Shown piece by piece: positions 1 through 64,000 of a stretch of DNA of 64,000 nt; position 1 is the first letter of the stretch, and each line of letters begins with the position of its first letter. Source of the stretch: the human T2T-CHM13v2.0 reference genome, Homo sapiens; assembly GCF_009914755.1 (NCBI RefSeq), contig NC_060929.1; one strand, written 5' to 3'. The position numbers and the translations under genes were made by a program. Under the pieces are notes generated by a model, which was not told where the DNA came from, made no database searches, and worked only from the letters and a program-made list of their open reading frames with translations.

Positions 1-1381
1 CATGCCATCCTCCACAGTGGAGGGTCTGGTTTGGTCTGGCCTTGGACAAGTGACTGCCATGGGGTGACCGGTCCCATTTGGTCTGTGGGCCACTGCTGCA
101 GTCTCTGGTTCCAGCCATTTGCCTGTGATCATGGAGGCCACACATCTTGGAGCCCATGTGTCCTCACCCCAGGCCTCCACTGGCCCCTCAGCACTCCATG
201 TCTTCCCATGGGGCCTGTAGGAACTTCTGCAGGCCTCAGCCAGGCCATGGGCTGCTGGGAGCCCTGCCTCGGGCTCATCTCTCTGCTGCTTCCTTCTGCC
301 CTACCTACTGTCATTCCTGCACCCTGCTGTGAAAGGCTTCTCCACATGCACCTGCAGACCCTGGGGGCCCTGGGGTTCCCTGAATCCATCTGGATCTATC
401 AGGCATTCCCCCATTGTAGTTTCAACTTGCAAATGAAGCCAACAGTACATGCACCCTGGCCCTCGCTGCTCTCTTTGCCCCTCTTCTTCTTCCCTCATTT
501 TGTGGGCAGGAGAAAGGGGCCTCCTGGACCACATCCCCCTCTTCCCAGGAGACTTGGTGGGATTTCTCTACACCATGGAAAAAAGCTTTATGATTTGGTC
601 CAGTGGTCTTTAAACGTTGTGCTCACTGGTAGCTCACGGAGGCTGCTCATCACCAATTCCCCCTCACCTTGCAGTGCCATGGGAGAGGATTACTCCCTGC
701 CCTCTTGTGCTTGGGTGGGCCACGTAGCAGGAGCAAGAGCAAAACCTGCCTCACAACTCAGAGCCACCACCAACCTGCTATAGAAGGGAAGTGTGACCAA
801 GAAATAGATCTCTGTTTCTACACCCACTAAGACTTCGAGATTATTTGTAATTGCAGCATATCCTGGATGATCCTGACTGATGTAGCTCCTGAAAGAAGTT
901 GTTAAAAAACTATGTGTATTCTCTGGCTGGGCCCGGTGGCTCACACCTGTAATCCCAGCATTTCGGGAGGCTAAGCTGGTTGGATCACTTGAGGTCAGGA
1001 GTTCAAGATCAGCCTGGCCAACATGGTGAAACCCCATCTCTACTAAAAATACAAAAATTAGCTGGTGCCTGTAATCTCAGCTACTTGGTAGGCTGAGGCA
1101 CAAAAATTGCATGAACCTGGGAGGCAGAGGTTGCAGTGAGCCTAGATCGCACCACTGCACTCCAGCCTGGGCAACAGAGTGAGACTCCATCTTAAAAAAA
1201 ATGAATTTAAAAACTTTTTAAAACTATGTGTATTCTCTTGCATATTTTTAAGATGATATATGAAATTTTCACTATACATTTAAATTGTTGCAAGAGATGT
1301 AATTTCCCAACTATTGTAATGATTGACATTTAAAATAAAAACTATTTCATTCATCTTTTAAATGGACCCAATGAAATCTAA

Positions 1382-1768
<387 letters not shown>

Positions 1769-3340
1769 TGACTTCCCACCTCCCCTTTTGTCTAGAAATG
1801 CATTCCTCTTGAGGGAATCCCCTAGGAGCAAAGCAAAGAAGGCTGTGGCTTATGTGTGTAATCCCAGCACTTTGGGAGGCCAAGGCAGGAGGATCACTGG
1901 AGCCCAGGAGTTTAAGCACCAATCTGGGCAACATAACAAGACCTCCTCTCTACAAAAAAAATAAAAAATAAAACTCAGGTGTGGTGGCAAGTGCCTATAG
2001 TCCCAGCTACTCAAGAGGTTGAGGTGAGGGGATACTTTGAGCCCAGGAGTTCGAGGTTACAACAAGCTATGATTACACCACTGCACTCCAGTCCAGGTGA
2101 CCCTATCTCAAAAAATAAATATATAAAAATTTTAATTGTTTTTCATTTAAAGAAAATATTAAACATTTTAAAGATGAAATAAAAGGAAAATATATATATT
2201 CCATTATATGATTTGACGAAAGAGTTTGGCTCCGTTCTTGACTAACACACAGCATCTGAAATAAATCTCACAAAAATATCATCTGTGAGTTCCAGCCAAC
2301 ATGTCTGAAAACGCTGGTATTCCCAGAGAACAGGCCGGCTCCACGCAAGACTCAGCACCACCACCCTCTGCTGCTCCCGATGCTCTGAGGCTTGTCCTGC
2401 TAAGGACGCGTCCTAAGATGAGCGCTGAGAACAGGGACAGAAGCGCTTCCAAAGGGGCTGGTATTTTCTATGTAGCTCTCTTGGCTTTGCTCTTAGGGGA
2501 TTCCCTCCAGAAAGATGCATTTCTAGACAAAAGAGGAGGTGGGAAATGCAAAGCAGTGAACTAAATTTAAATTGCCATCTTAGCCGGGCATGGTGATTTA
2601 CGGCCGTAGTCCCAGCTACTTGGTAGGCCGAGGCAGGAGAATCGCTTGAGCCTAGGAGTTCAAGACCAGCCTGGGCAACATAGCAAGGTCCTGTCTCTAC
2701 AAAAATAAACATAAAAATTAAAAAATTAGCCGGGCCTGGTGGTGCATGCCTGGAGTCCCAGTTGCTAGAGAGGCTAAAGTGGGACGATTGCTTGAGCCCG
2801 GGAGTCTGAGGCTGCAGTGAGCCATGATTGCTATTGTGCTGTATTCAGCCTGGGCAAGAGAGTGAGACCCTGTCTCAAAAAAAAAATTGCATTGAATTCC
2901 CTAACCTCATTCCCATGCCCCTACCTTCAGAACTTCATCAAAGGGGGACAACCCCACACAGTGACATCTGGGGCAGGCATCATGGAGAAGAGAGACTGTC
3001 ACCTCAGATGCTGTTCCAGCCTGGCCAACTTTAGGCAAGAAGACATATGGAAGTTGAGTCCTGGAAACTGATTCCCTAAAGCTCTGCCTGTCACTGGAAT
3101 GTAAACATACCATCCAGTATCACTGCAATATTTTCTGGCACTACCCAAATTTTCAAGATACATCAGCTAAGAATCATAGATAAATCTTTTACAAAAATGT
3201 TTTAGGCCAGGCGCAGTGGCTTTCACCCGTAATCCCAACACTTTGGGAGGCTGAGGCGGTCGGATCACCTGAGGTCAGGAGTTCGAACCCAGCCTGGCCA
3301 ACATGGCGAAACCCCGTCTCTACTCAAAATACAAAAATTA

Positions 3341-4298
<958 letters not shown>

Positions 4299-5923
4299 CT
4301 AGTCAATAAAGTAGCAAAACCTATTTTTCTTCCCTCCTAGAAAGACTTTGTGCACCCAGAAACCTGTGTACCCCCAGTTTGAAGACCTCCGAGCTTGTCT
4401 ACCTGACCCGGGAGCTAAAGACATTGAGGAAATCCTTTTCCATTTCAACCTTGTTGGCTCTCAGCGCTCATCTGAAGTAGAAGCTTTGCATTCCAGCAAT
4501 AGCACAAAGGCAAAAGTTGTATTTGGTCGGAGGCTACATATAAGGGACTGCAGCAGAAAAAAAAGAATCACAATGATAGAACTTAAAGCTCTTGTCCCCA
4601 TTCTGCCTGTAAAGCACAGTGAGAAGCAAGTGATGAGCACCAAGACCAGGGCTGTCAGAATAGCCGTGCTTCAGAAGCATGAGCTGGGCTCATCCAGTTG
4701 GGCTCCAGGCTGTGATGCTGTGGCAGGGGCCAAGTGACTTGGTGCAGAGGGGCTGCTGCCGAGCTAAGGCTCTGAACCAGAGCTTGCCATGGCCCAGAAG
4801 TGAAATGCGAACCCCGTGCCAGCCCTGGGCTGGCCCCAGGACCCACTCCAACTGCTTAAGGATCCCCCTGTGGGCTTCAGGCCCCGTGAGATGGAGGTGG
4901 AGGGTTCACAGGACCTCCCATGAGGTTAAGTGGGTGGGGAGGCTGCCTGTCATGCTGGGTGGCCACTCGAGTTCTCCATTCCCAGGCGGGAAGCTGCCAT
5001 CTGGTGAAGAAATGGCAGAGAAAGGCTCAGAGTAGAGGACGCAGCTGGGCAGGTTCTACCCTCCCTTCTGCCCAGTGCAACAGGAAGCCCTTGGAGAGTG
5101 GGACCTCTATGTGCAAAACCCCTGAAGGTCCCACAGGGGAAAGAACACAAGACTTGGAGTCAAGTAGACCTGGGCACGCACCATGGCCCTGCCCGACTCA
5201 CTGAGAGACCATGGCCTTCTGCATTCCACAACGGGGGGCTTATCACAGCCGTGACCCAGGCCCCTGTGAAAAGCCCGCCCTACTCAGCCTGGTGGCCTCT
5301 GATGCGGTCCCCTCCTCGGCTCCCATGCCCCCTCTCTTGGGTTTATAACCCAGCTCACATTGGGACAGCCTCTTCACGTATCTAATCTCAACCCACCACC
5401 GCCCCGAGAGCTACCTTCTCGTTATTGCCACGTGGTGGAGTCCGGACTCCGTCTGGTTGAGACGTCTGTGAGCAACACCAGGACACAAACCTCGTTCTGT
5501 CCAACTGTGGAAACGGCCGTTTCCACTGGCCCATCACTGAGTCACAGAAAAGGCACAGGCCCTACGAATGCCGACATCGCCTCCCATAAAACCTGACGGG
5601 GGAAGAGGAGGATCCAATTTTTGGTGTTAGAAAAATTGTAAATTGTAATGAACATGCTAGACGATGTTCCAGGGACAGGCACTTGGCAAGCGTTGTCCTG
5701 CAGGGGGTGCTATCCACTCAGCGACCCACAACAGCCTTGGGGCTGAGAGGCGGGGGCTGTTTCCAGCCCAGCTGAATCCCACATGCTGGGGGGTCATTTG
5801 CCAGGTATCTACTTGTTAAAATGCTTGCTTTGCTATGAGCCATCCCAGCGAGCTCAGACAAATAACACTGTTCTTCAAAATCACAAAAATATATGTAGCC
5901 TGCAAAACACACACAATCATTTA

Positions 5924-6076
<153 letters not shown>

Positions 6077-6350
6077 TTAGCCAGGCATGGTGGTGCACAC
6101 CTGGGTTAGTCCCAGCTACTCTGAAGGCTGAGGCACAAGGATCACTTGAGCCCGGGAAGTCAAGGCTGCAGTGAGTCAAGATTGTGCCACTGCACTCCAG
6201 CCTGGGCAACAGAGTGAGCCCTTGTCAAAATAAAGAGGCTGGGCGTGGTGGCTCATGACTGTAATCCCACCACGTTGGGAGGCTGAGGTCAGAGGATCAC
6301 TTGAGCCCAGGAGTTTCAGATTGGGAGGCTGAGGTGGGAGGATCACTTGA

Positions 6351-6575
<225 letters not shown>

Positions 6576-6619
6576 TGAATTGCTGGCCTCAAGCAATCTT
6601 CCTGCTTTGGCCTTGCTGA

Positions 6620-6799
<180 letters not shown>

Positions 6800-8388
6800 T
6801 AGGATTACAGATGTGTGCCACCATGCCTGGCTAATTTTTGTATTTTTAATAGAGATGAGGTTTCACCATGATGGCCAGGCTGGTTTTGAACTCCCGGCCT
6901 CAAGTGATCTGCCTGCCTCAGCCTCCCAAAATGCTGGGACTCCAGGTGTGAGTCACCGCTCCCAGCTTCTTTTCTATTTGTATTCTATTTCAGGTTGTTG
7001 TTTTTTCCTTTTTTGGTTTAACTGCACTTTTTGAGTATGTAAGATAATGTTCATGATTCGAAAGTCAAAACCATATCAAAAAGTGAGCTCCGAGCATCTC
7101 CCTTTCCCATGGCAGACGCGCATTTGAAGGAGCTGCCTCCAGGCCTCCCAACTCCACTGCTCCGGCCTCCAGCCTGGCCCTCTTGGACACAGAGCTTGGA
7201 CACCCAGGTTCCTGTCAGGACTGAAGTGGCCCAGAGCTGGCAGGGCCTCTAGAGGTCATCCACCATGCTTTTCCCTCCAGCAGACAGAAAGTGGATGTCA
7301 GACTTCGGCCACCAGGGCAGGAGCAGAACTCAGGCGTGGCACTTCACAGTTCCAGAACCCTAGGGTCTCTCAGGCTGGAGTGGGGGTGGGGCACTCACCT
7401 TTATCCAGCTGCCTCTGCTAGTCAAGCAAAAGCACTGGGCAGGCTGTTTTCTCTAAATCCTCCTGACCACACTGGGAGGTGCTCCAAGGAAGACACAGAC
7501 ACGTGGAAAGCTTCAAAGACCTAACTGGTCTGACCCAAACTCCTTGCTTTTCTGACACTGTATCACAAAAAAAGTCTTCTCCTGCCATTCCCACCAATCA
7601 ATTTCATCCTAAGTTCTTCGCTTACACCAGCAGCAGCATCTTCCAGGCTTCCAGGCCAGCAGTGGAGGAGTCATTTTTAGCTCTTCCTTCTCCTTCACCC
7701 TGGCATCCCATTTGTGGGCACAGAGCCCGGCCCTAGAGGGCTGGGAGAAACCGCAGAGGGCATCCAGTTCAGCTGCCCACGTAACACTTGGATTTTCTGT
7801 AAACATTTGTGGTGAAGCTGCTGCCCAGGCTCAGCCTAAACACGGCCCCCACCTCTGTGCGAGGGAGCTCGCCACTCCCTGACATGACTGTTGCATCTTG
7901 AAACGGTTATGATGTTCAAAAGTCTGCCTCAGTTTGAGATTAAATCTGCCTCCCTGTTGCCTCCTCTCCTCGCTCCCTGCACGCACGTCCGCTGGTTCTA
8001 GTTTTTTGCGGGGGTGGTATAGAACCGATCTGACCTCTTCTCTGTCTTAGCCCTTTGAATGAGAAAGCCGTGATCAAGCCCCCAGCGGGTAAATATTCCC
8101 CATTGCTCCAGCTGGTCCTCATATGACTAGTTTCAAATCACTAGACAGTCTAGTCCCTTCTCCAATCATGCGTCAGTTCATCTAAACTGGGTGTTGCAAA
8201 CTCAATGCCTAAGGGGGCCAAGCAAGCGGCATCGGTGAGTGAGACGGGTGGAGCGTAGCAATACGGAGTGGTGGGGACTGCAGCCAAGAGGTGTTTCAGC
8301 CAATTGCTGCCATGCAGAAGTGAGGCCCTGCATCCCCAGATCCTCTCGTTTTCGAATAGGAATCAGTATAATTTGGGTTTGGATTTGA

Positions 8389-8635
<247 letters not shown>

Positions 8636-8721
8636 TAGCCAGGATGGTCTCAATTAATTTTTCAAACACAACACACTATATGAATCAACACTGTGAAGCA
8701 AACAAAAACCTATGGGCACCA

Positions 8722-9007
8722 TCCCAGCACTTTGGGAGGCCGAGGTGGGCAGATCACGAGGTCAGGAGATCGAGACCATCCTGGCTAACACGGTGAAACC
8801 CCGTCTCTACTCAAAATACAAAAAAATTAGCCAGGCATGATGGTGGGTTCCTGTAGTCCCAGCTACTCGGGAGGCTGAGGCAGGAGAATGGATGAACCCG
8901 GGAGGCGGAGCTTGCAGTGAGCCGAAATTGTGTCACTGCACTCCAGCCTGGGCGACAGAGCAAGACTCCATCTCAAAAACAAACAACAAAACAAAACAAA
9001 ACAAAAC
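8722..9007 (+). mobile_element. 5'-truncated AluY with TSD
   Basis: AluY diagnostics (GAGATCGAGACCATCCTGGCTAACACGG, GGAGCTTGCAG); AAACCTATGGGCACCA on both flanks. Confidence 0.85.
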
Positions 9008-9063
9008 AAACCTATGGGCACCAGTGTGCAACCTCTGGTTTACTGGCATCTTAAAATGTGCTA

Positions 9064-9363
<300 letters not shown>

Positions 9364-10843
9364 TCAAAAAGATAAATAAATAAAATTTGCTGGGTGTGGT
9401 CGCGTTGCCTGTGGTCACAGCTACTTGGGAGGCTGGGGTGGGAGGACAGATTGAGCACAGGACTTCCAAACGAACCCGCAGTGCCCTGACCAGCCAGCTG
9501 TCTCCCTCTCCCACCCCTCTTCCTCACCGAAGCCCAGGGCACCCTCATCACCCTGTTGTCAGCCCCTGCCCTAGGGACTTACTGTGGCCAGACCTCAATG
9601 CCAGGCCTGGCCCCTCCTGGAGAGCACGCAGGCCAGGGCCTTGTCTCATGCACCCATTGGCTTCTCCCCTCCTTTCTCACCCACTCCTCCACACTTTCGC
9701 TCAAGCCAAGCCTGCCTCAAGGTGCCTTCTTCCTCCCCTGCCCGCATCTTACGTCCTCTCTGAGGCCTTCCCTGGTGGCTAAGCCCACAGTGGTGTCCCT
9801 CACGTGCTTGGCCAGTACTACGTGTAAAATGGGGAGAATGACAGACCAAACTCAAAGAGTGTCTGAGGAATGAATGAGGGGACTCGGGTCAAGTGCTTGG
9901 AGTAGAAGCTGGCACACAGCAGTGCTTGATGAACATCAGAGCCATGCATTATTATTAATATCACTCTTAATATCCCATTTCATGCTGAATCCACATGCTG
10001 CCTGGTGCTCTCTTTCACATTTGCTAATCACATCTCTCCAATTGAGTGAGGAAGCAGAAAGGACCCTGGAGGCAGAGACTGGTGGACCTGGATCTGAATT
10101 CCATGTTTCCCATGTGTTACCCCAGGGAAGTCACATAACCTTTCTTGGCCTCTGTTTTTGAGTCTGTAAAATGGAGCTAATGAGTCCCCATCCTCAGGGC
10201 TGTGATAAGGATCTGATGAGGCAATGTCTGCGAAAGCTCTAAGTAAACTGGGAAGAAATGCTGTGAGAACGACCGTTGCCGGGGAGGAAATTCCAGGCCA
10301 GCCATGGTGTTGCTGGAGTCAAGGGCCAGGTGGTTCTGCTTTTGATCAGATCTAGAATGTCCACAAATGGCTAGTCTGTGCCAGACTTTTGAAGTATGAA
10401 GTACACTGTAAAGTCACCTCTAAACCTCTCCACTTGTCCCCTCCAGTCTGTCCCCGGCTGCTCTCTGCACCAACTGGCCCTTTTCATTCTCTCCTGGTAT
10501 CCCAGCCTCCTGACCTCCCTTCCCAGACTCTGCCCACTTAAGTCAATCTCTGCACTGTGGCCAGCATGATCTACCTTCCTGCAGCCCATTCACTCATTCG
10601 CTCACTCATACATTACACAATTGTTTATTCAGTTATTACCAGGTGTTCTGGAAATAAAACAGACCAAAATCCCTGCCCTGATGGGTTTTACATTCTAGCA
10701 AAATACAGACTTATTATGTAACCTCTGTGCTTTAAAAACTCAACTGGTTTTCCAATTATGCTGGAGTCAACAAAAGTCTTGGCAGGGCGCGGTGGCTCAC
10801 GCCTGTAATCCCGGCACTTTGGGAGGCTGAGGTGGTCAGATCA

Positions 10844-11242
<399 letters not shown>

Positions 11243-11349
11243 TTAAGTTACAGGTTGCTGAATGTTTTCTCCGTAGAGGAGTTTATTCTCAGTCTGGCCT
11301 GGTAGCCCAGGTCAGGGGCCTCTCCTCCCCTGAGGTGTGCAGACAGACA

Positions 11350-12751
<1,402 letters not shown>

Positions 12752-12811
12752 ACTCCCAAAGGTCATTTCCCTAGTTGCTTCCCCAGCATCTACACAGCGG
12801 ATGCTTAGCTC

Positions 12812-12842
<31 letters not shown>

Positions 12843-12948
12843 GCGGCTGGTAAGGGATGTGTGTGTGTACGCACGTGTGTATGTGTGTGGGCATGTATGC
12901 GTGCGTGCGTGTGTGTGCGCATGTGTGTGCATGTGTGCATGTGTATGT
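12812..12948. repeat. (TG)n microsatellite plus degenerate TG/CG/CA alternating tract
   Basis: Pure TG run at 12812-12838, then a mostly alternating purine-pyrimidine tract at 12858-12948. Confidence 0.9.
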
Positions 12949-13574
12949 AGAAAAGGGCTGATAAGGGATAGCAATGGCTTTGTGGGTGGCCAGAGGAGGG
13001 AAGCAGGGAGCACTTTCCAACAGGGAGACAAGCGAGGGTCTCTGGAGGATGTGCATGTGGTCAGGGCCTGGATGAATGAGTAGGATGTAACCACAGGAAG
13101 AACTGCCTGTTGGGCGACGGGGCCTGCAGGTGCCGAGACAGGGAGGCCAGTGGGATGGGACATACGACGGAGTCATCCAGTGTTCCCTGGGCCAGGAGAG
13201 GAAGGTGAAGAAAGGAAAGGAATAGGGAGGGAAAGCGGCAGAGAGGCAAAGCTGCCTGAGTGGGAAAGGCCTTGAGGGTCAAGCTGGGGAACTGGACCCC
13301 AGCCTGTGAAGTGGGGTCAAGCAAAAGCTCCCACAGGACAAGAACAGGTTATAGGGGTGGCCAAGGAGAAGCAGAGACTACCAACTTTCTAAAAAGGAGA
13401 GGAACTCTTAGCTTTTGGTGATGAGGCCAAGTAGAAAACTGGGCGTGGGGCTGCCACAGCTTCAAGAAGCCAGAAATCCAGTCTTTGTAGTCAAAATTCC
13501 TGAATGAAAATGTCACCATCAAATACAACGGGTGTTTTGGGTCTCCGGTTACACTCCCTCGGGCAGAGTTTTAC

Positions 13575-14390
13575 ATGATGCAGACCAAAATTAAGGCTGT
13601 TGGGGCAGACATGACTTGATAGAGGTTTATTGGAAGCCAAATGTGAGGATCAGCGCAGGAAGACAGACTAACAAAGTCACTCCAAGAAAGCTGGGTGTGT
13701 TCCAGAGTCCGCTACAAGGTGGAGGCATGGGAAGCTTTTCTAAGAAGTTTTAGGGAAGCGGGGGGACTCCTCATACCAGAGTTGTCCTTTTGCATTAGAG
13801 GTGCAATACAGAGGTTACAATCATGGGCTGCAGATGACAACATGCAGGCTAAATTTTTTTTTCTTTGAGACAGAGTCTCATTCTGTTGTCCAGGCTGGAG
13901 TTCAGTGCAATCTCAATCTCACTCACTGCAACCTCTGCCTCCCAGGTTCAAACAATCCTCCCACCTCAGCTTCCTGAGCAGCTGGGACTACAGGTGCACT
14001 CCACCATGCCCACCTAATTTTTGTATTTTTTTGGTAGAGACGGGGTTTCACCATTTGGCCAGGGTGGTCTCGAACTCCTGACCTCAAGCGATCCAACTGC
14101 CTCAGGCTTCAGAAGTGCTGGGTATGCGCCTCCGCGTGCCCAGCCTAAAACGTTCATGCAGGACAATCAGCAAAGCTTCGGGATTCAGAAACAGATCAGT
14201 GTCGTTTTCAGCGTCAGTAGGTTATGTATTAATCAGTATGTTAACAGTTTGAGGAACTCACAGAGGAGCTCACAGGAAGATTCTTTACTCTTTCTGTGAC
14301 AGGATATAAGCCCCGAATCCTAAGACCTTCACCTTCCCTGGTGGTTAATTTGAAAGCCTGCCAAATGTATCCTGAAGGTTATCAATGGCA
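13575..14390 (-). mobile_element. ERV1-type LTR (MER4 group), antisense, interrupted by an Alu at ~13855-14145
   Basis: LTR-like composition with TTTATTG (antisense poly-A signal) near the left end. Subfamily and limits uncertain. Confidence 0.4.
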
Positions 14391-14530
14391 AGATCAAAGA
14401 TGAGCATGGACCTGATGATAATAACGCTGGTGACTGGCATGGAGGTGGCATCAACCTAGGGAGGGCCTCAGCCAGCAAGCAGGAGCAGCCGGCCCACAGG
14501 GAGTGGGCTGCATTGTTCAGGTGGGCCTGA

Positions 14531-14734
<204 letters not shown>

Positions 14735-15306
14735 TGAGTAGCTGGGATTACCGGCACCCACCTCTACAGCCCAGCCAATTTTTCTATTTTTAATAGAGAT
14801 GGGGTTTCACCTCATCTCTGCTAGCCTGTTGGCAAGGCTGGTCTTGAACTCCTGACCTCAAGTGATCCACCCACCCCTGCCTCCCAAAGTGCTGGGATTA
14901 CAGCCGTGACCCATCGTGCCCGGCCAGATAACAAATTTTTAAGTGTAAACAATGGTATAAAAAAAAACCTGATTGTTGCTGGGTGCAGTGACTCACCTAT
15001 AATATTACCCAGCACTTTGGGAAGCAGAGGTGGGAGGATTGCTTGAGGCCAGGGGTTCGAGACCAGCCTGGGTAACATGGGGAACTTTTCTCTACAAAAA
15101 ATATAAAAATTAGCCGGGCAGAGGCTGAGGCGGGAGCATCGCTTGAACTCAGAAAGTTGAGGATGCAGTGAGCCCTGGTGGCGCCACTGCACTCCACTCC
15201 AGCCTGGGTGACAGAGCAAGACCCTGTCTCAAAAAGCAAACAAAGCCTGACGTGGTGGCTCATGCCTGTAATCCCACCACTTTGGGAGGCCGAGGCTGGT
15301 GGATCA

Positions 15307-15594
<288 letters not shown>

Positions 15595-15659
15595 TTACCT
15601 GAGTATTCTGTATTTTTATTTGCTAAATCAGCAGACTCGACAAGGCACACTGAACAAGT

Positions 15660-16475
<816 letters not shown>

Positions 16476-16810
16476 TGATCCACCCGCCTCAGCCTCCCAA
16501 AGTGCTGGGATTACAGGTGTGAGCCACCGCGCCCGGCGCCTCCTCTCTCTATTGTTCACAAAACTGCTCAAAAATTTTTCTTGGATTCCCTAAGAAATGC
16601 ATAGAAATGATCACTTTTCCACCCCACACCACAAAATAAAATTGACCACTGCTAAACCTGCACTGGGTAAAATTTATGATTAACTTTAAAATGACAGAAA
16701 AGCCAAATCTTCTTTAAATAACTTAGATCTGCAAAATCCTATCCAAGAGACTGGGGCTTGGTAGAAACAATGGCTGCAAAAGGAAATGCAAACAGATGAT
16801 GAAGAAATCA

Positions 16811-17137
<327 letters not shown>

Positions 17138-17189
17138 TTAAATTAAATTCAAATTAAAAATTGAATTAAATTGATACCAGTGAAAATAA

Positions 17190-17488
<299 letters not shown>

Positions 17489-17491
17489 TGA

Positions 17492-17728
<237 letters not shown>

Positions 17729-19579
17729 TAGTAGAGATGGGGTTTCTCCATGTTGGTCAGGCTGGTTTTGAACCCCCGACCTCAGGTGATCTGCCCACCT
17801 TGACCCCTCAAAGTGCTGGGATTACAGGCATGAGCCACCGCGCCTGGCCCCGTACTTACATTTTATCAATCAATTAATTTACTTTAATGCCTCTTGTTCC
17901 AAGAATGCTTTATTGACAAAACAATCAGTGTTGGCAAATACTCTGATTAAAATATTCCTTTCTTTCCTTTCCTTTCTTTTCTGTCAGAGACAGGGTCTTG
18001 CTCTGTCGCCCATGCTGGAGCACAGTGGTGTGATCATAGCTGACTGCAGCCTTGATTTCCTGGGCTCAAGCTGTTCTGCCTCAGCCTCCCGGGTAGCTGG
18101 AATGATAGGCACACACAACCATGCCCAGCTATTTTTAAAAATTTTTGTAGAGACAGGGTTTCACTATGTTGCTCAGGCTATAATTAAAATAATTCGATTC
18201 AAGATAAGCACCAATCAAAGCAGGTTGAAAATGCCCCCATCTGTTGAAAACTCCCAATTTTATACATCACTACCTGAATTCCAGACTCAAATAACCAACT
18301 GCCCATGGGACATTCTCACTTGGAAGTCCCAAAACCTCATCAGACATATATGCCCAAAGGCAAACTGCTAACCTTTTTTTTTTTTGAGACAGAGTCTCAC
18401 TCTGTTGTCACCCAGGCTGGAGTGCAGGGGCACAATCTGGGCCCACGGCAACCTCCGCCTCTCAGGTTCAAGAGATTCTTGTGCCTCAGCTGCCTAAGTA
18501 GCTAAGACTACAGGCAAGTGCCTGATTTTTGTATTTTTAGTAGAGACAGGGTTTCACCATGTTGGCCAAGCTGGTCTTTAACTCCTGACCTCAAATGATC
18601 CTCCTGCCTTGGCCTCCCAAAGTGCTGGGATTATAGGTGTGAGCCACTGCGCCCGGCCTGCTGACCCTTCTTTCATCAACTTGTCCTCCTTTTCAGACAC
18701 CCTGTCTTCGACTGGGACCGTCCAGTTACTCATGCCAAAAACTCAGGGCACCCACCACCCTCACCTCTCTCACCCCCCAAACAAACCTAATGCCAAGTCC
18801 TATCAACTCAACAGCCAGGGTATCTCTCAAATCTGCTCTCTTTCCAGCTCTACTTCCAATGCCCTCATCCAAGCTCATGGTATCTTCTTCTTGCTCTCTG
18901 GACAACTAGTCTCCTCGAAACCACCGTTGTACCCTCTGATCCATCACCCACACTCATTGTTTAATAGTTTTAAAAAGTCGGTGGGCGTGGAAGCTCACAT
19001 CTGTAATCCTAGCGCTTTGGGAGGCCGAGGTAGGAGAATTGCTTGAGGCCAGGAGTTTGAGACCAGCCTAAGCAACATAGTGAGACCCCATCTCTAAAAA
19101 TTAAAAAAAAAAAAAAACTAAATTAAAATAAAAATAGTTTAAAAAGTAAACCAGGACCTCCCCTTTCAGTAAAGGCAGACTAGGTACTTCGGACAAAACC
19201 TCCTGATAAAAACAGCTACAAAAGTGTTTTAAAAATTTACACACACACACACACACACAATTTTTTTTTTTTTTTTTTTTTTAAGAGACAGGGTCTTGCT
19301 CTGCCACCTATGCTGGACTGCAGTCTCCTGATCATAGCTCACTGTAACCTCAAACTCCTGGGCTCATAAGATCCTCCTGCCTCAGCTAGGATTACAGGCA
19401 CACATCACCATTCCCAGCTAATTTTTTATAATTTTTCTAGAGATGGGGTCTCGCCATATTGCCCAAGCTGGCCTTGAACTCCTGGCCTCAAGCCATCCTC
19501 CAGGTCAGCCTCCCAAAGTGCTGGGATTACAGGAATGAGCCACCATGTCCAGTTGACACACACAATCTTAAAAGCATCA

Positions 19580-20172
<593 letters not shown>

Positions 20173-20179
20173 TCAAAAA

Positions 20180-22930
<2,751 letters not shown>

Positions 22931-22932
22931 GA

Positions 22933-23067
<135 letters not shown>

Positions 23068-23410
23068 TGAGTAGCTGGGATTACAGATGTGAGCCACCAC
23101 AGCCAGCTAATTTTTGTATTTTTCATAGAGACGGGGTTTCACCATGTTGGCCAGTCTGGTCTCGAACTCCCAACCTCAAGTGATCTGTCTGCCTCAGCCT
23201 CCCAAAGTGCTGGGATTACAGGTGTGAGCCACTGTGCCCAGCCTCAAATGAAGTAAAATTTCTGAATGTCCTGATGTTAAAATGGTTGGGAAGCCTGGGT
23301 GCAGTGGCTCACGCCTGTAATCCCAGCACTTTGGGAGGCCGAGGCGGGCGGATCACCTGAGGTCAGGAGTTCGAGACCAGCCTCAACATGGAGAAACCCC
23401 GTCTCTACTA

Positions 23411-23569
<159 letters not shown>

Positions 23570-23599
23570 TCAAAAAAAAGGTTGGGAAGCGCTGACTCA

Positions 23600-24400
23600 C
23601 AGTATGTTCCATGAGGCCTGTGCTCTAGAGAAAAATTACCCTAGGTAAGGACAATAGAGATGCAGCAAGTGTAAAGGCCCTGCGGTGGGCCAGTGTGACT
23701 GGAGCTTGAATAACGGGACAGTGGGAGAAGATGAGGTCAGAGTCAGGATGGAGCCACGGCAGCTATGACCTGATAGGACATGGTAAAGAGGGGGCTGCGG
23801 GAAGCCACTGGAAACAATGAAGCAGAGAAGGAACATGACCAGATTCAAGGCTTAGAAAGCCACTTCGGCTGCTGTGTAGAGAATGGACTAGGTGGAGTGA
23901 GACAGGAAGCAAGGAGGCAAGCTGGGTGGTTCCTGCAGGAAGCCAGGTGGGAGGGGGCAGGCGCTTGCACTGAGGGCTGCAGAGACAAAAGAAGTGGAGG
24001 GATGTGAGACATATCTGGAGAGAGAATCTATAGAGTTTGTTCATGAATGGGATGGGAGGGGTGTGATACGAGGCGAGGGAAGAAATTGAGGCTACTAGCG
24101 GGTTTGGGCTTCCGCTATGGAGTGGATGGTCGTAGCACAGACTGCAGTGAGGAAGACAGGTTCGAAGAGGGAAATCAAGCATCTTGTTCAGGACCTATGA
24201 AGTTGTGGAGCCCAGCCAACATCCAAGTGGGGACAGCCCATAGGTGGTATTTGTTGACTGCGTAAGTGAGCTCAGTTCTTCTGGTGGGGAACACGGTCTG
24301 TAGTAAGGCGGAGTATTGAGTTTTAGACAACTCTGCCGAAACCCCTTAGGTGGAGAAGACTTCGGCTGCCCTGGGCCTTGCACCCACTGGTTCTGGATGT
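23600..24400. mobile_element. L2-like fragment adjoining the VNTR
   Basis: GGGAAGCCACTGGA...GGCTGCTGTGTAGAGAATGGACT...CCAGGTGGGAG pattern characteristic of L2. Confidence 0.55.
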
Positions 24401-24420
24401 GCCATCTCCCGGGCTCACAT

Positions 24421-25323
24421 GCTGGATTCACGTCAGTCCTCCCTCCTCCGTGGTCACTCTTCAGATGGCTTCACATCGGTCCTCCCTGCTCCATGGTCAC
24501 TCTTCAGATGGATTCACGTCAGTCCTCCCTCCTCCGTGGCCACTCTTCAGATGGATTCACGTCAGTCCTCCCTCCTCAGTGGCCACTCTTCACATGGATT
24601 CATGTCGGTCCTCCCTCCTCAGTGGCCACTCTTCAGATGGCTTCATGTCGGTCCTCCCTCCTCCGTGGCCACTCTTCAGATGGCTTCATGTCGGTCCTCC
24701 CTCCTCCGTGGCCACTCTTCAGATGGCTTCACGTCGGTCCTCCCTCCTCAGTGGCCACTCTTCAGATGGCTTCACGTCGGTCCTCCCTCCTCAGTGGCCA
24801 CTCTTCAGATGGCTTCATGTCGGTCCTCCCTCCTCCGTGGCCACTCTTCAGATGGCTTCACGTCGGTCCTCCCTCCTCAGTGGCCACTCTTCAGATGGCT
24901 TCATGTCGGTCCTCCCTCCTCCGTGGCCACTCTTCACATGGATTCATGTCGGTCCTCCCTCCTCCGTGGCCACTCTTCAGATGGCTTCATGTCGGTCCTC
25001 CCTCCTCCGTGGCCACTCTTCAGATGGATTCATGTCGGTTCTCCCTCCTCCGTGGCCACTCTTCAGATGGCTTCATGTCGGTCCTCCCTCCTCCGTGGCC
25101 ACTCTTCAGATGGATTCATGTCGGTCCTCCCTCCTCCGTGGCCACTCTTCAGATGGCTTCATGTCGGTTCTCCCTCCTCCGTGGCCACTCTTCAGATGGC
25201 TTCATGTCGGTTCTCCCTCCTCCGTGGCCACTCTTCAGATGGATTCATGTCGGTTCTCCCTCCTCCGTGGCCACTCTTCAGATGGATTCACGTCGGTCCT
25301 CCCTCCTCTGTGGCCACTCTTCA
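24421..25323. repeat. Minisatellite/VNTR, 21 x 43 bp
   Basis: Unit GATGG(C/A)TTCA(T/C)GTCGGTCCTCCCTCCTCCGTGGCCACTCTTCA; 903 bp = 21 x 43. Confidence 0.97.
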
Positions 25324-26116
25324 GAGACTGGGTCTCTTACTCCTTTCCTCACAGGGCATTTCTAGGCCCCTCACTATCCTATTCAGATCCTTATTTTTGG
25401 AGCCTCTTTGAGTTTGAAGACGGCATTCTGTGTTCTGCCACTGCTAGCTCTCGTGCAAACACCATTTCCTTGATTCTTCATAACCCTGCGAGACAGAGCC
25501 TACCACCCCCATTTTAGAGAGTGTAAGCTGAGGCTGAGGGTCACATGCTATATGTAAATTCCACAGGTGGGATTCAAGCCCAGAACAAACGGACTTAAGA
25601 GCCCCCCACTCCCTCTCACTCTATATTCTCACTCCATCCCTTTGGTTTTCACATTTACCTGCATTTTCTTTCAGGACTTTTGAATCACCTCTCAAAGTTG
25701 AGAAGACAAGGGGCTGAAATCTTCCCCTCAAATGTAGGGGAGTCTCTAAGCTGCTCAGGTACACGTGAGCTCTGGTTACATTTCTGGAAGGACATGGGCA
25801 GGAAACCGAGAGAGATGGGAAAGTGGCTCAGAGAGGACCAGCACTGCTCACACCGAGGAGTGGCTGAGCGTGCAATTTCAGAGGCAGCGCCTACAACGAA
25901 CCAGTCTGGCCCAGTGCAATGGCTCACGCCTGTAATCCCAACACTTTGGGAGGCCAAGGCAGGATGATTACTTGAGCTCAGGAGTTCAAGACCAGCCTGG
26001 GCAACTAGTAAAACCCCATTTCTACTAATTTTTTTTTTAATTAGCTGGGTCTAGAGTGGTGCACACCTGTGGTAATTAGCTGGGTCTGGGGTGGTGCGCA
26101 ACTGTGGTCCCAGCTA

Positions 26117-26404
<288 letters not shown>

Positions 26405-26473
26405 TCACTTTGGGAGGTCGAGGCAGGTAGATCACTTGAAGTCAGGAGGTGGGAGATTCACTGGAACCAATCA

Positions 26474-26638
<165 letters not shown>

Positions 26639-27219
26639 TCACCTGAGGTCGGGAGTTCGAGACCAGCCTGACCAACATGGAGAAACCCCGTCTCTATGAA
26701 AAATACAAAATTAGCCGGGCATGGTGGTGCATGCCTGTAATCCCAGCTACTCAGGAAGGCTAAGGCAGGAGAATCGCTTGAACCCGGGAGGCGGAGGTTG
26801 CGGTGAGCCGAGATCGCGCCATTGCGCTCCAGTCTGGGCAACAAGAGCAAAACTCCATCTCAAAAAACAAACAAACAAACAAACAAAAAACACAGAGTAA
26901 ATTTAAAAGTAATATTAGTACTGGATTATGACCCATGGAATAAAATAAACACCCATGAGTCCACACTGATATAAGCAAGTGACTGAACAAATAAGTAAAT
27001 GAGGGGAGAGAGACAGCTCTTTCACACAGAAGAATTCTAATTATTAAATGTAGAAGGACTAAGACAAATAGAAAAATCACCATCACAGCGGCGGAGTAAA
27101 ACTTGCCGCAGGCAAGATCCACCAACTGACGCAAGAGAGTCGGAGAAAGATATTTGCATACTCTCAAAGCACCCTTCCCTCCCCCACCAAGATATGTATT
27201 AGTTAAAAGAGGAAAATAG

Positions 27220-27423
<204 letters not shown>

Positions 27424-29240
27424 TAGAGACGGGGTTTCACCACGTTAGCCAGGCTGGTCTTGAACTCCTGACCTCAGGTGATCCGCCCGCCTTGGCCTCC
27501 CAAAGTGGAAAATAGCAATTTTATAGTGGAGAAACCTGGCAGACACCACCCAACGAAGGGACGAAGGTGGCCATCACCAATAAGTTCCATGATCTATTGG
27601 TAACGTTTAGTCTGGATATGCACTGAGGGTACACCTCGGTGTCACCCTTCCCCACAGAGCCTCCTCCAGCATAAGCTGAGGGGTACTCTACAAAGCCTCT
27701 GACCAGCCCTCCTCAAAAAGTGAGTCTCGAAAGATGGGGAAAAACTGAGGAACTCTCTGGGACTGGGGGACACTAAGGAGCCGTGACAGCTCAGTGCAAT
27801 GCCAGGTTGGATCCCAGACCAGAAAATGGACATTAATGAAAAAACTGATTAAATCCATGTAAAGCTTAGCTGGGCCTGGTCTCTGGTGCCTGTAGTCCCA
27901 GCTACTCAGAAGGCTGAGATGGGAAGATAGCTTGTGGCCAGGAGTTCTAGACCACCTGGGCAACATGGTGCGACCCTGTTTCTAAATAAATTAAAAAAAA
28001 TTTTTTTTGGCTGGGCGCGGTGGTTCACGCCTGTAATCCCAGCACTTTGGGAGGCCAAGGCGGGTGGATCACCTGAGGTCAGGAGTTCAAGACTAGTCTG
28101 GCCAGCATGGCGAAACCCTGTCTCTTCTAAAAATGCAAAAATTAGCCAGGCATGGTGGTGGGCACCTGTAGTTCCAGCTACTCAGGAGGCTGAGGCACAA
28201 GAATCACTTGAACCCATGAGGCGGAGGTTGTAGTGAGCCGAGATCATGCCACTGCACTCCAGCCTGGACGATAGAGCGAGACACTGTCTCAAAAAAAAAA
28301 TTTTTTTTTCTTTGAGATAGGGTCTCACCTCTGTTATCCAAGCTGGAGTGCAGTGGCACAATCTCAGCTCACTCAGTCTCGACCTCCTGGGCTCAAGCCA
28401 TCCTCCCACCTTGGCGTCTCAAGTAGCTGGGACTACAGGTGCAGCCAACATGCTCAGCTAATTTTTGTAGTTTTTGTAGTTTTTGTAGATGAAGGGTTTC
28501 ACTGTGTTGCTCAGGCTGGTCTCATATCCCTGGGCTCAAGTGATCCTCCTGCCTCGGTCTCCCAAAGTGTTGGGATTACAGGTGTGAGCCACAGTGCTCG
28601 GCCAAAAAAAAAATTTTTTTTTTGTTTTTGAAATGGAGTCTCGCTCTGTCCCCCAGGCTGAGGTGCAGTGGTGCAATCTTGGCTCACTGCAAGCTTCCAC
28701 CTCCTGGGTTCATCCCATTCTCCCGCCTCAGCCTCCCGAGTAGTTGGGACTACAGGCGCCCGCCAACACTCCCGGCTAATTTTGTTTTATTTGTATTTTT
28801 AGTAGAGATGGGGTTTCACCATGTTAGCCAGGATGGTCTCGATCACCTGACCTTGTGATCTGACCACCTCGGCTTCCCAAAGTGCTGGGATTACAGGCAT
28901 GAGCCACCACGCCTGGCCAAAAAAATTTTTTTTAATTAGCTGGGTGAGGTGGCACTTACCTGCAGTTCCAGCTACTCGGGAGGCTGAGGCGGGAGGATGG
29001 ATTTAGCCTGAGAGGTCAAGGCCACGTGAACTGCGATGGTGTCACTGCACTGCAGCCTGGACACAGGGAGACCCTGTCTCTGAAAAAACTATAAAGACTG
29101 GAGTTTATAGTATTGTACCCATGTTAATTTCCTCATTTTGATCTTTGTGCTATGATTACATAAGATGTTAACACTGGGCGAGGCTGAGTGAAAGATATAA
29201 GGTGTGAAAGGAAACTAAGGCGGGCCGGCGCGGCAGCTCA

Positions 29241-30092
<852 letters not shown>

Positions 30093-30255
30093 TTTTCTCT
30101 GTATCTTAAAACTATTTCAAAATAAAATTTAAAACAGGCTGGGTGCAGTGGCTCATGCCTGTAATCCCGGCACTTTGGGAGGCCAAGAGGGGCAGATCAC
30201 GAGACCAGGAGTTTGAGACCAGCCTGGCCAACATCGTGAAACCCCGTCTCTACTA

Positions 30256-30438
<183 letters not shown>

Positions 30439-30556
30439 TTAAAACAAAAAAATCAGCCAGGCAGGCGCGGTGGCTGGCTCACGCCTGTAATCCCAGCACT
30501 TTGGGAGGCCGAGGCGGGCAGATCACGAGGTCAGGAGATCGAGACCATCCTGGCTA

Positions 30557-30742
<186 letters not shown>

Positions 30743-31021
30743 TCAAAAAAAAAAAAAAAAAAAAAAAAATCACCCAGAGACATATCCTGGCATATTTTCT
30801 TCCTGTTCCTTTTCTTACGTGGGGGTGACATTTTCTGCTCCACCTAAGGAAGGTCGTGGCAGACACATGATTCTACACCACTACATTGAAGTATCATGAC
30901 CAGCCGGGGGCGGTGGCTCATGCCTGTAATCCCAGCACTTTGGGAGGCCAAGGCGGTGGATCACTTGAGGTCAGGAGTTCGAGACCAGCCTGGCCAATAT
31001 GGTGAAACCCTGTCTTTACTA

Positions 31022-31273
<252 letters not shown>

Positions 31274-31308
31274 TCAAAGAAATTAAGAAGGGCCAGGGCT
31301 GAATGTGA

Positions 31309-31817
<509 letters not shown>

Positions 31818-32002
31818 TAATGTCTGCAACCCAGGGCGCCCGCTACCCAGCCTGGCCCAGCAGGAGTGAGTGGGGAAGGAGATATGCCCCTTCAAAAGGA
31901 CTCACTCACTGCCCAGCTGTCAGCACCTTCCGGGTCCCCTCAGCTCTCAGATCGAGGCCACCCTGTTCCCTGGTGGCCAGTGACTGAGCAAGGCAGTGGT
32001 AT

Positions 32003-32445
32003 TGTTGCAAGATGAGCCGCAGACAAAACTCCTCAGACACTGAGTTAAAGAAGGAAGGGGTTTACTCGGCCAGGGGCATCGGCAAGACTCCTGTCTCAAG
32101 GGCCGAGCTCCCCGAGTGGGCAATTCCTGTCCCTTTTAAGAGCTCACAACTCTAAGGGGGTGCGCGTGAGAGGGTTAGGAGGTACGTGACTGGGGGCTGC
32201 ATGCGCCAGTAATTAGTCGGGAACAAAGCAGGATAGGGATTTTCACAGTGCTTTTCTATACGATGTCTGTAATCTACAGATAACATCAACCATTAGGTCG
32301 GGGTCGATCTTTAACTACCAGGCCCAGGGTGTGGTGCTGGGCTGTCTGCTTGTGGATTTCATTTCTGCCTTTTAGTTTTTACTTTTTCTTTCTTTGGAGG
32401 CAGAAATTGGGCATAAGACAATATGAGGGGTGGTCTCCTCCCTTA
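32003..32445 (-). mobile_element. Solo LTR2-family (HERV-E/Harlequin) LTR
   Basis: Minus strand starts TAAGGGAGGAGACCACCCCTCATATTGTCTTATGCCC and ends in CA; 4-bp TSD GTAT on both sides. Confidence 0.85.
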
Positions 32446-32839
32446 GTATCAGGACCTTTTCTAACGGGGGACTCCTCTGTCAGGCACTTCGATCCAGAGC
32501 TCTTCTGCTGGTGCCCTCTGCCCAATCGCCTTCCTCCCCATTTTTTTTTTTTCCTTTTTGAGACAGGGTCTTGCTCTGTTGCCCAGGCTGGTCACTGTTC
32601 CCTCTGGTGCATTCTTTGTCCCCGTCAACCTGGTAAGCTCCAGGGGCTGGCAGCTGGCACAGAGTAGGAGGCTGCACTCCCTGACTTTTCTATGCTGCAC
32701 ACAGTCCTGTGCCCACCCTGTCCTCAGACCTGCCAGGGCCATGACCAACCTGCCAAGGGCATGGGAAACTGTGTGTAAGACAGCTCTAGGAGGAGGTGGA
32801 GCAGGCGGAAGGTAGGGGAAGCTGCTGCCCCAGTAGGTT

Positions 32840-32965
32840 TAGAGGGAGGGTGGGGTGGGGGTGTGGCAGGGCCAGGCAGGTGAGGGTGTGTGGGTGGGGG
32901 TGTGTGGGGGAGGGTGTGGGTGGGGGTGTGCGGGTGAGGGTGTGTGGGTGAGAGTGTGTGAGTGC
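32840..32965 (+). repeat. G-rich low-complexity GGGTGTG-type tract
   Basis: Many G3-G5 runs separated by short T/GT loops. Confidence 0.8.
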
Positions 32966-33881
32966 CTGCCTGGCTCTCCTGGGTGGGGCTGGATGAATGT
33001 TTGGGCACAGGCAGCAGCTGTCACATGGCCTGGCTGCGGGTTTGGGACAGAAGCCAGGTAGGTGGGCTGTATCAGGCACAGCTACAAACTGTGCCAAGGA
33101 AGCGGACCAGAGCAGGGGCCCGGGGAAACTTCTGCCTTGGCAGAAGATATTGGGGGGACAGGATGATTTGGGGAGGTCTTCCAAGGCCCATGGTGCTTCA
33201 TGGAGCCAGGGCCCAGGGCAGGGAGGGCTATAACCCTGGCTTGCCTGATTGGCTGAACACAGATAGATGGAAGGGGGTGTGAGCAGACCGCTAGGTGGAT
33301 GCCTAAGTGAGGAAGGAATGGGTGGCCACGTGGCTGAGACCCCCAAGACCAGGACCCCACTGTCAGGCCTGTGGCTTCCATAGGCCAGTGGGAAGCGTTC
33401 CCCTTTGGGCACTGAGGCCATCGGCTTCAGCTTCACACCCTTTTCCAAACAGACAGAAGTCCTTCAGGTAACCTCAAAAGTCACTTCTCCTGGCCTTCCC
33501 CAGAGGGGAAAGGAGAGAGCGGTGCTTGTGGGCAGGGGGCCCTCGGAGCTGGTGGAGGGCACAGCAGAGAGACTGCCTGCATGTGGGAGGCCCCCAGCAG
33601 ACCTTGCCTAGACGTCAGTCCTCGTTTGAGGCAAACTGTAAAATTATTACAATTTAGGCCAGGCACAATGGCCCATGCCTGTAATCCCAGCACTTTGGGA
33701 GGCCATGGCAGGAGGATCTCTTCAGCCCAGGAGTTTGAGCCTGCAGTGAGCTATGACTACACCACTGCACTTCAACCTGGGCAACAGAGGAAGACCCTGT
33801 CTCTAAAATAAATAAATAGGCTAGTCGTGGTGTCTCATGCCTGTAATCCCAGCACTTTGGGAGGCTGAGACATGTGGGTCA

Positions 33882-34256
<375 letters not shown>

Positions 34257-35657
34257 TTAAGCTTTAAAAATAATCTAGGTAAAGTCTTGGTTAAAAAAAA
34301 AAAAATAGTGGCCCATGGCCAGCACCTTTTGGACAACTCTGGACTGTGACAATCCAAGTCACTGTATTACACAGATTTTTTTTTTTTCTGTCTCTTTTTT
34401 TTTTTAAGAGGTGGAGTCTTGCTCTGCTGCCCAGGCTGGAGTGCAGTGGCCCAGTCACAAGCTTCTAACTCCTGGCCTCAAGCAATCCTCCTGGCTCAGC
34501 TTCCTGGGTAGCTGGGACTGCAGGTGTGCACCACTACACCTGGCCTAAAACATTTCAAATCATGGTAAAATGCACACAAAACCTAACTATTTTTTGAAAC
34601 AGAGTCTTGCACTGTCGCCCAGGCTGAAGTACATCAGTCCTCTCTCAGCTCCCTGCAAACTCTGCCTCCCGGATTCAAGGGATTCTCGTGCCTTAGCCTC
34701 CTGAGTAGCTGGGATACAGGTGTGTACCACCATGCCTGGATAATTGTTGTATGTTTAGTAGAGACGGGGTTTTGTCATGTTGGCCAGGCTGGTCTTGAAC
34801 TCCTGGCCTCCTGTGATCCACGCACCTCAGCCTCCAAAAGTGCTGGGAGATTTCAGGCATGAGCCACCACACCCGGCCTCTTAACCATCTTGAAGTGTCC
34901 AGTTCAGTGGTGTGAAGCACATGTGCACCGTCGTGCCACCCATCCCCGGAGCTCTCTTCATGGTGCTGCTGTAGTTTCACAATGACTCCTCCAGACTTCG
35001 TCCACCCCCAACCCCTTGCCATAAATCACTGCAACTGAGGGACTGCAGCCCAGGAGTTTCTGGGCAAAGTACCGTGTTACCATCTGGGGTGGCAGCTCCA
35101 CCTGGACTTAGCTGTGGGGCTGGTCCAGGTTTCCGGTGGCCTGTAACCCCAGCACTTAGGGAGGTCGGGGCAGGTAATCTCACACCTGTAGTCCCAGTGG
35201 TGCATGAGTGGGCCAGTTGGACTGCCTGGACTTCCGGGGTGTGAGTCCTCATGGGCTCCTGAAGGTCTGAGGTCTGCCCCGGGGCAGACACCTGAGCAAG
35301 TCATGGCAGCTCTCAACTTCCACCCCAACCTCCTGCCTGGGGCTGCCCCAGTCACCCCTGGGGGTGGGGGGACCCAGGGAAGAGGAAGCAGGAGGAGTGA
35401 ACGAAGGCTCCTCTCCAGCTCTGCTGACTCGGGGAGGCAGCCCAGGTCCAGGAGTCCACTTTGACCCCAGGTGCGAGAGTGGGGAGGGCTGGGGAGGCTG
35501 GGTGGGTGCACAGCCCCACTGGCTCTGCCCCACAGCCACAATACCCCTCTGTGACACAGTTTTAGAACAATCTTGGGCTGGATGTGGCGACTCACAGCTG
35601 TAATCTCAACACTTTGGAAGGCTGAGGCAGGAGGATTGCTTGAGCCCAGGAGTTTGA

Positions 35658-36014
<357 letters not shown>

Positions 36015-37499
36015 TAAAAATAAATAAAAATTTGTAAAAGACCAATCTTGGAGGACTGGCAGAGCTAGGGCCGGCACCAGGAGTTATCTGTTAGCCTGCG
36101 CTTTGCAAGGTCTGAAACCCTCAGATGCTGCCTCTCCAAGAATGCCCAGCTCTCCTCCCTCAGGCTGGGGCCTGGCCCAGCTCCAGGGGAGAGAGGACAA
36201 GGGAGGGCAAGGAGTGAAAGGCGGCCAGGGGACACAAAGCTGTCAGGTCCCTGGACATGCCCAGGGGATGCTGCCTGCTTTACCAATGAAGAATCCGAGG
36301 CTCAGGAAGGTCACCAGGAAGTCACGGACAGGACTGGGATTCAGAGCCAGGGCTGCCTTGCTTCAGCTCCTCCTCCTGGTTAGAAAACAGTCCTGAATTG
36401 CCTTTTTGCAGATGGTGTCTTAGAGCTGAGCATGGCTAACTGTCAGGCACTGTAAGAAGAACTGGGGGAGTCTGGACATGTGCTGGCCACCAGTCCCCCA
36501 CACTCAGGGCTCACTGTCTCTTGAGGGTGACAGAGGATAACGCACTGTGACAAGCACCATCACAGCAAAGAAACAGAAAAAGTCCGGAGCGGCAAGAGGA
36601 TGGGGTGATTAATTTTGCCTTGAGGGTAGAAGGAGGGGCCTTGAGGACAGTGGGTGCTCTTAATGGACTATTCCAACAACCAGCCACTTATGGATGAGGA
36701 CACAGAGGCAGCTCCCAGAGCAGAGATGCACAGAAGCAGTAGCAGTGGCTTGGCCCGAAGACTAAAGGAGTTGCAGGGCCAGTCTTGAAGCTGGGACTAC
36801 ACCTCTCGGGCAGAGGAGTGTGGGGACAGAATGCGTAGGCTACAAGGCTCCCTCTGGGGCAGAGTCGGGGGTGGCTGGGCAGTAGGAAGCCAAGGCAGGT
36901 TGTTGCAACAGTCAAGAAGAAAGGTGATGAGGCCAGAGGTGGTGGCCAGAGAGATGAGGAAATTCCTCCTCACCAGGATGGCTGCAGGGTGATACAGTCC
37001 TGGCCACTCACAGACAGCATGGATGCAGGAAGACAGACCACAGACCCACAACAACGAAGGTGCGTGCCGGTGTGGGCAGGACTCAGCCTTCCAGCACTTC
37101 AAGACGGGCCCATGACAAGCATTCTGTCCTTCTGACAAACCTTCCCCATAAGGAAAAGGCAGAAGGACCAACTGACCTTCACAGATGCTGCCACTTACCA
37201 GGCACTGTGCAGGGTGCTTTAGAGGTGCTAGTTCACTTAATCCTCCCCTTTCAGAGCTGAGGAAACTAAGGCTCAGAGAGAGAAATTAAAGTGTCCCAGG
37301 TCAGCCAATTCAGGAAGTGGGTGCATCCAGGGAGGCTGGTTTCACTTCCCCTGGCCTGGTGCCCTGAGTGCCCCACCCCTTGGCATCTGAGCAGTGTGGC
37401 TCCCATGCCAACTCTACAGGAATGTCATGTCTGGGGGCAAGTGGCCCCTTGCAGGGGCATCTGCTGTGCAGGTCCAGGAAGGTAAATAAAGTTCACTGA

Positions 37500-37874
<375 letters not shown>

Positions 37875-37991
37875 TGAGTAGTTGGAACTATGGGAGTGCG
37901 CCATCACATCTGCCTAATTTTTGTATTTTTAGTACAGACAGATTTTCACCATGTTGGCCAGGCTGGTTCTCGAACTCTTGATCTCAGGTGA

Positions 37992-38267
<276 letters not shown>

Positions 38268-39286
38268 TAGCCAGGATGGTCTCGATCTCCTGACCTCGTG
38301 ATCCTCCTGCCTCGGCCTCCCAAAGTGCTGGGATCACAGGTGTGAGCCACCGTGCCCGGCCTTTTTTTTTTTAAAGACAGGGTCTTGCTCTGTCACCTAG
38401 GCTGGAGTGCAGTGTTCGATCATAGCTCACTGCAGCCTCTGATTCCTAGGCTCAAGGGATCCTTTTGCCTCAGCCTCTCGAGTAGCTGGGACTATAGGCA
38501 CCACTGGCTTGGCTAATTTTTTATTTTTTTATAGAGATGGGGTCTTGCTATGTCGCCCAGGGAACTCCTGGGCTTAAGCAATGCTCTCACCTCGGCCTCC
38601 TAATGCGTTGGCATTACAGGCGTGAGCCACTGCACCCAACCCAGAATCTGAGTTTTCATCAGAACTTAGCTGTGACCTCTCTCTCTCTTCCTCATGCCAT
38701 TTCTTGCAAGTGGATTCTTATAAGAACCTTCATTCAAACCCTCTCATAAACATCTCTATCACTGTCTCTCCCACTCAGTTGACAGAATGAACACCTTCTC
38801 GGCAGCTTCCAGCTTCCAGGTCCTCCTTGGCCCCATTTCTTTCCCTAGAGACCCAGGGGACCCGACCTCCCTGCCTGCCTGTGCCACCTCACAGGCCCCA
38901 CGTCCAGCTGCGTGCACAAGCTCCTCTCTCTCAATGCTTCGGAGGCTCCCAGCGCCCACTTCAAGAGGCTTCTCTGGGTCTGCTCTCGGTTGCCACCTTC
39001 GTCCCTTCCCGCCACTAACCTTTCCCACCCAGGGCTTGGACCTTGCTAGCAAGCTGAACGTGCCCTGCCTTCTCTAGCCCTGCTATCTGCTCTGCTGGGA
39101 ACACTCCTCAGTGGAAATGCTTCCAGGACCATCTCAAAAACCATTGCTCCAGTGAGGCCTTTCCTTGGGTCCCCCAAACAGCCAAACAGGTTCTTGCTCT
39201 GAAACTTTATCTGTCCCAGTGAGTAACCCTACCAGACTGGCTCCTCAAGGGCTGAGACCCACAGCAGCTATTAATGAGTTTTCTTA

Positions 39287-39597
<311 letters not shown>

Positions 39598-39710
39598 TCA
39601 AAAAAAAAAAAAAGTTGCCGGGCGCAGTGGCTTATGCCTGTAATCCTAGCACTTTGGGAGGCCAAGGGGGGGTGGATCACGAGGTCAGGGGATCGAGATC
39701 ATCCTGGCTA

Positions 39711-39974
<264 letters not shown>

Positions 39975-40169
39975 TCATTTGCCTTAATTGATTTGCCCAC
40001 CTCGTCTTCCCAAAGTGCTGGGATTACAGGCGTGAGCCGCCATGCCTGGCCAGAAGTTCTTCCTAGAGGTTCTATGCTGTCCTAGCAAGAATTGGTAAGA
40101 ACAGCATAGAACACAAGGGGTTGCAAATTTGTGGGCCGTAGACCAAATCTGTTCCACAAGTGACAAGAT

Positions 40170-41125
40170 GTTTTTTAATTGAGGTAAAATGTGCATACCA
40201 TAAAATTAGCCGTTTTAAAGCAAACAATTCAATGACATTTGTATATTCATAACGTTGTGCAACCACCACCTCTGTCAGGCTCCAAAACATTTTCCTCATC
40301 CCAGAAGGAAACCCTATGCTTGTTAGGCAATCACTCTGCCTTTCTCTCTCCCCACAGCCTCTGGCTCTAATCTGCTTTCTGTTTGTCTGGATTTACTTAT
40401 TATAAATGGCATCATTAACACATGTGGGCTTTGTGTCTGGTTTCTTTCACTTGCCATGTTTTGGAGGTTTATCCATGTTGTAGCAGGTATCATCAGTGTT
40501 TCATTCCTCTTTTTCTTTTCTTTTCTTTCTTTTTTTTTTTTGAGACAGGCTTACGCCATCATCCAGGCTGGAGTGTAGTGGCACAATCTCCGTTCATTGC
40601 AACTCTGCCTCCTGGGTTCAAGCAATTCTCCTACCTTAGCCTCCCGAGTAGCTGGGATTACAGGCTCGCTCCACCATGCCTGGCTAATGTTTGGTGTTTT
40701 TGGTAGAGATAGAATTTCGCCATGTTGGCCAGGCTGGTCTCAAACTCCTGACCTCAAGTGAGCCGCCTGCCTCGGCCTCCCAAAATGCTAGGATTACAGG
40801 GGTGAGCCACCACATCAGGTCTTTTTTTTTTTAAGATAGAGATGGAGTTTTGTGAGTTGCCCAGGCTGTTCCTGAACTCCTGGCCTCCAAAAGTGCTGGG
40901 AGAGTTCAGACATGAGTCATCACATGGCGTTCATTTCTTTTTTATGGCTGAATAATATTCCACTGAATGGATCTACCATTGTTTGCTTACACCCTCATCA
41001 ATTGTTAGTTTGGGCTGTTTCCACCTTTTGGCTCTTTGACTATTGTGACTAGTACTGCCAAGAACATTACTTGTTTGAGGACTATAATTGCCGGATCATA
41101 TGGTAACTCTATGCTTAACTTTTGA
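40170..41125 (-). mobile_element. Old L1M 3'-end fragment (antisense) interrupted by Alus
   Basis: TTGTGCAACCACCACC...AACATTTTC, TTTTTATGGCTGAATAATATTCCA, GGATCATATGGTAACTCTATG. Confidence 0.7.
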
Positions 41126-41399
41126 ATTAGAAACGGTGTTTTAATTTTTCGAATATGACTCCTTTACGTGTCTGTGTCTGTTTCCATGTCTTCCTACTGT
41201 CTTAGTAGGAAGCTCACGACTCATTTGCGTAATTTTTCTGGCCCCTGAAGGCACCTGATTTTGCTGCCCCTAGAATACTTTGGAGGCAAAAAGAAAATAA
41301 CTCTGTGCCCAATTCAGCCAGAGTCGTGGGGTAAAATCTTTTCACTTCTCAAAGTACTACTGTGGTTCATCCCCAAAGGGGGGAAATCAGGTTTTCCGG

Positions 41400-42500
41400 A
41401 GAGGAGGCGGCTACAATTAGGGAGGTGAGGGACCTCACGCGCCTCTTCCTTAGAGGAGGCGGGCGAGGCGAACGGCGGAGGAGGAGAAGCGGGGGCGCTG
41501 TGCGCTCTCTGGGGCGTGGGCCGCGCTCGGGGCTGCCCACCCCTCGGGAACGAGCCGGGGCGCTCAAGGAGGCAGCGACGCGAGGCGCAGCCGGTCCAGG
41601 TTTCGCCCGCCACCGCCGTGCGGCGCCTCTGCGGGTCAGGGCCGGGGGCGCGGTCGGGGCCGGGCGGGGCCCAGGTTGGCTCGCGGGTAGGCGGCCCCGC
41701 CCCCCACATCCGGGGGCCGGGGCCGGGCTGTGGGCTTGCCGCGCGCCGGTGAGTCAGGCCGGGTTTTCCCTCCGCCTTTGGGGCAGGCGATCGAGCGCCG
41801 CGGAGCGCGTCCCTCCCTCGCCAATCCGGCTCCGGCGCCGGCGCCCGCCCGCGTTTTCCCGGCGCCTGCCGCTCCGCCGCTCCGACCCGGCACGCAGTCC
41901 CGGCCCGAGCCGACGCCTTGCAGGAGGGTTCAAATCCGCGCGGGGGAGCTGCGACGCGCAAGGGCTGCGGAGCCGCGGGCCGGCGAGCGCGTCGCCACCA
42001 TGGTAAGTGGGGCGCGCGAGAGGCTGGGGACCCGGGCTGGACTCGGGGGGTGGGGAGGGGTGGGGCGGGTCGCCAAGGTCTTGTTTTCGGGCGTCCTTGG
42101 CAAAGCTGCTGTCCCGCTGGCCGAGGCTCCCGTCTGAGAGATGGGCGGGGGTGGCAAGGTGCGGCGTGCGCCCAGGTGTCCCCTGCTCCCGGTCACCGAG
42201 GCACCGGATCGGGGACCGACCCCGATGCTCCGCTGGAGGGGCAGGCGGCAGGCTACCTTGCTCTCCCCAACCCCTGCAAACGCGCTTTCCAGGGAGCAGC
42301 GCGCGGGACCCCTGCGCCACGGCTGGGTGGGGCAGGCGTCCTTGGCGCCGGCGTCTGACCTCGGCCTCCGCCCCCCGGCCCAGCCGCTCCCGGCAGGCCT
42401 CAGGGAGGGGCCAGGAGGAGACGCGCCTCCCACCCCGCCCCCCAGGTAGCTCCGGGACCTCCCGCAGCTTTGGGGAACCCTCGCCTTCACCCCTGCTTTC
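41400..42500 (+). promoter_or_regulatory. N4BP3: CpG-island promoter and non-coding exon 1 of N4BP3 (exon ends at 42002)
   Basis: Very high GC and CpG density, several GC boxes, TGAGTCA at 41750, CCAAT at 41821, consensus donor ATG|GTAAGT at 42003. The exact TSS cannot be read from sequence. Confidence 0.9.
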
Positions 42501-45500
42501 CTGACACAAATTCCGTGGGGATGCAACCTCGTTTGCCCCTCTGACTTCCCCATGAGATCTCTCGCTTCCTCCCACACCTCCTTTATCCCCCAACCCCCTG
42601 CCGGTCCACCAGGCTGCAGCTGCGGGTCTGCGGGTAGGGGACATTCCTAGGTCTTGACCGCCAGAGCACCCGGTCCAGTCCCGGCCACAGCCTTTGGCCC
42701 AAGTGAGGGCTGGCCTGGGGACAAGCCGAAATCAGGGCCCTGGCTGTATCCAGAAAGAGAACTGAGACCCGTTGCCTCCCACTGGGCCACCCCCCGACCC
42801 CAACCACATAGGAACAGATTGGGCCTGGCTGTCCTCGGGAGGGAGCGGACGCAGGAGGCCATCCTGGGCGCGGTTATCAGCCTCCTCCCAGGGCCCTCCC
42901 AGGCAGGGCTTCTCTACCGGCTGGCAGCGTGTGGTGTGCATGTGCCAGACTGTGAATGAATGCGGCCAGCCTGCCTCTGCCACCGCCTCTAGAGCTAGCA
43001 TAGCGACTCGGAGTCCCCATGAGGCAGGTTTCCTCTATTTCTTCCTGACCTGGGGGGCAGCAGGAGGGATTCCAGGCCTGGTGGACCGCAGTCTAGGGCA
43101 GCCTGGTTGCAGGTGTCCTTGGGAGAAACAGGCATGGAGGGCTGGGCAGACATATATGCAATACATACACAGCAGTGTGTGCCCATGGAGGGGAACCCGT
43201 GACCCCTGGCTTAGGACAACCTGCTGAGGTAGAAAGGACCTTGCCCAGGGAGTTGAGATTGCTTCTCACTGTGGGATCTTGGATAACTCACCTCGCCTTC
43301 CGAGGCCTCAGTTTCCCGATCTGTAAAATGGCGTGAGGGTAATTACTGTCCTGTTTGCCCCCACGAGGCTATTGTGGAGATGAAATGAGATAATGAAATA
43401 GAAGGGCTGAGAAAAAACTGTAGACTGCGGTGCAGCCGTGAAGCACTATATGGTGATACTAAGCACCACTTCCGCAGGCTTTAGCCCCTGTCTCTGCCTC
43501 AAGTGTCTGTCACAGAGGGGATGGGGTGGGCCAGCCTCTCCCAGCCCCTCTCTGGGCCCCCCTTGCCTACTACCCCCCCCTTTTGGAGCTGGGACATTCC
43601 AGTCCCATTCCTTAGGGGCAGCTGCAGACACGCCCCTTAGCAGAGCTGATCCCCCAGCAGGTGGTGGGACCTTTCCCTGGGGCCAGGGCTCAGGAGGGGC
43701 TGACTGTAGCCAGGGCAGGCAGCACTCCTGCCCATGTGGGGACTGGAATGTCCCACCCCAGAGGAGATGCAAGGTGGGATCCGAGAGGACTTCTAATCCT
43801 GGAGCCTGTGTGCTTTCTCCCCTGCGGCTGAACGTGACCTTAGGCGTGTTACTTCACTTTCTGAACCTCAGTTTCCTCTTGTGAAGTGGGGGATGACAGA
43901 ACTCATCTCCTGTGTGTCTTGTGAGGATGTGATAGTGCCCTTTGGCGTGACCCAAAAGGGCACCAACAGGCTCTGGGACGCCCCCCTCAAAGAAAGCGCG
44001 TCCTCTCCTTCTTTGCTTCCTGGCCAGGGCAGCTGTGTCTTCCATCTCCACCAAGGATTGGTCCGAAAGCAATTCCTCTCCGTGTTCAGAGATTCCAGTG
44101 CTGCCTGCTAATCTTGGGGACTGGAGAGGGGTGAGGGGACTGGTGGCGGGGAGCAGGAGTGAAGAGGCCTTACTGGGGCTAGCCAGGACCTGTGGAGAAT
44201 GTGGCTTGAATGTCCCAGCCCAAATCTAGCCAGCTGTGTGGCTGGGGGTTTGCCGCTCCCAGCTCAGGGAAGCCCAGGCACTTGGCTTGTCCCCTACCCT
44301 TCTCTCCACGACCCGTGCAGGGTCCCCGGCTTTTTGCTCTGATGTTCCAGTGAGGCTGCAAGGCACTTGCTGTCCTCCCTCCCTCCTCCCCCACCAAATC
44401 CCCTCCGCCTGCACAGCTGCCCTGCCCAGCTGCCCTGCCCGGAGCAGGCAATCCCTGGGCTTCCAAGCAACAGGAAGGAAGGAATGTATGTGTTGGGGGA
44501 GGGGGTGGAGGTAGGATGGACCCCTTTAGGAAAAGAGACTGTCCCCACTCTGTGACATACGCAGGGAGGAGTGTCCTGAAAGCTGGGGGCCCCCGCCCTG
44601 CTGGGGGAGCTGATAATCCAGTCAGAGAAGTCAGCCAGGAGGGGCACAGTGGGGACGGTGGGGGGCCTAAGGAGAGACAAAGGGAAGGGGCTGTCTGCTG
44701 CTCCTTCACTAGCCTGGGGGCTGGGAAGGACACTAGGTCATCATGCCACTGGGCTGCTCCTGCTTTGTCAGTGTGTCCTGTGGGTGACCTTGTGCACAGC
44801 TGTATGATTGTGTTTGCTGCTGGACGTGACCGTCTGCACCGTGTCCTCTAACATGGGCTCTCTGTGCTGCTGGGTGGGGCTGACATGTGGCACACCGTGG
44901 CGTGTGTGGTTGTACGCGCTGTTGCGGCCGGTGGCTACCTCTAGCTCAGGGACTTTCCCTGGACCTGCGATGCCTCGTGGGGAACCTGGGGGTCGGTTAT
45001 CTCCTCGAGACAGGAAGTGAGCATCTGCCCACCGGAAGCTGAGGCGGTGTGCATTTGGGGTGAGGTGGGCGTATTTGGCACTGCTGCCAACGTCCCCGCC
45101 CCCAGGGCCACACAGGGCTTACATTTCATAAGCCCTTTCCCCTCCATCTCTGACTGTCAGTAATCCTTTGAGGAAAGCCGGGCAGGCGGGGTCTTTCCCA
45201 CTTCATTTTTTTTTCCTTTTTAAAAATAAATAGAGATGGGGTCTCGCTATGTTGCTAAGGGTGGTTTCAAACTCCTGGGGTCAAGTGATCCTCCTGCCTC
45301 AGCCTCCCAAAGTGCTGGGATTACAGGTGTGAGCCACCATGCCTGGCCCTTTCCCGCTTCAGAGATGCAGAAACTGAGGCATGGCAAAAGGCGGAGCATT
45401 TGTGTCTGGGGTCCCCTGGAGAGAGTGAGGGCAGGCTGGAGAGCAGGTCTCTGCTGTCCCCTCCCCAAGAAGCAGCAACAGGAGTTGAGCGTGCTTGTGG

Positions 45501-47076
45501 ACAAACCACATCTCTGGCTGGATGGGCTTGTCGTGGCAAGGAGGTATCAGATGAGGAGGCAGGATGCTTCCATTCTAATACTTTTGGCTGTAGGGACCAA
45601 TCCTAGGTCCCACTAGACATTGGGCAGCCATGACCAGCTACGACCTTGGGCAAGTCACTTCACCTTTCTGAGCCCCACTGACCTTTAAGAAGGGTCAATA
45701 GCTGGGCACAGTGTCACGCACCTGTGTTTTTAGCTACTCAGGAGGCTGAAGTGGGAAGATGGCTTGATCCTAGGAGTTCGAGGCTGCAGTGGGCCATGGT
45801 TGCACTACTGTAGTCCAGCCTGGGTGACAGAGTGAAGAGCAAGACCCTGTCTCAAAAAAAAAAAAAAAAAAAAAAAAGGAAGGGACAATAACTCTGTCAC
45901 AGGACTCAGCAGGACCCGTATGCAGGGCCAAGTCGCTGTAGGAACCCATCCCCTGTGATTCCTTACCTGGATGCATCTCCTATGTAGCCTGCAACGTGCG
46001 TTCTCAGGGGCTGGGCTGGGTGGGGTGTGCAAACCCGGATTCGCCCCATCCTGGGTTTGGGGGTTGGTTGGGGGAGAGCTGAGGTCATTTTTGCACAGGG
46101 TGAGGTGAGGCTGTGGGGTTGGGGCAGGTCCCCCTCCCGGAGAGCTTTGTCTTCCACAAACACAAAACCTGGAAATGGTTGAGGAAGATGGAACCTCCTA
46201 ACGACCATTGTTCGGGGGCAGGAGTGGGTGCCCGGAAGCATGGGTGGTAGTAGGGGACCCACAGCTGCAGCTGGCCTGCTGGGCTTCTGTTCGAGAATGG
46301 GAGCAGCTGCTCAGGGGTGGGAGGCAGAGAAGGTGGCATTCGTTCACTCGGCCAGACCTTTCTGCACGCCCGCTCCATGCTGGGCACTGGGCTGTGCAGA
46401 GGATCCCCAGGGGACTAGGTACCAGCCCTGCCTCCAGAGTGTGTGGCCCAGCACAGGTGGAAGGTGGTCCGTCAGCCTAGTCCCTTGGTGATGTTTGTGT
46501 GCCTGGCTGAGCTCGGCTCCAGCCAGCCTGTTGACCCTGGCTGTGGCCCAGGCCCTGAACTGGGTGCTCTGTCATGTTATCCCACCCCATCCTCCCAGCA
46601 TCCCAGTGATAAGTGTTATTGTCGCCAGGGTGTGTGTGCGGAAGTCCAGGCTCACTGAGGTTAGTGGCTTGGCCGGGGTCACACACCGATTGGTTCCGCC
46701 AGGGTTAGGATTTGGGACCCACCCTGCCGGGTGGTGGGCTTTGGAATAAGAGCATATACAGGGGCTGGAGTGAGTCCAGCTGCCCCTTCCCTCCTCCACC
46801 CACCACTGCCCAGACGGGAACACCTGTCCCGGAAACTGTGGCCATTGTTCACGTCATCCTTCCTCCTTTTGGGCCCTTCCTGTTTGTATCCCTCCCACTG
46901 TAGCCCCCAACCCTCCCCCCCATGCCAGATGTTTCCCTTGGGGAGCTTTGCCCTTTGCAGGAAGAGGGCCTGCAGGGGTTACCCCTCTCCCATGGGAAGG
47001 AGGGTCTCACTGGCCTTGGGTCTCTGTGCCTTCTCCCCACCCCACAGATTTGGTGGGGAACATGGCAGGAGGGTAA

Positions 47077-47340
<264 letters not shown>

Positions 47341-47823
47341 TGATCTGCCTGCCTTAGCCTCCCAAAGTGCTGGGATTACAGGCGTGAGCCACCGCGCCCA
47401 GCCAAGTTTGTCTTCCTTAGCCCTGTGCGGGCCCAGTGCTGGGAGGACGGCTCCTGTCCTGCTGCTTCCAGGCCTATCCCCTCCCGGTACTTCTGAATCC
47501 CACACAGGCCCCGAGGTGGAGCTGGCCCTTCGGTGCTCGGCTGGGGCACCATTGCTCTTCCTTAGACTCAGTCCAGCAAGTGACAGATGGGCAGGTGGCT
47601 TTGGGGCTTGTACTTCTTTCTCTTGCCAGTCTAGGGATCCTGTCCCGGGGTTCTCTCTTGGACCCACATCTGCCTTACCTGGGCCTGGGCAAGGTTGTGG
47701 GGAGCTACAGGGAGCAAGTACCTTGTTTTCAGGCCCCAGGGAAGTTGGGCAGCCAGTGCTCACCTGCCCCTAATGGAGCCTCCCAATTCCCAGAAGCAGC
47801 TGCCTGTACCCTGTTGAAACTTC

Positions 47824-48153
47824 ATGGCCACAGCCCCAGGCCCTGCTGGCATTGCCATGGGCAGCGTGGGCAGCCTGTTGGAACGGCAGGACTTCTCCCC
47901 TGAAGAGCTGCGGGCGGCACTTGCCGGGTCTCGGGGCTCCCGCCAGCCTGATGGGCTCCTCCGGAAGGGCTTGGGCCAGCGTGAGTTCCTCAGCTACCTG
48001 CACCTCCCCAAGAAGGACAGCAAGAGCACCAAGAACACCAAGCGGGCCCCTCGGAACGAGCCTGCCGACTATGCCACCCTCTACTACCGGGAACATTCTC
48101 GCGCGGGTGACTTCAGCAAGACCTCGCTGCCAGAACGGGGTCGCTTTGACAAG
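47824..48153 (+). CDS. N4BP3: N4BP3 coding exon 2 (aa 1-110), NEDD4-binding protein 3, LZTS/Fezzin family
   Basis: Translates MATAPGPAGIAMGSVGSLLERQDFSPEEL...PERGRFDK. Acceptor ttcccag before 47794; donor AAG|gtgcac after 48153; 330 nt, phase 0. Confidence 0.97.
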
Positions 48154-48417
48154 GTGCACCTTTGCCCATGCCCCTTACAAGGTGTGGGGAGGGTGGGGTC
48201 TCCTTGGAGACCCTGATGTTGGGATGGGGTGGGGACGGGGCATGCTGAGATACGAAAATCGTGCTATGGGCTGGCCTGAGGTTTGTTCACTGCCTCCTGG
48301 TGGCACGTGCCCCGCGGTCTCAAAGAGGATCCCTCAGGGGCTGTGAGAGCATCAGGAGGTAGAGCAGGCAGCTGCCCAGGTCTCACACCTGCCCTCTCTG
48401 CCCTCTCTTCCTGGCAG

Positions 48418-48939
48418 TGCCGCATTCGCCCCTCAGTGTTCAAGCCTACGGCGGGCAACGGGAAAGGCTTCCTATCCATGCAAAGCCTGGCGTCCCACAA
48501 AGGCCAGAAGCTGTGGCGCAGCAATGGCAGCCTGCACACGCTGGCCTGCCACCCGCCCCTGAGCCCCGGGCCCCAGGCCAGCCAGGCCCGGGCACAGCTG
48601 CTGCACGCCCTCAGCCTAGATGAGGGCGGCCCTGAGCCCGAGCCCAGCCTGTCCGACTCCTCCAGTGGGGGTAGTTTTGGTCGCAGTCCTGGTACTGGCC
48701 CTAGCCCCTTCAGCTCCTCCCTTGGCCACCTTAACCACCTCGGGGGCTCCCTGGACCGGGCCTCTCAAGGACCCAAGGAGGCTGGGCCACCAGCTGTGCT
48801 GAGCTGCCTGCCCGAGCCACCACCCCCCTACGAGTTCTCCTGCTCCTCTGCCGAGGAAATGGGAGCCGTGCTGCCCGAGACCTGTGAGGAGCTCAAGAGG
48901 GGCCTTGGCGATGAGGACGGCTCCAACCCCTTCACGCAG
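48418..48939 (+). CDS. N4BP3: N4BP3 coding exon 3 (aa 111-284), contains the PPxY motif
   Basis: ctggcag|TGC acceptor, CAG|gtgagg donor, 522 nt. Translates CRIRPSVFKP...PEPPPPYEF...NPFTQ; PEPPPPY at 48811-48831 fits a WW-domain (NEDD4) ligand. Confidence 0.97.
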
Positions 48940-49337
48940 GTGAGGGAGCCCCTGCCCTGGAGTCCTGTTCTGTGCCTCAGCACTGGGGTACAGGCCAGAG
49001 AGAGGGGCCCCAGCCAGTTCACCCACGTGGCCGTGGACACAAGAGAGCAAGAAAGGGGGAGCTGGCTTGGCTTCCTTCCTCTGCATCCCAGGTGGTGGGG
49101 ATGTCATGTCACTGGGGGTCCTTGCCTGGGAGTTGTGTGGGAAGGAGAGAGGCTCCCTGGGAGGGCCATGTGATGGGGACACCTCACCCTGGAGGGCATC
49201 CCGGGTTAAAGCGCATGTGTGGCTGGGTCCTGTGGTGTAGGGGCACAGGATATGATCAGTGGCTGGAGTATCAGGTGGAGCTCTGAGTCGCCTCTAGGGG
49301 GCAGGGCCACGGTGGATGCATCTCTTCCCCTTGACAG

Positions 49338-49592
49338 GTGCTGGAGGAGCGCCAGCGGCTGTGGCTGGCTGAGCTGAAGCGCCTGTATGTGGAGCGGCTG
49401 CACGAGGTGACCCAGAAGGCTGAGCGCAGCGAGCGCAACCTCCAGCTGCAGCTGTTTATGGCTCAGCAGGAGCAGCGGCGCCTGCGCAAGGAGCTGCGGG
49501 CTCAGCAGGGCCTGGCTCCGGAGCCTCGGGCCCCCGGCACCCTCCCAGAGGCTGACCCCAGTGCACGACCAGAGGAGGAAGCCCGATGGGAG
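49338..49592 (+). CDS. N4BP3: N4BP3 coding exon 4 (aa 285-369), coiled coil
   Basis: ttgacag|GTG acceptor, GAG|gtgaga donor, 255 nt. Translates VLEERQRLWLAELKRLY...EEARWE. Confidence 0.97.
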
Positions 49593-49713
49593 GTGAGAGA
49601 TGACACAGGGCTCCGAGACTCTCCCATCTCCATTGCCGGTCCCTTCTTCTGCCTGCCCCCTCCCAAACCGGCTCCCCACACCCTACTTTGCTTGCGTCCT
49701 CCCCATCCCCCAG

Positions 49714-50241
49714 GTGTGCCAGAAGACAGCAGAGATTAGCCTCTTGAAGCAGCAGCTGCGTGAAGCCCAGGCGGAACTGGCCCAGAAGCTGGCGGAGATC
49801 TTCAGTCTGAAGACACAACTTCGGGGCAGCCGGGCACAAGCCCAGGCTCAGGACGCAGAGCTGGTCCGGCTGCGCGAGGCTGTGCGCAGCCTGCAGGAGC
49901 AGGCCCCTCGGGAGGAAGCCCCAGGCAGCTGTGAGACTGATGACTGCAAGAGCAGGGGCCTGCTAGGGGAGGCAGGAGGCAGCGAGGCCAGAGACAGTGC
50001 TGAGCAGCTGCGGGCTGAGCTGCTGCAGGAGCGACTTCGGGGCCAGGAGCAGGCGCTGCGCTTTGAGCAGGAGCGGCGGACTTGGCAGGAGGAGAAGGAG
50101 CGCGTGCTGCGCTACCAGCGGGAGATCCAGGGAGGGTACATGGACATGTACCGCCGCAACCAGGCACTGGAGCAGGAACTGCGGGCACTGCGGGAGCCCC
50201 CCACACCCTGGAGTCCCCGGCTCGAGTCCTCCAAGATCTGA
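49714..50241 (+). CDS. N4BP3: N4BP3 last coding exon (aa 370-544), Fez1-type coiled coil with C-terminal ESSKI
   Basis: ccccag|GTG acceptor; VCQKTAEISLLKQQLRE...EKERVLRYQ...LESSKI*. The four exons sum to 110+174+85+175 = 544 aa with consistent phase 0. The C-terminal S-K-I fits a class I PDZ ligand. Confidence 0.97.
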   Translation: MCQKTAEISLLKQQLREAQAELAQKLAEIFSLKTQLRGSRAQAQAQDAELVRLREAVRSLQEQAPREEAPGSCETDDCKSRGLLGEAGGSEARDSAEQLRAELLQERLRGQEQALRFEQERRTWQEEKERVLRYQREIQGGYMDMYRRNQALEQELRALREPPTPWSPRLESSKI

Positions 50242-53200
50242 GGCCAGCAGAGCGAGCTGACAGCAGCAACACTGTCAGAAGGTGCCCTGAGACGGCCGGC
50301 TCAGCCTTCCCTTGCACTGGTTGGGGTGGAACCTGCAGAGGCCAGCCCGGGGCTGGGGAGGCGCAAGGAGAGGAGGGATCCAGTGGGGCCGTGGGCTGGG
50401 TAGGGTGCCTTGGCAGGAGCCAGGACAAGGCCCTCCTGGCAGAGGAGCACCTAGGCAGGGCCCAGCCCTGCTTCCTGGAGTGGATGTGGCCCAGAGAAGG
50501 AGGCTGGGGGATCACCAGCCCCAAGGTCCCGAAGGGCAGGTCAGAGGGAGAGAGGCTGGAGACCTGGGCTGGGGCCTTCCTCCAGGGAAGGAGGCTGGGG
50601 TGGGAACACTGGCCTCCCCCAGAATAAAACCATGTTTTCTACCAGAGGCTCAGAATACGCTGAGCCTGTGACCAGAGGATGATGGATGGTCGGGATTGAG
50701 GCTGTTGACCTGGGCAGTAGCTCCTCCCATGGCCAGTGGTCAGTGGGAGGGTGTGCCCTGCGCCTGTCTGCATGGCCACTGGGCATGTGTGTTGGGAGCA
50801 GAGGAGTCCTACTCCTTGCCTCAGCCCCACACGGTTCCTTAGCTGCCGTGTGGGCTGAAATTCCTTTCTTTAGCACCAGTGGAGTTTTCAGAAGGAACAA
50901 CACCAGGGAATGCCAAAAAAACAAAGGGCAAGTCAACCAAGGCATTTTGAGAACATGAAATGTCTTCTTGGTGGGAAGGCTGGGCCCCAGGAGTATCCAC
51001 AGGCTCAGGCCATGCCCCTCCCCGCACCCACCTCCTGTCTCCCTCCCTCCCTCCATAGGAGTGGGGGGCCCCTAGAAGTGCTCTGCCTCATTCCCTGTTC
51101 GTAGGAAGGTGCAGGAGAGGAGGTGGGCAAGCTTATGGGTTTCTTGGTAAAGAGCCTTTACCACAGCAAGGAATGGGAACATTTCCCCATCAGCAACGGG
51201 GCTCTAGGGCATTATTAAGTAGGGGTGAAATATGATTGATTTGCATTCTGGAAAGCTCTCCCAGGAGGAAGCATTCCCCACCCCACCTTGCCTCTGTCCT
51301 GCGCTGGGCTCCAGGACGGTCAGTCCTCCCAGATCCCTGCTCTCAGCTAAGGCTGGTCCCTAAAACCCACACCTGCCTTTGGTCTCTCAGAGGCCTGGCT
51401 TGCCCTCTGGGCCTTTGCTCCCCCGCTGGGTGCCCGGCCTGGAACACAGGTTCTGTCTGGCTGTGTGAGTGGCGTCTCTCCCTTCCTTTGAGGGAAGCTC
51501 AGCTTTCTTACGCGCTCATCGTTGGACGGGCTGCCATGCATTGCGTGCTTACTGGGCGCCAGGTGCTGTGCTGGGCCCTTGTGAGTGTGGGGGCACAGGC
51601 TGAATTAGATGAGCTCCTGCCGCAGGGGGCCCTGCACACTGATGTCAGCTCACCAGTCTCTTCCCTGACAGGGCAGCTCAGGGAACTTCTGAGAAGTTAT
51701 CTGCAGAGAGCCCCCCCTCACTCCCTTTGGCTACCCTGGCCGTGCCTGGCAGCCCCTCAGGCCCCACAGGTGGGTCCTGGTTGTGAAGTGGAGTTAGTGC
51801 ACATGGATGTCAGGGGACGGGTGTGAGGCATGAGCTGGGGGGGCCCCCTTTTTCAGGGCAGAGAATGAGGCGTGTGCACTGTCTGCTGTGGGGATGGTGT
51901 GTTTATGGCCATGTAAGTGGCAGGTGTGTGTAAAGATGTGCTTGTGGGTGGTGGGTGTGTCTGAGGGGGTGTGTTTGGGAGCCTGGCCTCCAAAAGCCAG
52001 TGTCTGGGTTGGAGACAGTGCAGGCCCCTTCTTGGCCCCACCCTCTACCCCATTCCTTCCTGTCAGCCCCAGTCTGTCTTGGCACTGGCCAGGCTTGGGT
52101 GGAGCCTGTGTCCCAGACAGATCCCCTAGGCCTATCTGAGACCCATGCAGGCCCACACCTGAGCTCCTGTCTGCCTGAGGAGGGAAAGGGGGAGTGGCCA
52201 GGTCAGGCAGGCCAGTCGTCTACACACCCCCTTGGTACCCATTCCCATTTCACAAACTCCTCCAAACCCCAAACCCCAAACGGAAATCTCTGGGACAATG
52301 GCTCCTCCAGAGGGCCCCTCAGAGCCAGGTGCTGGCCAGATGCCTTGATCACAGCCTCCATGGCCAGGGGCCTGTCAAGCCAGGGGCCCACACACCTGGT
52401 GCCAGGGCCCACCTCGGTATACCAGCTCGGCAGAACAGTTCCCCACCCAGCGATTAGGGAGCTGGGCTGGCCAGTACAGCCAGTGGGGAGTGGGTGGGAG
52501 GCACCAAAACTTGGCAGCTGTGCCAGAAACCAAAGCCAGGCCCAGATGTAGGGGGAGGGCACGAGAGCTGAACCTGAGCCTGGGGCGTCTCGGAGCTGGA
52601 TCCCCGTCAGCTCATCCAGGCTGGACAAACCAGTTCCTGGGTCCCCCAGCCGGCTGGGTGGCTCTGGGGCCAACCGACCACAGGTGTCACTGATCACAGG
52701 TGTCACCGTAGTGGCTACCACCTCAGGGCAGCCCCTCCCTCCAGCTGGCGGGGCCTCAGCTTCCCAGCTGCCCTGGCTTAGCCTTCCCTGCAGCCCCTCC
52801 CCAACAGGCTTGGTCCGGGCAGCCTGCTCTGCGGAAGGTGGCAGCCTCCTGGTGCTGGGCTCCCTGCCTCTGGGGCCTCCAGTCCTTCACTCAGTGTCAT
52901 CCCTTCCAGCAGCTCCCTGGGCCTCTTGGTCCATCCCTTCAGGCTTCTGACACACTAGTGGCCTCGAGTCACTGATAGTGGTGCCTCCTCCTTACCTTGG
53001 CAAGCCCTTGTAGCCCTCTGAGCCCTCATCCTGCAGGCAGAGCCCCTCAGTGCTCTGAGAAACCTGCCCTGAACTCACCGCCTCCCCTGCCTGGGCACTC
53101 CCTCCTCCCTGCGCCCACAGCCCCCATGCCAATCTCCGTCAGCTCTTTCTGTGCTGCTGTAATTGTTGGTTTGCCTGTCTCCTTTGAGCTGTGGGCATTG

Positions 53201-54330
53201 CCGGGGTAGGGTGGTGTCTTCACCACAGCTCCAGAAGGCACTGGTGGGATGTGGAGTCAGGAGCAACCAGAGACCCCCCAATACTAGAATGGGTTTGAGC
53301 TTGGGGTGGGGTGGATGGGGAAGACTTACTCTGAATGTTCGTTCACCATCCGTGGGCACCAGGTCTGTGCCAAGCACAGGGACTCCAGGGGCAGCTGCCA
53401 TTCGTTCCAGTGATGTATTTGGGGCCTTCTCAGGTGAGGAAGCCAAGGTGGCCAAGGCCCTCGGTCCCCTGCCCTGATAGGGCTTACCTGTGGGTGGGGG
53501 AGGGAGACCACACATGTCAGAGGTAGTGAAGGCCGCTCCAAATAGTGACTGGGGCCAGGCAGGCGGAAAAGAGAACAGAAGAGAATCCAGAAGTGTTCAG
53601 ACAGAACTAGGGACAACAGAGGGGCCTCCATGGTGGCATGGGTCAGCAGAGCATGGAGCAGGCAGAGGAAGCCTATCTGTGGGGCTGGGTACATTTCTCT
53701 GAGACTCACGGAATGTAAGTGTTGAGGTTTCTGCAAAGAGGGCGCAGGCCCTGCAGTGACGGTTCAGATATTGATAACCCATCCCCCTTGGCAGGTGGGG
53801 GCTTAGGCATCCATATTGGATTCAGAAAAGAAAAAGAATGATGCTTCTTGCAACAAAAACAAAAGTGATTATGTCACGAGAGGAGAGGCTGGAGGGCCAT
53901 GGGAGTTCCCAGCTGGCTCACTCATCCGTCCAGGAGGTGGGTCTCATGGTTTCATTTTGCTTTGGGCTTACTTAGAGTTTTGGCAAATGCAGAGTTATGT
54001 AACGAACCCAACAATGAAGATACAGTTCTGTCACCCCCCCAGCATTCTCCTGTGGCCCTCTAGTCCACCCCCCGCCCCACCCCAGCCCCTGGCAACCACT
54101 GATCTGCTTTCACAATAACCGTATGGGGTTTTTTCTCTTTCCTTTTTTGTGAGCGGTATTTAATTCCTTTGCTCTAATATGTAATATTAGAACATATTAC
54201 AAAGTAGCAAGAAAAATACGACATTGGTGTAAAAATAATCTACACCTCATGGAAAGAATGAAGAGCCAGAAATAGATTCTATTCTGTAGAAAATCTTACA
54301 CAATAAAGGACTTCAAAATAAGGGTAAGGA
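50242..54330 (+). other. N4BP3: N4BP3 3' UTR region with proximal and candidate distal polyadenylation signals
   Basis: AATAAA at 50623-50628 and 54302-54307, with ~4 kb of Alu-free sequence between them. The distal end is inferred. Confidence 0.6.
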
Positions 54331-54767
54331 AGGATGCTTTAACAAGTGGTGCTGGGATAACTGGATAAAAATTTGGGAAAAAAGTCATACTATGTGCCAC
54401 CCCTGCATTTATTTTATTATTTTATTTTATTTATTTTTTTGAGATGGAGTCTCACTGTGTTGCCCAGGAGTGCAGTGGCGTGACCTCAGCTCACTGCAAC
54501 CTCCGCCTCCCGAGTTCAAGCAGTTCTGCCTCAGCCTCCTGAGTAGCTGAGACTACAGGCGCCTGCCACGACGCCTGGCTAATTTTTTGTATTTTTAGTA
54601 CAGACAGGATTTCACCATGTTAGCCAGGATGGTCTCGATCTCCTAACCTCGTGATCCACCCGCCTCAGCCTCCCAAAGTGCTCGGATTATGGGCGTGGGC
54701 CACGGCGCTTGGCCCACCCCTGCATTTATTGAGTTAAATTTTAAAAATCCTATCCTAGGAAATTGGT

Positions 54768-55350
54768 GGTGGGGCTCAGAAAATGATACCCCAAAGTATG
54801 AAGCTGTGGGAGGCTGAATGCTTTGAACTAAAGTATCTGACCATCGCTCACTCCTTTTCCCTCCCAAAACCCTCCTGAAGCGCAGGGAGGGGCCTTCTCT
54901 GATGTTCTCTTTTGTTTCTAAGGGAAGTTCCTGCAGAAGGAATGCCATTGTCTTGAGCCCTTTCCCTAGCATCTCATAAAACATGGACAATTAACTCACA
55001 GGAAAGGATACTGAAGGTGATACCATCTCTTCTGAGGACTGGGCTGCTTGAGAGGTTTTATCTGCATGACAAGACAGCCTTTGTTTGCCATGCATTTCCT
55101 CCCCTCAACCTCCTAGCGTCTGCTGCCACCTCCTCCCAGAAACCTCAGGCCCCAGTTTTTGGAGCTCAAATGCTATTTAGACTTCATCAGTCTGGCCCTT
55201 ACTAGAGTCTCACATTTTGTGGGACTCCTGTGCATGTATGTAATAAATTTGCATGCCTTTTCTCCTATTAATCTGTCTACTGTCAATTTTATTCCAGAGA
55301 CTCAAATTATTGAAGCTTCGGAGAATACAGGGAATGTTTAAAACTTCTAC
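54768..55350 (+). mobile_element. Old ERV1 LTR (MER34/MER4 group)
   Basis: Starts ...CAGAAAATGATACCCCAAAGTATG; TAATAAATTTG...CTTTTCTCCTATTAATCTG near the 3' end. Confidence 0.5.
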
Positions 55351-55902
55351 GCTGGCAAAAAGTTAATTCAATTATTACTGAATTAATGGGAGAATTGATT
55401 GCTTTGAAGGAATCCTCCCCATCCCTAACAAAAATCAAAAACAATCCCTATGGGGAAAGATGGACAAAGTCAACTATTTAATACAACTTGGTGCACACTT
55501 GAAAATAATACCAAGATGCAAGGATGGCCACATACTGGGGGAGAACCTCAACTTTGCTCACATCCTTCTTGGCTGTGAGGCAGGCCAAGGCTCCCGGAGA
55601 GGAAGTGGGGAAGCCTGGGGCATTTGCCAAAGCCTGTGAGGTCAGGTTGGCTGGAAGGTGGCTTGGGCCCCTTGGCACCAAGGCAAGGTTCAATCAACTC
55701 TCCACCCCTATGGCTTCCCTTTGGGCCAGGGCCACCCAGGCTCCTCATGCTTGGGCAGGCATCTCTGGGATCCGCCCTCCTGACGCCCCTGCAGGCACAC
55801 AGTCCTGCTGTGGGCCTTCTCCCCTGCTATATATCATAAGGTTTTTGAGCCGCAGTTTCCTTATGTATACGTGGAGGACACTGGCTTCTTGAGTATCTCT
55901 GA

Positions 55903-56316
<414 letters not shown>

Positions 56317-56803
56317 TGAGACAGGGTCTCTCACACTCTGTTATCTAGGCTGGAGTAGTGGCGCGATCACTGCTCACTGCAGCCTCGACCTCCTAGGCAG
56401 CCTCCCATCTCAGCCTCCCAAGTAGCTGAGACTACAGATGTGCACCACCACACCCGGCTAATTTTTGTATTATTTGTACAGACAGGGTCTCCCTATGTTG
56501 TCCAGACTGGTCTAGAACTCCTAGGCACAAGCATTCCTCCCTCCTCAGCCTCCTAAAGTGCTGGGATTACAGGCGTGAGCCACCATGTCTGGCCCCAAAG
56601 AGGGTGATGGGAGTGGGGGCCAGAAGACAGAATGAACAAATAAACACGCAAGATAACTTCCAAGTGCTATAAAGAAAACAGGTCGGCTGGGTGCGGTGGC
56701 TCACGCCTGTAGTCCCAGCACTTCGGGAGGCCGAAGCAGGCGGATCGCGAGGTTAGGAGTTCAAGACCAGCCTGGCCAGCATGGTGAAACCCCGTCTCTA
56801 CTA

Positions 56804-57170
<367 letters not shown>

Positions 57171-57523
57171 TCAAGGGGAGGATGGCCTGGAATGAGGCCC
57201 AACCAAAAAGGGAGCAGAAGTGGGCAACACAGAGACCTGGCTTTTTCTCCAGGGCTGTTCCTAGTCCCAGCTGAGGCCTGAGGAGGAGTGGGGACTTCTC
57301 TACTCTTTCCCTCCAGAGCAGAGGGTCCGGGATAGAAAATTCAATCTGGGGCTGGGTGTGGTGGTTCATGCCTGTAATCCCAGCAATTTGGGAGGCTGTG
57401 GTGGGTGGATCACCTGAGGTCAGGAGTTTGAGACCAGCCTGGCCAACATGGCAAAATCCCCTCTCTACTAAAAATACAAAAATTAGCCGGGCATGGTGGA
57501 GCATGTCTGTAATCTGTTACTCA

Positions 57524-57622
<99 letters not shown>

Positions 57623-57863
57623 TCATCTCAAAAAAAGAAAAAGAAAATTCAGTCTGGACCTGGGTTTGGGGTCAGTGCCTGTTCCCTCCTCCTTCCTAAC
57701 CCTCACCCTTCCTCCTTAGGGCAGATGGGCAGCTCCCATCTTCTCCCCTTCCCCCGTTCCCCAGGACAGCGACCAACACAGGGCGGCAGGGTAGGGCTGG
57801 ACCCCCTCCTCCGCAGAACTGAATTCTGTTGAATACCCAGTGGGCAGATTAAGTTCGGGCTAA

Positions 57864-58076
<213 letters not shown>

Positions 58077-58142
58077 TAATTTTTGTATTTTTAGTACAGA
58101 CGGGGTTTCACCATATTGGACAGGCTGGTCTCGAACTCCTGA

Positions 58143-58416
<274 letters not shown>

Positions 58417-58608
58417 TAGCCAGGATGGTCTCGATCTCCTGACCTCCTGATCCGCCCGCCTCGGCCTCCCAAAGTGCTGGGATTACAGGCGTGAGCCGCC
58501 GCGCCCGGCCTGGAGTTTTCTTTTTTTTTTTAAGCATCACTTCATATTTCAAGAGCTCTCAGTTCTCCTGAGATTTCTAGGCTCTGTCCAGGATCCCTAA
58601 GCCTGTTC

Positions 58609-58802
58609 ACAGTCCTACTTGAAGTTTCTAATCTTTCTTTTCTCATTAACCAAAACTGGAGAGAGGAAAAAGCCCATCATTTTCCCTGGACAGCAGCGCC
58701 TACTGGGAGTTTCACCCGCATTAACATGCAAACGACAGGCAAACTCCTAGTCATCCTTCCAAAGACCCTGCTCCATAGCCCTGCCGAGGCCGGTGCGCAC
58801 CT
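58609..58802. repeat. Left arm of a 194-bp non-TE inverted repeat
   Basis: Reverse complement of 59611-59804 at 192/194 positions by manual comparison (mismatches 58662/59751 and 58789/59624). Confidence 0.97.
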
Positions 58803-59630
58803 AGCCCAGCCACTGCCCCTCACGGCCCCCGCGCCGCCCTCACTGAGCAGGGCGGGCAGCGCTGTAGGCGTAACCACTTGGGGCTTGGGGCTTCTGACCC
58901 GGGAGTCGGGTGCTGGGTTGAGTGCGAGGCCGACGCCTCTGCCGGGTGGGGAACCCGCCCGCCGGCGAGGAGCGGTCGCGGCCAGGGGCTTCCGCCGACT
59001 GGGAGGCCCGGGGCCGGGCCGGAGGGACTCGGAACCTGGAAACGACCAGGCGCGACCCCCCAGAGGACTACAGGCGCGGCTTTTCTGGCCGCCGCCCGGT
59101 TCCCGCGGGCGACTCCACTCGGCATGCGCGGCGGGGAGCCTCGGCGGTGAGGCGCAAAGCCGCGGGCTCGTGGGACGGCCACCCCTCCGCAAAACCGCCA
59201 ATGGGCGGGCCCGGGCCGCCGATCGCCCGCCGCGGCTTCCGGTTCCGATGACAGTGGCGCCGGAAGCCGGGGCCGGGGCTGCGGGGCGAGGTGAGAGCGG
59301 GCGGGCTTGGGAGCCGGCAGGTGCGGGCCGAGGGCGGGCACAGCGGCCGGCGGAGCTGAGGCGCGCGGCGGGGAAAGCTCGGCCGGCCTCCCGGGCCCCA
59401 GCCTTCTCCAGAACCCCTGCTACCCACGACTAAGCCCCGAACAATCTGCCCTTGGGCTTGTTCTCTTCGCAGTTGTCGGCCCTGGGCCGGGAGCTGGAGT
59501 CCCAGACTCATAGGTCCCGGCCCAGCCCCCGAAGAGCCGCCTCAGCCGGGGGGAGTTGCTCGGACTCAAACGTCCAGTCCTCGTGCGACCGCGCTGGGTC
59601 GGAAGTGAGCAGGTGCGCACCGGGCTCGGC
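58780..59630 (+). promoter_or_regulatory. RMND5B: CpG-island promoter with non-coding exon 1 (ends 59290) and exon 2 (59473-59612), most likely RMND5B
   Basis: CpG island with CCAAT near 59197, a GC box and inverted ETS cores (CTTCCGG 59236, CCGGAAG 59260). Donor GAG|gtgaga at 59291, acceptor ttctcttcgcag| before 59473, donor CAG|gtgcgc at 59613. The gene name comes from the known order N4BP3-RMND5B-NHP2; no coding exon is in the window. Confidence 0.78.
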
Positions 59631-59804
59631 AGGGCTATGGAGCAGGGTCTTTGGAAGGATGACTAGGAGTTTGCCTGTCGTTTGCATGTTAATGCGGGTG
59701 AAACTCCCAGTAGGCGCTGCTGTCCAGGGAAAATGATGGGCTTTTTCCTCCCTCCAGTTTTGGTTAATGAGAAAAGAAAGATTAGAAACTTCAAGTAGGA
59801 CTGT
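59611..59804. repeat. Right arm of a 194-bp non-TE inverted repeat
   Basis: Reverse complement of 58609-58802; begins at the exon-2 donor AG|GTGCGC. Confidence 0.97.
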
Positions 59805-60339
59805 ATAGTAAAAAAAAAAAAAAAATGGAGGAGGGCGATATGACACGGTAACTGGTGTGAGGGTGGGGCGGAGGGGTCAGTATTAGATACTGTGGTCTAG
59901 CAGAGCATCTCTGAGGACGGGACATTTGCGTTGAGACCCAAATTAGGAGGCAGGCTTAGGAAGATACGGGAAGAGAGTGGTCCAGGCAGCGGGAACAGCC
60001 AGTGTGAAGGCCCTAGGGCAGAAATCAACTGAGAGTATAGTCAAGGAACAGAAAGCAAGCTAGTGTGGCTAAAGTATGGTAAGAAAGGGAAAGAGTGGTA
60101 GGAGATGAGGTCGGATAATTGGGGTTTGGTCACATAGAGTCTGTAGGTCAGAGAGAGGAATGTTGAGTTTTTTCTAAGTACAGTGGAAATCTTTTGGTTT
60201 TAAGCAGAGGAGTGACATGTAGGGTAGAGAGTGGATGGAGGTCGCGGCTGCAAAAGCATAAGAATTGGCTGGGCACGGTGGTTCACGCCCGTAATTCCAG
60301 CACTTTGGGAGGCTGAGACTGGCAGACGGCTTGAGCTCA

Positions 60340-60805
<466 letters not shown>

Positions 60806-61003
60806 TCAGGAGTGTTCATGGTGGGACTACATGGTGCACCTGTAGTCCCAGCTTCTTGGGGTGGGGGGCTGAGGTGGGAGGATCACTTGAGCCCAGGAGG
60901 TCGAGGCTGCAGTGAGCCCTGATTGTACCACAGCACTCTGGCCTGGGAAACAGATTGAGACCCTGTCTCTCTCTTTTTTATTTTTTTATTTTTTTATTTT
61001 TAA

Positions 61004-61393
<390 letters not shown>

Positions 61394-61639
61394 TGAGCCA
61401 CCACGCCCAGCCGATGTTGTCTAATCTTTGTCAGGCAAAAGGGACCTTTATGATTTGCTCAAACTTCCTTTCTCCTTACACAGGAGCCCCTTGTTTCAGG
61501 ATGCTAAATACTCCAGGATAAACCTCCATACATGCCTTTGTGGAGATTTTAATATTTCACTCATGTCTCTTTTCTACCCACTCCTACACATTTGAGCTCA
61601 GGTTCTCCAGCGCAGTTAGGAAATGGATGTGTCATTTAA

Positions 61640-61780
<141 letters not shown>

Positions 61781-61940
61781 TGAGTAGCTGGGATTACAGG
61801 TGCCCGCCACCACACCTCGGTAATTTTTGTATTTTTAGTAGAGACGAAGTTTCACCATGTTGGTCAGGCGGGTCTCAAACTCTTGACCTCAGGTGAGCCA
61901 CCCACCTCAGCCTCCCAAAGTGCTGGGATTACAGGTGTGA

Positions 61941-62198
<258 letters not shown>

Positions 62199-64000
62199 TG
62201 ATCCACTCGCCTCGGCCTCCCAAAGTGTTGGGATTACAGGCGTGAGCCACCGCGCCCTGCCCCAATCAACAAATGTTTACTGAGCATCTACCATGGACCA
62301 GGCCCTAGTCTGGGCACTGAGGGGGAGAAAGGACAAGACTACATTCCAGCCATCGAGCAGCTCACAGACCAATGGAGGAGGCTGACGTGGACAGGCTGTT
62401 ACTGTGCTGCAGTAGCTGAGGACTCGATGGGTGTGGTGTGGCCACTCTTGCCAGGTTATGAAGCAGAAAAGGAGGCAGGGAGATTTCACTGAGGGCTCAA
62501 GGGGAGGTGATAATTTAACTACAGCTTACGTACTCTATACAAAGAAGTGCAGAGGGCACTCTAAAAATGGGAACAACTTGTGCAAAGGAAGCAAATACAT
62601 TATTGCAAAGGGTTTATATGTCAACCATGGTAGTGTTGGGCAAAAGGTAACAGGATCTGCTATGTGTTTCGGAGGGTCATCCTGGTGGATAATTTCTGTA
62701 TATGTGAGACCTTGGGGAGGAAGGCTTAGGACCAGTGGACATGAAATTTCAATCTATTAATCATGAAGTTTGTCAAAGACAAACACAATTCCTTGCGCCT
62801 GGTGAAGATGACTGACTGATTCAGGCAGAGTGGCTTGCTCTAGACAGACTGAATTAACCTCCTGCATTTTTTGGATAGAATACCCACGAACAGTTCTGTT
62901 TTCTCAGTTCATTTATTTTACTTTTAAAAATTTGGCCAGGTGATTTGGCTCACACCTGTAATCCCAGTGCTTTGGGAGGCCAAGGCAGGTGGATCACTTG
63001 AGGCTAGGAGTTCGAGACCAGCCTGGCCAAAATGGCGAAACCCCGTCTTTACTAAAAATACAAAAATGAAAAAAAAAAAAGCCAGGTGTGGTGGTGCACC
63101 TGTAATACCAGCTACTTGGGAGACCAAGGCATAAGAATTGCTTGGACCCGGGGGGTGGAGGTTGCCAGTGAGCCAAGATAGCACCACTGTATTCCAGCCT
63201 GGGCAACAGAGCGAGACCGTCTACAAAAAAAAAAAAAAAAATTACTGAGTTAATCACACTCCTCAGTTCATGATACATTTAACTGGTCCATGCAGGGCCT
63301 TTTTCTCCTTTGTATTTATATTCCCTTTTGTCCCTATTCTTCCCCTCTCTTCTCACCACAGGAAACCATTCTGATGTGTTTGGTGTATATCTTCTTTTTG
63401 TTTTTTGTTTTTTTGAGACAGGGTCTCACTCTGTTGCTCAGGCTGGAATGCAGTGGCATAATCATGGCTGACTGCAGCCTTGACCTCCCGGGCTCAAGCA
63501 ATCCTCCGTCCCACCTCAGCCTTCTGAGGAGCTGGGACCACAGGCGTGTGCCACCATGCCCAGGTAAATTTGCCGTGTTGCCCAAGCTAGTCTCAAACTC
63601 CTGAGCTCAGCAGTCTGCCTGCCTTGACCTCCCAAAATGCTGAGATTACAGGTGTGAGCCACTGCTCCCAGCCTATATGCATATACTTTTAATTTACATA
63701 AATGGATTCTGCCTAGACCTCATTTTTTTCCACCTCAGTGCCATGTGTGGAGCTTGTCGATGTTGCTCTGGGTATATTTGGGATGCAGTTTCTAAATGCT
63801 CCACAGGTTTCCATAGATGCATCCCCCACATTTTACTTACTTGATTCCTCTAGTGATGAGGTCCCTAGATTGTTTCCCACTCCTTGCTACAATGCAATCC
63901 CGTACCCATCTCCTTCCTCAGCTTTGTAAATAGAATTTTATCGCTTCTCAGCCTTTTCGCTGAGATCAAGTGTAGTAAATACAATTTCAAGATGCTGATT

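What the first reader, a model, noticed from the sequence alone, without database searches (positions are those of the whole stretch)
58609..59804. 194-bp, 99%-identical inverted repeat brackets the RMND5B promoter and 5' exons: candidate invertible promoter cassette
Seen: 58609-58802 and 59611-59804 are reverse complements at 192/194 with no indels, and I do not recognise them as a TE. The 808-bp spacer holds the CpG-island core, exon 1 and exon 2. Each arm's inner end carries the palindrome GGTGCGCACC. Established: near-identical inverted repeats mediate recurrent inversion and are homogenised by gene conversion. Inference: the promoter module could flip, like a bacterial inverton, or the arms are co-evolving. 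The identity is far higher than in the two other local inverted duplications here (~85-90%), so it is either very recent or actively maintained.
Basis: partly seen in the sequence, partly recalled or inferred. Interest (0 to 1): 0.82.

Follow-up and report, generated by a model that had tools for sequence, protein, structure and literature searches.

The report
Inverted duplication flanking the RMND5B promoter
A real, near-identical 194-base inverted repeat brackets the human RMND5B promoter, but it looks like the scar of a single old patch-type insertion rather than a promoter switch.

Summary
Arms 58609-58802 and 59611-59804 are reverse complements at 192/194 with no indels. They enclose an 808-bp CpG-island spacer holding RMND5B exons 1-2. 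The arm sequence occurs only twice in the 3.1-Gb assembly, so it is not a transposon family.

New finding: the 55 bp directly outside the left arm (58554-58608) are a 53/55 copy of unique DNA 82 kb downstream, inside the PHYKPL span. That copy abuts the arm to the base. Its donor begins with AGCCC, the same five bases that follow the left arm at 58803-58807.

I therefore read 58554-58802 as one composite templated insertion. It joins 55 bp from +82 kb to an inverted copy of the start of RMND5B intron 2. The left arm is the copy and the right arm is the source.

The arms (2/194) are not significantly more alike than the co-inserted 55-bp piece is to its donor (2/55; Fisher p=0.21). So I see no sign of active homogenisation. 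Estimated age is about 5-16 Myr, with wide limits.

Flipping of the spacer could not be tested, because only one haplotype is available. The 194-bp arms are shorter than any repeat behind a validated NAHR inversion in the 45-inversion set of PMC6748972. The result is ordinary in kind, though a tidy example.

The parts
58554..58608 (+). Fragment 1 of the composite insertion. It is a 55-bp copy (53/55) of G000:C5:178762425-178762479 (window-equivalent 140425-140479, inside the PHYKPL span), in the same orientation as its donor.
   Evidence: reciprocal whole-genome hits, 96%, the only other copy; alignment; blastn-short (58558-58608, 50/51); mismatches at 58557 and 58577.
58554..58558 (+). AGCTC, the left copy of the 5-nt junction homology. 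The donor of fragment 1 has AGCCC here.
   Evidence: junction J1.
58609..58802 (-). Left arm, which is fragment 2 of the composite insertion. It is an inverted copy of the last 2 nt of RMND5B exon 2 plus the first 192 nt of intron 2, and I infer it to be the derived copy.
   Evidence: It abuts fragment 1 with no gap or overlap (J2).
58803..58807 (+). AGCCC immediately right of the insertion. It is identical to the first 5 nt of the fragment-1 donor (L003:1001-1005). I read it as the microhomology used for the first template switch, or as a 5-nt target duplication.
58803..59610 (+). The 808-bp spacer: CpG-island promoter, RMND5B exon 1 (59250-59290), intron 1 and almost all of exon 2 (59473-59612).
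   Evidence: Composition; sequence; exon coordinates from the hub table.
59611..59804 (+). Right arm, inferred to be the source copy. It starts 2 nt before the exon 2 / intron 2 boundary (CAG|GTGCGC) and ends 5-6 nt before an A16 tract.
58792..58801 (.). GGTGCGCACC palindrome at the inner end of the left arm; part of the copied unit.
59612..59621 (.). GGTGCGCACC palindrome at the inner end of the right arm. It contains the exon 2 splice donor (G|GT).
58532..58553 (+). A 22-nt unique sequence left of the insertion, taken to be original target DNA.
   Evidence: one exact match in the genome (itself). Two 2-mismatch matches elsewhere, against 1 in the reversed-pattern control.

Best explanation
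The inverted repeat is the by-product of one composite templated insertion about 445 bp upstream of the RMND5B start site. A break or stalled 3' end lay at the upstream edge of the CpG island, between ...TTTCAAG and AGCCC.... Its repair copied two nearby templates in succession. The first was about 50-55 nt from a unique site 82 kb downstream in the PHYKPL span, entered through the 5-nt match AGCCC. The second, after a blunt switch, was 192-194 nt of the start of RMND5B intron 2, read backwards towards exon 2. Synthesis or joining then returned to the target at AGCCC. Because the second template lies 808 bp to the right and was copied in reverse, a 194-bp inverted repeat now brackets the promoter and exons 1-2. 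The left arm is the copy and the right arm, which carries the working exon 2 splice donor, is the source. The arms are 99% alike because the event is fairly young, not because they are kept alike. Shown here: the anatomy, the uniqueness of both donors, the exact abutment, the 5-nt junction match and the equal divergence. Inferred: the direction of copying, that it was a single event, and the repair mechanism. The template could have been DNA (replicative template switching of the FoSTeS/MMBIR kind) or nascent intron RNA (a class-2 templated-sequence-insertion kind of cDNA patch); I cannot decide between them. I expect no regulatory function. The only likely consequence is a weak substrate for rare homologous inversion.
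For: (1) The arm has only 2 copies in 3.1 Gb, so this is a local duplication and not a repeat family. (2) The 55 bp abutting the left arm have a single other copy, 82 kb away, at 96% (reciprocal). In a sensitive scan of 254 kb around the locus it was the strongest match apart from the query itself and the arm pair; the other listed matches were Alu ends and A/T runs, though part of that output was cut and so not seen. (3) The two homology blocks meet at 58608|58609 with no gap or overlap, and each donor continues differently past that point (J2). (4) The donor of the 55-bp piece starts with AGCCC. Those are the same 5 nt that follow the far end of the left arm at 58803-58807. This link spans both fragments, so it makes sense only if they went in together; the chance of 5/5 at a fixed position is about 1 in 1000. 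(5) Divergence is 2/194 between arms and 2/55 (or 1/50) for the co-inserted piece, Fisher p=0.21 (or 0.50). (6) Both donors lie in cis within 82 kb, as expected when templates are nearby in three-dimensional space (abstract of PMC7954356, seen in the listing). (7) The insert has no poly(A) next to it and does not sit at a TTTT/A site, and two of its three junctions are blunt. This fits the class-2 templated insertions in the passages of PMC5110952 that I read, which list intronic sequences among templates. (8) The right arm supplies the annotated exon 2 donor (with the hub table), which argues that it is the original.
Against: No outgroup or second human haplotype was available, so the empty site (...TTTCAAG|AGCCC...) is predicted and not observed. 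Only 1 of 3 junctions shows microhomology, and its left copy now reads AGCTC (4/5). So the 5-nt match could instead be a short target duplication, or chance. The donor/copy polarity rests on parsimony. The copy boundary within 2 nt of a splice site and inside a 10-nt palindrome is not explained by a plain DNA template-switch model. With 2 to 4 substitutions in total, the test for excess arm identity has little power.
Confidence: 0.72

Rival explanations
1. Flip-flop promoter. Homologous recombination between the arms recurrently inverts the 808-bp promoter/exon 1-2 module in the germline or soma, turning RMND5B transcription away from the gene body. This is compatible with the origin given above; the question here is whether it happens and whether it matters.
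For: The geometry is right: 99% inverted arms bracket the CpG-island promoter and both 5' exons. Inverted repeats are recurrent inversion hotspots in humans (PMC6748972, passages). Both arms carry the same AG|GT donor at their inner ends, so an inverted module would still meet a donor.
Against: No second orientation was seen or could be looked for. The 24 NAHR inversions of PMC6748972 had repeats of 654 bp to 24.2 kb. These arms are 194 bp with a longest perfect tract of 126 bp. They also fall below the 200-bp floor of the genome-wide map of recombination-prone repeats (PMC11794170). Humans have no known dedicated invertase (established knowledge). Searches for RMND5B with 'inverted repeat' (1 paper) and with 'inversion' (5 papers) found nothing that, by title and abstract, concerns this locus. 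In this assembly the module has the orientation that the RefSeq mRNA needs.
Confidence: 0.07
2. Concerted evolution. The duplication is much older than it looks, and the arms are kept near-identical by gene conversion or by template switching between the arms.
For: The arms (1.0% apart) are nominally closer than the 55-bp piece is to its donor (3.6%). Template switching at imperfect inverted repeats is reported to make them perfect (PMC8755829, passages).
Against: The difference is not significant (p=0.21; p=0.50 if the junction base is left out). The two arm mismatches persist, one of them 13 nt from the inner end. Homology ends sharply with no decayed extension on any side, as expected of a young copy.
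Confidence: 0.07
3. Footprint of an old inversion made by staggered breaks. On this reading the 808-bp module itself was inverted, and the staggered segment was duplicated in inverted orientation at both ends.
For: Inverted duplications flanking an inverted segment are the expected product of that model (recalled from work on Drosophila inversions; not read here).
Against: It does not explain the 55-bp piece from 82 kb away, or the AGCCC match that spans both fragments. It would also require the CpG-island promoter and exons 1-2 to have pointed away from the gene before the event.
Confidence: 0.04
4. Transposable element with long terminal inverted repeats, or an assembly artefact.
For: None beyond the inverted-repeat shape.
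Against: There are only 2 copies of the arm in the genome. There is no duplication of the outer flanks...CCTGTTC on the left against ATAGTA... on the right. The interior is a CpG island with annotated exons. A fold-back read artefact would not give an 808-bp unique spacer, two arm mismatches and a foreign 55-bp piece. The whole unit (1.2 kb) is far shorter than the reads behind a telomere-to-telomere assembly (established knowledge).
Confidence: 0.02

Closest known systems
Class-2 templated sequence insertions (TSI/TSIP; review PMC5110952, passages read)
   Same: A short patch copied from an intact donor elsewhere. It has no poly(A) tail and no L1 target motif, it has blunt or microhomology junctions, and its donors are intronic or intergenic.
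   Different: Here two fragments are joined in one patch, and both donors lie in cis within 82 kb. The experimental TSIs in that review came from many chromosomes. An RNA origin is not shown here.
Replicative template switching (FoSTeS/MMBIR; short-range template switches of PMC5453318 and PMC7954356, seen as search listings and abstracts only)
   Same: Serial copying from nearby templates, creation of an inverted copy de novo, and microhomology at an entry point.
   Different: The inverted copy (194 nt, 808 bp from its source) and the 82-kb jump exceed the short-range events those papers model. Two of the three junctions have no microhomology.
Human inversions mediated by inverted repeats through NAHR (PMC6748972, passages; PMC3961182, listing only)
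   Same: Highly identical inverted repeats bracket a unique segment.
   Different: The arms are more than 3-fold shorter than the shortest repeat in that set (654 bp), and no second orientation is known.
Bacterial invertons (promoter flipping by Hin/Fim-type recombinases; recalled, not read here)
   Same: Inverted repeats bracket a promoter.
   Different: There is no site-specific recombinase. The arms are about ten times longer than typical inverton repeats and arose as a duplication of intron sequence. No orientation variation has been observed.

Membership tests
Templated insertion (template switch or repair patch) | The inserted segment has an intact donor copy elsewhere. | tested here: met
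   Both fragments have exactly one other copy in the genome, each continuous with its own flanks.
Templated insertion (template switch or repair patch) | Several fragments are joined at sharp junctions at one site. | tested here: met
   The 55-bp and 194-bp blocks abut at 58608|58609 with no gap or overlap.
Templated insertion (template switch or repair patch) | Microhomology at the junctions. | tested here: inconclusive
   One of 3 junctions has a 5-nt match (donor AGCCC equals target 58803-58807; the composite now reads AGCTC). The other two junctions are blunt.
Templated insertion (template switch or repair patch) | An empty site exists in an ancestral or outgroup allele. | not testable with these tools
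   No primate or second human assembly is held. Contig scans for stray copies gave 0 hits.
L1-mediated (class-1) templated insertion or retrocopy | Poly(A) tail at the insert's 3' end, target-site duplication of at least 5 bp, and insertion at TTTT/A (criteria from PMC5110952). | tested here: not met
   No A or T run touches the insert. The T run at 58515-58531 is separated from it by 22 nt of unique sequence. The only flanking repeat is the imperfect AGCTC/AGCCC pair.
Transposon with terminal inverted repeats | Multiple copies in the genome. | tested here: not met
   The arm has 2 copies only, which are the two arms themselves.
Transposon with terminal inverted repeats | Target-site duplication outside the two arms. 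| tested here: not met
   The outer flanks are unrelated (outward extension, J2).
NAHR inversion substrate | Inverted repeats of the length and identity seen at validated inversions. | tested here: not met
   Identity is 99%, but length is 194 bp, against 654 bp to 24.2 kb in PMC6748972 and a 200-bp floor in PMC11794170. The longest perfect tract is 126 bp.
NAHR inversion substrate | Both orientations are found among haplotypes. | not testable with these tools
   Only one assembly is available.
Inverton (site-specific invertible promoter) | Inverted repeats bracket a promoter. | tested here: met
   with the hub's exon table.
Inverton (site-specific invertible promoter) | A dedicated recombinase acts on the repeats, and both orientations are present. 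| not tested
   No such enzyme is known in humans (established knowledge). Orientation variation could not be examined.

The most novel reading that the evidence does not exclude
The patch was copied from nascent intron RNA rather than DNA. A broken 3' end primed on PHYKPL-strand intronic RNA through AGCCC, then jumped to RMND5B intron 2 RNA. It ran off at the physical 5' end of the excised intron, or at the lariat branch. That would explain three things: why the copy stops within 2 nt of intron position +1, why both fragments are antisense to their host genes on the growing strand, and why both templates come from genes transcribed close by. If so, this is a fixed germline example of transcript-templated break repair, and it happened to build a promoter-bracketing inverted repeat able to invert rarely.
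Probability: 0.25. Interest if true: 0.55.

Novelty: new member of a known kind. Interest (0 to 1): 0.3.

Why it matters
It shows how a near-perfect inverted repeat around a human promoter can arise in one step from a two-piece templated insertion. It also gives an internal control, the co-inserted fragment, for separating 'young' from 'homogenised'. If the RNA-templated reading or rare inversion were confirmed, the locus would be a compact natural test case for transcript-templated repair, or for the lower size limit of repeat-mediated inversion in humans. As it stands it is most likely a neutral structural scar.

Tried and rejected
1. Transposon identity: rejected, because the arm has only 2 copies in the genome.

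2. Known RNA family in the arms or spacer: none at E<=1. All 16 matches are Alu/SRP-type and lie outside the arms and spacer.

3. Classical L1 retrocopy: on the minus strand the order is arm, 55-bp piece, 22 nt, then an A run. I rejected this because the 22-mer is unique in the genome, no A run touches the insert, and no target duplication flanks that larger unit.

4. Spliced-RNA origin of the 55-bp/22-nt junction: the donor has no GT at the point where homology ends, so I dropped it.

5. The 55-bp donor as a PHYKPL coding exon: no long open frame there, and no PF00202 match. The nearest matches on that strand are at C5:178765556-178765714 and 178772661-178772858. The donor is probably intronic, but exon status was not determined.

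6. Further small templated pieces from the 254-kb neighbourhood: none seen beyond the two fragments. That output was dominated by poly(A) and Alu-end hits, and part of it was cut.

7. Independent copies of the locus as stray DNA in public viral or prokaryotic contig collections: 0 hits each.

9. Literature on this locus: 1 paper holds RMND5B with 'inverted repeat' and 5 hold it with 'inversion'. None concerns this promoter, judged from titles and abstracts. The supplement of PMC8755829 was an unreadable PDF. Inversion catalogues in supplements of long-read studies were not seen and could bear on the orientation question.

Full report
**Observation.** The repeat is as described. The repeat finder lists arms 58609-58802 and 59611-59804: 194 nt, 99% complementary, 808 nt apart. 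A base-by-base comparison gives 192/194 with no gaps. The mismatches are at 58662/59751 and 58789/59624, and there is no residual similarity beyond any of the four ends. GGTGCGCACC occurs twice in the window, at the inner end of each arm, against 0.02 expected. Because it is a palindrome inside the duplicated unit, the second copy needs no separate explanation. The spacer is a CpG island (74% G+C, CpG obs/exp 0.88), while the arms are ordinary DNA (50% G+C, 0.53-0.54). The annotated exons 59250-59290 and 59473-59612 have canonical splice sites. The right arm begins 2 nt before the exon 2 donor, CAG|GTGCGC.

**Not a repeat family.** Searching the whole 3.1-Gb assembly with the arm returns only the two arms. 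The same holds for longer queries across the locus. In one search the other 21 of 23 matches all fall at window 59905-60201, an old dispersed repeat outside the arm.

Rfam finds nothing in the arms or spacer. Its 16 matches at E<=1 are SRP/Alu and Alu-derived miRNA models at 57551-58509 and 60268-60970.

In 254 kb around the locus, 3 inverted pairs of at least 80 bp reach 95% identity. One is this pair. The other two both involve the segment at about 83694-83798 (outside the window), which matches several dispersed copies and looks like a young Alu. So this pair is the only non-Alu one.

**The new fact.** The whole-genome search with 58530-59900 gave one unexpected hit. Window 58554-58608, the 55 bp directly outside the left arm, match C5:178762425-178762479 at 96% in the same orientation. 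That site is 82 kb downstream (window-equivalent 140425-140479), inside the PHYKPL span given by the hub. The reverse search from that locus finds only itself and the window copy, so this is also a two-copy sequence.

The alignment and junction print-out show three things:
- The 55-bp block ends exactly where the arm begins (58608|58609), and each donor continues differently past that point.
- The 55-bp donor begins with AGCCC. The composite reads AGCTC there (58554-58558), and the five bases immediately after the far end of the left arm (58803-58807) are AGCCC.
- The other two junctions have no microhomology.

The 22 nt to the left (58532-58553) are unique in the genome and are taken as original target DNA.

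**Interpretation of the anatomy.** Two unrelated two-copy fragments abut to the base. A 5-nt match ties the start of the first fragment's donor to the target on the far side of the second fragment. Both facts are what one composite insertion would leave, and two independent events would be very unlikely to produce them. The insertion runs from 58554 (or 58559) to 58802.

This fixes the polarity. The left arm is the copy. The right arm is the source, continuous with exon 2 and supplying its working donor.

The process belongs to the known class of templated insertions. A 3' end near the upstream edge of the CpG island paired through AGCCC with the distant site and copied about 50 nt. It then switched without homology to the start of intron 2 and copied 192-194 nt backwards towards exon 2. 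Finally it was rejoined to the target.

The insert has no adjoining poly(A), no TTTT/A site and only an imperfect 5-nt flank repeat. It therefore fails the class-1 (L1-mediated) criteria and fits the class-2 description in the passages of PMC5110952 that I read. Both donors lie in cis within 82 kb. That fits replicative template switching to templates that are close in three-dimensional space (abstract of PMC7954356, listing).

**DNA or RNA template?** I cannot decide. Four points favour RNA:
- With the growth direction set by the AGCCC junction, both fragments are antisense to their host genes. RMND5B is on the plus strand. PHYKPL is on the minus strand, confirmed by minus-strand PF00202 exon matches.
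- The last-copied fragment stops within 2 nt of intron position +1, as a run-off on an excised intron would.
- Intron RNA stays near its gene, which would account for the cis bias.
- Intronic sequences are listed among the templates of such insertions (PMC5110952).

Three points weigh against RNA, or are neutral:
- The 2 extra bases (AG) are exonic.
- HNRNPAB, a plus-strand gene, ends about 1 kb upstream of the 55-bp donor, so read-through RNA of the opposite sense is possible.
- All these coincidences were noticed after the fact.

The donor of the 55-bp piece shows no long open frame and no aminotransferase-domain match. It is probably intronic, though I did not have the exon table for that gene.

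**Age and 'maintenance'.** The arms differ at 2/194 sites. The co-inserted fragment differs from its donor at 2/55, or 1/50 if the junction pentamer is left out. The Fisher tests give p=0.21 and p=0.50.

So the arms are not demonstrably more alike than a fragment that cannot be homogenised by an inverted partner 808 bp away. Age alone explains the identity.

Pooled divergence is 1.2-1.6%. That gives point estimates of about 6-16 Myr, depending on the rate used (0.5 or 1 x 10^-9 per site per year). The Poisson limits run from about 1 to 41 Myr. From general knowledge, this is the order of human-chimpanzee to human-gorilla divergence. The insertion is therefore probably shared by African apes and fixed in humans. 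This is a prediction, not an observation.

**Can it flip?** This could not be tested, because only one haplotype is held. Pattern scans of the viral and prokaryotic contig collections for stray copies found nothing.

Several points argue against frequent flipping:
- The 24 NAHR inversions in the 45-inversion study had repeats of 654 bp to 24.2 kb (PMC6748972, passages).
- A genome-wide map of recombination-prone repeats used a 200-bp floor, which this pair just misses (PMC11794170).
- The longest uninterrupted identity here is 126 bp.

An inverted allele would point the promoter and exons 1-2 away from the gene, so it would be a promoter-loss allele. The copied donor on the minus strand of the left arm means such a transcript, or an ordinary upstream antisense transcript, would meet a splice donor about 445 nt from the start site. 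Whether that donor is used is unknown.

Searches for RMND5B with 'inverted repeat' (1 paper) and with 'inversion' (5 papers) returned nothing that, by title and abstract, concerns this promoter. Catalogues in supplements of long-read inversion studies were not seen.

**Verdict.** The feature is real and unusual in form: the only non-Alu, near-identical inverted pair in 254 kb. Its origin is ordinary in kind. It is a single two-fragment templated insertion of ape age, with no evidence for a switch or for concerted evolution. I file it as a new member of a known kind, with modest interest. The open points are whether the template was RNA and whether rare inversion occurs.

Noticed in passing
window 24423-25325: A minisatellite-like tandem array of about 900 bp. 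Self-alignments shifted by 43, 86 and 172 bp are about 95% identical.
   Followed up: no
window 57881-58531: Two minus-strand Alus in tandem (about 57905-58206 and 58211-58510). The same 10-nt flank, GGAGTTTTCT, is present three times, before, between and after them (family D11). This suggests successive Alu insertions into the same T-rich target. The right-hand one looks like a young (Y-type) Alu by eye; that subfamily label is recalled, not tested.
   Followed up: partly
window 59805-59826: The source arm ends 5-6 nt before an A16 tract (ATAGT/A16). This could matter if the copy was primed on RNA, but the copy at the left site carries neither the ATAGT nor the A run.
   Followed up: partly
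window 59905-60201: An old dispersed repeat just downstream of the right arm. It accounts for 21 matches at 69-90% identity on many chromosomes. It looks MIR-like by eye (recalled). It is not part of the inverted repeat.
   Followed up: no
window 58806 (hub annotation): The RefSeq 'silencer' feature 58806-59396 starts 4 nt after the end of the left arm. This may be coincidence, or an effect of how the tested fragment was mapped next to a duplicated sequence.
   Followed up: no
outside the window: window-equivalent 83693-83781 and 84537-84625 (L008): An 89-bp inverted pair at 98.9% with a 755-bp gap, near NHP2. The segment also matches several dispersed copies at 96-97%, so it is probably a pair of young Alu fragments.
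   Followed up: no
G000:C23:47.56-47.86 Mb and 51.90-52.03 Mb: Clusters of aminotransferase class-III (PF00202) matches with in-frame stops on contig C23. They turned up while mapping PHYKPL exons and look like a family of processed pseudogene copies in inverted and direct arrangement.
   Followed up: no
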